Positions 1 through 64,000 of a stretch of 64,000 nt of DNA are shown here, piece after piece. Under the pieces are notes generated by a model, which was not told the origin of the DNA, did no database searches, and saw only the letters and a program-made list of their open reading frames with translations. Origin of the DNA: Candidatus Eiseniibacteriota bacterium (lineage in GTDB: Bacteria > Eisenbacteria > RBG-16-71-46 > JABDJR01). The translations under genes were made by a program, and so were the position numbers. How positions within the stretch are numbered: the stretch's first letter is position 1; the number at the start of each line of letters is the position of its first letter. Location of the stretch: assembly GCA_963762255.1 (NCBI GenBank), contig CAVXKA010000003.1, positions 912,203 to 976,202 on the forward strand, read 5' to 3'.

Positions 1-125
1 TCGGGCGACTCGTAGTCGTACCCCACGTAGTCTACGAGAAGCGTCTGCGCCTGGACGGTCCCGGGGTTGAGGAAGGGAGTCAGTAGGACGAGAAGCAGGA
101 GCACGAAGGGTGCGGATTTCATCAT
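1..125 (-). CDS. Secreted protein, N-terminal fragment (runs off window start)
   Basis: Minus-strand ATG at 125 preceded by GAGG. Reads MMKSAPFVLLLLVLLTPFLLNPGTVQAQTLLVDYVGYDYESP, a typical Sec signal peptide ending VQA|Q. Confidence 0.7.
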   Translation of the reverse strand, partial: MMKSAPFVLLLLVLLTPFLNPGTVQAQTLLVDYVGYDYESP

Positions 126-305
126 GGAGACCTCGCTGTGATCGATCCCTTGACGCGGATTCAAGCCCGCGTCCTTCCGGGACCGAAGGGAAGGAGGCAC
201 GCGAATGAAGGGAACGCTATTCAGGGCGGGGGGGACCATCCCTGGCGATCGTTTATTCCGGGCTGGCCTGACAGGGACACCTAGAGCCCGGACTGATTGA
301 CGACA

Positions 306-334
306 ATTTAACTCATCTTTCAACCGTTGTGCAA
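306..334 (-). promoter_or_regulatory. Candidate sigma70 promoter for the secreted-protein gene
   Basis: AT-rich patch; minus strand TTGCAC-17 nt-TTAAAT. Confidence 0.35.
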
Positions 335-353
335 CGAATAATTCCAAGACAAT

Positions 354-3300
354 CTACTGAGGGTCTAATTCAGGAGACGGGTGTCCGATGGGCGAGCCCG
401 CCGAGGACCGCTCCAGCCACGTGACCGCCTGGCCAACCGCCTCCTCGAAACTCAGGGTTAGAGCCCGGTTAAGTTCTTGCTGGAACGCGATTTCACCGAC
501 ATTTGTCCTCACCCTGTCCAGGAAGGAAGCCCGCTCCTGCTGCTCGGCGGGCGAGAGCGGAGAGCCGATCTCTTCCCGGAGGGCGCGAGCCGCGCCAAGG
601 AAGCGAATAGCCTGACCTGGATCATCAAGACGGAACGCTAACTCGGCCACGCCTTCCAGCGCATAGGCTCCCTCACGCTTCGCCGCGATCTCCCGCACGA
701 TGCTCAGGCTTCCAGCCAATCCGCCTGCCGCGGCCGCGAGATCCCCCAGGCGCGCCGAGGCCACCGCGAGATCGGCCAGCGTCAGCGCGGTGTGCTTCAA
801 GTCCCCCACGTCTTTCAGGAGCCCGAGCGATCTGCGGTAGAACTCCGCGGCGGACGCGGCGTCTCCCTCGCACAGCGAGAGAAACCCCAGGTTGTGCAGG
901 GTGACCGCGGCGCCGCGCTTGTCGCCCGCCGCCTCGTAGCCGGCAAGCACTTCCTCGCCGTACCCCCGCGCCGCAGCGTAGTCGCACTGGTAGGTCGCGA
1001 CCGTCGCGAGCCCGCTCAACGAACGTGCTATCCCCTTCTTGTCGCCGAGCGTTCTGTAGATGGCGAGGCTCTCCTCGATGGGCGACCGCGCCGCCGCATA
1101 GTCGCCCTGATAGAGCGCCATCCCTCCCAGACGCACCAGCGCACCGGCGCGCGCCGCGGTGGGAGCGGCCGCGGAGTCGAGGCGCAGCGACTGGCCCAGT
1201 GTCGCGCGCCCGAGTTCGTAGATCCCTCGTCCCGACCAGAACCGGGCAAGAGCGCAAGCGAGCCGAAGCCCTTTCTCGGAGCCGGACGACGTGCTCGGGC
1301 ACCACGCCATGGCCCCGAGGAGATTGGGGTGCTCCACGTCAAGCCGCGCGAACCACTCCTTCTGGTTCGGCCCCACCAACTCTTTCTCCGCGGCCTCGCC
1401 CAGGGCCAGGAAGAAGTCGAGGTGGCGATCCGAAACCGCGGCGGTCTCGCCGGCCTCGTCGAGCCGCTCGACGGCGTACTGACGAACCGTCTCCAGGTAG
1501 TGGTAGCGCGCGGTTTCCCCCAGCGACTCCACCACGATCAGCGACTTGTCCACCAGCCGCGTGATCAAGTCGAGCACTTCAAACTCGTCGGCGTCCTTGC
1601 CCCACACCGCGGTCGCCGCTTCCAGGGTCCAGCCCCCCGCGAAAACGGCGAGGCACCGTGATAGCTGCCGTTCCAACTCCGCGAGATGGTCGTAGCTCCA
1701 CTGAATCGTGGCCCGCAGCGTCTGCTGCCGGGGCAGGGCCGCGCGGCTCCCTCCGGTGAGAAGCCGGAACCGATCGTCCAGCTTGGCGCGGATCTGCTCC
1801 ACGGAAAGCACTTTGACTCGCGCCGCCGCGAGTTCGATGGCGAGAGGGATGCCGTCGAGGCGCCGGCAGATCTCCCCCACCGCCGGCCCGTTCTCGGCGG
1901 TGAGATCGAATCCAGTCTGCGCCTGGGACGCGCGGTCCAGGAAGAGCCGCACGGACTCGTACCCTCGCATCGCGACCGGGTCGGTCGCGATCGCCTCGGA
2001 CGGGAGTCGCAGAGTGGGGACGGCGAAAGCGACCTCGCCCGCGACCCCCAACGCCTCGCGGCTCGTGGCGAGAAGACGCACGTCCGCGCACGACTTGAGG
2101 AGGAGCGCGGCGAGATCGCCGCTCGCGGCGACGAGATGCTCGCAGTTGTCGAGCAGGATGAGTGCGCGGCGCGCGCCCAGGTGCTCGACCAGGGCCTGTG
2201 CGGTCGTCTTCCCCGGCTCGTCGCGCAGGCCGAGTGAGAGCGCCAGCGCGACGACCACTCGATCCGGTTCGGTGACGGAGGCGAGATCGACGAACCAGAT
2301 GCCGTCGGGGTACTCGGGCAGAAGCCGCGCCGCGACTTGCAGGGCGAGTCGGGTCTTTCCGCTTCCGCCGACTCCCGTCAGCGTGAGGATCCGCGCATCG
2401 CCGAGGAGCCGCAGGCACTCCTCCGTCTCTCGCTCGCGTCCCACGAAGCTGGTCGCACTGCCTGGCAAGTTGTTGGCGGTGGCCGCCACCCCTTCGCCGG
2501 TGCGCAGCGCCGACGCACGCCGGATGCCCAGAGCCTCTTCGATCTCGGTGCGAGCGAGACGGATTTCGGGGAGACGCCCGCCGACATCCTTGATCAGACA
2601 ACGGCCGAGCAGCTCGCGAACGCGGGACGGTGTCAGGGCGGGAAGCGCCGAGCCATCGATCTCCCGCTCCAACGTCGCGGCGAACACTTCGGCCAGCGTC
2701 CGTCCGGAAAACGCGCGTCGTCCGGAAAGGCACTCATAGAGGAGGCACCCGAACGCGAAGACGTCGGTGCGCGCGTCCTGCGGCTCCGCGCGAATCTGTT
2801 CCGGACTCATGTAGCCCGGCGTGCCCACCACTTCGTCATCGGCCGCTTCATCGACCGATGCGCCGACGAGCGTGGCCTCGCCGTCCCAGGTGTCGGGGGG
2901 CGGTGCGGGGGACGAGCGCCCCGACGCGCTCGACTCCGCGGTCCGAGCCAATCCGAAGTCCAGTACCTTCACCACGCCGCGAGGACCCAGCATCACGTTT
3001 CCGGGCTTGAGATCGCGGTGGATCACGCCCCGTTCATGGGCGACCTCGAGGGCCTCGGCGACCTTCGCGCAGACCTGCAGCGCCTCTTCCACGGCCAGCG
3101 GCCCGCGCGCGAGGCGCTCGGCGAGCGACTCCCCTTCCACGCGCTCCAGGACGAGGAAGAGCGTGCCCGGAGCCGGTTCTTCAAAACCGTGGATGATCGC
3201 GATGTGGGGGTGATTGAGCGCGGCCAGGGTGAGCGCTTCGCGGCGAAACAGAGCGAGCCGCTGCGGATCGCGCGCGAAGGGGCCCGGCAGCATCTTGAGC

Positions 3301-3413
3301 GCGACCTCGCGCCCCAGCCGGTTGTCGCGGGCGAGATAGACGTCGCCCATCCCGCCCGCGCCCAGCTTGTCGAGTACGGTATACGGACCGAGTTCGGTCC
3401 CCGCAGCGATCAT
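354..3413 (-). CDS. Ser/Thr protein kinase fused to STAND/NB-ARC-like ATPase and TPR repeats
   Basis: Kinase motifs LGAGGMGDVY, VALK, HRDLKPGN, DFGLA; Walker A GVGGSGKT; Walker B LILLDNCE; GIPLAI; C-terminal TPR-like repeats. Confidence 0.93.
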   Translation of the reverse strand: MIAAGTELGPYTVLDKLGAGGMGDVYLARDNRLGREVALKMLPGPFARDPQRLALFRREALTLAALNHPHIAIIHGFEEPAPGTLFLVLERVEGESLAERLARGPLAVEEALQVCAKVAEALEVAHERGVIHRDLKPGNVMLGPRGVVKVLDFGLARTAESSASGRSSPAPPPDTWDGEATLVGASVDEAADDEVVGTPGYMSPEQIRAEPQDARTDVFAFGCLLYECLSGRRAFSGRTLAEVFAATLEREIDGSALPALTPSRVRELLGRCLIKDVGGRLPEIRLARTEIEEALGIRRASALRTGEGVAATANNLPGSATSFVGRERETEECLRLLGDARILTLTGVGGSGKTRLALQVAARLLPEYPDGIWFVDLASVTEPDRVVVALALSLGLRDEPGKTTAQALVEHLGARRALILLDNCEHLVAASGDLAALLLKSCADVRLLATSREALGVAGEVAFAVPTLRLPSEAIATDPVAMRGYESVRLFLDRASQAQTGFDLTAENGPAVGEICRRLDGIPLAIELAAARVKVLSVEQIRAKLDDRFRLLTGGSRAALPRQQTLRATIQWSYDHLAELERQLSRCLAVFAGGWTLEAATAVWGKDADEFEVLDLITRLVDKSLIVVESLGETARYHYLETVRQYAVERLDEAGETAAVSDRHLDFFLALGEAAEKELVGPNQKEWFARLDVEHPNLLGAMAWCPSTSSGSEKGLRLACALARFWSGRGIYELGRATLGQSLRLDSAAAPTAARAGALVRLGGMALYQGDYAAARSPIEESLAIYRTLGDKKGIARSLSGLATVATYQCDYAAARGYGEEVLAGYEAAGDKRGAAVTLHNLGFLSLCEGDAASAAEFYRRSLGLLKDVGDLKHTALTLADLAVASARLGDLAAAAGGLAGSLSIVREIAAKREGAYALEGVAELAFRLDDPGQAIRFLGAARALREEIGSPLSPAEQQERASFLDRVRTNVGEIAFQQELNRALTLSFEEAVGQAVTWLERSSAGSPIGHPSPELDPQ

Positions 3414-3449
3414 GTCGGCTCGATGGCCACGGGCACGACCCGCGTCCGG

Positions 3450-4616
3450 CTAATTGCCGGCGCCGGCGGCCTCGCGAAGGATGCTGCGCGCGATCACGAG
3501 GCGCTGGACCTGGTTCGTCCCTTCATAGATCTGCGTGATCTTGGCGTCGCGCATATACTTCTCGATCGGGTAGTCCTTGCAGTAGCCGTAGCCGCCGAAG
3601 ATCTGCACCGCGTCGGTGGTCACCTTCATCGCGGTATCGGTGGCCATGAGCTTGCACATCGCCGAGAGCTTGGAGATGTTGGGGTTCCCCGAGTCGATGG
3701 CGCGTGCGGCGGTGTGCACCAGCGCGCGCGCGGCTTCAACCTGGGTGGCCATGTCCGCGAGCATCCACTGGATGCCCTGGAAAGAGCTGACCGACTGCCC
3801 GAACTGCTGGCGCTTGCCGGCGTACTCGACCGCGAGCTCCAACGCGCCCTGAGCCAAGCCGACGGCTTGCGCGGCCACACCGGGGCGGGCCCGATCGAGG
3901 GTCATCATCGCCTGCTTGAAGCCGTGCCCCTCCACACCGCCGAGGAGGTTCTCGGCGGGGACGCGGCACTTCTCCAGGTGGATCTCCACCACCGGCACGC
4001 AGCGGATGCCCATCTTGTCTTCATGCTTGCCGACCCGATATCCGGGGGTATCGGCATCCACGATCAGCGCGGAGATGCCGCGCGCGCCGCGCTCGGGATT
4101 GGTCACCGCGAAGATGGCGTTGTAGGAAGCGACCGCGCCGCCGGTGTTCCACTTCTTCTCGCCGTCGATCACGTAGGAGTCCCCCTCCTTGACCGCCCGG
4201 GTCTTCATGGAACCGGCGTCGGAGCCCGCCTCTTTCTCGGAGAGGCCGAACGCGATCAGCTTGTCGCCGGCCGCGATGCCGGGGAGCCAACGCTTCTTCT
4301 GTTCGGGGGTACCGGAAAGGATGATGGGGAACGAGCCGAGCGCGTTGACGGCGAAGCTCACACCCATGCCGCCGCAGGCGCGGGAGAACTCCTCGACCAC
4401 GAGGCACAGATCGAGAACGCCGCCTCCCAGGCCGCCGTATTCCTCGGGAACCCAGACGCCGGATAGCCCGGCCGCCTTGATCGCCTTCTGAACCTCCCAG
4501 GGATAGGTCTGCTCGACGTCGTACTTGGCCGCAACCGGCCGCATGACCTTCTCGGCGATCTCGCGCGCGCGATCCCGCAGATCCATCTGCTTCGTCGTGT
4601 ACAGTTCCTTGATCAT
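3450..4616 (-). CDS. Acyl-CoA dehydrogenase
   Basis: FGLSEKEAGSDA, GEKKW, AVQIFGGYGY, IYEGTNQ motifs. Confidence 0.95.
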   Translation of the reverse strand: MIKELYTTKQMDLRDRAREIAEKVMRPVAAKYDVEQTYPWEVQKAIKAAGLSGVWVPEEYGGLGGGVLDLCLVVEEFSRACGGMGVSFAVNALGSFPIILSGTPEQKKRWLPGIAAGDKLIAFGLSEKEAGSDAGSMKTRAVKEGDSYVIDGEKKWNTGGAVASYNAIFAVTNPERGARGISALIVDADTPGYRVGKHEDKMGIRCVPVVEIHLEKCRVPAENLLGGVEGHGFKQAMMTLDRARPGVAAQAVGLAQGALELAVEYAGKRQQFGQSVSSFQGIQWMLADMATQVEAARALVHTAARAIDSGNPNISKLSAMCKLMATDTAMKVTTDAVQIFGGYGYCKDYPIEKYMRDAKITQIYEGTNQVQRLVIARSILREAAGAGN

Positions 4617-4688
4617 CTTCTTCTCTCCTCCGCCGACCGGGGGGTCGGGCTGCTCGTCACTTCATTCCACCGTACGCGCGGCTCCGAT

Positions 4689-6086
4689 CTACCGGAAGCC
4701 GGGATCGCTGTTTTCGCGCACGCGCAATTCGCCGTACCCTCCGAGGATCTCCGCCACCGTGTCTTTCACCCCGATGGTGGTGAAGACGAGATTGTCCCGG
4801 CGGAAGTAGCGCTCGATCACGCGATGGCAGTCGGCGAGGGTCACCGCGTCCACATCCCGGAACATGTTGTCCACTCTGGATCGATCGAGGCCGAAGAAGG
4901 CCAGCTCGCTGATGGTGCGGGCCATGTCCGCCGCCGTCTCGTACTCGTAGGGGGTCTGCCCCTTGAAATAGGCCTTGGCCGAGGCCAGTTCTGCCTCGCT
5001 CAAGCCATCCTTGTGCAGGCGGTCGAGCTGGGCGAGAGCGAGATCGATGGCCTGCTTCGTGTTCTCCGTGCCGGTGAAGCTGAACATGAACGCGGCCCCC
5101 GCCACCTTGGGCCGCTCCATGCTGTATCGGGCGCCGTAGGTGAGACCGCTCTTGATGCGCAGCTCCGTGTTGAGCCAGCTCGTGAAGCGCCCGCCGAACA
5201 CGGTGCGGACGAGTTCGGTCGCCGCGTAGTCGGGGTCCGTGAACGAGGGGCCCAGGCTGCCGATCATGAACCACGTCTGCGGCGTGTCGCTCTTGTTGAC
5301 GAGGAGCACGCGCGGCTTGTCGGCCGGGAGCGGCGCCGCAAGCGGGGCAAGGGGCTTGACCGCCCGCGGCATCTTTCCGAACACCTCGCGGATCCTCGCC
5401 GCCGCCTTCCCGGCGTCGATGTCTCCCGCCACGGTGAGGATGGCGCGATCCGCTCCGTAGGTGTCGTGATGGAACTCGACGACATCCGCGCGGGTCAGCG
5501 TGGGAAGGCTCGTCTCGGTCCCTCCCACCGGCCTGCCGTAGGGATGGTCGCCGTAGAGAAACGCGTGATGATAGTCGCCGAGCACGTTGCCGGGATTGTC
5601 CTTGGCTTCCACGACCCCCTCTGCGAGCTGCTGGGTCAGCTTGGCCACCTCGCCCTGATCGAAGCGCGGAGCGAGCACCGCGTCCGCGAGGAGGAGAAGC
5701 CCCGGCTCGAAGTCCTTGGCCAGGACGTTGAGCGTGATCCGCACGCGGTCATAGTTGACGGACGTGTTGAAGTCCGCGCCCAGGAAATCGACGGCCTGTG
5801 CGAAGGCCTGGGCATCGCGCGCGCCGGCTCCCTTGCGAAGCGATTCCGCGGTAAGGTTGGCGAGCCCCTCTTTCCCCGCGGGATCCGCCGAGGCGCCTGC
5901 GGGGAGCCACATCTCGAAGGTGACGGTGGGCACGGTGGCATGGCGCATGAGCTGCACGGTGAGGCCGTTGTCGAGGGTCACCGTCTCGTAGGCCGGCATG
6001 CGCAGCGCGTTCTCGGCCTGGGCCGAGCGGATCGCCGTTCCCGTCGACAGGACCGCGAGGACGAGGGTCAAGATCTTGATTCTCAT
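4689..6086 (-). CDS. M16 family peptidase, non-catalytic subunit, signal peptide
   Basis: TLDNGL, DPAGKEGLA but no HxxEH; LRIKSGLTY R/Y pair; overlaps partner gene by 4 nt. Confidence 0.9.
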   Translation of the reverse strand: MRIKILTLVLAVLSTGTAIRSAQAENALRMPAYETVTLDNGLTVQLMRHATVPTVTFEMWLPAGASADPAGKEGLANLTAESLRKGAGARDAQAFAQAVDFLGADFNTSVNYDRVRITLNVLAKDFEPGLLLLADAVLAPRFDQGEVAKLTQQLAEGVVEAKDNPGNVLGDYHHAFLYGDHPYGRPVGGTETSLPTLTRADVVEFHHDTYGADRAILTVAGDIDAGKAAARIREVFGKMPRAVKPLAPLAAPLPADKPRVLLVNKSDTPQTWFMIGSLGPSFTDPDYAATELVRTVFGGRFTSWLNTELRIKSGLTYGARYSMERPKVAGAAFMFSFTGTENTKQAIDLALAQLDRLHKDGLSEAELASAKAYFKGQTPYEYETAADMARTISELAFFGLDRSRVDNMFRDVDAVTLADCHRVIERYFRRDNLVFTTIGVKDTVAEILGGYGELRVRENSDPGFR

Positions 6087-7453
6087 CGTCCCGCCTCCTC
6101 CCCTTCCTCCGCCGGTGTGGGGATCAGGGTCACGATCGTGCGGTTGTCCGCGGTGAAGTAGGTCCCCGCCACGCGCATCACGTCTTCGGGCGTGATGGCC
6201 TCGTACTCATGGACCACGTCGAACACGTTCTTCCACCCGCCGTGGAAGAGCTCGAAGGAACCGAGCGCCTGCGCGCGTCCGCTGATCGTGGCCATGTCGT
6301 TGTAGAACCCGGCGATCAGCATGTTCTTCGCCTTGGTGAGATCGTCCGCGGCGAGCGGCTCGGTCTTGAGCCGGTCGATCTCGTCGAAGAGGGCGGCCTC
6401 GACCTTCGGCCCTTCGACCCCCTCCCGACTCTGCACCAGGATCTGATAGAGACCGGGGTCGAAGTTGCTGTCGGTGAAGCCCTCCGCCCAGAGCGCGAGC
6501 TGATCCCGATCGACGAGCCGCCGGTAGAGGCGGCTGCTCTCTCCGCGGGTCAGCACGAGGTTGGCGAGTTCGATCACTCGCAGGTCCGCGTGCGCGGTCT
6601 CGGGGACGTGCCATCCAATGAAGAGACTTCCCATCCCCGCTTCCTTGCGAAGCTCGGCGCGGCGCTCCCCTCGCTGCGGCGGCTCCTGCGTGACCACACC
6701 GCGCGGAATCTCCCGCGCGGGGAGACTTCCCACCGTCGAGGTAAGCTTGGCAAGGATCTCGGCCCGATCGAAGGCGCCGCACACCACCATCACCGCGTTG
6801 TTGGGCGTGTACCAACTGCGGAAGAAGTTCTCCACGTCCTCCTGTCGCCAGTTCTCGATGTCGCTCCGCCAGCCGATGACGGGCCACGAGTAGGGGTGGG
6901 CCATGTAGGCGGAGGAATAGAGAATCTCGTTCATCAGGTTCTGGTTGCTGTCCTCTCCGCGCTGCCGCTCACTGATGACCACACCGCGTTCGCTCTGAAC
7001 CACCTCGGGGGCGACGGCGAGATAGCCGATGCGGTCCTGTTCCAGGTCGAGGGTGAGATCGAGCGCCGCGACCGGCACCCAGTCCTGGTACACGGTCACA
7101 TCGTTGCTGGTATAGGCGTTGTTGGAGCCCCCCGCCGCTTCCATGGTGCGGTCGAATTCGCCGGGGGGGTATTTCTTCGAGCCGTTGAACATCATGTGCT
7201 CGAAGAAGTGCGCGAGCCCGGTGATCCCGGGGGCCTCGTTACGGCTCCCCACTTTCCAGAAGGTATAGATGGCCAGGTTGGGGATCGTCGGATCCTCCCA
7301 GAGGAGAACTTTCATCCCGTTGGGGAGCATGTGCTCCTCGATTCCCGCCGGGTCCATGGCGCGGGCCGGCGCGACGAGGGTCGTCAGCGCAAGGACGAGG
7401 AAGAGAGCGATCAGGGGCCTTTGAAGCGGCGGTCGGCCGTCCCGTGTGTTCAC
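6083..7453 (-). CDS. M16 family zinc peptidase, catalytic subunit
   Basis: Inverted zinc motif GLAHFFEHMMF; NAYTS; HPYSWPVIGW; signal peptide. Confidence 0.93.
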   Translation of the reverse strand: MNTRDGRPPLQRPLIALFLVLALTTLVAPARAMDPAGIEEHMLPNGMKVLLWEDPTIPNLAIYTFWKVGSRNEAPGITGLAHFFEHMMFNGSKKYPPGEFDRTMEAAGGSNNAYTSNDVTVYQDWVPVAALDLTLDLEQDRIGYLAVAPEVVQSERGVVISERQRGEDSNQNLMNEILYSSAYMAHPYSWPVIGWRSDIENWRQEDVENFFRSWYTPNNAVMVVCGAFDRAEILAKLTSTVGSLPAREIPRGVVTQEPPQRGERRAELRKEAGMGSLFIGWHVPETAHADLRVIELANLVLTRGESSRLYRRLVDRDQLALWAEGFTDSNFDPGLYQILVQSREGVEGPKVEAALFDEIDRLKTEPLAADDLTKAKNMLIAGFYNDMATISGRAQALGSFELFHGGWKNVFDVVHEYEAITPEDVMRVAGTYFTADNRTIVTLIPTPAEEGEEAGR

Positions 7454-7539
7454 GCTGGTGTCCTCATTGCGTTAAGGCGGAGGAAGATGCCGCACCCCGG
7501 CGGATCGGGGCGCGGGGGCGCAAAGGGGCTTGAAAACTA

Positions 7540-8826
7540 TCACGTGACGCGCGGGGATGGCAATTGCCCGGGGGACGCCTCCCCCCGCGAAATCACCGTG
7601 GCCGCGGCGAGATCGCCGGTCACGTTGAGCGTGGTCCGGCACATATCGAGGAACCGATCCACTCCCAGGATGAGCCCGATTCCCTCGCGGGGGACGCCCA
7701 CCATGCCGAGGATCATCGCCACCACCGGGATCGACCCGGCGGGTACGCCGGCCGTTCCGATGCCGCCGAGGATGCACACCAGAACCACCAGAACTTGCTG
7801 CCCGATCGAGAGCGGCACCCCGTAGAACTGCGCGAGAAAGAGAACGGTGACTCCCTCGAAAAGCGCGGTGCCGTTCTGATTCGCGGTGGAGCCGATGGTG
7901 AGCACGAAGCGGCTGACGTGCGGAGGGAGCTTCAGCTCCTCCTGCGCCACCTTGAGCGCGGTGGGAAGCGTCGCATTGCTCGATGCGGTCGAGAACGCGG
8001 TGATCATAGCTTCCTGGATGTCCCGGAAGAAGGCGATCGGGTTGCGCCCGCCGAGAAACCGCACCGCGGCCGAGTAGACTACGAACTGCTGGATGGCCAG
8101 CGCCAGCAACACCACCCCCACGTAGCGCGCGAGCTGCACGAGGATGCCGTAGCCGAGCTGCGCGGTGAGGGTGAAGAGGAGTGCGGCCACTCCGAACGGC
8201 GCCCACGAGATCAAGAGATCGATGAGGCGCATCGTGACGTCGTAGAGGCCTTCGAGCATCCCCTGGAAGCGGCGCGCGGCCTCGGTGGGTGTCAGCGCAA
8301 GCCCGATCCCCACCATGAGCGAGAAGAACATCACCGCCAGCATGTCCCCGTTGGCCGCCGCACGGATGGGATTGTCGGGCACGATCTGCACGAGAAGATC
8401 GAGACCGGTCTTGGGGGCCTGCGCGCTCCCCAGCGCCGCGGCACGCTCCGCGGCGCCCTGCGTGATGATCGCGCGGGTGGCCTCGGAGATGCCCTCGCCG
8501 GGCTTGAGGACATTGACAAGGACGATTCCCAGCACCACGGCGATCGAGGAGAGGAGCACCGTATAGGCGAGCGTCTTGAGGCCGATGCGGCCAAGACTCT
8601 TCAGGTCGCCGAGTCCCGTCACCCCGAGCGCGAGCGCGGAGAAGATGAGCGGGATGACGAGCATGAACAGGAGACGGAGAAAGATCTGCCCGGCGGGTTG
8701 CGTGCCATAGCGGATGACGGCATCGAGCCACGGTTCACCCGCGGCAAGCACGTGACAGAGGACGCCGAGCGCGACGCCCAGGCCACCTCCGATCAGCATG
8801 CGGGTGTGAAGGGGGAGCTTGCGCAC
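7540..8826 (-). CDS. Dicarboxylate/amino acid:cation symporter (GltP/DAACS)
   Basis: AFSTASSNATLP, ANQNGT, GVDRFLDMCRTTLNVTGD. Start placed at GTG 8826; the ORF is open to 8901. Confidence 0.92.
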   Translation of the reverse strand: MRKLPLHTRMLIGGGLGVALGVLCHVLAAGEPWLDAVIRYGTQPAGQIFLRLLFMLVIPLIFSALALGVTGLGDLKSLGRIGLKTLAYTVLLSSIAVVLGIVLVNVLKPGEGISEATRAIITQGAAERAAALGSAQAPKTGLDLLVQIVPDNPIRAAANGDMLAVMFFSLMVGIGLALTPTEAARRFQGMLEGLYDVTMRLIDLLISWAPFGVAALLFTLTAQLGYGILVQLARYVGVVLLALAIQQFVVYSAAVRFLGGRNPIAFFRDIQEAMITAFSTASSNATLPTALKVAQEELKLPPHVSRFVLTIGSTANQNGTALFEGVTVLFLAQFYGVPLSIGQQVLVVLVCILGGIGTAGVPAGSIPVVAMILGMVGVPREGIGLILGVDRFLDMCRTTLNVTGDLAAATVISRGEASPGQLPSPRVT

Positions 8827-8926
8827 GCGCGGAGTATCGGGGGTCGGACCCGGGGTTTCAAGTGCGACCAAGCAGCCGGTGGGACGCGTTGAGCCGGTCA
8901 CCGCCCCTTGCTAGACTCCCCCGGCC

Positions 8927-9823
8927 ATGGTCGCCCCTATCGCCTCCGCATCCGCTCTGCCGCGGTTCGTCGTCATCAGCGCGGTCCGCGACGAGGAACG
9001 CGCTCTTCCCCGCACCATCGCCTCGATGCTCGCGCAGACCGCGCGCCCGGCGGCGTGGATCGTGGTGGACGACGGGTCCACCGACGCCACGCCACGCATC
9101 CTCGCGGAGGCGGCCGCCGGCGCCCCCTGGATCCGCGTGGTGACGCTCCCCCGCGAGCCGCACGACAGCTCCGGAGAGGCCGCGTCGCTGGCATTCAACC
9201 GCGTGCTCCCTCTGGCGCGCGAGCACGACCCCGACGCGGTGGCCATGCTGGACGGCGACACCGAGTTCGAACCCGACTTCTACGAGCGGTTGCTTGGCGC
9301 GCTCGCTGCGGACCCGCGGCTCGGCATCGTCGGCGCCGACGCGCTCGAGCCGCATGCGAACGGCACCTGGGGGCGCGTGCGCATCCCGCACTACCACGTG
9401 CACGGCGCGGTCAAGGTGTACCGACGTGCCTGCCTCGAGCTGATCGGCGGGCTCGAGCCGGGGATCGCCTGGGACACGGTCGACATCGTGCGCGCGCGTT
9501 TGCGCGGCTGGGATACGCGCACGCTCTCCGAAGTGACCTTCCGCCATCTACGGGTGACGGGAAGCGCGGGGGGGCTCGCCAGGGCGCCATGGATCCGCGG
9601 CCGCGCCGCGTATCTCGCCGGCTACCATCCGCTCTTCGCGCTTGCACGCGCCGTGCGCAACATGTTCCGGCCGCCTCTGGTGACCGGCGGGCTCCACTTC
9701 CTGCGGGGATTTCTCTCCGGCTATCGCGAGCACGCGCGGCGCATGCTCCTTCCGGACGAGATCCGCGCGTTCCGGCACGAGCAGATGCGAGCCCTGACCG
9801 GCCGCAAGTCGTGGTGGCGATGA
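8927..9823 (+). CDS. Glycosyltransferase family 2
   Basis: VVISAVRDE, VDDGSTD, DxD (LDGD). Confidence 0.88.
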   Translation: MVAPIASASALPRFVVISAVRDEERALPRTIASMLAQTARPAAWIVVDDGSTDATPRILAEAAAGAPWIRVVTLPREPHDSSGEAASLAFNRVLPLAREHDPDAVAMLDGDTEFEPDFYERLLGALAADPRLGIVGADALEPHANGTWGRVRIPHYHVHGAVKVYRRACLELIGGLEPGIAWDTVDIVRARLRGWDTRTLSEVTFRHLRVTGSAGGLARAPWIRGRAAYLAGYHPLFALARAVRNMFRPPLVTGGLHFLRGFLSGYREHARRMLLPDEIRAFRHEQMRALTGRKSWWR

Positions 9824-11079
9824 GCGCGAATCGGCCCGACCCCGTCGCGACGAGCACGAACCCGCCCGGTCCCGGGGCGGGGCCGCGCCGACCGCGGCGC
9901 GCGCTGCACCTGGTCTACAGCCACTACGCGAGCGATCCCCGCACGCGCCGCCAGGCCGAAGCGCTGCGCGACGCGGGGTGGGAAGTGACCGTGCGCTGTC
10001 TCGCGCGCGAAGGCGAACCGACGCGGACCGCGCTCGACGGAGTGCGGGTACACGCGACGTACGTCCCGCGCTACCGGGGGCGATCGCTCCTCAGATACCT
10101 GCGCTCCTACGGACGGTTCCTGGCCGGCGCCGCCGCCGAGCTGGCCGCCCATCCGCGTCGCTACGACTTCGTGCACGTGCACAGCCTCCCCGACTTCGCC
10201 GTGCACGCCGCGCACCCCGCGCGATGGAGCGGCGTTGGCGTCGTGCTCGACATCCACGATCTCGTGCCGGAACTCTTCATCGAGCGCTTCGGGACCGAGC
10301 GCGCGTGGGCACTACGGTTGGCGAAACTCTCAGAGCGACTGAGCTGCGCCTCGGCGACGCATGTGTTGACCGCCAACGAACAGTTCCGGGAGCGGCTGAT
10401 TGCGCGAGGTATCTCCGCGGAGAAGATCTCGCTCAACCTGAACCTGCCCGACGAGAAGGTGTTCTGGCGCGACGATCCGCCCGCGCCGCCGCAGACGCCG
10501 GTGCTGGCTTATCACGGCACGCTGGTGCCTCGGTATGGACCCGACCTGCTGCTGGAAGCGGCGGCCCGGCTCGTGCCGCGGTTTCCAGATCTCACCGTGC
10601 GGATCGTGGGTGACGGGGATCAGCGCGAGGAGTTGGTGCGCCGCGCGGGGCAGCTCGATCTCGCCGGCCGCGTGTGGATGAGCCCCGATCGCGTGCCGAT
10701 CCACGGCATCCCCGACGCGCTCGGGCAGGTCAGCGTGGGCGTGGTGGCCAACCGCCCCGACAGCTTCTCGCGGCTCGTGCTGCCGACCAAACTCCTCGAG
10801 TACCTCGCGCTCGGGATTCCTGCGGTGGTGACGCGCACCGAGACCACCGACTACTACTTCGAGCCCGGCGAGCTGACCACGGTGGAGCGCCCGGACGCGG
10901 ATTCCCTGGCGCAAGCGATCGCGCCGCTTCTGGCGGATCCCGCCGAGGCCCGCCGTTCTCTCGACCGCGCCCGCCGATTCTTCACCCGCCACGCCTGGGA
11001 GCGGGAGCGCGCGGAGTACGTGGCGCTGGCCGAGCGCCTGGCGCGGCGGACTACTCCTTCTTCGGCGGTCCCGGAATAA
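9820..11079 (+). CDS. Glycosyltransferase family 4
   Basis: ATG overlaps the GT2 stop (ATGA); DPRTRRQAEAL, LDIHDLVPE, PTKLLEY. Confidence 0.88.
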   Translation: MSANRPDPVATSTNPPGPGAGPRRPRRALHLVYSHYASDPRTRRQAEALRDAGWEVTVRCLAREGEPTRTALDGVRVHATYVPRYRGRSLLRYLRSYGRFLAGAAAELAAHPRRYDFVHVHSLPDFAVHAAHPARWSGVGVVLDIHDLVPELFIERFGTERAWALRLAKLSERLSCASATHVLTANEQFRERLIARGISAEKISLNLNLPDEKVFWRDDPPAPPQTPVLAYHGTLVPRYGPDLLLEAAARLVPRFPDLTVRIVGDGDQREELVRRAGQLDLAGRVWMSPDRVPIHGIPDALGQVSVGVVANRPDSFSRLVLPTKLLEYLALGIPAVVTRTETTDYYFEPGELTTVERPDADSLAQAIAPLLADPAEARRSLDRARRFFTRHAWERERAEYVALAERLARRTTPSSAVPE

Positions 11080-11937
11080 TCACTTCGAGCGCCAGACTCC
11101 AGCCCCGCTCACCGTCCAACCGCCAGATGTGTAGGTAGGAACCTGGGCCGTCGGCGTTCGGGTCCGCTGGGACGGGCGCTGCGGTACCGTAGCTGTAGCC
11201 GAAATCTCCGGAGGAGGATCCGCCTGCGCCGATCGGCGTGCAGCTCCAGGAGCCCCCGCGCGCGGCCAGCTCGCGAGCCGCGGTGTCCCGACCCACCCAC
11301 GGCGGGGCGCCGTCCCGATACACGCGCACATCGTCGGTCGCGGCGTCGGCGAGCACCGTCGAGAAACTATCCTCGGTGGCGGCATCAGCGAGCATCTGGT
11401 CTCCTCATCGAGGACCGCGGTCGCGGGATCGGCGCAGCGGAGAACGCCCGCCGAGGCACGAAGGATGGGGACCTCTCGCACGACCACGCTGTCGAGCGGC
11501 GCCGGGAGCCCGATGCCGATGTCGGCCAGCACCTTCCACCCCGAGTCGGGCGTCGCATGCCAGACCGAGATGTAGTAGCCCCACGCGATCGCTTTCCCCT
11601 CGGGGCCGCCCTCGCGATACTCCCAGGGGCCGGTCGTGTACCCCAAGTCCCCCGCCTCTGCGATCTCCGCGTGGACCGGTTGCCAGATCAACGCCCCCGG
11701 GCGGGACGGGCGCTCGCGATAGAACGCCTTCCCGTTGACCGGCTGCGGACGGAACACGACGCCGTCGTCGTCGAGAAACTCCAGGAACGCCTCCCGCATT
11801 CCCTTCTCCACGGAAGCCCGCGCGAAGGCGCGCTCGGCGTCAACGATGGACTGCGCTTCAGCAGGAGCGCCCTCGACTCGGTTCGCGGCAAAGCCTCCGA
11901 CCAGGAGCACGACGGCAACGCACGGCTTCAGGATCAT
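11051..11937 (-). pseudogene. Secreted tandem DUF4440/NTF2-like protein with a frameshift near 11400
   Basis: Domain 1 (AERAFA...GDLGYTTGPW...YISVW) is in ORF 11080-12015. Domain 2 (GDFGYSYG...YLHIWR) is in a different frame (11051-11395). Confidence 0.7.
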
Positions 11938-11942
11938 TCGTC

Positions 11943-12746
11943 CTACCCCCTGATGAAGATCATTTGATACAGCGTGAGCAGTATCTCGAACACGATGAGG
12001 ATGACGATGTACCACTCCACGCGAAGCATGCGCGAGTCCTGCATCAGCTCGAGGACCGTGTTCGCCGTGCGCGAGACGAGCTCGAGCTTGCGCTCCAGGA
12101 TCTCATGGCGTTCGCGGATCTCGAACTCGTCCTCCAGCCGCTGGTAGAGACGCTCGAGATCGGGGCGCTCCCAGAGCACGTCGGGCTTGTCCCCCACCGC
12201 CACCCGCCCGATCATCTTTTGTTCGCTGGAGAGGGTCCCGCCGATGAGCTTGAGCAGTTCGCGCCCGTGGTGGCGTCCGCGCTTGCGGCGCTCGAGCCCG
12301 GTGGCGAAGGGCTCGATGAGGTCGAAGGCCTGGGCGATCGTGGCCTCGTTGCGGGCCAGCGCCACGCTCTTCCCGAGGATGTCGGCAAGCAACTGGAGGC
12401 GCTCGACGGTGCCGTCGATGAAGTAGATCGCGCCCCCCTCCATGCGCTCCTGCGCGGCGGGATCGACCCGGATCTCCACCGATTCGGTCTCGGGCTGGGG
12501 ATACGGCTGCCCGACGAGCGGCTTCAAGGCCGCGAGGAAGGAGGCTTCCTCCATGGGGGCGACGTCGAAGAGCACGACAGCCCCGTACCGGAAGAGCACG
12601 GCCACCCCACCCCCCTGAACGCTGACGGTGAGCGGGGCGGGAGCGATGCGGTCGGTGGCCTCCAGGGCACGCAGGTCGATGCGTTCTCCGAGAAGCAGCG
12701 CCCGACCGGTAACGGTAGATTTCGCGATCGACAGGCCCTTGTCCAT
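11943..12746 (-). CDS. RMD1/DUF155 family protein
   Basis: LFRYGAVVLF, KPDVLWE, EFEIRER, RVEWYIVILIVFEI C-terminal TM. Confidence 0.85.
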   Translation of the reverse strand: MDKGLSIAKSTVTGRALLLGERIDLRALEATDRIAPAPLTVSVQGGGVAVLFRYGAVVLFDVAPMEEASFLAALKPLVGQPYPQPETESVEIRVDPAAQERMEGGAIYFIDGTVERLQLLADILGKSVALARNEATIAQAFDLIEPFATGLERRKRGRHHGRELLKLIGGTLSSEQKMIGRVAVGDKPDVLWERPDLERLYQRLEDEFEIRERHEILERKLELVSRTANTVLELMQDSRMLRVEWYIVILIVFEILLTLYQMIFIRG

Positions 12747-12823
12747 GGGATACCCCCCCCTCTCTCGGATTCTCACCCCAGGGTAGCGCTTCCGATTGAC
12801 CGTGTCGCGTGCGCGGGATGAGA

Positions 12824-13459
12824 ATGGCGCGCATGATTGCGCCCAAGTTCCCCCTCGAGGACCGTGCGGTTCTCGGCTGGTACCCCGCCGAGAACGTGCT
12901 CCTGAACCTGCACGGGGACTACGACTACCTGACCGCCGGCTACTACATCTCCCAGGACCTGGAATCGCAGGGATACCCGGTCGCTCCCACCTGTCTCGAG
13001 ATCCTCGACGGGTATGTCACCCCGCTCATGCTGGAGAAGGCGCGCCTCGCCGGGATCCCGGTGCCCAACTACTACCTCACCAACGGCTACTTCGAACCCC
13101 CGGTGATCGTGGACCCCGTCAACCCCTTCATGTCGGGGCACAGCATCGTCCTCAAGCGGGGGCACCAGGAGCGAGTGGCCAAGTCCATGTCCCGCAACTC
13201 CACCTACGCCATCTGTTGTCAGGAACTCCCCGCCGGCGCGCAGGTCCGCGCGTTCCGCGCGGTGCTCGGATGGTCGGGCGACAAGCGATACCGAGAGCTC
13301 GCCGCGGCGATTTGGCGGGTCTTCCGCATCCCGGTCGCGGTCGTGCGCGTGGTGATCGGCGACGACGGCCGCCCGCTGTTGAGCGCCATGCAGCCGCTCA
13401 CCAAGCTCAAGGCGAAGGAGCGCGCCTACCTCAACCGGGTGGTGACATGGCCCGCATAG
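12824..13459 (+). CDS. RimK-like ATP-grasp N-terminal (RLAN) domain protein
   Basis: NLHGDYDYLTAGYYIS...YPVAPT resembles RLAN; overlaps the following ATP-grasp gene. Confidence 0.7.
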   Translation: MARMIAPKFPLEDRAVLGWYPAENVLLNLHGDYDYLTAGYYISQDLESQGYPVAPTCLEILDGYVTPLMLEKARLAGIPVPNYYLTNGYFEPPVIVDPVNPFMSGHSIVLKRGHQERVAKSMSRNSTYAICCQELPAGAQVRAFRAVLGWSGDKRYRELAAAIWRVFRIPVAVVRVVIGDDGRPLLSAMQPLTKLKAKERAYLNRVVTWPA

Positions 13460-14331
13460 GCGTCTACATCGAGCGCTACACGGTGAACCGCTCGGAGGAG
13501 ATGGAAGCGCTCATGCGCTTCGGATGGGAGGCGCAGCGCCTCGGCCATCACATGGAGTTCCTCTTCCGGACGGACGTCTACAAGATCCCCCAGTTCGACG
13601 GGCTCTTCATCCGTGCGCTCACCGATCCACTGAACTCCTCGTTCGTGGCGTCGCGCACCGCGGAGCTGCACGGGCTGCGCGTGATCGACGACTCCCTCTC
13701 GATCCTCATCTGCTGCGACAAGATCAACATGTACCGGCATCTGATCCAGGCCAAGGTGCCGCTGCCGGACACCGTGTTCCTGCGCGAGGCCGATGTGACG
13801 CAGGCCAAGGGCGAGGAGCTGCTGGATACGCTGGGCTCCCCGCTCGTGCTCAAGGCGCCCAACTCCTCGTTCTCGCTCTACGTGGACCGGGTGAGCCGCC
13901 CCAGGGATTTCGTGAAGACGGGAAAGCGCTACTTGCGCCGCGCCGACCGTATCCTCGCCCAGCGCTTCGTCGCCTCCGAGTTCGACTGGCGCGTGGGCAT
14001 TCTCGCCGGGGAAGTCCTCTATGTATGCCAGTACGGCATTCCCAAGCGCCGCTGGAAAATCATGACCTACACCGAGAGCGGCCGTGTGATTTCCGGTCCG
14101 GTGCGGGCGATGACTCCCGCCGAGGTGAGCCCGGCGCTGCTCGACACCGCGCGCGCGGCCGCGGCCGCGATCGGCAAGGGGCTCTACGGTATCGACATCA
14201 AGCAGAGCGGCGACGCCTTCAGCGTGATCGAGGTGAACGACAATCCCACCATTGCGGTGGGAGAAGAGGACAAGGCCGCCCCGGATCTCTACGAGCGAAT
14301 CGTCCGCTACCTGGCCGGCGAGTGGGGATAG
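13447..14331 (+). CDS. RimK-family ATP-grasp amidoligase
   Basis: VIDD..SILICCDKI, PLVLKAPNSSFS, DWRVGIL, YGIDIK, IEVNDNP. Confidence 0.88.
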   Translation: MARIGVYIERYTVNRSEEMEALMRFGWEAQRLGHHMEFLFRTDVYKIPQFDGLFIRALTDPLNSSFVASRTAELHGLRVIDDSLSILICCDKINMYRHLIQAKVPLPDTVFLREADVTQAKGEELLDTLGSPLVLKAPNSSFSLYVDRVSRPRDFVKTGKRYLRRADRILAQRFVASEFDWRVGILAGEVLYVCQYGIPKRRWKIMTYTESGRVISGPVRAMTPAEVSPALLDTARAAAAAIGKGLYGIDIKQSGDAFSVIEVNDNPTIAVGEEDKAAPDLYERIVRYLAGEWG

Positions 14332-14335
14332 GGTC

Positions 14336-15433
14336 ATGACGATTCGCGTGCGGCGCGCCACGGAGAACGACGTCGACGCGCTCGTGCGTCTGGAGGAGGT
14401 GTTCCCCAGCGACCGGTTCGACGCCAAGCACATCCGGTACCACATGGGGCGGTCGGACTCCACGGTGTTCGTGCTCGACGACGACGGCGCGATTGCGGGT
14501 TCGGCCTTCGTGCTCTGGCGGCGCAACATGGGTCTGGCGCGCCTCTACTCCATCGCCGTCGATCCTTCCCGGCAGGGCGGCGGACTCGGGGCCATACTCC
14601 TCGACGCGGCGGAGAGGGCGGCGCAGCGAAGAGGCCTCGGGGGGATGATCCTCGAAGTGCGCGAGGACAACCTGAGCGCCAGGCAGTTCTACGAGAACCG
14701 CGGCTACCGGGTGACGGCAAAGCTCTCCCGCTACTACGAGGACGACGCCCCCGGGGTGCGCATGGCCAAGCGACTTCTGGAGGAGTCGATCCCGGACGTG
14801 CGCCTGGAGGTGCCCTACTACGGCCAGACCCAGGAGTTCACCTGCGGCCCCGCCTGCCTGATGATGGCGATGAAGCGCGCCGACCCGGGGCTCGCCCTGA
14901 CCCGCACCCTCGAGTTCATGTTGTGGAAGGAAGCGACGCTCATCTTCATGACGTCGGGTGTCGGGGGGTGCGGGCCGATGGGGCTCTCGGTCGCGGCGCG
15001 CCGGCGCGGCTTTCACGTGGAGGCCGCGGTGAGCAGCCGCCGGGTCCCGTTCCTCTCCTCGGTCCGCGCTCGCGAGAAGAAGGAAGTGATCACGCTAGTC
15101 CATCACGAACTGCGACGTGAGGCGATCGAGCTCGGAGTCGAGGTGGATACCTTCGGCTTCGGCCTCCCCACCCTCAGCAATGGAATGCGCCGCGGTTTGG
15201 TGCCGATCGTGCTCATCAGCACGTTCCGCCTCCACAAGATCCGGTCGCCGCACTGGGTGGTGGTGACCGGTCTCGACCGCGAGCGCGTGACGATCCACGA
15301 TCCCTACGAGGCGTTCTACGTCCACGACAGCCGCAAGGGGCGCGACGTCGTGGTGACGCGCGACGAGTTCGTGCGCATGACCTCGTTCGGGGCGGGCGGG
15401 TTCCGAGCGGTGGTGATGGTGGGGGCGGGGTGA
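14336..15433 (+). CDS. GNAT acetyltransferase fused to peptidase C39-like (DUF3335-type) domain
   Basis: RLYSIAVDP..QGGGLG, LEVREDN..A..FY; then YYGQTQEFTCGPACLMMAM, PHWVVVTG, IHDP (Cys-His-Asp). Confidence 0.88.
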   Translation: MTIRVRRATENDVDALVRLEEVFPSDRFDAKHIRYHMGRSDSTVFVLDDDGAIAGSAFVLWRRNMGLARLYSIAVDPSRQGGGLGAILLDAAERAAQRRGLGGMILEVREDNLSARQFYENRGYRVTAKLSRYYEDDAPGVRMAKRLLEESIPDVRLEVPYYGQTQEFTCGPACLMMAMKRADPGLALTRTLEFMLWKEATLIFMTSGVGGCGPMGLSVAARRRGFHVEAAVSSRRVPFLSSVRAREKKEVITLVHHELRREAIELGVEVDTFGFGLPTLSNGMRRGLVPIVLISTFRLHKIRSPHWVVVTGLDRERVTIHDPYEAFYVHDSRKGRDVVVTRDEFVRMTSFGAGGFRAVVMVGAG

Positions 15434-15488
15434 TTTGCCGGGTGGAATTCTGACTGCCAACTCGAGGACGGAAGTGCTTGTCCTGCTA

Positions 15489-15517
15489 GGCCTCAAACCC
15501 GCGACGGCCACCTTGGC
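15489..15517 (-). repeat. Degenerate tRNA-Gly fragment (T-arm to anticodon)
   Basis: ggcctcaaacccgcgacggccaccttggc matches tRNA positions 18315-18343 at 25/29 nt. Confidence 0.75.
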
Positions 15518-15549
15518 GGAGCGGAACGCCTACTCTGGCTGCGTTCGAC

Positions 15550-17448
15550 TCAATCCAGCACCACGAACTTTCTCGTCTCGTCGATGCCGGGACCGGTGAG
15601 GCGGTAGAGGTAGATGCCTGAGGGCATTTCACCGCGCTCCAGGGTGATGGCGTTCTCCCCTTCGTGAATCTCGATCTGATCCGCTTGGCGAACAAGCCGA
15701 CCCCCGACCGAAAACACCGCTAGCCGACCCATTCCATGCGCAGATGAAGCGAACCCGATGCGTGTGCTCCTGGAGAATGGATTCGGGCTGCTCTGAAGCG
15801 TCGGTCTCAAATCCGGTGGAGAATCCTCGACACCCGTCACCGTACCGATCCGGAGGAGCTCGATCCCGTCCCCCGTTCCCAGATTCCGGCTGTACTGCAT
15901 GTCCACCGGGTTGTTCCAATGCTCGTGAACGCCCAGGCTCGGCAAGCGCTCGACGTCGCCGGCATGATTCGGATCGTAGAAAGTCCCCGACGGCGGATCG
16001 TCGGCTTGGGCCGCCTCGTGCAGGTAGTCGTCGGCCCCGGGGAGCTTGGGGTAGTTCCGGGGATCGCCCTCCTCCTGCATGAGGTCGAAGCAGACCGAAT
16101 CCAGCGCGATCGGGTCCTGGGAGGCAAACAGGCTCGAGGTCCAGTCCCCATTGAAGGGCGGAGCATCCCAGCGTCGCGGCGCGACGTCGTCGGGATGCAC
16201 TCCCGAGTAGAGGCCGTCGATCAGACAGAGCACCGTCTTTTCGCCCAGGTGCGCGTGTCCCAGAAGATCGACCAGAGCTCGGTACTGACCGGTAGCCGGG
16301 GCGAGATTGGCCAGGCTGAGGTGCATATCGAAGTAGGCGGAGTCCATCGGGATCCGGGCCAGCGAGCCATAGTGATTCTTGGCGCTCAGGGTCACTCCGG
16401 CATGGCTATGGCTCTTGAAATTGGCCATGTTGATCAGGTACGCAGCCTCGACATAGCAAGCGGGCACGTAGTCCGGGATCACGCCCGCCGGGTGAGTACT
16501 CCAGTGCACGGGGACATCCGAAAGCGGCACACCGGTGCGGGGGTGCTCGGCGTTGCCGCCATAGTAGTCAAGGTAGCGTACATCTGGAAACTCGGCGTGG
16601 AGCGACGAGTAGTACTCGTTCGGAAACAAACAAAGGGGGTCACCAACCGAGATGTCGGCCGGGGAGACGTTGACCACGTACACCAACTGGCGCAAGAGAG
16701 CCAGAATCATCTGGGGTGACGTGTTCATGTAGTCCGGATCGTGGATCATGTCGTAGCTATTCTCGTCGGTCCCTCCCCAAAGGTAGTGGCACCCCACGAA
16801 GTTGACCTTGATGACGATCCTCTCTCCAGGGGAATAGCCGACGTCCCCGGCTCCACGCGATAGGTTGAAATACCGGAACAGGTGGTTCCAGGCTCCGGCG
16901 TCGGAGACCTGGTCGGTAAGCCCGCGTAGCGACCCGGACATCATCTGGTCCACGACAGCCTGGTCCGTGTGCGTGCTCTCCCACCAGTGTCCGTCACCCG
17001 GACCATCCCAGTCGGTCGCGGCGGGATCATGCACCCAGACGACCCGTCCCGGTTTGACCCCCTTGGCCACACCAATCGGAGCATTCGGAACCGGGGGATC
17101 AGCCCAGACCGGCGTCCCCGAGGGCGCCATCAGGGTCGCAACTCCGATGGCTGCCGCACCCACGAGAAAGATGCCCGCCAGCACGACGTGCGAATGCCCC
17201 CACAGCCGGCGTGCCTTGCGGTAGGCGCATGCCGAAGTAAGCAATCCAATCAGCCACAGCACAAAGCCGCCCGCAAGGGGGGCGGCGGCGCGCTGGCAGG
17301 GATAGGAAGCCCGGGAGGGTTTGGGGACTACGCGAACGAGGTACCAAGCCAGGGCCGCCAGCCCCACCGACGGTAGCAGCCACCGGGCCGGGTGCTTGTC
17401 GACCTCATCTCCGCGGCGATGGTGCTGCCTCCGACAGACTGCGCGCAT
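15550..17448 (-). CDS. DUF362 domain protein with C-terminal FlgD/CTD-like Ig tail
   Basis: IVIKVNFV, LINMANFKSH..GVTLSAKNHYG, SQDPIALD; tail SSPNPFS...GIYLYRL...KFVVLD. Confidence 0.8.
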   Translation of the reverse strand: MRAVCRRQHHRRGDEVDKHPARWLLPSVGLAALAWYLVRVVPKPSRASYPCQRAAAPLAGGFVLWLIGLLTSACAYRKARRLWGHSHVVLAGIFLVGAAAIGVATLMAPSGTPVWADPPVPNAPIGVAKGVKPGRVVWVHDPAATDWDGPGDGHWWESTHTDQAVVDQMMSGSLRGLTDQVSDAGAWNHLFRYFNLSRGAGDVGYSPGERIVIKVNFVGCHYLWGGTDENSYDMIHDPDYMNTSPQMILALLRQLVYVVNVSPADISVGDPLCLFPNEYYSSLHAEFPDVRYLDYYGGNAEHPRTGVPLSDVPVHWSTHPAGVIPDYVPACYVEAAYLINMANFKSHSHAGVTLSAKNHYGSLARIPMDSAYFDMHLSLANLAPATGQYRALVDLLGHAHLGEKTVLCLIDGLYSGVHPDDVAPRRWDAPPFNGDWTSSLFASQDPIALDSVCFDLMQEEGDPRNYPKLPGADDYLHEAAQADDPPSGTFYDPNHAGDVERLPSLGVHEHWNNPVDMQYSRNLGTGDGIELLRIGTVTGVEDSPPDLRPTLQSSPNPFSRSTRIGFASSAHGMGRLAVFSVGGRLVRQADQIEIHEGENAITLERGEMPSGIYLYRLTGPGIDETRKFVVLD

Positions 17449-17576
17449 GGCATCTCCTGGAAGGTGCGGGAAGACAACTCTACCATGGCATCGGACCCAT
17501 TTGCGGCATGGCGGGGCGAAGCGAAGTGACGTCTGGCTCGCGGCGAGGCCGTGCTGAAGATGGTCGACCCGTTGAA

Positions 17577-17593
17577 AAGATGGAGCGGAAGAC
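17577..17593. repeat. att-like direct repeat of the tRNA-Gly 3' end
   Basis: aagatggagcggaagac is identical to 18297-18313. Confidence 0.85.
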
Positions 17594-17747
17594 AGACCGG
17601 AACAAGCTCGTAGGAAACCGCCGGAGGACGGCTTCGTGAGCTACTCCTCCGTCTCGCTGAAGCAGAACCGAGCCTGAAGAACGCCGCAGCCGGCATCCGC
17701 CGCAGACCCCGTCGAAAGGGCAAACCCTAGGTTCCACCAGTTCCCCC

Positions 17748-17772
17748 TTATGGTATACTTTTTATACCGTAA
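17748..17772. promoter_or_regulatory. Inverted repeat upstream of brnT, likely TA autorepression operator
   Basis: TTATGGTATA-5 nt-TATACCGTAA (9/10 paired) in an AT-rich patch just before the GGAGG RBS. Confidence 0.6.
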
Positions 17773-17793
17773 TGGCGTACATCGGAGGTAACG

Positions 17794-18054
17794 GTGCTCT
17801 TCGAGTTCGATGAAGCCAAGAGTCGCAGCAACAAGGCAAAGCACGGCATCGACTTCGTCAAGGCCGAGGCCCTGTGGCTCGACGACAGGCTCATCGAGGT
17901 CCCGGTCCGTACCGAGGATGAGCCGCGGTTCGTGGTGATCGGGATGATCGGTGGCAAGCACTGGTCAGCGGTGATCACCTACCGCGAAGACAGAATCCGA
18001 CTGATCTCCGTCCGCCGGTCGCGCGACGAGGAGGTGGCGCTTTATGAAGGCTAG
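17794..18054 (+). CDS. brnT: BrnT family toxin (type II TA ribonuclease)
   Basis: FEFDEAKSRSNKAKHGIDF, EPRFVVIG, IRLISVRR. Confidence 0.9.
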   Translation: MLFEFDEAKSRSNKAKHGIDFVKAEALWLDDRLIEVPVRTEDEPRFVVIGMIGGKHWSAVITYREDRIRLISVRRSRDEEVALYEG

Positions 18055-18272
18055 GGAGTTCGACAAGAAGTTCGATGCCGGCAAGGAACGTCATGAGCGA
18101 CCTAGACGTGTCGAGTGCCCGTAGGCCCCTTCAGGAAGCCCGACGTGTGAACGTGGACTTCCCCTCCTGGATGGTCGACTCGCTCGACCGCGAGGCCGAG
18201 CGTCTCGGCGTGACGCGCCAGTCCGTCATCAAGATCTGGATCGCGGAGCGGCTCGAGCGCAAGGTGTCGTAG
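18044..18272 (+). pseudogene. brnA: BrnA/CopG-type antitoxin with a +1 frameshift near 18086
   Basis: ATG 18044 gives MKAREFDKKFDAGK and then hits a stop at 18122-18124. The rest (DLDVSSARRP...RVNVDFPSWM...RQSVIKIWIAERL, RHH) is in the +1 frame. Confidence 0.7.
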
Positions 18273-18300
18273 CGCTTCGCGCCGTCACGATTGAAGAAGA

Positions 18301-18376
18301 TGGAGCGGAAGACGGGACTCGAACCCGCGACAACCACCTTGGCAAGGTGGAGCTCTACCAACTGAGCTACTTCCGC
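18301..18376 (-). tRNA. tRNA-Gly(GCC)
   Basis: GCGGAAGTAGCTCAGTTGGTAGAGCTCCACCTTGCCAAGGTGGTTGTCGCGGGTTCGAGTCCCGTCTTCCGCTCCA: cloverleaf, GCC anticodon, encoded CCA. Confidence 0.97.
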
Positions 18377-18526
18377 TCTCTCAAGGCGGGCCAAGACTCT
18401 ATCGGCACCGGGGGGGGCGAGTCAACTCGTTTTTGACCGCGCGGCGCCCCAACCCTATACTCTGGCGTCGCTTGCCCAGCCTCCCGACTCCGGGGGCCGC
18501 GGCCACGTTCCAACGGAGGTCAGCGC

Positions 18527-19738
18527 GTGCTCCTCGTCCAGAAATACGGCGGAACCTCGGTGGGCACGCCAAGCCGCATCCGGCGCGTGGCGGACCGCAT
18601 CGCAGCACGCCACCGCGCCGGCGACCGCGTGGTGGTGGTGGTCTCCGCCATGGGGCACAGCACCGATCGGCTGGTCGCGCTTGCCGAGAAGGTCACCTCG
18701 CACCCCAGCCGCCGCGAGATGGACATGCTCCTCACCGCGGGCGAACGGATCAGCATGGCGCTCCTCTCCATGGCGCTCCACGCGCGCGGTGTCTCCGCCA
18801 TCTCCTTCACCGGGAGCCAGAGCGGCGTCATCACCGACACCGCGCACACCCGCGCGCGCATCCTGGAGATCCGCCCGGTGCGCATCGGGCCGGAACTCGA
18901 GCGCGGTCGCGTCGTGATCGTTGCAGGATTCCAGGGAGTGAGCCGCGAGAAAGAGGTGACCACGCTGGGGCGCGGCGGCAGCGACACCTCCGCGGTGGCG
19001 CTGGCGGTGGGACTGCGCGCCGATCTCTGCGAGATCTACACCGATGTCGCAGGCGTCATGAGCGCGGATCCGCGCGTAGTCCCCGAGGGTCGTCTCCTCT
19101 CATCCGTGTCCTGGGACACCATGCTCGAGATGGCCTGCTGCGGCGCGGGGGTCATGCACGCGCGCGCGGTGGATCTGGCGCGGCGTCGGCGGGTTCCGTT
19201 TCACGTGCGTTCGGCGTTTTCGAGGAAGGATGGCACCGTGGTCGAAGGCGATGCGATCGAGAGCGGACCTGTAGTGGCGGCGGTCACGGGGCTCCCCCGC
19301 GTGGCGGAGGTGCAGATGAGCGGACTCGCGCTCTCGCCGGTCGCGCGCGCCGCGTTCTTCGAGGCGATGGACGCGCTCCTGGAGGACCTCTCCGGATTGC
19401 ACCAGTACGGCGAGGGCGATCGCTCGCATGTCGCGTTTCACATCCCGGTGAGCCCCGAGGCGGAGGACGTATTGAGCCGCCTGCGTGAGCTGACCGAGCG
19501 CCACGGCGGGCGGATGAGCGTCTCGCTGGAGCATGCCGCGGTGTCGGTGGTCGGGACCGGAGTACTCGATGCCCCCGCGGTCGCTGCGCGCGTCCATCGC
19601 GCGCTCGCGGAAGCCGGGGTGGCGCCGGCCTCGTTCCAGAGCGGAAACTTGAGCCTCACGTTCCTCGTGCCGCGCGATGGCTTTGCGGCCGCGCAGCGCG
19701 CGCTGCACCGGGAGTTTCTGGAAGCGCGGGAGACCTAA
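18527..19738 (+). CDS. lysC: Aspartate kinase
   Basis: [40 protein letters not shown]; ACT-like C-terminus. Confidence 0.94.
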
Positions 19739-19818
19739 GCCGAGCTCTCTGCCGCTTTCCGGCGGGAAAGACGGCCTAAGTGGAAGTATTTCGCTGGACT
19801 TGATACGCAAAGATTCAT

Positions 19819-21969
19819 GTGATAGCGTGCTGCTGTAAGGGCGCCCTGATCGGAGCAGTCATGCTTGAGGGGTCACTCAGTTCGCGCGCGTTGCGTGCGG
19901 GCCGCCTCCTGTTTCCCGCGCTGATCGTCCTGGGACCTGGACATTCGTTTGCTGTCTCCACTCCCGAGCCGCGCGTCGCAGCCTCTCGCGTCGCTCTTTC
20001 CCTCGTGGACGTCCGGCCCACGCGGCTGTCCCCCAGCGTCTCGAAGCTGCTCAACGGAGATACGGCGGCACGCCGACACTTCTGGCTGTTCCTCACCGGC
20101 GATGCCAGCTCCCGTTCCTTCCAACGCTGGCAAGAGATGGAAGACGCCATCCGTGATTGCGGAGCGGCCCCCAGATGGAGATCCCGATGGTTGAACGCGG
20201 TGAGCGTGGCGGCTCCGGTCGCCACGGCGCCACGCCTCGGCGCCCTTCCTTTCGTGACCCGGGTGGATCTCGTCGGCCGCTGGCGGCGGGTGGAGCCCGT
20301 TGATGGCCGAACGATAGAGATAGACGACCGAGTCGGGCGGATGAGTTCACACGAACCGGCAAGGTCTGCGGCCTTCGCTCCAGATCCCTACGGCAACTCC
20401 CGCGGGCAGGCGGAGCGCATTGGGGCGGTGACGATGCACGATCTCGGCTACACCGGAGCCGGCCTGCGAATCGCGATGCTTGACGGCGGCTTCCGCACGG
20501 ATCACCCGGCCACTCGGAGCATCCGCGTCATCGCAGAACGTGACTTCGTGTTCAACGATGACGACGTGGACAACGAGTCGGAAGACTGGCCGGACGCATG
20601 GGTTCACGGGACGCTGACGTGGAGCGAAGTGGGGGGGTACGACCCGGGCCATATGCTGGGGATCGCCTACGGGGCGGAATTCCTATTGGCCAAGACCGAA
20701 GACATCCGAGCGGAGTATCCGCTCGAAGAGGACAACTACATCGCGGCGCTGGAGTGGGCAGAGTCCATGGGAGCCCGCGTCACGACGGCTTCGCTGGCCT
20801 ACTTCATCTTCGATGGCGAGGTGGGGTACGGGCAGGTGGATCTGGACGGGCAGACCATCCCGCTGTCGAGGGCAGTTGAAACGGCGGTCTCGCATGGGCT
20901 GGTGGTGCTCAACGGAGCCGGCAACTCCGGACCTGCTCCCACAACGCTGGAATGCCCGGCCGACGCACCGCATGTCGTCAGCGTGGGGGCGGTCGACTCC
21001 ACCGGGGTCATCATGAGTTGGAGCTCGCGAGGGCCTACCGCCGACGGACGGATCAAGCCGGAAGTGGTTGCTCAAGGCTGGTCGAACTGGGCCGCCTACG
21101 CGCCGTACGAAGGATACGCCCGGGCGGGTGGTACCTCCCTGTCCACTCCGTTGATTGCCGGAGCCGTCGCGTTGCTTCTCGAGGCGCACCCCGACTGGAG
21201 CTCGTACCGCGTTCGCGCGGCGCTGATGGAAACCGCCGATAAGGCCACCCAACCGGACAACGCGTACGGCTACGGTCTTGCCAATGTCGCCGCTGCTGCC
21301 GCCCTCGAACCCTCGGCACCGCCTCTTCGCCCCTTGCCGTTCGCCCTGCTCGAACCCGCGTGGGGCGACACGGTGAGGAGCTGGTCCCCCGTGTTGCGAT
21401 GGAGTCGGGAGACGGCGACCGGAGCGGACAGCCTGACCTACTCGCTCGTCCTCTCGTGGGAAAAGGGCTTCTGCTTCGCCGACACGATCCAGGTCGGAAG
21501 CGACACGTGCTGGGTCGGTGACCAATCCGCGTTCTCCTCGGTCGGTGGCGACTGGTACTGGATGGTGATCGCCACTAACAAGGCGGGATGGGCCCGCTCC
21601 TCGCTCGTTCCCCACCACTTCCGGCTCGCCCCCGAAGTCTCGGCACCGCGTGACTCGATCATGCTTCCCCCAAGCCTCAAGGTCGCGGCCTCACCGAACC
21701 CGCTCGGACCGAGGACCGCGCTTCTCTGCCAGTTCCCGATGCCCGCGGACGGCGCAGAGGCCGGCACGTTTCAGATCGCAGTGCATGACGTAGCCGGCAG
21801 GATCGTGCGCCACATCTCGAGCGGATCCTTCGGATCAGGAACCCGGGACTTGATCGTTCCGTGGGATGGTCGTAACGATGCCGGCAGTCGCCTGGCTCCC
21901 GGCATCTACTTCGTCAGGCTCCGGGCCGGACTCAGCGTCGCCTCCACACGAGTGGTGATTGCGCCATGA
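19819..21969 (+). CDS. S8 subtilisin-like peptidase with FlgD-like C-terminal Ig tail
   Basis: Triad AMLDGGF / VHGT / GGTSLSTP; SSRGPTADGRIKPE; tail WDGRNDAGSRLAPGIYFVRL. Start uncertain (ATG 19861 possible). Confidence 0.9.
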   Translation: MIACCCKGALIGAVMLEGSLSSRALRAGRLLFPALIVLGPGHSFAVSTPEPRVAASRVALSLVDVRPTRLSPSVSKLLNGDTAARRHFWLFLTGDASSRSFQRWQEMEDAIRDCGAAPRWRSRWLNAVSVAAPVATAPRLGALPFVTRVDLVGRWRRVEPVDGRTIEIDDRVGRMSSHEPARSAAFAPDPYGNSRGQAERIGAVTMHDLGYTGAGLRIAMLDGGFRTDHPATRSIRVIAERDFVFNDDDVDNESEDWPDAWVHGTLTWSEVGGYDPGHMLGIAYGAEFLLAKTEDIRAEYPLEEDNYIAALEWAESMGARVTTASLAYFIFDGEVGYGQVDLDGQTIPLSRAVETAVSHGLVVLNGAGNSGPAPTTLECPADAPHVVSVGAVDSTGVIMSWSSRGPTADGRIKPEVVAQGWSNWAAYAPYEGYARAGGTSLSTPLIAGAVALLLEAHPDWSSYRVRAALMETADKATQPDNAYGYGLANVAAAAALEPSAPPLRPLPFALLEPAWGDTVRSWSPVLRWSRETATGADSLTYSLVLSWEKGFCFADTIQVGSDTCWVGDQSAFSSVGGDWYWMVIATNKAGWARSSLVPHHFRLAPEVSAPRDSIMLPPSLKVAASPNPLGPRTALLCQFPMPADGAEAGTFQIAVHDVAGRIVRHISSGSFGSGTRDLIVPWDGRNDAGSRLAPGIYFVRLRAGLSVASTRVVIAP

Positions 21970-24614
21970 ACGTGCCAGGGATCAGGCGACCGGTCGCGAT
22001 GGCGGTGGCCTTGGTGCTCGCGGCAAGCGGCGGGCCGGTTGCGATCGCCTCGGGGGTTGGCACGCGTGACGGGGTTCCCCCGACTATCGGAACCGGAGCA
22101 CGCTCCTCAATAGGATGCAGTTGGTCTACGGGGTTCGGGCCGAACTCGGTGAACGGCCCGATCTACGCGATGGCCCCGCTCCCCCCCCACCCCGGAATGG
22201 TCATCGTCGGCGGCGCGTTCCAGCGTGCTGGAACAATGGCAGCAAGTAACGTGGCCGCGTTGCTCAACGATCAGTGGATTCCAATGGACGAGGGCCTGCC
22301 GAAGCCGGTCCGCCAACTCGTGGGGTACAACGGGACCGTGGTGGCCGAAGGGAATTTCGGAATCCGCCAATGGTCCGATTCGGGAGGTTGGCAGAGTCTC
22401 GGGACGCCTATGCACCGCGCTGGTCCCTGGACGTTGTTGAGCTGGAACGGCACCCTCATGGCAGGCGGCACCGACGGAGCCATGTTCACTCTAAGCGCCG
22501 ATCGCTGGCGATCTCTTTCCGAAGACTTTCCTTTCGCGGAAACCGTGAGTTCTATGGTCGAGTTCAGCGGCCTGGTGGCGGTCGCCGGCGATTCGCACCT
22601 CGCTCTCTGGTACGGCGACGGGTGGCAGGCATTCCCCACTGAGTTTGCACCGACGCAAGACCTCCCCGGACTCATGGCCCTTGCCGTCTATCAGTACAAG
22701 CTCGTTGCTGCCGGGTCGTTTTCCTGGTCGGACTCGCTGAGTTACCTGGCGTGGTGGGATGGCTGGCATTGGAGGCCGTTCGGACGAGGCGTCGACGGCC
22801 CTGTTCACCGGCTGGCGGTAGTCAACGGGATGCTCTACGCCATGGGGGACTTCTCCCTCGCCGGTGACGTAGAGGCGCACCAGATTGCCGCCTGGGATGG
22901 AGTCGCATGGCAGGATCTGGGCCCGGGCATGAACCGTCCTGTGCACGCCGTTCTATCGATGGAGGGCCGCACCTACGCGGGAGGGGAGTTCACTCCGGCC
23001 GGCACCGTGGCTGCCGACTACCTGGCCTACTGGGACAACGATCAGTGGAAGGGAATGGGGAATGGGCTCGACGCAGAAGTGTCGGCGTTCCTGAATTGCG
23101 ACTCGGTCCTGGTGGCGGGGGGGGCATTCCAGCGGGCGGGCGCCATCTTCGGTCACCACATCGCGGCATGGGACGGCGCGGATTGGCGGCCCCTCGGGGA
23201 GGGTTTCGACGATCGAGTGTGGGCCCTCGCCCAACACCAGGGCCGCGTGATTGCGGGCGGGGCATTCAGAGCATCGGGCGCGGAACCCGCTCAACGCGTG
23301 GCAGCCTGGGACGGGTCACGCTGGGAATCCCTGGGGGACGGGATGGACCTTCCAGTCTTCAGCCTGCTCTCGGCGAGCGACGGCACCCTGTACGCGGCGG
23401 GGGCGTTCACGAGATCCGGGGATCGCCCGCTCTCCCATGTAGCTCGCTGGTCGGGAGACGGTTGGGAGCCCGTGGGCGGCGGATGTGACGACTGGGTTGT
23501 GGATCTCGAAGAGTGGAATGGCAGGATCTACGCCGCCGGCTTCTTCGAGCACGCGGGGGACTCCACGGCAAGCCGAATCGCGGAGTGGGATGGGCAGCGC
23601 TGGAGGGCGATCGCGGGAGAGATGGAGCGGACCTGGTCCATCACCTCACTCGAAGCCTACAGGGACCGTCTGGTGGCTGCGGGCAGCTTCGGCCGGATCG
23701 GCGATGCCTCGGTCACGAACCTCGCGGCGTGGGACGGCATGGGCTGGCAGTCCCTCGCCGGCACCTACTCGAGGTTGACCTCAGTGGATCATATCCTGGC
23801 CCTCCACGCCGTAGGCTCCTTGCTGTTCATAGGGTCCCACGGGTTGGAGCTGTCGAATGGGTACAGCAGTCGCCTAGCCATGTACGGCGGGGATTGGAGT
23901 ACGTTTGGAAGCTTCGGCCCTAGCGGAACTGCCGTCACCGCCGTGGGAGATTGGGGGGGGCGCCTATTCGTCGGTGGCACTTTCGCCGACTGCGCCTGCG
24001 GACCCTCCCTGCACATCGCTGAGTGGTATGGGCTTCAGTCCAAGGTTGCTGTCGAGCTCCTTGCCTTCACCGCGGACCGGCAAGGTGGTGAGGCCGTCGT
24101 TCGGTGGGCCCTGGCAGACGGGGCAGGTGATATTGCCAGCGTCGCGCTGTACCGCGAGGAGTCCGACGGATCGCGCCACGCGTTGACGGGGGATCTACAG
24201 GCGCTGACCCCGAGCCATGAGGTGCGCGATCCAGCCCCTCCGCTTGGCGAAGCCGCGTACTGGCTCCTCGTGAGGACTCGCGCGAGCGAAGCCGCATGGT
24301 ACGGCCCGGCGGTCCTGGCAGCATGGGAGCCACGTGCGTCGCTCACGCTCGAGCAGAACTCGCCCAATCCGGTCATCACGACCACGACGTTTCGTTTCGC
24401 CATCCCGTCGCCGGGGCCGGTGAGGCTGCGCGTGTTCGATCCGGCGGGGCGAGTAGTGGCCACCCTTCTCGATGCCCCGGCGAATGCGGGTCCACACACG
24501 TTGACGTGGGACACGGAGGACGGCGCCGGAAACCCGGTCGCGCGCGGAGTCTACTTCTACCGCTTGGACGGGCCGTCCGGATTCAAGGTCCGCCGGCTTC
24601 TGGTCCTCCGTTAG
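21966..24614 (+). CDS. Secreted beta-propeller repeat protein with FlgD-like C-terminal tail
   Basis: Many GGxF...IAxWDGxxWxxLG repeats; tail QNSPNP...WDTEDGAGNPVARGVYFYRL. Confidence 0.85.
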   Translation: MNVPGIRRPVAMAVALVLAASGGPVAIASGVGTRDGVPPTIGTGARSSIGCSWSTGFGPNSVNGPIYAMAPLPPHPGMVIVGGAFQRAGTMAASNVAALLNDQWIPMDEGLPKPVRQLVGYNGTVVAEGNFGIRQWSDSGGWQSLGTPMHRAGPWTLLSWNGTLMAGGTDGAMFTLSADRWRSLSEDFPFAETVSSMVEFSGLVAVAGDSHLALWYGDGWQAFPTEFAPTQDLPGLMALAVYQYKLVAAGSFSWSDSLSYLAWWDGWHWRPFGRGVDGPVHRLAVVNGMLYAMGDFSLAGDVEAHQIAAWDGVAWQDLGPGMNRPVHAVLSMEGRTYAGGEFTPAGTVAADYLAYWDNDQWKGMGNGLDAEVSAFLNCDSVLVAGGAFQRAGAIFGHHIAAWDGADWRPLGEGFDDRVWALAQHQGRVIAGGAFRASGAEPAQRVAAWDGSRWESLGDGMDLPVFSLLSASDGTLYAAGAFTRSGDRPLSHVARWSGDGWEPVGGGCDDWVVDLEEWNGRIYAAGFFEHAGDSTASRIAEWDGQRWRAIAGEMERTWSITSLEAYRDRLVAAGSFGRIGDASVTNLAAWDGMGWQSLAGTYSRLTSVDHILALHAVGSLLFIGSHGLELSNGYSSRLAMYGGDWSTFGSFGPSGTAVTAVGDWGGRLFVGGTFADCACGPSLHIAEWYGLQSKVAVELLAFTADRQGGEAVVRWALADGAGDIASVALYREESDGSRHALTGDLQALTPSHEVRDPAPPLGEAAYWLLVRTRASEAAWYGPAVLAAWEPRASLTLEQNSPNPVITTTTFRFAIPSPGPVRLRVFDPAGRVVATLLDAPANAGPHTLTWDTEDGAGNPVARGVYFYRLDGPSGFKVRRLLVLR

Positions 24615-24663
24615 CCGCAGAGGAACCGTGCACCGGTTCCCACGCCGTACCCGCGCGGGCTGA

Positions 24664-25281
24664 TCAGCGAGCGGGGGCGGGAGTTCCGACTACTTGCTCC
24701 CACGACGCAGAGAGAGTCCCGACCAGGAGCCCGCAGAACACGCCGAGGACGGTGCCGGCGGCGGCGGCCACGAGCGCGTCTCCTTCCGTGTAGTGGTCGG
24801 GACATCGATAGCTGGTGGTCAGCACGCCGGCGCCGGGCATCGATTGAACCGGGCAGAACAAGCCGTCCAGTTCGTTGAGCCCGTACAGCCCGCCCGCCAC
24901 CATCCCCACCAACCCGAGCATGATCGTGGCGTCCCGGGTGCGGGTCCGCCTCACCCACACCTCGCGAACGTCCGCCGCCGCGATCACATCTTCATCCCCG
25001 AGCGACCGAATCACCCAACCCGAGTCTCCGACTCGAACCAGACGACCCTCGACCGGCTCCCCGCGCGTCGCCAACAGAAGCCGCACCCGGTCGCCCTCGC
25101 GGAGCCGCGCCCGGCCGGGCGGATCCACGGGCGCCTTCTCCGCACGACGCTCCGCGTCGCGCAGGTCGACCGCACCCTGCTGAGTGGAATCCCCCGGCTC
25201 TGCCGCTGTGCATGCGGGAAAGATGAGTTGCGCGATCAGCATGGAAACGATCAGGCCGCGGAACGCCGAATCACGCCGCAC
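24664..25281 (-). CDS. Hypothetical exported/membrane protein
   Basis: GTG start overlaps the ccmF stop; signal-like N-terminus, Sm/SH3-like segment (GDRVRL...VEGRLV), Gly-rich hydrophobic helices. Confidence 0.6.
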   Translation of the reverse strand: MRRDSAFRGLIVSMLIAQLIFPACTAAEPGDSTQQGAVDLRDAERRAEKAPVDPPGRARLREGDRVRLLLATRGEPVEGRLVRVGDSGWVIRSLGDEDVIAAADVREVWVRRTRTRDATIMLGLVGMVAGGLYGLNELDGLFCPVQSMPGAGVLTTSYRCPDHYTEGDALVAAAAGTVLGVFCGLLVGTLSASWEQVVGTPAPAR

Positions 25282-27854
25282 TACGCCGCCTCGCGCTTGC
25301 CGTTCTTCTTGAGAAGCGTGAACGGCTTCTCGCCCGCCCCCGAGGTCGTCGCAAGCTTGCCCGCCAGCCTCCAGCGGTGCAGGGTCGCCATGATCAGCCC
25401 GATCAGCACGATCGCGGTTCCCATCCACAAGAGGCCGATGAAAGGCTTGGTGCTGACCTCGGCGTAGAAGTACTCCTGCGGCGCCGGCGCAACGTGGAGC
25501 TGCGCGAGCGCCTTCTGCGCTTCCACGTCCACGAGCACGAGGTTCATGCCGGTATTGCCGATCGGGGCCTCGATGCGCTCCAGCTCTTCCGAGCCGGGCC
25601 GGCTGATGATGGCGGGGCGAACCTCGAAGCTCTGTCCCCCGACCGTCACCTTGCTGTGCGCGTAGACGGTGGTGGATCCGCCCTGCCGCGTCGGGGAGTC
25701 CACGTCGTAGCCGAAGAGCTCCACCGTGAACTCGCCGAGCTGCGCGGTCTCACCGCGGCCGAGCACCGTCGCCGGAGGCGCCACGCCGAACTGAGCGATC
25801 GAGCCGTCGGCGTTCAGTCCCAGGAGCCGCAACGTCGACCCCGCACCCGGGATCTCGGCCGGCATCGCCGAGGTGTGTCCGTCGGTGAAGGTGAGGAACG
25901 AGGGAGAGAGCGTGACCGACGCTCCGTCAATCGTCGCCTCCACGACGGCGTTCACGCGGGTCCCGGTGGAGTGCTCGGACCCCTCGGGCATCATCGGCGC
26001 CTTGAACGGCCCGGTGTCGGCGCTGCGCAGCACCATGGGAATCCCGAGCACGGTCTGCGGCTGGTCCTTGACCAGCATGACCTTCTTCTCGATGCGGTCC
26101 TCGAGCGGGTCCACGTCGGTGCCGATCGGCGAGATGTAGACGTCGCGCATGAGAAAGGACTGGATCGCGGGCTTCTTCATCATCCCCGCGTTCATGTCGC
26201 TGAAGAACATCGTGGGCGACATCATGTAGGCGCTGTCCGCTGTGCGCAGGGTGACGTCGTATGCGCTCTTCCGGCCTTCCTCGACCGGGCGCGGTCCCAT
26301 GTACTTGAAGCCATAGCCCAGCGCCACGACCTCTTGGCCCTTGGGCAGCACCACCGACTGCTTGGTGCTGTAGACGGTCGAGGTGAGGATGCCGAGAATC
26401 GCCAGCCCGATCCCCACGTGAGCGAAGTAGCCGCCGGTGGCCCTCCAGTTCGTGGTCATCATGCGGGCCGCGAGCCAGAGGTTGGCCAGCGCGGCGAAGG
26501 TGCCGGCCACCATCATGAGCAGGTACTCGATGTTGCGCACGCCGAAGAAGAAGTAGGCCGCCCCCAACACCGCGGTGGCGACGATCGGTACGAGGGCTTG
26601 CCACAGCGAGCCGCGCAGGTCGGTGCGCATCCAGAGCAGGTACGGCGAAAACCCCATCAGGAACCCGACGAGAATCGCGAAAGGCAGCCCGGCGCGGTTG
26701 TAATACAGCGGCTGCACGTTGGAGGCCGGTCCCCACCACCGCGTATAGATGGGCGATGACGTCCCCAGCAACACGAAGAGCGCGAAGAGCCCGAACGCCA
26801 GCGACCCCAGGAAGATCACGTACTCCTTGCTGAGGAGGGGCGCCTCGGTCTTCTCGGTAGGGATGCGCCGGAACTTCCACACGAAGAGCGCGAGTCCGCC
26901 GCCCAGAAACACCACCATGAAGGCGACCAGGAACTGGTTGATGCCAAGATCGGTGAAGGAGTGCACCGAGAAATCGGCGAGCACCCCGCTGCGTGTGAGG
27001 AATGTGGAGTAGGTGAGCAGGATGAAAGGGAACATCGCGATCAGCACGTTCGAGCGACGGAAGATGTTCCGCTTCATCTGGATCACCTGGTTGTGCAAGA
27101 GCGCCACCGCCACCAGCCAGGGCACCAGAGAAGAGTTCTCGACGGGATCCCAACCCCAGAAGCCGCCCCAGCCCAGGATGCTGTAGGCCCAGTAGCCGCC
27201 CAGCAAAAGCCCCGTGCCCAACGCCATCACGCCGAAGGTCGTCCACGGGACCGCGCGCCGCACCCAGTTGTCCCAGTCCTCCTTCACGAGTGCCGCCATC
27301 GCGTACGCGGCGGGGATCCCCAGCGAAGCGAAGCCGAAGAACATGATCGGCGGATGGATGGTCATCCACGGATCCTGCAGGAGCGGGTTGAGGCCATTGC
27401 CGTCTGCCGGCGTCGTTGCATGCCGGATGAACGGGCTCGCCTTGAGGAGCATGAGCATCAGGAAGAGATTGATGCCGAGATAGAAGAACAGCACCGGCGC
27501 CTCGTACTGCTTGGCCTTGAAGCGCAACATGACGGCCAGCAAGCCGCCGAAGAGCGCCCACAGGAGGAATGTCCCTTCCTGCCCGCCCCAGAAGGCCGAG
27601 AACACGTACCGGAGCGGCATTTCACGCGAGCTGTAGCGGAAGACGTAGTCGTATTCGAAGTGATGTCCGACCAGGAGGTACCAGAGATAGGCGGAGCTGG
27701 CCACGAGCCCGAAGGCGGTGATGTACACCGCAGGACGGGCGATGTGGAGCAGCGGCGCCCCCGCCGACTTTCGCACGCCGGGAAGGTAGGCGGCCATCGC
27801 CGCCGCGGTCGACAACGTGGTGAGTACGGTGAGCAGGTACCCGAGATTCGACAT
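25281..27854 (-). CDS. ccmF: Cytochrome c heme lyase CcmF with extended periplasmic region
   Basis: FWGGQEG, GLNPLLQ, IHPP, WGGFWGWDPVEN, FLTRSG..SVHSF, AHVG. Confidence 0.93.
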   Translation of the reverse strand: MSNLGYLLTVLTTLSTAAAMAAYLPGVRKSAGAPLLHIARPAVYITAFGLVASSAYLWYLLVGHHFEYDYVFRYSSREMPLRYVFSAFWGGQEGTFLLWALFGGLLAVMLRFKAKQYEAPVLFFYLGINLFLMLMLLKASPFIRHATTPADGNGLNPLLQDPWMTIHPPIMFFGFASLGIPAAYAMAALVKEDWDNWVRRAVPWTTFGVMALGTGLLLGGYWAYSILGWGGFWGWDPVENSSLVPWLVAVALLHNQVIQMKRNIFRRSNVLIAMFPFILLTYSTFLTRSGVLADFSVHSFTDLGINQFLVAFMVVFLGGGLALFVWKFRRIPTEKTEAPLLSKEYVIFLGSLAFGLFALFVLLGTSSPIYTRWWGPASNVQPLYYNRAGLPFAILVGFLMGFSPYLLWMRTDLRGSLWQALVPIVATAVLGAAYFFFGVRNIEYLLMMVAGTFAALANLWLAARMMTTNWRATGGYFAHVGIGLAILGILTSTVYSTKQSVVLPKGQEVVALGYGFKYMGPRPVEEGRKSAYDVTLRTADSAYMMSPTMFFSDMNAGMMKKPAIQSFLMRDVYISPIGTDVDPLEDRIEKKVMLVKDQPQTVLGIPMVLRSADTGPFKAPMMPEGSEHSTGTRVNAVVEATIDGASVTLSPSFLTFTDGHTSAMPAEIPGAGSTLRLLGLNADGSIAQFGVAPPATVLGRGETAQLGEFTVELFGYDVDSPTRQGGSTTVYAHSKVTVGGQSFEVRPAIISRPGSEELERIEAPIGNTGMNLVLVDVEAQKALAQLHVAPAPQEYFYAEVSTKPFIGLLWMGTAIVLIGLIMATLHRWRLAGKLATTSGAGEKPFTLLKKNGKREAA

Positions 27855-27857
27855 CCG

Positions 27858-28307
27858 CTAATCCGTTTCCGCGGCGCTCGTCGACGCCGGCTTGACTGCG
27901 CTGCCCTCCCCGGCGCCTTCAGCGCCCGGGTGTACGTTGCCCTGCGATTCGTATTTGGACGGGCACTTCACGAGGATCTGGCTTGCATGCAGCGCGCCCT
28001 CCTCGTAGCGGCCGATCACGACGACGCTTTGCGCCTGATCGAAGTTGCCCGGCTTGACCCCCTTGAAGCAGACGTCCATCTGCTCTCCGCCCTCGTCCTT
28101 CATCTCGAAGCGGAACTCCCCGGCGGCAGGGTCCCACCGCGATGCGGCGTGGTCGGGGAATCCGGCGACCTGCACCGGCCGATCGCTTGCGCGGGCCTCG
28201 GTGAAGGAAACGTAGGGGGTGATGGTCCGGTTGAGATTGAGCGCGGCCAACCCGCCGAACACGGCGAGGAGGACCAGCCCGACCCAGATCCTTCGACTAA
28301 CCTTCAT
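27858..28307 (-). CDS. ccmE: Heme chaperone CcmE, CxxxY variant
   Basis: N-terminal TM; KCPSKY in place of HxxxY. Confidence 0.9.
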   Translation of the reverse strand: MKVSRRIWVGLVLLAVFGGLAALNLNRTITPYVSFTEARASDRPVQVAGFPDHAASRWDPAAGEFRFEMKDEGGEQMDVCFKGVKPGNFDQAQSVVVIGRYEEGALHASQILVKCPSKYESQGNVHPGAEGAGEGSAVKPASTSAAETD

Positions 28308-28422
28308 GGCGATTCATCTCCCGGCGAATACGGTTAAGTTTACGGTCCAGGGCCACGAGGTAAAGGAAAATCCCGACCCAAATTATCAGGATTGCCCCGA
28401 AGACGACGCTGTTCCCGGTCAT
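28297..28422 (-). CDS. ccmD: CcmD-like small membrane protein
   Basis: 41 aa, single TM plus basic tail (IWVGIFLYLVALDRKLNRIRRE), between ccmC and ccmE. Confidence 0.75.
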   Translation of the reverse strand: MTGNSVVFGAILIIWVGIFLYLVALDRKLNRIRREMNRHEG

Positions 28423-29120
28423 GTTGTTTGCCTCGTGCGGCTTAGACGGATCGCCGCGGTCTTGAGCTGGAGCATCCAGGCGTAGAGCCCTGTGTACCCG
28501 ATGAGGAACAAGAAGAAGACTTGGAGCATCCTGGGGTTCATGGACCCGCTCCGCTCGCTGGTCTGGATGATCGGCGAGGGGTGCAGGGTCTCCATGACCC
28601 TCGGCACGACGAACACCAGAAACGGCACGGTCACGAACGCCAGGATGGAGTATACCCCGGCAAGTCGCGCGCGGCGATGGGGTTCCGCCACCGCCGAGCG
28701 CAGCGTGAAGTAGCCCGCATAGATGAGGAGGAGGATCAGCACGGTGTTCTGCCTCGGATCCCAGTTCCAGAAGGCCCCCCACTCCAGCTTGGCCCAGATC
28801 ATCCCGCTCACCAGCGCCACGGCGCAGAACAGGAACCCCAGCTCGGAACTGGCCAGCGCCAGGTCATCGGCCTTCTGACCGGTGCCCCGGAGCACTCGGA
28901 TGCTCTGGATCATGGCTACCGCAAAAGCCAGGACCGCGATCCATGCTGCGGGGACATGGAAGTAGAAGATCCGGAAGGCCGGCCAGGGCTGCATCGTGGG
29001 GTTCCCGGCGGCGTCCTTGATCGAGAAGTTGGGCCGGGTTGCCTCGGGGGCGTACACGAAACACAGGACGATGGCGGCGGCCATAAGGATACCGAGGGCC
29101 CACTTGCCCAGGTTGGCCAT
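28419..29120 (-). CDS. ccmC: Heme exporter CcmC
   Basis: FYFHVP, WWD motif WGAFWNWDPR, TLHP. Confidence 0.92.
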   Translation of the reverse strand: MANLGKWALGILMAAAIVLCFVYAPEATRPNFSIKDAAGNPTMQPWPAFRIFYFHVPAAWIAVLAFAVAMIQSIRVLRGTGQKADDLALASSELGFLFCAVALVSGMIWAKLEWGAFWNWDPRQNTVLILLLIYAGYFTLRSAVAEPHRRARLAGVYSILAFVTVPFLVFVVPRVMETLHPSPIIQTSERSGSMNPRMLQVFFLFLIGYTGLYAWMLQLKTAAIRLSRTRQTT

Positions 29121-29137
29121 GTGCTCTCCTCCGATCG

Positions 29138-29806
29138 CTAATCGCGCCAGACGAAGTCGATGAGTAGAAACGCCAGGGTGATCATCACACCGGCGTAGGA
29201 CACCAGAAGCTGCATCTCTGTTCCCGCGTCGGCGAAACCTTCTCCGGACATCGCCTTACGGGTAAGCCCCACCCCGGCAATCAGGACCGGCACCAAGATC
29301 GGGAAGGAGAGCACGGTAAAAAGTGCGCCCTTGACCCCGGCCTGCGAAACGATAGCCGCCACCAGCGTGCTCGATGCGGCCAGAGCGACGCTCCCCAGCG
29401 CCAAACCAGCAAGAAGCAGACCCCAGTTCGCCTCCCGCACGGGCAGGAATACTTGAAACAGAGGGATCAGAATGACATCGAGGAGGAACAGCAGCGCCAA
29501 GTTGAAAAGGAGTTTCCCCAGATAGATCTGGGGCCCGGATGCCGTGAGCCTCAGCGCCAGCTCCGTCCCTCGCTCCGCTTCGACAACAAAGGTACGCGAG
29601 AGACCGGCCATCGCGGCGAAAAACAAAATTATCCAGATTAGAGAAGCGTGGACTTCGGGCGCGAGGGCGAACCCTCCCAGGGAGTAGCTGACCACGGTCA
29701 GCGTCACCACCGCGAAGAGGACGACGGCGTTCAGCGCGGCCCGGGTCCGCACCTCCGACCGGACGTCCTTGGAGAGGATGGCCAGCGCCCCGCTAAGCCA
29801 GCGCAA
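29138..29806 (-). CDS. ccmB: Heme exporter CcmB
   Basis: KDVRSEVR, EAERGT, LSFPILVP; TTG start at 29806 after GGGAGG. Confidence 0.88.
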   Translation of the reverse strand: MRWLSGALAILSKDVRSEVRTRAALNAVVLFAVVTLTVVSYSLGGFALAPEVHASLIWIILFFAAMAGLSRTFVVEAERGTELALRLTASGPQIYLGKLLFNLALLFLLDVILIPLFQVFLPVREANWGLLLAGLALGSVALAASSTLVAAIVSQAGVKGALFTVLSFPILVPVLIAGVGLTRKAMSGEGFADAGTEMQLLVSYAGVMITLAFLLIDFVWRD

Positions 29807-30410
29807 GGGTGGTCCTCCCAAGCGCGAACTCCGCCGGATCGTTGCTGGCGATGACGACGATCCCTCCCGCCGCCGCCGATTCCTCGACGGCGCTCGCCAC
29901 CAGGGCCCGCCCCGCGTCATCCAGGTTGGAGCCCGGTTCGTCGAGCAGGAGCAACTTGGGCGCCGCCTGAAGCACGAAGGCGAGCTTTGCCCGCTGGCGC
30001 ATGCCGGTGGAGAGAGTTCCGATTGCGTCGTGCGCGCGCGCACCGAGGCCCAGACGCTTGAGCAGCGCGAGATCGCGGGCTTCGTCCCGTCCCAAGCCCC
30101 TCAACCGTCCGAAGAAATCCAGGTTCTCGAGCGCGGAGAACTCCTCGTAGAGGACAAGGTCCGGGCCGAGGTAGGACGTGACGTGACGGCGCCAGTCGGC
30201 GTCGCGCTCCTCGCCCGAATCCAGGAGGCGAATTCGCCCGCCGGTGGGAGCAAGCACGCCGCAAAGCACCTTCAGGAGCGTGCTCTTGCCGCTTCCGTTG
30301 GGGCCGCGGACTAGAAGCCGGTCGCCCCCCTGGAGCGAAGTGGTGATGCCGGTGAGAACCCGGCGGTCGCCGAAGGACCGCTCGAGGGCTTCGATGTGGA
30401 GTTCAACCAT
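29793..30410 (-). CDS. ccmA: Heme ABC exporter ATPase CcmA
   Basis: GPNGSGKST, LSTGMRQR, LLLLDEP. Confidence 0.9.
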   Translation of the reverse strand: MVELHIEALERSFGDRRVLTGITTSLQGGDRLLVRGPNGSGKSTLLKVLCGVLAPTGGRIRLLDSGEERDADWRRHVTSYLGPDLVLYEEFSALENLDFFGRLRGLGRDEARDLALLKRLGLGARAHDAIGTLSTGMRQRAKLAFVLQAAPKLLLLDEPGSNLDDAGRALVASAVEESAAAGGIVVIASNDPAEFALGRTTLALA

Positions 30411-30454
30411 GAGCCGGGAATCTTATCATCCCGCCTGATATACTCAATCGCCTT

Positions 30455-32323
30455 ATGCCCGGCTCCGCCGAGACTCACCCCTTCCGCGAGATGCTCCGCA
30501 CCCACGTCGTCGTGTTCGACGGGGCCATGGGCACCATGCTCTACGGAGCGGGAATCCCCTACTCCCAGTGTTTCGACGCTCTCAACCTCTCCCGCCCCGA
30601 TCTCGTGCGCGGTATCCACGAGGCCTACCTGCGGGCAGGTGCCGAGATCCTGGAGACGAACACCTTCGGCGCCAACCGGTTTCGGTTAGGGGAGGCCAAC
30701 GAGTTCGCCCGGCTGCGTGCGATCAACCACGCCGGAGTACGTCTGGCCAAGGAGGCGGCGGCCGGAAAGGCACTGGTCGCCGGGTCGATCGGACCGCTTG
30801 GCAAGCACCTGGCTCCCATCGGGAGCCTGACCGCGGCTGAGGCCGAGTCCGCCTACCGCGAGCAAGCCGACGCCCTGGCCGAGGCCGGGGCGGATCTCCT
30901 GGTCCTGGAGACCATGACCAACCTGGAGGAGATGCTGGTCGCGGTGCGCGCCGCGCGCCGCACGCCCCTCCCGGTCGTGGCCCTCATGACCTTCAACGAA
31001 GAGGGCAAGACGCTGGTCGGCAACAAGCCGCAAGAGGTGGCGCGCGCGCTCTGTGCCGAGGGCGTGAGCGCGATCGGCGCCAACTGCAGCGTGGGCCCTC
31101 AGGGGATCCTCGAGGTGCTCGAGAAGCTCGTGCCCGCTTCCAGCGTTCCCGTCGTCGCGATGCCCAACGCGGGACTCCCGAGCCTCATGGGCGGGCGCTA
31201 CGTCTATCTCTCGTCCCCCGAGTACATCGGCGAATTCGCCCGGAGAGCGGTGGAGCTGGGCGTGGCCGCGGTGGGGGGCTGCTGCGGAACCACCCCGGAG
31301 CACATCGCGGCGATGGCGGCGGCCGTGAAGGGGCTCAAGCCCCGCACGCATGCCGGCGGGCCCGGTGTGCTCATGCGCGAGGCCACCGTGCCGCGTGCCG
31401 CCGCGTCCCCGGCAGGCCCGTCGATGCCCGCCTCGGAGCGCAAGCCCGGCTTCTACGAAATGCTCGGCACGCGGTTCGCCATCTCGGTCGAGATCGACCC
31501 GCCGCGCGGGCTTCAAGTCGAGCGATTCGTGGCGAGCGCGGTCTATCTGAAGGGGAAGGGCGCCGACGCGATCAACGTGGCCGATAGTCCTCTGGCGCGG
31601 CCGCGCATGAGCCCCACCGCGTTCTGCCACATCATCCAGCGCGACGCGGGCATCGAGACGATCCTCCACGTCTCCTGCCGCGATCGCAACGTGATCGCCA
31701 CGCAGTCGGAGCTGATGGGGGCGCACGCGCTCGGCATCCGCAACGTCATCGCGGTGACCGGCGATCCGGTTCAGGTGGGGGGCTACGTCGGCGCCAGCGA
31801 CGTATTCGACCTCGACTCGGTGTCGCTCACCCGCATGATCTCGCAGCTCAATCGCGGACAGGACCTGACCGGGATGGCGGTGGACGAGCCGACGCAGTTC
31901 CGCGTCTGCGTGGCCGCGAACCCGACCGCGGTGGACCTGGACGTGGAGATCGAGAAGCTCCGTCGCAAGATCGGGAGCGGCGCGCACTTCATCTTCACCC
32001 AGCCGGTCTACGACGCGAGCGACCTTTCGAGATTTCTCGATCGCTTTGGACCGCTGCCGATCCCGCTATGCGTGGGCATCCTGCCGCTGCGCAGCGCCCG
32101 CCACGCCGAATTCATCCACAACGAGGTGCCGGGGATGTCGGTGCCGGAGCGCATCCGCGAGCGCATGCTCCGCGCGGGCGAGCGCGGGCTCGAGGAAGGC
32201 ACCGCCATCGCGATCGAGATCCTGCGCGATGCGCGCCCGCTGTGCAGCGGCGCCTACCTCATGCCGCCCTTCAACCGGTTCGAGATGGCGGGAGGGATCC
32301 TCGAGGCGTTCGCGGACCGCTAG
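30455..32323 (+). CDS. Bifunctional homocysteine S-methyltransferase / methylenetetrahydrofolate reductase (YitJ-type)
   Basis: FDGAMGT, GANCSVGP, GGCCGTTP; MTHFR half with CRDRN, TGDP, TQPVY. Confidence 0.93.
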   Translation: MPGSAETHPFREMLRTHVVVFDGAMGTMLYGAGIPYSQCFDALNLSRPDLVRGIHEAYLRAGAEILETNTFGANRFRLGEANEFARLRAINHAGVRLAKEAAAGKALVAGSIGPLGKHLAPIGSLTAAEAESAYREQADALAEAGADLLVLETMTNLEEMLVAVRAARRTPLPVVALMTFNEEGKTLVGNKPQEVARALCAEGVSAIGANCSVGPQGILEVLEKLVPASSVPVVAMPNAGLPSLMGGRYVYLSSPEYIGEFARRAVELGVAAVGGCCGTTPEHIAAMAAAVKGLKPRTHAGGPGVLMREATVPRAAASPAGPSMPASERKPGFYEMLGTRFAISVEIDPPRGLQVERFVASAVYLKGKGADAINVADSPLARPRMSPTAFCHIIQRDAGIETILHVSCRDRNVIATQSELMGAHALGIRNVIAVTGDPVQVGGYVGASDVFDLDSVSLTRMISQLNRGQDLTGMAVDEPTQFRVCVAANPTAVDLDVEIEKLRRKIGSGAHFIFTQPVYDASDLSRFLDRFGPLPIPLCVGILPLRSARHAEFIHNEVPGMSVPERIRERMLRAGERGLEEGTAIAIEILRDARPLCSGAYLMPPFNRFEMAGGILEAFADR

Positions 32324-33432
32324 CGCCTCCGTCCGCGCGGGTACATCGAGTCCTGTACTCCCACCCACGTGCGCTTCAAGTGCGCCATCGCCGCGATGCG
32401 CCGCTCGGCGAGTTGGTTCGCTGCCACCGACGTGGGGATGTTCTCCTTCTTGGCGATCTCGAAGACCTCGGTGAGGATCGGATCGATCTGCTCTACCTGC
32501 ACCTTGGCGCGATCCTGGTTGTACCCCTCGAGCTCGTTGGCCACGTTGATGAGCCCGCCGGCGTTGATCACGAAGTCGGGGGCGTAGAGGATCCCCTTCT
32601 CCTTCACCAGCCGGCCGTGCTTTTCCTCGACTTCGAGCTGGTTGTTGGCCGCGCCGGCGATGATCTTGAACTTGAAGCGATCGAGGGTGTCGTCGGTCAC
32701 CACCTTGCCCAGCGCGCAGGGCGCGAAGATGTCCGCCTTCACATCGTAGATCGCGTCCGGGGCGACCGCCTCGGCGTGGAACTCGTCCACCACGCGGCGC
32801 ACCCGTTCCTCGTCGATGTCGGTCACGTAGAGCTTCACGCCTTCATCGTGGAGGTACTTGGCGAGGTACTGCCCGGTGTGGCCGAGGCCCTGGATGGCCA
32901 CCTTGAATCCCGAGAGATCGTCGGTGCCGTGCACCCACTTGGTGCAGGCTTTGATCCCATGGTACACACCCCACGAGGTCATCGGCGAGGGATCGCCGCT
33001 TCCACCCAGCGCACGGGCGACGCCGGTGACGTACGGCGTTTCCTGCCGCACCCACTCCATGTCGGTCACGCTTGTCCCCACGTCCTCCGCGGTGATGTAG
33101 CGCCCGCCCAGGCCGTGCACGAAGCGACCGAGGGATCGGAAGAGCGCCTCGCTCTTCTGGGTCCGGGAGTCCCCGATGATGACGGCCTTGCCGCCGCCCA
33201 GGTTCAACCCCGCCGCCGCCGCCTTGTAGGTCATGCCGCGGGAGAGACGGAGCACGTCCTCGAGAGCCTCCGCCTCGTTGGCGAAGGTCCACATGCGGCA
33301 ACCACCCAGCGCGGGGCCGAGCACGGTGTTGTGGATCGCGATGATGGCCTTGAGTCCGGTGGTCTTGTCGGAACAGAACACCACCTGCTCGTGGTCCCGT
33401 TGACCCATCAGATCGAAGACGCCGGTGGGCAT
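32320..33432 (-). CDS. Leucine (Glu/Leu/Phe/Val) dehydrogenase
   Basis: LGPALGGCRM, GMTYK, GGGKAVI, TAEDVGT, GAANNQL, PDFVINAGG. Confidence 0.93.
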   Translation of the reverse strand: MPTGVFDLMGQRDHEQVVFCSDKTTGLKAIIAIHNTVLGPALGGCRMWTFANEAEALEDVLRLSRGMTYKAAAAGLNLGGGKAVIIGDSRTQKSEALFRSLGRFVHGLGGRYITAEDVGTSVTDMEWVRQETPYVTGVARALGGSGDPSPMTSWGVYHGIKACTKWVHGTDDLSGFKVAIQGLGHTGQYLAKYLHDEGVKLYVTDIDEERVRRVVDEFHAEAVAPDAIYDVKADIFAPCALGKVVTDDTLDRFKFKIIAGAANNQLEVEEKHGRLVKEKGILYAPDFVINAGGLINVANELEGYNQDRAKVQVEQIDPILTEVFEIAKKENIPTSVAANQLAERRIAAMAHLKRTWVGVQDSMYPRGRRR

Positions 33433-33625
33433 GAAGGCCTCCTTCTCGAGGTTGAGATGCAAGAGCGCTGTCGGCACGGGGGGCGGGAGGAGTACCGGGG
33501 TGGCGCGCACTGGAGCGAACAGGATAGTGAGCCGCGCCGAGGAGTGTCAACGCGCACGGCCTTGTCCGGGCCCGGGCTCGGTGCTACCGTGAACGCGCTT
33601 CTCCACTATCCTGGGAGGATTCCCG

Positions 33626-35071
33626 TTGAGTCATGCGCGCCCGATCCGCGAACCGGCGGTGGCGGGTACGTTCTACCCGAGCGATGCCGGGCAACTGACC
33701 GCACTGGTGGACGGCCTTCTGCGGGATGCCACGTGCGGACTCGAGCCCGACCGCGATCTCAAGGCCCTCGCCTGCCCTCACGCGGGGTACGCGTACTCGG
33801 GGCAGGTGGCCGCGGAAGCGTTTGCGTGCCTGCGCGGGCGGTCCTTCACGACCGCGGTGTTGGTCGGCCCGGATCACTACATCGGCTTCGAGGGCATCGC
33901 GGTCTATCCCGCCGGCGCGTTTCGCACGCCGCTCGGCGATGCGACGGTGGATGAGGAGCTGGCCGATCTCTTCCTGGAGGCGGGCGAAGGCGTGACGGCG
34001 GCCCCCGAGGCCCATCGACGCGAGCACTCTCTCGAGGTGCTGATCCCCTTCCTGCAGCGCGTGCTCCCCGAAGTGCGCATCGTCCCGGTGTTGATGGGCT
34101 TTCGTTCGCGCAGCAACGTCGAGGTGCTGGCGAATCTTCTCTCGCGCGCGCTCGACAACCCCAAGGTTCTGCTCATCGCCTCGACGGATCTCTCGCACTA
34201 CCATCCGCGCGACGTGGCCAAGAAGCTCGACTCGCGGGTCACCGAGCACGTGCGCGCCTTCGCGCCGACTTCGCTCTGGGAAGATCTGCACGAGGGGCGG
34301 GCGGAGGCCTGCGGAGGCGATTCGCTGGTTGCGGTGATGCTGGGAGCGGGGATCGCAGGCGCCGAGGCCTCGCGGGTGCTCTCCTACAGGGACAGCGGAG
34401 ACGCGAGCGGTGAAACGAAGAGCGTGGTGGGCTACCTTTCCGCCGCCTTCTACCGCGGCATGCCGCCGCAGAAGATGGAGTTCATGGCCTACGAGCGGGA
34501 GTTGATGCCCTCCGAGGCCGACTCGCTGCTGCGTCTGGCCTACGAGTCCGCGCGCACCTCGGCGCTCTCACCCTACCCGGTGCTGGAGTTGCGGCACATC
34601 ACCGACACGCTTCGCGCGCCCGGGCGGGCGTTCGTGACCCTGCGGCACGGGCATGATCTGCGCGGCTGCATCGGCACGGTGCGCGCCGATCGACCTCTAT
34701 GGGAAACGGTCGCGCGGGCGGCGCGCGCTGCCGCGAACGAGGATCCGCGCTTCGATCCGGTCGAAGCCGACGAGATGGACGATCTCACCATCGAGGTGAG
34801 CGTGCTCGGCGCGCCCCGCGAGGTGGAGGATCCCGACGAAGTGGTGGCCGGCCGCCACGGCGTCATCATCAGCGAAGGTCGCCACTTCGGGCTGCTCCTG
34901 CCGCAGCTCGCCGACGAATACGGATGGGACCGCGAGACGCTCCTGAGTCAGGCCTGTGTCAAGGCCGGGCTCGCGCCCGACGCCTGGAAGACGGGTGCGC
35001 GCGTCAGCGTGTTCGAGGCTCAGGTCTTTCAAGCGGGGCCCGGGAAGCCGGCCATGAACGGGGGCACATGA
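33626..35071 (+). CDS. AmmeMemoRadiSam system protein B (Memo)-protein A (AMMECR1) fusion
   Basis: AVAGTFYP, PHAGYAYSG, EHSLEV, STDLSHY; then FVTL...LRGCIG, EDPRF, GLLLPQ, KAGL. Confidence 0.9.
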   Translation: MSHARPIREPAVAGTFYPSDAGQLTALVDGLLRDATCGLEPDRDLKALACPHAGYAYSGQVAAEAFACLRGRSFTTAVLVGPDHYIGFEGIAVYPAGAFRTPLGDATVDEELADLFLEAGEGVTAAPEAHRREHSLEVLIPFLQRVLPEVRIVPVLMGFRSRSNVEVLANLLSRALDNPKVLLIASTDLSHYHPRDVAKKLDSRVTEHVRAFAPTSLWEDLHEGRAEACGGDSLVAVMLGAGIAGAEASRVLSYRDSGDASGETKSVVGYLSAAFYRGMPPQKMEFMAYERELMPSEADSLLRLAYESARTSALSPYPVLELRHITDTLRAPGRAFVTLRHGHDLRGCIGTVRADRPLWETVARAARAAANEDPRFDPVEADEMDDLTIEVSVLGAPREVEDPDEVVAGRHGVIISEGRHFGLLLPQLADEYGWDRETLLSQACVKAGLAPDAWKTGARVSVFEAQVFQAGPGKPAMNGGT

Positions 35072-35610
35072 ACCTGCTCGACATTGCGCTCATCGCCATC
35101 GTTTTGTTCTCGATCGGGGCCGGGGTGTGGAAGGGGCTCGTGCGCGAGATCCTGAACATCGTGGGCGTCTTGGCCGCGATCCTTCTCTCGCTCATGCTGG
35201 CCTCGTCTCTGGCCCCTCGTATGAGTTCGATCCTTCCCTACGGCACGAGCGGCTACGCGGAGTCGTTGATCGTGATCTTCGTGGTGACGCTGATCGCGGC
35301 GACCCTGATCGCGCACCTGCTCACCAAAGTGATCGAGGCGGTGAAGCTGGGCGGCGTGAATCGGGCGCTGGGGGGCGTCTTCGGGCTGGTTCGTGGCGTA
35401 CTGATCGGGCTCTTCCTCGTGCTCGGCCTCGCGCTGTTCTTACCCTCTGGATCTTCGGTGCTGGCCGAGTCGAAGCTCACCCCGTTCCTGGGGCTGGGGG
35501 CTCGGGCGTTGGCCCCTCTTCTGCCCGATCAATCGGAAGACCTGCTCCTTCGGCGTCTGGATGCGCTCCCGCGTCCGGGCCAACCGGCGCCGCCGTCCGA
35601 CTCCGTATAG
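35068..35610 (+). CDS. CvpA family membrane protein
   Basis: MNLLDI...GVWKGLVRE, NRALGGVFGLVRG, ESKL. Confidence 0.85.
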   Translation: MNLLDIALIAIVLFSIGAGVWKGLVREILNIVGVLAAILLSLMLASSLAPRMSSILPYGTSGYAESLIVIFVVTLIAATLIAHLLTKVIEAVKLGGVNRALGGVFGLVRGVLIGLFLVLGLALFLPSGSSVLAESKLTPFLGLGARALAPLLPDQSEDLLLRRLDALPRPGQPAPPSDSV

Positions 35611-36556
35611 GCGAGCGGCGTCCGGCGAACACCGCGGGGCGTCCCATGCGCCGCAGCGTTGCATCCACCCGCTCCGGTCTCCCCCAATCGCTCCACTCCA
35701 CGTCGCGGAGCGGCAACACGAGAAGGCGGTCGAGCACGCGCGCGAGAACGTCCTGGGAGAAGTCGCGACGAGGCGCGGTCTCGTAGAGCGCCGTGACCGC
35801 GCGCGCGAGGCGCGGGGCGAGTTCGTGGCCGGGGGTGAGCAGGCGGTGAAATGCTTCGAAACGCGCCATCTCACTGCCCAAGGTCGTGTGCCCGACATCC
35901 CACAGCGTGCGGGCCTTGCCGACTACGATGAAGGTGCTCCAGAGGCAGCCCTGCCGGAAGAGGCGGCTCGCGACCACGAGCGGAGGCTTCTCGTGGAAGG
36001 CCTTCACGCGCGAGGGAAGCCCGGCGCGCCAGGTACGTTCCCAGGCCGCGGGTTGACCCTCGGGTTCGATCCAGCCGAAATCCGTCTCGGGCCCGCGCGC
36101 GTCGACGCCGAGCAGGATGACGCGGTCCGGATAGTGGCGGATCAGGTCGGTCGCGCGAGTGACCGCGGCCACGAACGCGCCTTCCGGACGGATGAAGTGA
36201 TCGGAGGGGAGAAGGAGCACGTCGGCGTCGGGATCCAGGGTCAGGATGGCGGCCAGGGAGAAGTAGACCGCGAAGGCCGTGCCGCGGTCGTAGGGTTGCT
36301 CCAGAATCCGGCCGCGCAACGCGCCCGGGTCCGAGATGAACGCGCGATGGCCCGGGCTGATCACGATGATGACGCGATCGCCACCGACGACGCTCGCCGC
36401 ACGCGCCGTGGTGTGATCGAGCAGCGAGCGCGTGCCGGTGAACGTGCAGTATTGCTTGGGTCGATCCTCGCCGAGCCAGTCGCGGATCGCCGCGCGCATG
36501 CGCGCGCCTTGCCCGCCGGCCAGGACCACCGCCCACGGGGCCGAACGCGTGGGCAT
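35477..36556 (-). CDS. Mannose-1-phosphate guanylyltransferase-like sugar nucleotidyltransferase
   Basis: VLAGGQG.R, PKQYC, EQPYDRGT, LPSDH, FHEKP, WSDWGRP. ATG 36556 follows GGAGG; the tail overlaps cvpA. Confidence 0.82.
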   Translation of the reverse strand: MPTRSAPWAVVLAGGQGARMRAAIRDWLGEDRPKQYCTFTGTRSLLDHTTARAASVVGGDRVIIVISPGHRAFISDPGALRGRILEQPYDRGTAFAVYFSLAAILTLDPDADVLLLPSDHFIRPEGAFVAAVTRATDLIRHYPDRVILLGVDARGPETDFGWIEPEGQPAAWERTWRAGLPSRVKAFHEKPPLVVASRLFRQGCLWSTFIVVGKARTLWDVGHTTLGSEMARFEAFHRLLTPGHELAPRLARAVTALYETAPRRDFSQDVLARVLDRLLVLPLRDVEWSDWGRPERVDATLRRMGRPAVFAGRRSPIRSRTAAPVGPDAGAHPDAEGAGLPIDRAEEGPTPEPPAPGTG

Positions 36557-36672
36557 CCGGTAGCCTCCTTCCCCAAGTCCGGGAACGACTCTACACCTTT
36601 GCGCGGCGCACGGGGGAGGGCGATGAGGTGACGATTGCATGGCGGCGGGGCATAGCGGGGCGCGGCGGCGCA

Positions 36673-36704
36673 CGGTGTCGAGGTGTCGCGGTGTCTCGGT
36701 GTCA
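36673..36704. repeat. Four tandem 8-bp units with GGTGTC core
   Basis: cggtgtcg aggtgtcg cggtgtct cggtgtca. Confidence 0.7.
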
Positions 36705-36742
36705 CGCCCACCCGGCTCGCCCACGCCCGCGGCTTCGCGTGC

Positions 36743-36815
36743 GCCCGTCGTCCTCGCCGACGGGTCCCCCGCTTCGCGGCCCGTCGGACTGCGGTCGACG
36801 GGCGTCACGCTACGC
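36743..36815 (-). repeat. REP-like structured repeat, left copy
   Basis: 65/73 identical to the reverse complement of 38177-38249; GTAG on minus strand at 36810-36813; nested stems. Confidence 0.88.
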
Positions 36816-37277
36816 CGCGGAGGTGCCACCCGGGTGAGCATCGATCCCGGAACCCCGCCGCAGCGGCCACGCATCAACCGCGTTGCTGCGCTCGTGGATC
36901 ATCCGGTGACAGGCAGCGCACAGGGTGATGAGGTTGTCGGGATCGTTCGTGCCACCGTGTTCGCGCGGCACGATGTGGTGCACGTCCAGGAAATGCGCGC
37001 CCCCGCACCCGGCGGTGCGACACCGATGACCGTCACGTGCGAGCACCTCTCGCCGCACCGACGGAGGGATGGTCGCGCGGTTAGTTTGACCCTTTCGGTG
37101 TACGCGCGCATCGCAGAGCGCGGTCTCCAACGTCCTGGGCGCGATGGGCATCGCCCCCCGCCCCGTCGCGATCTCAGCTCGACCGCAGGTCTCACATTGG
37201 CGAATGACGATCTGGTAGCGGGGCGCGGATGACACGGGAGTCGCATTCGCCGCCGGTATGTTGCCCCGGGTGATCAC
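36810..37277 (-). CDS. HNH endonuclease (C-terminal half of split DUF222-like/HNH gene)
   Basis: IPPSVRREVLARDGHRCRTAGC...DVHHIVP..GGTNDPDNLITLCAACHRMIH. Confidence 0.88.
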   Translation of the reverse strand: MITRGNIPAANATPVSSAPRYQIVIRQCETCGRAEIATGRGAMPIAPRTLETALCDARVHRKGQTNRATIPPSVRREVLARDGHRCRTAGCGGAHFLDVHHIVPREHGGTNDPDNLITLCAACHRMIHERSNAVDAWPLRRGSGIDAHPGGTSAA

Positions 37278-38041
37278 GTCCGGGTTCCGCCCGCTCCGCG
37301 CGCGGGCGGTGCACTGCCGAAGTTGCCCCGGGTGAGCATTTCCCGCGCGGCAAGGAACAACTCTTCGCGAGATCCACGCGCACCGGTCTTGCGCGCTTGC
37401 TCCAGGATCGCTTCATACCGCGCGTACTGCTCCGGCGAAAGTTGGAACGATACCGTGACCGGGACTTCCGTCACCGGGCTCACGACTGCGCCGTCCACCG
37501 CATCATAGGTTCCGGCCGCCTGCCCATTCGCCGCCAGCAGTTCCCCTTGCCCTGGTGCCCGCCGCCGGGAACGCGCCGCCCCCTGCGTCGCCGCCACCCG
37601 CTGCTCCAGCTCGCGCCGTCCGGTGGTCCGAGCCTGCTCGACCCAGAACGACTCCGTCTCCGGCGTGGCCACCTTCACGACCTCCCGGGCCTTCGTCCAC
37701 GGCACCGTTCCGGTAGCGACCGACTCCTTCAACGCCGGCAGTGCTTCGAAGGACCGACACAGTCGCAGGAAGTACGCGGTCCTCGCCCGAGAGAACCCCA
37801 GTCTCTCTCGCGCATAGTGGTGGATGCTCGAGCACCCGAACTCCAAGTAGAGCTTGCGGGCGAGGATCTCTCCGAACCAGATCACCGCGTTCTTGCGCGA
37901 AGCGTCCAGGTCGCCTAACGCGGCGACCAAGCGCACTTCGACCTCGACGGCGGGGAGCGCAGCCGTGCTCACCCGGGTGAGCACGGCCCCCTCAAGCAAC
38001 ACGGCGGTGTCAGTGTGAAGTGCAGTGGTTTCAGCGGACAT
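37274..38041 (-). CDS. DUF222-like helical protein (N-terminal half of split DUF222-like/HNH gene)
   Basis: LYLEFGCSSIHHYARERLGFS, LPALKESVATGTVPWTKAREV; GGAGG RBS; GTGA overlap with the HNH ORF. Confidence 0.7.
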   Translation of the reverse strand: MSAETTALHTDTAVLLEGAVLTRVSTAALPAVEVEVRLVAALGDLDASRKNAVIWFGEILARKLYLEFGCSSIHHYARERLGFSRARTAYFLRLCRSFEALPALKESVATGTVPWTKAREVVKVATPETESFWVEQARTTGRRELEQRVAATQGAARSRRRAPGQGELLAANGQAAGTYDAVDGAVVSPVTEVPVTVSFQLSPEQYARYEAILEQARKTGARGSREELFLAAREMLTRGNFGSAPPARGAGGTRT

Positions 38042-38094
38042 GACGGTCCCTCCGTGGACGGGTGGAAGGACGGGGGAAGTGGGCGGGCACGAAG

Positions 38095-38123
38095 AATCTA
38101 TCGCGACTATACGGATATGTCAA
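38095..38123 (-). promoter_or_regulatory. Sigma70 promoter for the DUF222-like/HNH gene
   Basis: Minus strand TTGACA (38123-38118), 17 nt, TAGATT (38100-38095) in an AT-rich patch. Confidence 0.75.
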
Positions 38124-38176
38124 CAATAAAATGACGTATTCGTTGAAAAACTTGTAGACGGATGCGCATGCGCTGC

Positions 38177-38256
38177 GCGTAGCGGGTTGCCCGTCGGCCG
38201 CAGTCCGAATGGCCGCGAAGCGGGGGCCCCTTCGGCGAGGACGACGGGCAACCCGC
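38177..38256 (+). repeat. REP-like structured repeat, right copy
   Basis: GTAG 38179-38182; perfect 15-bp stem 38182-38196/38242-38256; internal CCGCGAAGCGG hairpin. Confidence 0.88.
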
Positions 38257-38279
38257 GCAGCAACGCACATGCGAGCGCG

Positions 38280-39161
38280 TCACGCCAGCGGCCACACTCC
38301 TCGGAACACTTCCCGCGCGGGGCCGCGCATCACCAAACCGCCCGGTTCCTCGCGGCGCATCCACACCTCGCCGCCCGGCATGCGCACAATCACCTCGCCC
38401 TGTACCTCGCCGAGCCGCAGCGCCACCGCATAGGCAGCGACAGCGCCGCTGCCGCACGCGAGCGTCAGCCCCGCCCCGCGCTCCCACGTGCGCATGACCA
38501 GCGCGTCCTTGCCGGCCGCCGCGACGACATGCACGTTGATGCCGCGCAAGAACCGGGGGTCCTTCTCCAACCGCTGCCCGAACTCCCCGAGCGTGGCGTT
38601 CCGCACTACGTCCCCGCGCGCGGCCCACAGCACCAGGTGCGGGTTCCCCACGCTCACCGCGAAGCCGGGGAGCTCGATGCTTCCCGCCGGGAAACGATCG
38701 CCCCAGATTTCCGGGCCCGATCCCTCGGCGGGCAGAGCCTCGCGCCGGAAATCGGGCTCACCCGCCCACACTTCCACCTCGTCCACCCCACCGAGTGCCC
38801 CTCGATGCGGGCGGACCATCCGCTCCCCCACCGCCGTCTCCACCATGAACGTCTCGCCAAGCCCGCGCACCGATTCCGCGGCGTACTTGGCCGCGCAGCG
38901 CAACCCGTTCAAGCAGAGGAGCCCTTCCGAGCCGTCGGCGTTCCACATCCGCATGCGCACCGGAGATCCGTCGCCGGCCTCGAGCAGGATGAGCCCGTCG
39001 CTCCCCACGCCGTAGTGGCGGTCGGAGATCGCGCGGGAAAGATCGTCGAAGGCGCCCAGCGTGCCGGCGTCCACCGCGTCCGGGGTGAGCCCGGCGTCGA
39101 CGAAGACATAGTCGTTGCCGCACCCTTCCATCTTCACGAACGGGATTCGTTTCATGTGCAT
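38280..39161 (-). CDS. dapF: Diaminopimelate epimerase
   Basis: FVKMEGCGNDY, NADGSE..CLNG, VGNPH, WERGAGLTLACGSG. Confidence 0.93.
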   Translation of the reverse strand: MHMKRIPFVKMEGCGNDYVFVDAGLTPDAVDAGTLGAFDDLSRAISDRHYGVGSDGLILLEAGDGSPVRMRMWNADGSEGLLCLNGLRCAAKYAAESVRGLGETFMVETAVGERMVRPHRGALGGVDEVEVWAGEPDFRREALPAEGSGPEIWGDRFPAGSIELPGFAVSVGNPHLVLWAARGDVVRNATLGEFGQRLEKDPRFLRGINVHVVAAAGKDALVMRTWERGAGLTLACGSGAVAAYAVALRLGEVQGEVIVRMPGGEVWMRREEPGGLVMRGPAREVFRGVWPLA

Positions 39162-39186
39162 GCTCGCGCTCCGTACTCCACTGGGT

Positions 39187-40389
39187 TCATGTCGTCGTCT
39201 CGCTTGCGGTCGGGCGCGGCCCGGCGAGGAGCACCGCCGCCCCCAGTATCGCCGAGATCAGCGACCCGGCAAGGATACCCATCTTGGCCGGCTCGAGCAG
39301 CCCGCCCTCGCCGAACGCCAGGTTGGCGATGAAGAGCGACATCGTGAAGCCGATGCCCCCCAGCACCGCCGCTCCGTGCACGCGCCGCCAGCCGACCCCC
39401 TCGGGGAGGCTCGCCCAACCCAGCTTCACCGCGAGCCAGGAGAACCCGAGGATGCCGATCTGCTTGCCGAGCACGAGGCCGAGAATCACCCCAAGCGGCA
39501 CCGGCTGCAGGATGAGCCGTCCGATGGCGCTCGCGTCGATCTCCACCCCCGCGTTGGCGAGCGCGAACACCGGCATGATGCAATAGGAAACCCACGGCCC
39601 CAGTCCGTGCTCGAGATCCTGCAGGAGCGAAGTGCCTCGGTGGGGAACCGCCATCGCGGTGAGGACCCCGGCTACGGTGGCGTGAACGCCGCTGCGCAGG
39701 AAGAAGATCCACACCGCAAACCCGCCCAGCACGTATACCCATCGGCGGGTCACACCGAGGCGGGCGAGGCCGAAGAGCGCGGCCAGCACCGCGAACCCGA
39801 GCAGAAGCGAACCCGCGGCAAGCTCGGCGGTGTAGAAGATCGCGATCACCACGACCGCTCCCAAGTCATCCACCACCGCGAGCGCGGTGAGGAAGACCTT
39901 GAGTCCCAGCGGCACGCGATCCCCGAGAAGCATCAGCACGCCGATCGCGAATGCGATGTCGGTGGCCATCGGCACGCCCCAGCCCGGTGCGCCATCGCCG
40001 CGGAAGTTGAGGGCGGCGTAGAACGCGGCGGGCACCAGCATTCCACCCAACGCCGCCATGGCGGGGAGCGCGGCCTTCTTGGCCGAGGCGAGTTCGCCCG
40101 AGAGCACCTCGCGTTTGATCTCGAGCCCGACGTAGAAGAAGAACAACGCCATGAGACCGTCGTTGATCCAGTGGTGAAGCGAGAGCTTGAAGCGGGCATC
40201 GCCCCACGAGAGGCCGACGGTCGTGTGCCAGAGGTCGAAGTAGGATGCGCGCCACCCGGAGTTGGCCCACATCAGCGCGGCCACGGTAGCGAGGATGAGC
40301 ACGATGCCGCCGGACGCTTCGGTCTCGAAGAACTCGACGATCGGGTGGCGCAGCCACTCCGGCAGCGCGGGGCGTTTCTTGTCGTTCAT
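39187..40389 (-). CDS. nhaA: Na+/H+ antiporter NhaA
   Basis: WINDGLM, GLEIKRE, PMATDIAF, VDDLG, GIGFTMSLFI. Confidence 0.95.
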   Translation of the reverse strand: MNDKKRPALPEWLRHPIVEFFETEASGGIVLILATVAALMWANSGWRASYFDLWHTTVGLSWGDARFKLSLHHWINDGLMALFFFYVGLEIKREVLSGELASAKKAALPAMAALGGMLVPAAFYAALNFRGDGAPGWGVPMATDIAFAIGVLMLLGDRVPLGLKVFLTALAVVDDLGAVVVIAIFYTAELAAGSLLLGFAVLAALFGLARLGVTRRWVYVLGGFAVWIFFLRSGVHATVAGVLTAMAVPHRGTSLLQDLEHGLGPWVSYCIMPVFALANAGVEIDASAIGRLILQPVPLGVILGLVLGKQIGILGFSWLAVKLGWASLPEGVGWRRVHGAAVLGGIGFTMSLFIANLAFGEGGLLEPAKMGILAGSLISAILGAAVLLAGPRPTASETTT

Positions 40390-40437
40390 CGCCGGGCTCC
40401 GGGTAAGAGTTTGTCGCTGCAATCGGCCGACGGACCG

Positions 40438-41235
40438 TCAGCGGTACTGGACGAGATGGACGTCGCCGGCGTGGAGGATCTCCTCCGCGCCGCTCTCGAG
40501 ACGCACGCGCAAGGCCCCGTCGGGCTCGAGCCCCACCGCGGTTCCCAGCACCGCCTCCCCCGCGGTCTCCACCCGCACCATGCGGCCCAGAATCGCCGAG
40601 CGCCGGCGCCAGTGCGGAATGAGCGGCCCCGTTCCCTCGTTGCGGAAGCGCTCGTACCACTGCGACACGCACTCGATCAGCGCGAGCAACACGCCGAGGC
40701 GATCGACGTGACGGTGGCAGCACTGGCGAAGCGAGATCGCGCGGTCGCGAAGTTCGACAGGGAAGTCGGCCTCGGTGTGGTCCACGTTGAGGCCGATCCC
40801 GGCCACGCACCACTCGAGCACGCCTCCCTGCACGCCCATCTCGATGAGGACCCCGCCGAGCTTGCGGCCCTCGACCACGAGATCGTTGGGCCATTTGATC
40901 CCCACAACGCCCTGGATGCGCGTGCGCTCGGCGGCTTCCGCCGCGCCGAGCCCGACCGCCATGAGAATCCCGCTCGCGCTGGACGCGGGCACGCCGGGGC
41001 GGAAGATGAAGGAGACGTAGAGGCCGAGGCCCGCCGGCGAATGCCAGGTGCGCCCCAGCCGCCCCCGGCCCGCACTCTGCGCGTCAGCGATGACGATCGT
41101 GCCTTCTTCCGCTCCCGCGATCGCCAATTCCTTCGCCTTATCGTTCGTGGAGGCGATGGAGGGATAGAAGAAGAAGTGCCGCACCGAGGTGGAGTTCCGG
41201 AAGGCGATCTGGAGGTTGGCGGCGGTGAGCTGCAT
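40438..41235 (-). CDS. birA: Biotin-protein ligase (no N-terminal HTH)
   Basis: STND, QSAGRGRLGRTW, KWPNDL, KLGGVL, GIGLNV. Confidence 0.92.
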   Translation of the reverse strand: MQLTAANLQIAFRNSTSVRHFFFYPSIASTNDKAKELAIAGAEEGTIVIADAQSAGRGRLGRTWHSPAGLGLYVSFIFRPGVPASSASGILMAVGLGAAEAAERTRIQGVVGIKWPNDLVVEGRKLGGVLIEMGVQGGVLEWCVAGIGLNVDHTEADFPVELRDRAISLRQCCHRHVDRLGVLLALIECVSQWYERFRNEGTGPLIPHWRRRSAILGRMVRVETAGEAVLGTAVGLEPDGALRVRLESGAEEILHAGDVHLVQYR

Positions 41236-41252
41236 TCGGTGTTCTCCGCGGA

Positions 41253-42136
41253 TCAGCGTCCGCCGGACGGGAGGAGCCGCAGCTCCATCGAGAGATCGAG
41301 CGCCTTGACCGAGTGGGTCAACGCGCCCGAGGACATGAAATCGACCCCGGGCAGGGCGAACGACCGCGCGGTCTCGACCGTGATGCGGCCGGAGATCTCG
41401 ACTTCGGGACGCGCCCGCCCCGCGCGCTCCGCCCAACTCACGATCCGCTGAAGCGCTTCCCGCACGCGGTCCGGCGTGAAGTTGTCGAGCATCACGCGAT
41501 CGACCCCGGCATGCAGCGCCTGGTCGAGCTCCTCAAGGTCGGTGACCTCGACTTCGATCCGCAAGTCGGGTCGCCCCTCGCGCGCCCGGCGCACCGCCGC
41601 TGCAATCCCTCCCGCCGCAGCGATGTGATTCTCTTTGATGAGGATCATGTCGTAAAGCCCCTGGCGATGGTTCTCGCCTCCGCCGCAGCGCACCGCGTAC
41701 TTGGCCAAGAGGCGCATGCCCGGGACGGTCTTGCGCGTGTCGAGAACGCGCACGCCCGTGCCGTCGAGAGCGGCGGCGGCGCGGCGCGTCGCGGTGGCGA
41801 TGCCGGAGAGGTGCTGGAGGAAGTTGAGCGCGGTACGCTCGGCGGTCAGGAGCCCGCGGGCCGGGCCGGTGATGCGCGCCACGATCTGCCCGGGGGCGAC
41901 CGCGTCGCCGTCGGCGGCATCGGCCTCGAAGGCGGTCGCGGGATCGACCCGCTCGAAGACGGCGCGGGCCACCGCGAGCCCGCAGAGGACCCCCTCCTCC
42001 TTGACCAGGATCTCCGCCTCGCCGCGCGCCGCCGCCGGCACCGTGGTCAGCGTGGTCGCGTCGCCGCTCCCCACGTCCTCGGCCAGGGCCGCGTCGATCA
42101 ACGGACGCACCAGATCGAAGCGATCGAACTCCACGC

Positions 42137-42140
<4 letters not shown>
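41253..42140 (-). CDS. nadC: Quinolinate phosphoribosyltransferase
   Basis: [36 protein letters not shown]. Confidence 0.95.
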
Positions 42141-44140
<2,000 letters not shown>

Positions 44141-44312
44141 GGGCCGTGGAGTATACGGCCCGGCGCCGCCGGACGCACGGGCGGTCAGGCGCGCCGGCCC
44201 GCGCGACCCCGCGCCGGGGCCGCAGGCGCGGTGGACAGGGAACGGCGAAACGCCCACAATCTTCGCTTCACGCCGAGAGGCTCCCGGCCGTCGGGAGGAG
44301 GAGAGGAAGCCC

Positions 44313-44897
44313 ATGACCACCGTCCGGATTCGCCCCGCGCTCGTCTTTGTCGCCGTCCTGGCCGCGGCCCTCGCCGGATGCAACGACGACAGCGGTTCGC
44401 CCGACGATGGCGGGATCAAACCGACCGTCGATCCGACCATCACGGTGCTGGCTGGCGCCTGGCAGATCACCGTGGGCTCGTCGGGCAGCGGCACCGCCTG
44501 CGTTCCCTACTCATCCTTCCTCTGCGAGAAGTTCGGAACCCAAGGGACGACCTACGCCGAGATCGACCTGGACCAGCAGGCCCAGGTCTTCGGCTTCGAC
44601 TGCGATTTCAACGTACGCGCGGACGGCACCATCCAGGGATCGTGCGCCGCGGGCTCGCGCAGCGTGCTCACCTGCTTGGTGAGCTTTCCCGCCTTCCAGG
44701 CCACCGGAAGCGTGTCCGCCGATGGCCGGTCGTTCGCTGTCATGCTGCCCCTCAGCGCTCAGATGGGGGACCGCTGTCCCTTCGGGAGCGGCCCCTGTAA
44801 CTACCAGGTCATGGTGAGCGGAGCCCGGATCGGGGACGAGTGCCCCCCGGACGCGCCGCGCCCCGGTTCGTGGAGAACACTGCATGCACGCTACTGA
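44313..44897 (+). CDS. Cys-rich lipoprotein 1
   Basis: Lipobox LAGC; GAW motif; 8 further Cys; strong RBS. Confidence 0.75.
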
Positions 44898-45480
44898 TCG
44901 TCGCTTGAAGGCGCTGCGGCCGGCCATGGCCGTGCTCCTGGTTCTTGTCGCGTTCGCCTGCGGGGATGATACGAAGGACGTCATCCCCCCGGTGTCGGAC
45001 ACGCTCACCGTTCAGCAGGGAACCTGGCACCGCGTCCGCACCTACTCGGTGATCGGGGCCGACTCCTGCGAGGCACCCGCCCCCGACACCGCGGACGTGG
45101 TGCTCTGCGCCTACGACCCCGGCTCGGGCAGCGATGCCATCGGGCTCGTCTGCGACATCGAGCAGGAAGGAACCCAGGTCACCATCACCTGCGAGGGAAC
45201 CCTCGATCTCTTCCCGTGCCGCATCGACTACCACTTCGCGGGGTCGGGCACGGTGACCGACACCACCCTGGATATCACGATGCGGCGCTGGACGACCTTG
45301 GACGCCCGCGAGGGAAGCATGTCCATCTGCGATTCCCTCTATGCCGACCCCTGCACGACCACCGTGGTGACCCGTGCCGCGTGGACCACGGCCTCCGGCG
45401 ACTCCGTCTGCACGGACAGCACATCGGCCCCCTCCGTGCGGGATTTCCTGAACTTGATGCTGGGTGAGGATCAGCCATGA
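44884..45480 (+). CDS. Cys-rich lipoprotein 2
   Basis: Lipobox AFAC; GTW motif; 8 further Cys. Confidence 0.75.
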   Translation: MHATDRRLKALRPAMAVLLVLVAFACGDDTKDVIPPVSDTLTVQQGTWHRVRTYSVIGADSCEAPAPDTADVVLCAYDPGSGSDAIGLVCDIEQEGTQVTITCEGTLDLFPCRIDYHFAGSGTVTDTTLDITMRRWTTLDAREGSMSICDSLYADPCTTTVVTRAAWTTASGDSVCTDSTSAPSVRDFLNLMLGEDQP

Positions 45481-46043
45481 AGCCGGGTGCTCGATCCATG
45501 CTCCTGACGGCGGCGATCTTCACCGTCGGTCTTGCCCTCGGCTGCGGCGGCGACAAGAAGTCCTCGCAGCCGGACGACGACTTCATCATCGACGTCGCGG
45601 ACGGAACGTGGCGCGAGGTGACGACGGTGGAATGGGTGGGGGCGAACGAGGGCTGCGATCCCCTCAGCGAGCTGATCACCGACGGCGACACGACCTTCGT
45701 GCAGTGCGAACTCGACGTGCGGAGCCTCGGGGACGCCGGCGAGAGCTGCGAGATCGGCATCGACGGAGGCTCGGTCACCATCGATTGCGCGGCCGCACAG
45801 ACATCGGGCTCCTGCATCATAACGCTCACCGTCGAGGGCACGGCGGAGGTCGAGACTACGAGCTACACCTCGGACGTCACCATCACCCTCACGGTCACCG
45901 GCGACGCACAGGCATGCGGGGGCTACACCTGCACCGGCACCGTCCACGTGACGGGCACATGGGTCTCCGCCGACGGGGACTGCCCCGCCGCCGCACCTGC
46001 CCGCCGCCCGCTCGGCCTTGAAGGACTCCGCGGGCGGCTCTAG
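45477..46043 (+). CDS. Cys-rich lipoprotein 3
   Basis: Lipobox ALGC; GTW motif; 8 further Cys. Confidence 0.75.
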   Translation: MKPGARSMLLTAAIFTVGLALGCGGDKKSSQPDDDFIIDVADGTWREVTTVEWVGANEGCDPLSELITDGDTTFVQCELDVRSLGDAGESCEIGIDGGSVTIDCAAAQTSGSCIITLTVEGTAEVETTSYTSDVTITLTVTGDAQACGGYTCTGTVHVTGTWVSADGDCPAAAPARRPLGLEGLRGRL

Positions 46044-46053
46044 ACCCGCTACC

Positions 46054-47424
46054 TTACCAAGTCGTCCGCACGGTGTAGGTCACTTCCGCCTTCCCGTCCG
46101 GTTCGACCGGGATCGCGAACTCGATCGTGTTGGAGTCCTTCTTGGTGTACTCCCGGCTCTTGGCCGTGACCGTCCAGTCGCCGCCCAGATGTTCCGTGGC
46201 TACTACCTCGATCCGCTCCTTCTTGTGGTTGCGGATCTCGATCTTGAACGACTCCTCCTGCACGCGGTCGCTGATCTTCTTGTAGTCGGTGCGCGTGCGC
46301 TCGCCTACCACGTCGAAGGCGTTGCCGAGAAGCAGCCGGACCTTCTCGTCGCGCGGGGTGTGATCGATGGCGTCCTCACCCACGAACTCCAGCGAGCCGT
46401 CCGCGTCTTCCTTGTAGACGCGCACCTTCCCCGCCGGGAGCGCGATGCCGAGACCGTTCTCCTTCGTGTTCTGGAACTCCATCCGCACCGCGACCTTGGT
46501 CGGATCCTGCTGCCCATCGTAGGTGAGCACCTTGGTCGCGGAGGCCGCCGCCGAGGGGAAGAGCGAGAGCTGCTTGGTCTCGCGGTCGGCGATGGTGGCG
46601 GGGCGCTCCAGCGTGTAGATGTGGTACTCGAAGAACGCGCGCTCCTCGAACTGCGGCGAGCCGGCCATGTCCAGCTCCATGGCCATCCCCTTCATGGACG
46701 GGATCGCCCGCGGCGGCTGGACGCGGTTCACGTCCCCCGCCACCAGCTTGAGCCGGGCATCCTTGTAGGTCGCCCCCGACCGGTTGTCGAGCGAGACCCA
46801 GCCGTTCACGCCCAGCCGCGTGTCGTCCTGGTTCACCACCGTCACGTACTCGGCGTGCCAGTTGATGTTGTCGGTGAGGTAGGAGATCTCGGAGCGCTCC
46901 TTCCCGCCGCGGTCACTGGCCAGCATCCATACCAGGGTGGGCTTGACCACGAGGCCGCCGGGGATCTCGCCGAGCTGGATGTCGCGCACCTCGGCGCGAT
47001 TGACGATCGTCGCTCCCTTTTCCCCACCCAGCACCAGCGATCCGCCGTCGTAGGAGAGCAGCGTCCCCTGACGCAGCGCGCCGTCCTTGAGGACCGCGGT
47101 GATGTCGAGGCTCAAGTACCGCTGCAGGATGCGCTCGGCGTCGGCGAGGTCGTACTGGTAGTTCTGCTCCAGCACCGCGACATCACCCGGATGATCGAGC
47201 GCGCCGAAGTGCACCGAGGTAGGGTCGATCGATGCGGCAACGTCGTCGATGCGGACCTCCTGCACGCCCTTCTTGAAGTCCAGCATCCGCACGTCCTTCA
47301 CCAGCGCGAAGTTCTGGTTGTAGACGGTGACCGAGACCGACTCCAGATCCTTATCCTTGGCCGAAGCGGGGGCGGTCAGTGCCGCCGTCGCCGCCGCGGC
47401 GACCATCCAACGCATGATTCTCAT
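46054..47424 (-). CDS. DUF4139 domain secreted protein
   Basis: VTVYNQNFALVKD, EQNYQYDL, WHAEY, LVAGDV, YHIYTL, LPAGKVRVY, FVGED.IDHTP. Confidence 0.85.
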   Translation of the reverse strand: MRIMRWMVAAAATAALTAPASAKDKDLESVSVTVYNQNFALVKDVRMLDFKKGVQEVRIDDVAASIDPTSVHFGALDHPGDVAVLEQNYQYDLADAERILQRYLSLDITAVLKDGALRQGTLLSYDGGSLVLGGEKGATIVNRAEVRDIQLGEIPGGLVVKPTLVWMLASDRGGKERSEISYLTDNINWHAEYVTVVNQDDTRLGVNGWVSLDNRSGATYKDARLKLVAGDVNRVQPPRAIPSMKGMAMELDMAGSPQFEERAFFEYHIYTLERPATIADRETKQLSLFPSAAASATKVLTYDGQQDPTKVAVRMEFQNTKENGLGIALPAGKVRVYKEDADGSLEFVGEDAIDHTPRDEKVRLLLGNAFDVVGERTRTDYKKISDRVQEESFKIEIRNHKKERIEVVATEHLGGDWTVTAKSREYTKKDSNTIEFAIPVEPDGKAEVTYTVRTTW

Positions 47425-47503
47425 GAGTATTTCCTCCCGGCGGGCCGCGTCCCGACGCGGTCGCCTCGTTCTTGGCCCCCTAACCATATTCGAAACTCAA
47501 TGC

Positions 47504-50206
<2,703 letters not shown>

Positions 50207-50314
50207 AAGGTCTCCGCGGATCCTCGGGATGCGTCGCGCCGCTGCCAGTGGAGTCGGACCGAGTCGAGGATTCGTTTACGGGCGCAAGCGCGGCGGGCCT
50301 GAAAATAGCACAGC

Positions 50315-50728
50315 CTACACGGGGGGCGTGAAAGTCTGCCGGCCCAGCATCTCGGCCAGTGTGGAGCGGCGAAAGCTCTCTTCCATGACCGCGGTCGCCT
50401 CGTCGAGGCGCCGGTGAAGCGGGCAAAGCTTGTCGCGATGCGCTTCGAGGCCGAGCGGGCAGGAACGGATGCGCGGGATCGGGTCTACCGCCTCGATCAC
50501 TTCGAGGACGGTGACCTCCTCGGGGGGCTTGCGCAGCGAGAACCCGCCGTGCACGCCGCGCTGCGAATTCACCACTTCCGCGCGCGCCAGGTTCTGCATG
50601 ACCTTGGCCAGATAGCCGGGGGGGACCTTCGTCGCCTCGGCGATGCGCTGCGCAGTCCAGCGTGCCTTCCCGTTCTCGGCCAGGAACACCACGGCTCGGA
50701 GCGCATACTCGGCGGTCTGAGAGATCAT
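50315..50728 (-). CDS. Rrf2 family transcriptional regulator
   Basis: SQTAEYALRA, YLAKV, SQRGVHGGF, CPLG...LCPLH. Confidence 0.92.
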   Translation of the reverse strand: MISQTAEYALRAVVFLAENGKARWTAQRIAEATKVPPGYLAKVMQNLARAEVVNSQRGVHGGFSLRKPPEEVTVLEVIEAVDPIPRIRSCPLGLEAHRDKLCPLHRRLDEATAVMEESFRRSTLAEMLGRQTFTPPV

Positions 50729-50841
50729 CGTGCCTCCCCGGCCCCCCGCCCGCGGGAAGCCGGATAACTGTATGCCAACGTCCCATTTATCCTGGCAGGC
50801 CACCGCCCGCGTAACCATTCTATTTTTTAGACGTTACTTAT

Positions 50842-50861
50842 TCAAGACAAAAAGGTCTTGA
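50842..50861. promoter_or_regulatory. Inverted repeat between rrf2 and qNor genes, candidate Rrf2 operator
   Basis: TCAAGAC-AAAAAG-GTCTTGA, perfect 7-6-7, in the AT-rich divergent promoter region. Confidence 0.6.
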
Positions 50862-50938
50862 TACCGTCTTTAAGTTGCGATTCAATGAGGGCAGCTTGAA
50901 ACAGGGCCGGGAAGTGACATCCCCGGCAGGGAGACATT

Positions 50939-53233
50939 ATGAACGTCAAGAAGCTCTGGATCGCCTTCATCGTCGTCACCGTGGTCTCGTTTGCCGTTTT
51001 GGGCTACTTCGGGACCGAGATCTATCACAAGGCGCCCCCCATCCCGGACCGGGTCGTGGACACCCAGGGCGCGGTGCTCTTCACCGCCGAGGACATCCGC
51101 GAGGGGCAGAACGTCTGGCAGTCGATCGGCGGCCAGGAGGTGGGGAGCGTCTGGGGCCACGGCGCCTACGTGGCGCCCGACTGGTCCGCGGACCGGCTCC
51201 ATCGCGAGGCGGCGCTCCTCCTCGACCTGTGGGCGGTCTCGGAGGAGGGCGTTGCTTACGATCGCCTCACGCCGGAAGCTCAGACCGTTCTGCGCGCACG
51301 GCTCAAGGAGGAGATCCGCACCAACACCTACGATTCGTCCACCCGGGTCATCACCGTGTCGACCGATCGCGCGGCCGCGATCACCGCGGTGAGCACGCAC
51401 TACACCGCGCTCTTCGGGGCCGACACCGACCCGGAGATCGTCGCGCTTCGCAAGGCCTACGCGATCCCGGCCGAGTCGATCAAGACCTCGGAGCGCCTCC
51501 ACCAGATCAACGCGTTCTTCTTCTGGACGGCGTGGTCGTGCGGCACGAATAGGCCCGGCAGCTCGATCACGTACACCAACAACTGGCCGGCCGAGCCGCT
51601 CATCGACAACACCCCCACGGCGAGCATCATGCTCTGGTCGGTCGTGAGCATGGTCGTTCTGCTGGCCGGGATCGGGGGGCTCGTCTGGATCTACGCGCGG
51701 CAGCGCGCACGGGAGGAGGCCCCCGAGATCCCCGATGAGAACCCGCTCGCGCGACTCGTGCTGACGCCGTCCATGCGCGCGACGCTCAAGTACTTCTGGG
51801 TGGTGGCGCTCCTCTTCATCGCGCAGATCGGGGCCGGCGCGCTCACCGCGCACTACGGCGTGGAGGGAAACGGCCTCTTCGGCCTCCCGCTCGACCGTTG
51901 GCTCCCCTACTCGGTGGCGCGCACCTGGCACAACCAGCTCGGGATCTTCTGGATCGCCACCGCATGGCTCGCCACCGGGCTTTTCGTAGCCCCCGCGGTA
52001 GGCGGGCGTGAGCCGCGTTTCCAGAAGCTGGGCGTGAACGTGCTGTTCGGCGCGCTTCTGGTCATCGTGGTCGGGTCGCTGGCCGGCGAGTGGATGGGCG
52101 TGCAACAGAAGTTCGGCAACGTCGCCAACTTCTGGTTCGGCCACCAGGGATACGAGTACGTGGACCTCGGCCGGTTCTGGCAGATCTTCCTCTTCGCCGG
52201 CCTGTTCATCTGGCTCGGCCTCATGGCGAGCGCGCTGTGGCCCGCGCTGCGCCGCCCGAGCGAGAGCCGCAGCCTCCTGGCCATGTTCACGATATCGTGC
52301 GTGGCCATCGCTGCGTTCTACGGTGCCGGCCTCATGTGGGGACGTCACACGCACCTCTCCATGGCCGAGTACTGGCGCTGGTGGGTGGTGCATCTGTGGG
52401 TCGAGGGCTTCTTCGAGGTCTTCGCCACCGCGGTGATCGCGTTCCTCTTCACGCGACTGGGCCTGGTGCGCATCGCCACCGCCACCGCCGCGGTGATCTT
52501 CTCGACCATCATCTATCTCTTCGGGGGGATCCTCGGCACGTTCCATCATCTCTACTTCGCCGGAACGCCGACCGCGGTGATCGCGATCGGCGCCACCTTC
52601 AGCGCGCTCGAGATCGTGCCGCTGGTGCTGGTGGGCTTCGAGGGGTACGAGAACCTGCGGCTGTCGAAAGCGAAGCCCTGGGTGCAGGCCTACCGCTGGC
52701 CGATCCTCTTCTTCGTGGCGGTGGCGTTCTGGAACCTGGTCGGCGCGGGGCTCTTCGGGTTCCTCATCAACCCGCCCATCGCCCTCTACTACATGCAGGG
52801 GCTGAACCTCACGCCGGTCCACGGACACACCGCGCTCTTCGGCGTGTACGGCATGCTCGGGATCGGACTCATGCTGTTCTGTCTGCGCGTCATGGGGATG
52901 GGGCACGTATGGAACGACCGGCTTCTGGCCACGGGCTTCTGGGGCATGAACGCGGGGCTCGTGCTGATGGTCGTGCTGAGCATGCTGCCGGTCGGCTTGA
53001 TTCAGACCTGGGCGAGCATGCACCAGGGACTCTGGTACGCGCGCTCGGCGGAGTTCCTCCAACAGCCGACTATCCAGAACCTGCGATGGATGCGGGTGTT
53101 CGGCGACACCGTGTTCACGGTGGGGGCGGTCGCGGTGGCGGCGTTCGTGCTGGGGCTCAAGGTGCCGTTCGGTGCGGCGCGCGAGCGCGTGACGTCGGCC
53201 GCGCCGGCGGCCCAGGGCGCCCGCCGACGCTAG
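50939..53233 (+). CDS. norB: Quinol-dependent nitric oxide reductase (qNor)
   Basis: GHGAYVAPDW, YTNNWP, GYEYVDLGR, VHLWVEGFFE, GTFHH, HGH. Confidence 0.95.
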   Translation: MNVKKLWIAFIVVTVVSFAVLGYFGTEIYHKAPPIPDRVVDTQGAVLFTAEDIREGQNVWQSIGGQEVGSVWGHGAYVAPDWSADRLHREAALLLDLWAVSEEGVAYDRLTPEAQTVLRARLKEEIRTNTYDSSTRVITVSTDRAAAITAVSTHYTALFGADTDPEIVALRKAYAIPAESIKTSERLHQINAFFFWTAWSCGTNRPGSSITYTNNWPAEPLIDNTPTASIMLWSVVSMVVLLAGIGGLVWIYARQRAREEAPEIPDENPLARLVLTPSMRATLKYFWVVALLFIAQIGAGALTAHYGVEGNGLFGLPLDRWLPYSVARTWHNQLGIFWIATAWLATGLFVAPAVGGREPRFQKLGVNVLFGALLVIVVGSLAGEWMGVQQKFGNVANFWFGHQGYEYVDLGRFWQIFLFAGLFIWLGLMASALWPALRRPSESRSLLAMFTISCVAIAAFYGAGLMWGRHTHLSMAEYWRWWVVHLWVEGFFEVFATAVIAFLFTRLGLVRIATATAAVIFSTIIYLFGGILGTFHHLYFAGTPTAVIAIGATFSALEIVPLVLVGFEGYENLRLSKAKPWVQAYRWPILFFVAVAFWNLVGAGLFGFLINPPIALYYMQGLNLTPVHGHTALFGVYGMLGIGLMLFCLRVMGMGHVWNDRLLATGFWGMNAGLVLMVVLSMLPVGLIQTWASMHQGLWYARSAEFLQQPTIQNLRWMRVFGDTVFTVGAVAVAAFVLGLKVPFGAARERVTSAAPAAQGARRR

Positions 53234-53268
53234 TCATTTCATCGGTCATCGAAGGAAAGGAAACCATC

Positions 53269-53817
53269 ATGAACACGATCTTGTTGAATCCCGCCCGGGC
53301 CGAGGAACCGGTGAACACGTGGGATGGCCGCTCGCTCGGCGATCTTGCCGACCACATCACCGCGCGCCACCACGAGTACTTGCGCTCGGCGCTTCCCCGC
53401 CTGGAGGGACTGCTCGAAAAGGTCGAGAAGGCGCACGGTGCGAAACACCCGGAGATGGTGGAGGTTCGCCGCATCTTCGCCGAGTTCCATCCCGCGCTGA
53501 TGCAGCACATGATGAAGGAGGAGAGGGTGCTCTTCCCCATGCTGCGTCAGCTCGACGATCCGCACGGCGAGCGGGCATTCCACTGTGGGAGCGTAGGTAA
53601 CCCGATCGGGATGATGCTCATGGAGCACGACGACGCGGCGGCCGCGCTGGAGCAGTTCCGCACGCTGACGCACGACTACACGCCGCCGGATGACGCCTGC
53701 AACACCTTCCGCGCGGCCTTGCACGCGATGGCCGAGTTGGAGAAAGATCTGCACCGTCACGTGCATCTCGAGAACGAAGTGCTCTTCCCGCGCGCGATCG
53801 AAGCCGAGCGGGGGTGA
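53269..53817 (+). CDS. Di-iron hemerythrin protein, RIC/YtfE-like, lacking the N-terminal ScdA domain
   Basis: HHEYLR, HMMKEE, MEHD, ACNT, HVHLENEVLF. Confidence 0.88.
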   Translation: MNTILLNPARAEEPVNTWDGRSLGDLADHITARHHEYLRSALPRLEGLLEKVEKAHGAKHPEMVEVRRIFAEFHPALMQHMMKEERVLFPMLRQLDDPHGERAFHCGSVGNPIGMMLMEHDDAAAALEQFRTLTHDYTPPDDACNTFRAALHAMAELEKDLHRHVHLENEVLFPRAIEAERG

Positions 53818-53827
53818 GGGCACGGCG

Positions 53828-54667
53828 ATGTCGACCGTGACGGAGGTTCATCGCAGAGCGATGCCGATGACCGTAGCCACGCCCGCGATCCCGTGGCGCA
53901 AGGTGCTCATACCGGCCGAGCACGGCGCGTGGGGATTTCTGGCCGAGCCATTGTTGCTGGGCCTGTTGGTCGCGTTCTCGCGGCCGGGGCTTGCGCTGGC
54001 GGCGGCGGTGATCGCGGCCTTCCTTGCGCGGCACGCGCTCAAGCTCCTGCTCGGCGATCGGCGGCGCGGGAAGCGCTACCCGCGCACGGAAATGGCGGAA
54101 CGCGCGCTACTCGTGCTGGGTCCGCTTGCGGTGGCGGGAGTCGTGGCCGGGGTCGCGTTCGCGGGACCGCGAGTGGTCATCCCGGTGGCGATAGCCTCCC
54201 CCGCTGCGGCGATCGCGCTTGCCTACGATCTCCGGAACCGCGGGCGCACCTGGATCGCGGAGTTGGCCGCGCCGATCGCTCTGGGAGCCTCCGCGCCGGC
54301 AATCGCTCTGGCGCACGGATGGTCGTTTGTTCCCGCGCTAGCCTTGTGGGCGGTGGTGATCGCGCGCGCGGTGCCCTCCGTTCTCTACGTTCGCGCGCGA
54401 CTGCGACTGGAGCGCGGCGAGCCGGTGGCGTGGGGCGTGTCCGAGGCCGCGCAGGGCGTCGCGCTGCTCGGCGTGGCGTGGCTCGCCAGCGGAGGCCTCG
54501 CGCCCTGGCTCGCGGTGGCGGCGATCGCGGTGTTGGCCGGGCGCGCGTTCGTGGGGCTCTCCTCGCTTCGCAAGCCGACGACCGCGCGGCGTGTGGGTTT
54601 CACGGAGCTGGGGCTCGGGCTCTTCACGGTGCTCTTGGTGGCGGTCGGGTATTGGGGTGGGTGGTAG
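53828..54667 (+). CDS. YwiC-like membrane protein
   Basis: PAEHGAW motif, multiple TMs, VLYVR, RVGFTE. Confidence 0.8.
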   Translation: MSTVTEVHRRAMPMTVATPAIPWRKVLIPAEHGAWGFLAEPLLLGLLVAFSRPGLALAAAVIAAFLARHALKLLLGDRRRGKRYPRTEMAERALLVLGPLAVAGVVAGVAFAGPRVVIPVAIASPAAAIALAYDLRNRGRTWIAELAAPIALGASAPAIALAHGWSFVPALALWAVVIARAVPSVLYVRARLRLERGEPVAWGVSEAAQGVALLGVAWLASGGLAPWLAVAAIAVLAGRAFVGLSSLRKPTTARRVGFTELGLGLFTVLLVAVGYWGGW

Positions 54668-54739
54668 CCACGATAGGCTGGTTCAGGGCCGGGCGAGCCC
54701 CGCTTGCCGCATGGGATGCCCCGCCCTAGACTCCCGCCC

Positions 54740-56377
54740 ATGGCAGCCTCCACCGACCTCAAGAAGATCGTCGCGCTCCTCTCGAAGGGAACCACCGAGG
54801 AGTCCATCGCCGCCGCGGTGGTGCTGGGCGCGCTCGCTCCCAAGGAGAAGAGCGCCGTCGACGCGCTGGCGTCCTGCCTGAACGCGCGCGACAACCTGCC
54901 GCTGGCACTCGCGTCCGCGCGCGCGCTGGGCCGGATCGGCAACGCCGCCGCGCTGAAGGCGCTCTTGCCGCTCTTGCGCGCGGAGGGCGAACTACGCGAC
55001 ACCGGAGCGCTGGCCATAGCCGACTGCGGCCGCGCCGCGCTTCCCGCGGTAAAGAAAGAACTCGCAACCGCGGACTTTCATACCAAGCGCGTGCTCTACG
55101 CGATCCTCGCGAGACTGCACAGCGCGGAGTCGATCCACCTTCTCCTCGAAGGGTTCTTCGACCCCAACTTCGAGATGGTCAAGGCGGTGAGCCGCGAGCT
55201 GCGTTCGCAGATCCCCGGCCTCTCACCTGCCGAGCGCAAGGCCGCCGGCGCCGCCACCCTCGCGTTCCTCAAATCCAAACCGGTTCAGGAATCGCGCTCC
55301 GCAGTGAACTCCTGCCTCATCTACCTCGGCCACCTCGGCACAGTGGAGGCGGTGCCGGAACTGCTGCGTCGCACGAGCCCCGACGAGCCGCGCGCCATGC
55401 GCCGGCACGCGCTCCACGCCCTGCGCGGCGTTTTGCAGGGCGGGAAGGTGCCGGTCAAGGTTGTGGAGACGCTCTTCCCCTACATGGACGATCCCAACTT
55501 CGAGGACGTGGTCGAGCCCGCGATGGCGGTGCTGGATCGAGCCGACCTTCCTGTCGCGTACGAGAAAGAACTGGAGCGATTGATCGGCGGGCGCACGCCT
55601 CAGGTACGAGCCCTCGCGGTGCGCAAGCTCGCCGAGTCCCCTGGAAAGCGCGCGGCGGAGATCCTGGTGAGCCTGGTCGACGGGCCCGACGAGGCGCTTC
55701 GTCGCTCCGCGGTGAGCGCGCTCAAGAACTCGCCGCGGGCGCCCTCGCTGGTCCTCCCCAAACTCCTGACCGAGAAGAACGCCGATCGCGCGTGGGAGCT
55801 GGTGCACCTGGTCAAGGCGCACGCGCCGCAATTGGGTCCGGCCGAGCTCAAGTCGCTGGGCGCGGCGGCGGTGAAGGCCCTGGATGCGGGCGATCGCCGG
55901 AGCGAACCGCTCCTTCATCTCTTCCGCCACGCGGATGCCAAGAGCTACTACAAGACCTTCTTCGATCGCGCGATGAAGGCCAAGACGGCGCATCGCTACG
56001 TCGACGGCGAGCGGGACCTGCGCCTCATCTCGCGCAGCGAGGAGTTCGACGCCGACGCGCGGTTTCAGCTCGGGCTTCTGACGCTTCTGGGTGCGGGCAA
56101 GGACGCGGCGCCCGCTTCACCCAAGGTGAAGATGGCGATGGATGCGCTTCGAGGGCTCGCCGAGGACCCCGCCTTCGCGTTCGTCGCGCGCTTGAAGAAG
56201 GAGGTGCGCGTCCTCGGCCCCGAAGGGCACTACCTGATCGGCTTCGGGTTCGTGGAGGGGGCGGGGCGCACGAAGGCGCTGGGGGCGGAGCTGCTGAAGG
56301 GCGTGGTGAAGCAGGGCCCCAAGACGAAGGTCGGGCGCGCGGCGAAGGCGAAGCTCGAGACGGAGGGGTTGGCATGA
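54740..56377 (+). CDS. HEAT-repeat protein
   Basis: Repeated A..ALG..G / VRALAVRKL helical pairs. Confidence 0.7.
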   Translation: MAASTDLKKIVALLSKGTTEESIAAAVVLGALAPKEKSAVDALASCLNARDNLPLALASARALGRIGNAAALKALLPLLRAEGELRDTGALAIADCGRAALPAVKKELATADFHTKRVLYAILARLHSAESIHLLLEGFFDPNFEMVKAVSRELRSQIPGLSPAERKAAGAATLAFLKSKPVQESRSAVNSCLIYLGHLGTVEAVPELLRRTSPDEPRAMRRHALHALRGVLQGGKVPVKVVETLFPYMDDPNFEDVVEPAMAVLDRADLPVAYEKELERLIGGRTPQVRALAVRKLAESPGKRAAEILVSLVDGPDEALRRSAVSALKNSPRAPSLVLPKLLTEKNADRAWELVHLVKAHAPQLGPAELKSLGAAAVKALDAGDRRSEPLLHLFRHADAKSYYKTFFDRAMKAKTAHRYVDGERDLRLISRSEEFDADARFQLGLLTLLGAGKDAAPASPKVKMAMDALRGLAEDPAFAFVARLKKEVRVLGPEGHYLIGFGFVEGAGRTKALGAELLKGVVKQGPKTKVGRAAKAKLETEGLA

Positions 56378-57642
56378 ACACTGCCTGGGCACGATCCTGG
56401 ACGATGGTCACGTTGCTGGTCCTCACGGCGGGGCTCGCGACGCAAGCGTTCGGCGCCCAGGTTCTCGTCCACGCCCGCGACGTGCGGGGGTTGTCCGCGT
56501 TCTACGGCGCGGGGCTCGGCCTACCCGTCACGGCCCGCGACGATGCGACCGGTCGGATCGTCTTCGACGCCGGCGGCACGGAGTTGATTCTCGTCCCTTC
56601 GCGCGGCGGCGAGGACGGAGGCTCGGTGAGGCTCCTGATCCCGGCCGCCAACCTCGAAGCGGCGCGCGCGCGGCTCGACACGTTGCGCGTGCCGTATCAG
56701 GCGGTGTGGGGCGCGGACAGCACCGCGCTTGGGTTCTTCTTTCAGGATCCGGAGCGCAATCTGGTCGGGTTCGTGCTCGATAGCGCGCCGCGCGAGATGT
56801 GGCTCGCGCCCTTGACGGTGGCCCGCGAGCCGCGCGCGAGCGAGCGCTCGGGCCGCGTGCGGCTCATGGTGTACGGCGGTACCTACGGAATCTGGTCGGG
56901 CATCGCGTTTCCGGCGGGTCTCGGTTCGGAAAGCCCCACCGTGTACGGGTTGTCGATCATGACCGCGGGACCGCTGGGCGTGTACGCGGCTCATCGGTTC
57001 GACCGCGCCAAGCACGTCACCCGCGGGCGCGCGGACGTGATCTCGCTGGCCGGCAACTTCGGCACCGGGCAGGCCCTCGGTTGGGCGGCCATAAGCGGTT
57101 CAAATGGCGATGGGGACGCACGCGATGTGGTGCTGATCGGCGCCGGCGCCGGACTCGCATCGATCGTGGCCGCGGGTCTGATCACCGAACACGCGCAGGT
57201 GAGCGAGGGACAGGCCACGCTCCTGCACAGTGCGACGTACTGGGGAACGTGGTACGGCCTCCTGGCGAGCTTGATCGCCGACACCGAGGGAAGCGGCGAA
57301 GCGATGCTCGGGGGCGCGGCAGCGGGTCTTGCCGGGGGCGTCGTGTGGTGCCTGGGGCACGACACGCAGGCGTCGCGGGTCAATCTGGTCAGTCTGTCGG
57401 GACTCCTGGGGACCGCGTTCGGCTTCGGTCTGGACCTCTTGGTGCATTCCGAGGATCAAAGCACGGTGTTCGCCATCCCGGCGATCACCGGCCTCGCGGG
57501 GCTCGGCGCCGGCATAGCGTGGACGCGTGACAAATCGGGCAATGACGTCGGCGAGGCAATCACCCTGCAGCCGCCGATGATCTATGCGGACGCAGGGCGG
57601 CGCGGCGGGTACCGCGTGGCGCTGCTGCAAGCGTCGTTCTGA
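56374..57642 (+). CDS. Signal peptide + VOC/glyoxalase-like domain + Gly-rich membrane domain
   Basis: DV....AFY..GLGL and FFFQDPERNLV; C-terminal hydrophobic Gly/Ala helices. Confidence 0.65.
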   Translation: MNTAWARSWTMVTLLVLTAGLATQAFGAQVLVHARDVRGLSAFYGAGLGLPVTARDDATGRIVFDAGGTELILVPSRGGEDGGSVRLLIPAANLEAARARLDTLRVPYQAVWGADSTALGFFFQDPERNLVGFVLDSAPREMWLAPLTVAREPRASERSGRVRLMVYGGTYGIWSGIAFPAGLGSESPTVYGLSIMTAGPLGVYAAHRFDRAKHVTRGRADVISLAGNFGTGQALGWAAISGSNGDGDARDVVLIGAGAGLASIVAAGLITEHAQVSEGQATLLHSATYWGTWYGLLASLIADTEGSGEAMLGGAAAGLAGGVVWCLGHDTQASRVNLVSLSGLLGTAFGFGLDLLVHSEDQSTVFAIPAITGLAGLGAGIAWTRDKSGNDVGEAITLQPPMIYADAGRRGGYRVALLQASF

Positions 57643-57660
57643 GGGGGTGCGGGCGCGCCA

Positions 57661-57698
57661 CGTAGCGGGTCGCCCGTCGTGATCACCCGGGTGATCAC
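57661..57698 (+). repeat. Solo REP-like unit joined to a 20-bp palindrome
   Basis: cgtagcgggtcgcccgtcg is 18/19 identical to 38178-38196; perfect palindrome gtgatcacccgggtgatcac at 57679-57698. Confidence 0.75.
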
Positions 57699-59050
57699 TC
57701 CCCTCGGATCGCGCGCGCCAGAATCCGGAAGACCTCGGTGTTGTCGATCGACGCGCCGATCGAATCGCGCAACGAAGGCGGCCCCCAGAAGTAGAGCGGC
57801 ACGTCCATGCCGCCGTGCTTGTCGTCGCCCGCGATGATGCCCGCCCGCTCGTGGAAGTCGGGGGCGAGCAGCATCTCGGGCGTCAGCACAGCCTGCGGTG
57901 CGCCCTTCCCGGCTCCGGTAGCGAACAACAGCGCAGTGTACGGAACGCCGTTCGCGTCCTTGCCCGCCTCGGTGAACACATCCGCGCTCGCCGGCGGGTA
58001 GCCCGCGATCACCATCGTGTGGTCGTGGTCGGCGGTGACGAGCACGACGGTCTCTTCGGGGTCTAGCCGCAACGCTTCCCCGACCGCGGCATCGAACTCG
58101 AGCATCTCCGCTACCGCACGCGCGCCGTTGTTCTCGTGCAGCGCGTGGTCGATCTTCCCGCCCTCGACGAGCAGGAAGAAGCCGTTGGGGTTGCGCGAGA
58201 GCACGCGGATCGCCGCGCGCGTCATCTCCGGCAGCGAGGGCTCGCGCACGCCCAACCGCTCGCGGTCCAGCACGTAGGTCAAGTGCGACGGCGCGAAGAG
58301 ACCGAGCACGTGCGAAGCGCCTGCTGCGGCCGCAGAGTCCAGCTCCGTCCCGCTCCGCACGATGTCATAGCCTGCATCGTGCATTTCGACGAGCAGGTTT
58401 CGCCCGTCGGCGCGGCGCCCGGCGACGCCGCCCACGACGACGTCCGCAGGCAGGAAGTTCGCGTACCCGCCACCCAAGATCACTTCGACGCCGTCCCGCA
58501 AGCGTGGGTTCCCTCGCCCCGGCACCAGCGCGGCCGCGATCGACTCTTCGCTGTAGCGGCTGACCTCGTGCGCGTAGAGCCCGGCCGGCGTCGCATGGGT
58601 CATGCGTGTGGTGGTGACGAGGCCGGTGGCGAAGCCCCGCGCCTCGGCGAGTTCCAACAGCGTGATGAGCGTGTCCACCCCACCGTCGGCGCGCGCCACC
58701 GCCGACAGGACCGCGCTCGGCACCTTGTGACCGGTGACGAGCGCCGTGATTCCCGCCGCGGAATCGGTCACCATGTTGTCCGCGCTCCAGGTGTGAACCA
58801 GGGCGCCGCGCGGTGCGCCGTCCAGCACGAGCCGCCCCTCCACCGGGCGCGCGAGCCCGTCCAGAGCGCCTTTGTGGATGCGCGCCGCGGTTACGGTCGC
58901 GATACCCATGCCGTCACCGACGAAGAGGATCACGTTACGCGGTGGCTTCGATGCGACGGCTGCCGCCGTCGCCGACCCGCCGCCCAGCGCGCTCGCGAAT
59001 CCCCCGCTCAGCGTGACCAGTAGGAGCAACACCCATGCGCCCAGCTTCAT
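57695..59050 (-). CDS. phoA: Alkaline phosphatase (PhoA family)
   Basis: VGDGMG, VTDSAA (catalytic Ser), THATPA, VEGGKIDHALH, TADHDH; signal peptide. Confidence 0.93.
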   Translation of the reverse strand: MKLGAWVLLLLVTLSGGFASALGGGSATAAAVASKPPRNVILFVGDGMGIATVTAARIHKGALDGLARPVEGRLVLDGAPRGALVHTWSADNMVTDSAAGITALVTGHKVPSAVLSAVARADGGVDTLITLLELAEARGFATGLVTTTRMTHATPAGLYAHEVSRYSEESIAAALVPGRGNPRLRDGVEVILGGGYANFLPADVVVGGVAGRRADGRNLLVEMHDAGYDIVRSGTELDSAAAAGASHVLGLFAPSHLTYVLDRERLGVREPSLPEMTRAAIRVLSRNPNGFFLLVEGGKIDHALHENNGARAVAEMLEFDAAVGEALRLDPEETVVLVTADHDHTMVIAGYPPASADVFTEAGKDANGVPYTALLFATGAGKGAPQAVLTPEMLLAPDFHERAGIIAGDDKHGGMDVPLYFWGPPSLRDSIGASIDNTEVFRILARAIRGE

Positions 59051-60498
59051 TCCGTCTCCTTAGCGGATGACCGCTCCGCTCGTCGTGCGATCGCATGCAG
59101 CATTCCGCGAAACACGATCGCGTGCATGGGAAGGAGCGAGTACCAATACGCCCGCCCCCAGAACGGCGCCGGGCGAAACCGCGCGCGCTGCTCGATGCGC
59201 GATCCCGCGCCGTCCGGCGCGACCCGGAACTCGAGCCACGCCTCACCCGGCACCTTCATCTCCGCGCGCAGCACCAGCTCTTCTCCGGGTCGCACCGATT
59301 CCACGCGCCAGAAATCGAGTGCGTCGCCGCCGCGAAGCTCGTCGGGGTCGCGGCGGCCTCGGCGCATGCCCACCCCGCCGGCCATCCGATCCAGCGCGCC
59401 GCGCACCGTCCACAGGAAGTTGAACGCGTACCAACCGCGGCGGCCGCCGATTCCCGACACCGCCCGCCACGCCGCCTCGGGAGACGCTGTGCACATCACG
59501 ACCCGCTCGTCCGCGATCTCGCGACCGGCGAAGGCGACCGGCGGCGCGACCGCCGAACGCGACGCCTCCGTCCAGCGCGTCTCCACCTCGCCCCGGCTCT
59601 CGCGTTCGAGTGCGACCCGCACCGCGTCCTCGTAGCGCATCGGCTCGAACGGGATCAACGCGCGGATGCGGTCGTCCTTCACCACGACCTCGTTCTTGAG
59701 CCCTTCGATGAGCGGTCGCGCGTACGACGCGGGAATCGGGGTGATGAGATCGACCCAGTAGGACGAGAGGCGCGGCGACAGCACCGGCACAGGCACCATC
59801 ATCCGCTTGAGACCGCGCACGCGGGTGAATCCCAGCATCATTTCGCGATAGGTGAGCACCTCGGCGCCACCAATGTCGAAGCTCTCCCCCGTCGTGCGTT
59901 CGTCGGCGAGGCACCCGACGAGGTAGCGCAGCACATCGCCTATTGCGATCGGCTGCGAGCGCGTGTTCACCCACTTCGGCGTGATCATGAACGGCAACCG
60001 CTCCACCAGTGCGCGGATCATCTCGAAGGACATGCTCCCCGAGCCCACGATCACCGCCGCGCGCAGTTCGGTGACCGGCACGCGGCCCGATCGCAGCGCG
60101 CGCCCGGTGTCGAGGCGGCTGGCCAGATGCTTGGAGAGGCCGGGGCCGGTCTCCCCGAGGCCGCCCAGGTAGATGATCCGTCGCACTCCCGCCTCTTCGG
60201 CCGCGCGGGCGAAGTTCTCCGCCGCGCGCCGGTCGCGGGCCTCGAAGCCTCGCTCCCCTTCCGCCATCGAGTGCACGAGGTAGTAGACGGTGTCGAGGCC
60301 ACGCATGAACCCGGGCAGCGTGCTGGCGTCCAGCACATCCCCCGCGCTCACCTCGACCCGGTCCCGCCAGAGCCTGCCGTCGAGCTTGGAGGGCGCGCGG
60401 GCGAGAACGCGCACCGGGTAGCCGTTTTCAAGAAGCAGCGGCACCAGGCGCCCACCCACGTATCCGGTCGCTCCGGTGACCCCGATCGTCGGCTTCAC
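59047..60498 (-). CDS. Atypical SDR oxidoreductase with DUF2867 (YbjT-like)
   Basis: TGATGYVG, YYLVHSM, HLASR, GSGSMSFE, LDFWRV, AEMKVPGEAWL. Confidence 0.9.
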   Translation of the reverse strand: MKPTIGVTGATGYVGGRLVPLLLENGYPVRVLARAPSKLDGRLWRDRVEVSAGDVLDASTLPGFMRGLDTVYYLVHSMAEGERGFEARDRRAAENFARAAEEAGVRRIIYLGGLGETGPGLSKHLASRLDTGRALRSGRVPVTELRAAVIVGSGSMSFEMIRALVERLPFMITPKWVNTRSQPIAIGDVLRYLVGCLADERTTGESFDIGGAEVLTYREMMLGFTRVRGLKRMMVPVPVLSPRLSSYWVDLITPIPASYARPLIEGLKNEVVVKDDRIRALIPFEPMRYEDAVRVALERESRGEVETRWTEASRSAVAPPVAFAGREIADERVVMCTASPEAAWRAVSGIGGRRGWYAFNFLWTVRGALDRMAGGVGMRRGRRDPDELRGGDALDFWRVESVRPGEELVLRAEMKVPGEAWLEFRVAPDGAGSRIEQRARFRPAPFWGRAYWYSLLPMHAIVFRGMLHAIARRAERSSAKETE

Positions 60499-63400
60499 AG
60501 CGACTTCACCAATCCCGCCTGGCGCTTGCCCACGACAAAGCCGAAGCGATAGAAGTAGCTCGGGCGGAAGAAGCCCGTGTTCACGGTCTGCGCGCCGGCC
60601 GCGCGCAGCCGGTTGAAGAACTCGTTCATGAGCCCTTCCCCCACGCCGAGCTTCCGATAGCGCTCGGCCACCACGATCTTCTCGAGGTGCGCGGTGCGGT
60701 TCTCCTCGTCGGGTTCGTAGAAGAGCCCGCCGATGATCGAGCCGCGCTCGTTGACCGCCACCAGATAGTGATGCTCCGAACGGAACTGCACGTCGAGCTT
60801 GGCGGCGATGAAGAGCCGATGCAGGCGGCCGACTTCCTTCGGGTTGACCGGCTGGCGCACGCGATAGGGACGCCCCTGATTGTCCTCGAGCGTGACGACG
60901 ATGTCGGTCTGACGCACGCCGCCCATTTCGGTGGAGAGAAACCCCGCATCGTCACCCGGCTGCAAGTGCGGATAGGTGAGGCGGGCGAGGAAGTACTCCT
61001 CGGGCGAGCCCGACGCCATGTGCACGCGAAGCTCGGCGAGCCGGTCGACCAGATCGTCCCGGTCGAGCACGCGACGGCGCAAGCGATCGATGACGTCGTC
61101 GAGACCTCGTGCGAGGGCGTCGGGCGCATTGCGAAAGACCGTGTCCCGGAAAAAGCGCGCGCGCGCCTCAGGATAGTCCCGCAACAGATCGTCCAGATGA
61201 TAGGTCTCGAAGAGTTCGCGAGCGGTCTGAGCGTGGGCGGCTGGGGGCGCGTCCGGGGCCAGGACCGCCCAGCGGTGATAGCGGTCGATCGCCGAGGCCA
61301 GCCGCCGCGGAACGAAGCCGTGCTCTCGCACGCGCTGCGCGTGGTCGACGATGTGCGCGGAGACGAGGCCGGAGCCCACGGCGTCCCGCAGCGCTTCGAG
61401 TGCTTCCTTCACACCGAGTGCCTCGAAGAACGCGGAGAGGATCAGCTCCGGCGATGCGACTCCGACAAGCGAGGCATGCTTCGCTTCCATCGGCGTCACC
61501 AGGTGCGTCCAGAGATCGTCGAGCATGACCCCGACCGGCGGCGCGGGGCGACGCTCGGAGATCGAGACGACACGGGTGCCGGTTTGATAGTCGTGGGTGG
61601 GAACGATGACGTCCCCCGCCGAGGGCTCGGCGAGCACGTACCGCCGGCCCGTGCGGTTCCAGAACTCCACGAACGCCTCCGCCGCGCTGGAGACGAAGAA
61701 CGACCAGAGCATGCGCAGCCGGTCGATCGGATCTCCTTCCGTGTGGCGCGCGAGACGGTTCACCACGCGGTCGAGGGTCTCACCCGCGATGAACTCCTCG
61801 CTCCAGAGGTCGTACTCCTCCCAATAGCCGCCGAACTTCTCCACCAGCGCTCCGCGACCGTCGGGACCGCCGGCCACGATGAGCCAGCGCATCTCGCCGA
61901 GGAGTTCCTCGGCGGACTGATCGCGATTGAGGTTGAGCGCCAAGTCGAACGAGCCCTGCATGCGCGTGTGCGCGGTCACGCGATAGACCGACTTCCCGTG
62001 TTTGCGTCCGAGGAGGCTCACCCAGACACCGCCGGGAGGGATGTCCGCAAGGCTCAAGAGCGCTTCCCCGCTGAAGAGGAACACCGCTTCGCGCAGAAGG
62101 CCCGTGCGCGAGATCGCTTCCAGGATCCGCAGACGGTCGTCCTCGTCGATGCCCTCCTCGAACGTGACGACGTCCTCCCAGCGATACTCCTCGCCCGCCT
62201 CCGGATCCACCGCGATCCGTCGCACGGGGCCGAGCCACGCGCGGAAGCCCTGCGTGAGACGCTCTGCGGCGCGGCCGGCCTCCTCGCGCACCGCGCCGGA
62301 CACGGCCAAGAGCTGCACGCGCACGAGGGCGTGACGCAGCGGCTCGAAACGCGCGGGATGCATCGAGCCGTACTCGGCCAGAAGCTGCAGCATCGACGCG
62401 ACCGCCCGCGCCCGCACTTCGTCCACGCTCTCAACCGCCTTTGCCGTCGCGCGCGCGTACGTCATGAGCGCGTTGAGCTTGGGCTCGGAAAGGCCTTTCT
62501 CCGCGATCAGAGCTATCGTCCGCTCGTCGAGAAGAACGTCGGTGCCGCCCAGGAAGCGCGCGAGGGTCGCCGGCGTCTGCGCGTCGCGCTCGACAGGCAT
62601 GAGCATCTGGAACGCGCGGCGGCGTAGCGCGAGCGATGGTGCGTCAGCGGCCAGCCGCAATGCCAGGAGCGCGAGGTCGAGAAGAGACTCCTCGTCGGAG
62701 TGCAGCGCTTGACCGATCTCGCGCAGGGCGAGAGCGCCATGCTCCTCTTCCGACGAGCTCAACATGCGAGCGGCGAGGTCGAGCGTTTCGAGATCGGAGC
62801 CGGGATGGCCGGCAGCTTTGCGCAGCGTCTCGACCGCGGCGTCGTCGGGGCGGTACGGTGCCACCCGCCCCAGGAGGGCAAGCTCACGCGGGGGACGCGC
62901 GCGCCGCACGCGGAAGGACGCGTCGAGCGGGGCGAACGCACAGAGCTCTTCGTTTCCCAACCACAGAGCCGGGCACGCGAGGAGCGCGCCGAGATCCACC
63001 GTTCGCCCGCGCACCAGGTAGCGGCAGGAGCCGATGCACACGACACGCTCGCCCACCTCCGCCGCATCGCGGCGCGTTTCCAGTGCCGCGGTCGCAGACG
63101 GCGCCTCCGCGCCGGCGTCCGGCGCCGACTCCCGGCGCACGGTCAGTGCCGCGCCGGTGGGCGCGAGCACGAGCCGGTCTCCATCCCAACGGACGTCTCC
63201 CGCCGTCAGGCCCAGCGCCTGGAAGAGCCAGTTCGGAACGTGGATCTCCGCGCCGAGATCCGCGGACTTCAACCGCACGCGGCGGTAGAGCGCGTCGATG
63301 ACCGGGGCGAAGTTCTTCGCGATGACCTTGCGGCGGTAGGTGCCCTTTGGAGTCAGTTCTTCACGCGCTTCGTCGAAGTCGCGCTCCACGATCGCGAAGT

Positions 63401-64000
63401 CCACGATCCGCTCGAACGGCGCGAGGAAACGGTTCACCGAGACCACCAGCGAACGATAGTAGTTGCGCAGATCGCGCGGGCCCATCGAGGCGAGGTCCAC
63501 GTCGCGGTAGTCGAGGTTGGGCACGATGAGCACGGTGTTGTAGGGCTTGTGGTCACCGACCAGGAACACCCGCTTCACCGCCTCGAAGTCGCGGAAGAGG
63601 TTTTCCACGCGCTGTGGCGCCACCGACTCGCCCTTGATGTTCTTGTAGATCTCTTTCTTGCGGTCCACAAGACGGAAATGTCCCGCCTCGTCCAGCTCCA
63701 TGAGATCGCCGGTGCGCACCCAGCCTTCAGGCTCGACCCCGCTTCCCTCCTCGGACTTGAAATGACCCATCATCACGTAGGGCCCGCGCATGAGCATCTC
63801 GCCGCTCTCGTCGAGACGCACTTCGATCCCGGGAAGCGGCACCCCGAGCGAATCGTCTCGGTATCCGCCTACCGGGGTCATGGTGATGCCGCCGGTGGCT
63901 TCCGTCATGCCGAACCCGCTCAGGAGCTCGACTCCCTGGCTCTGGAAGAAGCGGAAGATCTCGGGGGCGAGGTAGCCGGCGGCGGAGAGGCCCCAGCGCA
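60495..64000 (-). CDS. Long-chain acyl-CoA synthetase-like AMP-binding protein fused to helical, kinase-like and GNAT domains (5' end beyond window)
   Basis: Frame is open to the window end (SGFGMTE); RGPYVMMG, RTGD, DRKKEIYK; C-terminal HLEKIVV..YRKLGVG..LM GNAT motif A. Confidence 0.85.
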   Translation of the reverse strand, partial: RWGLSAAGYLAPEIFRFFQSQGVELLSGFGMTEATGGITMTPVGGYRDDSLGVPLPGIEVRLDESGEMLMRGPYVMMGHFKSEEGSGVEPEGWVRTGDLMELDEAGHFRLVDRKKEIYKNIKGESVAPQRVENLFRDFEAVKRVFLVGDHKPYNTVLIVPNLDYRDVDLASMGPRDLRNYYRSLVVSVNRFLAPFERIVDFAIVERDFDEAREELTPKGTYRRKVIAKNFAPVIDALYRRVRLKSADLGAEIHVPNWLFQALGLTAGDVRWDGDRLVLAPTGAALTVRRESAPDAGAEAPSATAALETRRDAAEVGERVVCIGSCRYLVRGRTVDLGALLACPALWLGNEELCAFAPLDASFRVRRARPPRELALLGRVAPYRPDDAAVETLRKAAGHPGSDLETLDLAARMLSSSEEEHGALALREIGQALHSDEESLLDLALLALRLAADAPSLALRRRAFQMLMPVERDAQTPATLARFLGGTDVLLDERTIALIAEKGLSEPKLNALMTYARATAKAVESVDEVRARAVASMLQLLAEYGSMHPARFEPLRHALVRVQLLAVSGAVREEAGRAAERLTQGFRAWLGPVRRIAVDPEAGEEYRWEDVVTFEEGIDEDDRLRILEAISRTGLLREAVFLFSGEALLSLADIPPGGVWVSLLGRKHGKSVYRVTAHTRMQGSFDLALNLNRDQSAEELLGEMRWLIVAGGPDGRGALVEKFGGYWEEYDLWSEEFIAGETLDRVVNRLARHTEGDPIDRLRMLWSFFVSSAAEAFVEFWNRTGRRYVLAEPSAGDVIVPTHDYQTGTRVVSISERRPAPPVGVMLDDLWTHLVTPMEAKHASLVGVASPELILSAFFEALGVKEALEALRDAVGSGLVSAHIVDHAQRVREHGFVPRRLASAIDRYHRWAVLAPDAPPAAHAQTARELFETYHLDDLLRDYPEARARFFRDTVFRNAPDALARGLDDVIDRLRRRVLDRDDLVDRLAELRVHMASGSPEEYFLARLTYPHLQPGDDAGFLSTEMGGVRQTDIVVTLEDNQGRPYRVRQPVNPKEVGRLHRLFIAAKLDVQFRSEHHYLVAVNERGSIIGGLFYEPDEENRTAHLEKIVVAERYRKLGVGEGLMNEFFNRLRAAGAQTVNTGFFRPSYFYRFGFVVGKRQAGLVKSL

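Follow-up and report, generated by a model that had tools for sequence, protein, structure and literature searches.

The window, a 64,000-nt stretch of DNA from Candidatus Eiseniibacteriota bacterium, carries an HNH nuclease gene between two hairpin-forming inverted repeats. We favor, with a probability of about 0.55, the reading that two separate repeat systems lie side by side at this locus rather than forming a two-ended transposon. The hairpins would belong to a REP-like family confined to the genus, with copies settling just past stop codons and a stem kept by selection. The HNH cassette would be a 1.45-kb copy of a seven-member family of selfish nuclease genes, frameshifted in the window and probably nonfunctional. 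The unit duplicated in the youngest subfamily would have comprised an AT-rich promoter, the gene, and one hairpin with the stop codon in its stem. Such a unit may have landed, or been copied by recombination, next to a solo hairpin already present downstream of dapF, and the apparent bracket would result from that juxtaposition.

The original prediction described two long-stemmed arms in inverted orientation, and this architecture was confirmed. The 73-nt arms, at 36743-36815 and 38177-38249, are 89% complementary (65/73 nt) with a spacing of 1361 nt. As single-stranded DNA, on either strand, they fold at -43.5 to -47.3 kcal/mol (z -4.5 to -6.3), an energy matched by none of 200 shuffles. The predicted GCGAAGC mini-hairpin in the arms and the compensatory inner pair (ccgaC/Gtcgg versus ccgaA/Ttcgg) were both found by inspection of the sequence. 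The repeat unit measures about 98 nt and thus exceeds the arms. The left hairpin (36725..36821, plus strand; 98.8 bits with a covariance model) is a C-variant whose CTAC end contains the HNH stop codon, the TAG lying within the left GTAG as claimed (36810-36812, minus strand). Its junction and subtype are common to three further HNH paralogues. The right hairpin (38171..38268, minus strand; 95.7 bits) is of the A-variant common among solo copies, is oriented in the sense of dapF, and begins 11 nt past the dapF stop codon, as other solo copies do.

The flanking genes are those named in the prediction, namely, a nucleotidyltransferase gene (NTP_transferase, 35480-36556, minus strand) and dapF (DAP_epimerase, 38283-39161, minus strand). 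The proposed TTGACA-17-TAGATT promoter is present at 38123..38095 on the minus strand in AT-rich surroundings. It matches at 10 of 12 positions, is conserved in five close paralogues, and is the single promoter-like site found, with 0.2 expected in shuffles. It is followed by a 5′ leader (38042..38094, minus strand) that ends with GGAGGG before the ATG and is almost invariant in five close paralogues. The stretch that separates the left hairpin from ancestral intergenic DNA contains four tandem 8-mers, GGTGTCnn (36674..36705, plus strand), with no further copy genome-wide. The region 36500-38400 contains no terminator-like site, the hairpin copies have no T tail, and Rfam returned nothing at E up to 1 for 34000-41000.

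The gene between the hairpins had been described as a single DUF222-like/HNH open reading frame (ORF). The HNH part of that claim holds (PF01844, E 4.5e-12), but neither DUF222 nor the single ORF was found. Compared with an intact paralogue of 436 amino acids, alignment and ORF structures place two additional bases in a CG run at 37296..37306 (minus strand), and the resulting +2 frameshift splits the gene. The 5′ fragment (37274..38041, minus strand; 255 amino acids) encodes a disordered N terminus, a ParB/KorB/Noc-like helical domain, and middle helices, the fold being that of the intact paralogue. The 3′ fragment (36810..37277, minus strand; 155 amino acids) encodes a zinc ribbon and the HNH nuclease domain and is 96.8% identical to the intact paralogue. 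The window copy is probably a pseudogene, although an assembly error could account for the two additional bases. The Pfam model for DUF222 (PF02720) matched neither the window products (E up to 0.1) nor two intact paralogues (E up to 1), and it matched 1 of 17 relatives (E 6.5e-6). Assignment to IscB, an RNA-guided nuclease that combines RuvC with HNH, was rejected; NCBIfam NF040563, whose cut-off is 175 bits, gave 52.3 bits, and this match was confined to the HNH part.

BLAST located the 98-nt hairpin repeat at 23 loci of the 4.1-Mb genome, and the covariance model gave 22 sense-strand matches within this genome. The structure has 34 pairs with 97.3% of cells paired, compared with 35-49% in slid controls. 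Double, compensatory changes affect 10 of the 34 stem pairs, and none of 500 shuffles reached the observed values. Nearly all stem changes are full Watson-Crick swaps, with few G-U pairs. This covariation argues that selection on pairing maintains the stem. The family is multicopy, mostly intergenic, and kept in structure by compensatory change, as is generic for REP-like repeats; it is a genus-restricted, REP-like interspersed repeat. In contrast, the view of GTAG as an outward REP-type signal did not stand, as GTAG is neither invariant nor unpaired. It lies inside the stem and covaries, its A pairing with column 13 (UA 13, AU 2, CG 2, GC 2, GU 1, other 4), and CTAC is present in 15 of the 21 full-length copies of the genome.

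According to crude, GC3-filtered ORFs, 10 of 16 solo full-length copies lie within 120 nt of a coding ORF end. Six of these are unambiguously in the sense orientation, one is antisense at a distance of 118 nt, and three lie between convergent genes. Hairpins this close to an ORF end typically start 1-56 nt past the stop codon and are usually sense to the gene. Pair 40/62 is CG, defining the C-variant, in 5 of 24 rows, which correspond to the four hairpins that abut an HNH stop codon and one solo copy, C1:701976; no HNH remnant was found adjoining the latter. One empty site for the hairpin suggests an imperfect duplication of 9-10 nt (GCCGTCTAGGCG / GGACGCTACGAC), made ambiguous by GC-rich ends.

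The HNH family occupies seven loci of the genome, with homology spans of about 1.4-1.55 kb, and the ORFs are intact at five of them, the window copy and C2:556 being broken. In four of the seven copies, a hairpin abuts the stop codon, always in the same register; a fifth copy, C2:316, has a hairpin of the common subtype about 320 nt downstream of the stop. The proposed pairing of an HNH nuclease with REP-like hairpins was therefore upheld as a linkage on the stop codon side (5/7 loci) but not as a two-sided bracket, since a second hairpin is present only at the window copy (1/7). With 23 hairpin loci in 4.1 Mb, this linkage far exceeds chance. Hairpin identities to the window copy (99, 97, 91, and 86%) follow the same rank order as the gene identities (90, 77, 75, and 72%).

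The closest paralogue (C2:935405-936955) is 90.0% identical to the window copy over 1553 nt. The homology runs from 36707 to 38178 of the window; it includes the left hairpin and ends precisely at the boundary where the right hairpin starts, a point at which a host stop codon adjoins the paralogue. The two copies have 20-50 nt more in common beyond the hairpin, which indicates that hairpin and gene were duplicated together on at least one occasion. A position 4-56 nt past a host stop codon, with the usual sense orientation, is found for three HNH-linked hairpins (C3:153204, C2:318153, and C2:936841), and it fits resident hairpins later joined by the HNH unit as well as it fits hairpins carried as cargo. 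It is improbable that an HNH unit would come by chance to within about 50 nt of one of some 17 solo hairpins, and a targeting or functional link is therefore likely. The 3′ hairpin may serve the cassette as a 3′-end structure or as shared homology for copying, and the cassette may spread through nuclease-initiated repair or recombination at structured intergenic DNA.

The suggestion that relatives might have an empty site was borne out by G001, a genome of the same genus, in which both flanking genes lie about 51 nt apart with neither hairpin nor HNH gene. The window DNA lacking a BLASTN match in G001 spans 36574..38275. On visual inspection, the G001 spacer remains similar to the window as far as about 36626, which would place the true insertion at about 36627-38272. 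G001 also has empty sites for the C3:153 HNH locus and for one solo hairpin locus; no orthologous region was found there for the C2:935 locus. Hairpins occur in G001 at four places by BLAST and three by the covariance model, one copy starting 1 nt past a stop codon in the sense orientation. This genome, which is only 75% complete, gave no HNH match. By BLAST the hairpin is present in 2 of 31 genomes, both within the genus, and in 0 of 29 outside it, where the covariance model gave a single weak match (33.7 bits). The HNH family is multicopy in 13 other relatives, several of which have many copies, and this hairpin is absent from them.

The expectation that hairpins would recur at the flanks of HNH homologues failed among distant homologues. 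At 78 distant loci, folding downstream of the stop codon averaged -28.4 kcal/mol, compared with -29.6 kcal/mol in 468 control windows, showing no extra structure. The idea that HNH genes across the family end in a hairpin was rejected, as 5 of the 78 loci fell under the controls' 5th percentile, about the number expected by chance.

A search for an enzyme that might spread the hairpins detected no Y1/HUH gene (Y1_Tnp, PF01797) at E up to 0.01 in this genome, which is 93.6% complete; in control searches Y1_Tnp was present in 6 of 14 reference genomes. There is no IS110-type transposase in the genome, which is poor in insertion sequences overall, and no parent insertion sequence was found in it for the hairpin as a MITE. 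As no hairpin-spreading enzyme was found, the HNH protein is left as the sole multicopy nuclease candidate. The original prediction had named a RAYT elsewhere in the genome and no hairpin enrichment at HNH genes as findings that would speak against it. Neither was observed, as there is no RAYT and five of the seven HNH loci are linked to a hairpin.

The HNH-family protein consists of a ParB/KorB/Noc-like helix-turn-helix domain, a linker, a zinc ribbon, and the HNH domain. The N-terminal domain superposes on the DNA-binding domains of ParB, Spo0J, and KorB with Z scores of 5.3-6.4, which are moderate (below 8); the VIA-align matches were 6s6h_B (Z 6.4, 104 aligned), 1vz0 (Z 6.2), 8qa8 (Z 5.4), and 1r71 (Z 5.3). 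Foldseek returned Noc (6y93_B) with a probability of 1.0, a TM score of 0.64, and E 0.07, and with an E threshold of 0.1 Pfam HTH_ParB matched 3 of 17 relatives (best E 0.0046). From these structural comparisons the domain looks like a ParB/Noc/KorB-like helix-turn-helix.

The gene also contains palindromes. The DNA coding for the disordered N terminus has a perfect 26-nt palindrome, GCCGTGCTCACCCGGGTGAGCACGGC (37962..37987), which belongs to the dispersed TCACCCGGGTGA family with 70 occurrences in the genome. A half-decayed copy of the same palindrome, CACCCGGGTGAGCA (36827..36840), lies in the DNA for the C-terminal tail beside the left hairpin. The palindrome ACCCGGGT is present at all seven HNH loci of the genome, and 11 of 79 palindromic copies fall inside HNH ORFs or within 250 nt of them, versus 0.23 expected. 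It was rejected as a family-wide motif, as it is present in only 2 of 80 distant loci. The general feature across the family is rather a palindrome at a fixed place; 53 of the 80 distant homologue loci have a perfect palindrome of at least 14 nt in linker-coding DNA, with cores that vary among CCCGGG, CACGTG, and GCCGGC. Recognition-helix residues differ between groups with different cores, but these groups coincide with clades, and the difference therefore counts as no evidence. The candidate recognition sequence of the nuclease may be the CCCGGG-core palindrome carried by every copy, and not the hairpin.

We propose, only tentatively, that these proteins form an undescribed, widespread class of selfish nucleases combining a ParB/Noc/KorB-type helix-turn-helix, a zinc ribbon, and HNH. 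Each would have its own cognate perfect palindrome of 14-26 bp, with a lineage-specific core (CCCGGG, GCCGGC, or CACGTG), in DNA coding for the disordered linker or termini and often also in the promoter region. The host genome would be seeded with dozens of such sites (70 here, 13 in G004), and in this genus the class would be coupled to a REP-like hairpin that it carries or targets. If this were true, the HNH enzyme would occupy the niche that RAYTs have elsewhere.

The arrangement in the window could also be taken for the sole complete copy of a two-ended element, with the hairpins as terminal inverted repeats and the promoter-side end lost from the other six copies. The inverted match of 65/73 nt, with only a promoter and a gene between the arms, and the absence of the whole block from G001 agree with such an element. 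We nevertheless consider it very improbable, as both ends occur in one of seven copies, the arms are of different subtypes with the right one resembling solo copies, and the closest paralogue stops exactly at the hairpin boundary against a host stop codon. Moreover, the junctions show no target-site duplication, and about 100 nt of unrelated DNA separates the left hairpin from the ancestral spacer. Another explanation keeps the hairpins as resident host elements and makes the HNH cassette a site-specific invader of their distal (CTAC) edge, the 3′ hairpin being target rather than cargo. It would account for the three HNH-linked hairpins just past host stop codons, for the common subtype of the hairpin some 320 nt from the stop at C2:316, and for the 5′ end of the window cassette, which also adjoins the CTAC side of a solo hairpin. 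The joining of a hairpin of another subtype to the HNH 3′ end in a metagenome contig is in line with it, although that is a single loose end. However, the four stop-abutting hairpins share a junction and a subtype that is rare among solo copies (1/17), no host gene ends beside two of them, the window copy and C2:556437, and the sequence shared past the hairpin by the window and C2:935 copies indicates co-copying with the gene at least once. We therefore regard the invader model as unlikely.

Somewhat less likely still is a RAYT-like role, in which the HNH protein would recognize the hairpin as single-stranded DNA or a cruciform and mobilize solo copies in trans, with the HNH gene and its hairpin together forming the autonomous parent. 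The lack of a Y1/HUH or IS110 enzyme in an IS-poor genome, the linkage at 5/7 loci, and the three loci that differ in hairpin presence between this genome and G001 are compatible with such a role, and Watson-Crick swaps with few G-U pairs fit a DNA-level structure readable on both strands. Against it stand the 13 other relatives that have the HNH family while the hairpin is found in 0/29 genomes outside the genus, apart from one weak covariance match, and the 78 distant loci without a folding excess past the stop. GTAG is a covarying stem position, and a short perfect palindrome, rather than the hairpin, accompanies the HNH family from lineage to lineage. That G001 has hairpins without an HNH match also argues against it, although weakly given its completeness. 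The juxtaposition of two repeat systems remains our preferred reading.

In REP/RAYT systems, extragenic hairpins with a GTAG-like tetranucleotide lie mostly past gene ends, and the gene of the Y1/HUH transposase TnpA-REP lies between inverted repeats. The present locus is similar in its interspersed extragenic hairpins, its GTAG-like tetranucleotide, and one nuclease gene copy flanked by inverted repeats. It differs in having HNH instead of Y1/HUH, flanked on both sides in only one of seven copies, a GTAG that is paired and covarying, and a 98-nt unit whose stem has 34 pairs and whose loci number 23 instead of hundreds. REPs are targets for certain insertion sequences, and terminator stem-loops are followed by group IIC introns that insert past them; as with these, a mobile gene here directly adjoins a structured intergenic repeat on a fixed side, but there is no transposase or reverse transcriptase, and the hairpin is at least sometimes copied with the gene. 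Phages carry free-standing HNH homing endonuclease genes, which resemble the cassette as one-gene selfish units with possible nuclease-initiated repair and co-conversion of flanking DNA. Unlike them, the present family is chromosomal, multicopy, and located at nonhomologous intergenic sites, with its presumed recognition palindrome within the gene itself.

The N-terminal domain is akin to ParB, Noc, and KorB in superposing on ParB-parS, Spo0J, KorB-operator, and Noc-NBS structures, and the embedded CCCGGG, CACGTG, and GCCGGC cores resemble the cores of NBS, parS, and the KorB operator (OB). In Bacillus subtilis, a parS site lies within spo0J, a parallel to the candidate binding site inside the HNH protein's own gene. 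In the present family, however, the domain shares one polypeptide with a zinc ribbon and an HNH nuclease, and the N-terminal CTPase domain of ParB is not seen. For the mycobacterial REP13E12 / DUF222-HNH repeat family, we know of no hairpin or palindrome partner, and none was found in the literature searched; nor did that literature contain a paper pairing HNH with a hairpin, or a ParB helix-turn-helix with HNH and a palindrome. REP13E12 and the present family share a multicopy one-gene unit of about 1.4 kb, with a helical N-terminal region and a C-terminal HNH domain. They differ in that DUF222 was detected in neither the window products nor two intact paralogues and in only 1/17 relatives, and in that the window host belongs to another phylum. 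REP13E12 appears in PMC10589994 among the repeat categories, where HNH and DUF222 are assigned to it with reference to Gordon et al. 1999, and PMC3592412 gives DUF222 as an additional domain of some HNH enzymes.

The spread of REP-like repeats, and of HNH families made of one gene such as REP13E12, has long called for an explanation. The locus offers a tractable case in an IS-poor genome without a RAYT, with a small structured hairpin family and presence/absence differences between sister species. It couples a nuclease family physically to a hairpin and offers an embedded palindrome as a candidate recognition sequence. If the palindrome link holds, it would explain a gene family that occurs in multiple copies across several poorly known phyla.

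We also scanned metagenomes. With the intact HNH protein, 123 pattern matches were obtained and none was confirmed. The hairpin core pattern gave one locus (L119), the orthologue of the solo copy C1:106113, without an HNH gene. In the sequencing runs, at most 0.12 of the sampled words were present, and four runs yielded only short contigs from mixed relatives. Depth peaked at both hairpins and at the HNH 5′ leader, whose summed contig depth was high; these peaks show only that those parts are multicopy there. In one contig, a hairpin of another subtype was joined to the HNH 3′ end at 36858 (a single loose end), and one contig joined 38136 to 38275, skipping the right hairpin.

The hairpin-HNH feature of the window was found to be real and non-random. 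Its inverted arms (36743-36815 and 38177-38249, 73 nt) are 89% complementary, and, as single-stranded DNA, either strand of each arm region forms a long, bulged hairpin with energies from -43.5 to -47.3 kcal/mol (z from -4.5 to -6.3), a stability equaled by none of 200 shuffles and in keeping with the long stems first described. The mini-hairpin CCGCGAAGCGG is readable from the window sequence, as are the GTAG tetranucleotides adjoining the cassette at both sides, the left one containing the TAG stop. The cassette lies as described between a nucleotidyl-transferase gene and dapF, and the promoter-like TTGACA-17-TAGATT at 38123..38095 (minus strand) occurs once, against 0.2 sites expected in shuffles. 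The single intact HNH gene that had been implied proved to be two ORFs of 255 and 155 aa. Of its DUF222-like/HNH assignment, the HNH part was recovered by Pfam (E 4.5e-12), whereas DUF222 gave no Pfam match.

BLASTN searches of the source genome (4.14 Mb, three contigs C1 to C3, 67% G+C) with either arm detected the repeat at 23 loci, 21 of them full-length units of ~98 nt and two partial or degenerate. We aligned 24 copies (21 from this genome, two from the same-genus genome G001 and one from a metagenome contig), which yielded a consensus structure of 34 pairs with 97.3% of cells paired. The compensatory changes claimed for the two arms extend to the whole family, with 10 pairs in which both partners have changed (46 cells). 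On each of five measures, all 500 column shuffles fell short, and sliding the partners by 1 to 3 columns reduced pairing to 35-49%. Stem blocks are exchanged whole in this alignment, e.g., CGCCCG...CGGGCG versus CGCGGG...CCCGCG, and G-U pairs are few, a rarity that fits with structure mattering on both strands, without proving it. The A of CTAC (GTAG on the opposite strand) pairs and covaries with column 13 (UA 13, AU 2, CG 2, GC 2). The tetranucleotide is thus a stem position and no invariant single-stranded signal, contrary to the proposed REP-type role of GTAG.

By BLAST, the repeat was present in 2 of the 31 genomes compared, the source genome and G001. A covariance model built from the 24-copy alignment gave 22 sense matches in the source genome, three loci in G001, a single weak match (33.7 bits) in the relative G007, and none in the remaining 28 relatives. 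Between the source genome and G001, one hairpin locus is conserved, one is internally deleted and three are absent; such differences indicate that the family has been active since the species split. At the G001 orthologue of solo hairpin site C1:866982 (contig C312, ~2049-2102), a different 54-nt spacer stands where the source genome has the hairpin and contains a degenerate palindrome copy, GTGATCACCCAAGTGAATG. Hairpin placement was judged against rough gene predictions, for which long ORFs rich in G+C at third codon positions were taken. Ten of 16 solo full-length hairpins, i.e., copies without an HNH gene, lie within 120 nt of a coding ORF end: six are unambiguously sense, at 2-40 nt from the gene, one is antisense (118 nt), and three are between convergent genes. 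The right hairpin of the window (38171-38268, minus strand), 11 nt past the dapF stop, counts among the six sense copies, and one G001 hairpin, also sense, begins 1 nt after a stop. No T tail was seen on the hairpin copies.

Seven HNH loci were detected by tblastn in the source genome. Five carry intact ORFs of roughly 370-450 aa, and the broken ones are the window copy and C2:556 (paralogues are named by contig and kb position). The closest paralogue of the window copy, at C2:935405-936955, is 90.0% identical over 1,553 nt. Relative to it, the window copy has in-frame deletions and, in a run of CG near 37300, a gain of two bases that shifts the frame. Barring an assembly error at those two bases, this comparison makes the window copy a probable pseudogene. 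The gene is shared by five close paralogues together with its AT-rich promoter and a 5′ leader that hardly varies. The leader (window 38042-38094, minus strand), conserved above the coding sequence among these paralogues, had very high summed contig depth in two metagenome runs and may be a regulatory leader.

In four of the five close paralogues (window, C2:935, C2:556 and C3:153), the hairpin lies directly against the stop codon, with the register unchanged from copy to copy; in the window, this is the left hairpin (36725-36821, plus strand). In C2:316, it is ~320 nt further from the stop, beyond other small repeats, and the two distant paralogues have no hairpin. The four abutting hairpins form one subtype, with an inner C-G pair in place of A-T. 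Hairpins and genes rank in identical order by identity to the window copy, and the window and C2:935 copies remain alike for another 20-50 nt beyond the hairpin. The shared subtype, the matched ranks and the extra likeness together indicate that the 3′ hairpin was copied with the gene. The subtype has a sole solo member, at C1:701976-702074, which has no clear gene ends nearby and possibly lies within a stretch resembling coding sequence; a search next to it detected no HNH remnant.

A RAYT-like transposon bounded by hairpins, as first proposed, is not supported. In G001, the site is empty: the gap between the transferase gene and dapF is ~51 nt, and neither hairpin nor any of the cassette is seen in it; a second HNH locus, C3:153, is also empty in that genome. 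A promoter-side hairpin was found in the window copy only, which argues against a two-sided bracket as a rule. The promoter-side hairpin has the subtype usual among solo copies and a typical solo position, and the C2:935 homology ends exactly at its edge (window 38178), with a host gene end there instead. A RAYT elsewhere maintaining the repeat was also looked for; no Y1/HUH transposase was found in the source genome, nor was an IS110-type DEDD transposase, and self-comparison revealed very few multi-copy elements of any kind. The feature does stand as evidence for a coupling between a selfish HNH gene and a REP-like hairpin, in a genome lacking a RAYT. As both hairpins and the gene are jointly missing from G001, that genome gives no order of arrival. 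It is unlikely that a cassette would come by chance within ~50 nt of one of ~17 solo hairpins, so that some attraction, by targeting or by recombination between hairpins, is plausible. The left hairpin is separated from the ancestral spacer by ~100 nt that include four tandem 8-mers (36674-36705; GGTGTCGA, GGTGTCGC, GGTGTCTC and GGTGTCAC), a stretch unmatched in G001 and in the rest of the source genome.

Outside this genome, the protein collection contained 313 relatives of an intact paralogue at E up to 0.001, many on contigs of 1.2-2.5 kb, and reference genomes contained 526 stretches encoding a relative. The best 80 loci belong to MAGs that bear the titles Candidatus Krumholzibacteriia/-ota, Candidatus Eisenbacteria, 'Fibrobacteraceae' or 'bacterium', a single MAG contributing as many as 11. 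Among the 31 genomes, 14 have the family, the source genome included; none was seen in G001, which is 75% complete. The expectation that hairpins recur at homologue flanks was not borne out, as no folding excess was found past the stop in 78 of the best 80 loci (150 nt around and after the stop, mean -28.4 versus -29.6 kcal/mol in control windows). In a sister genus, the HNH paralogues end in arrays of the ACCCGGGT motif instead of the hairpin. These two results indicate that the hairpin partnership is local to its own genus; the association of a predicted helix-turn-helix (HTH), an HNH domain and a palindrome is the wider point.

A perfect 20-nt palindrome, ATG(A/C)TCACCCGGGTGA(G/T)CAT, is dispersed over the source genome. 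TCACCCGGGTGA occurs in 70 exact copies, against none for the reversed control and fewer than one predicted from composition, and a crude coding mask over 60% of the genome leaves 60 of the 70 uncovered. The ACCCGGGT palindrome is present in all seven HNH loci. Eleven of 79 palindromic copies fall within HNH ORFs ± 250 nt (0.23 expected), and one is found no further than 150 nt from 4 of 17 solo hairpins (~0.13 expected in all). The window contains a 26-nt perfect palindrome (37962-37987) and a half-decayed copy (36827-36840). At the HNH genes, copies fall in DNA coding for low-confidence, variable protein parts, namely the N terminus, linker and C-terminal tail. Across the genome, copies sometimes overlap in tandem, and the palindrome is over-represented in sister genomes too (G001, 10; G005, 23; G007, 31).

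We also surveyed the best 80 loci named above, which encode distant HNH homologues (L031-L110), for perfect palindromes of at least 14 nt. Their density peaks in the ORF bins from +700 to +900 nt (3.4 and 2.75 per kb, versus 0-1.1 per kb in other bins), and linker-coding DNA between +600 and +1000 contains one in 53 of the 80 loci. The cores were CCCGGG (27), GCCGGC (15) and CACGTG (11), and at five loci the same 10-nt core recurs just upstream of the ORF. In the relative G004, the palindrome TTTCCCCGGGGAAA is present 13 times (control, 0), five at two HNH genes and eight elsewhere.

An AlphaFold model of an intact paralogue (mean pLDDT 68; residues 45-178 at ~76-96, most >90) comprises a helical N-terminal domain, two middle helices, a zinc ribbon and an HNH domain. 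The C-terminal part resembles McrA (Z 7.7), phage HNH enzymes and IscB HNH domains (Z 7.1-7.3). The N-terminal domain matched DNA-binding domains, namely those of parS-bound ParB (Z 6.4), Spo0J (Z 6.2) and KorB (Z 5.4 and 5.3) by VIA-align and that of site-bound Noc by Foldseek (probability 1.0, TM 0.64 on target), and Pfam HTH_ParB gave weak matches in 3 of 17 relatives. These predicted fold matches are of moderate score, mutually consistent and in line with the weak HTH_ParB matches. ParB, Spo0J, KorB and Noc bind palindromes of ~13-16 bp as dimers, and the cores of parS and Noc sites resemble two of the three cores seen here. From the modeled fold and this resemblance, we infer putative binding of the HNH protein to its own embedded palindrome. 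The literature, as far as it was searched, held no account of an HNH/hairpin or ParB-HTH/HNH/palindrome pairing; a ParB-like HTH/HNH family with embedded and dispersed palindromes is the more general point and possibly new.

A second small repeat family of ~95 nt was noted at C1:703165-703264 and six other places, including C2:317328-317422. Its members adjoin palindrome copies, two match the hairpin covariance model weakly (45.8 and 35.4 bits), and one copy lies inside the linker of the intact C2:316 ORF. A duplication of ~23 kb links two contigs (C1:45444-68144 and C2:1404987-1427725), with one end <1 kb from the distant HNH paralogue at C2:1403255-1404325.
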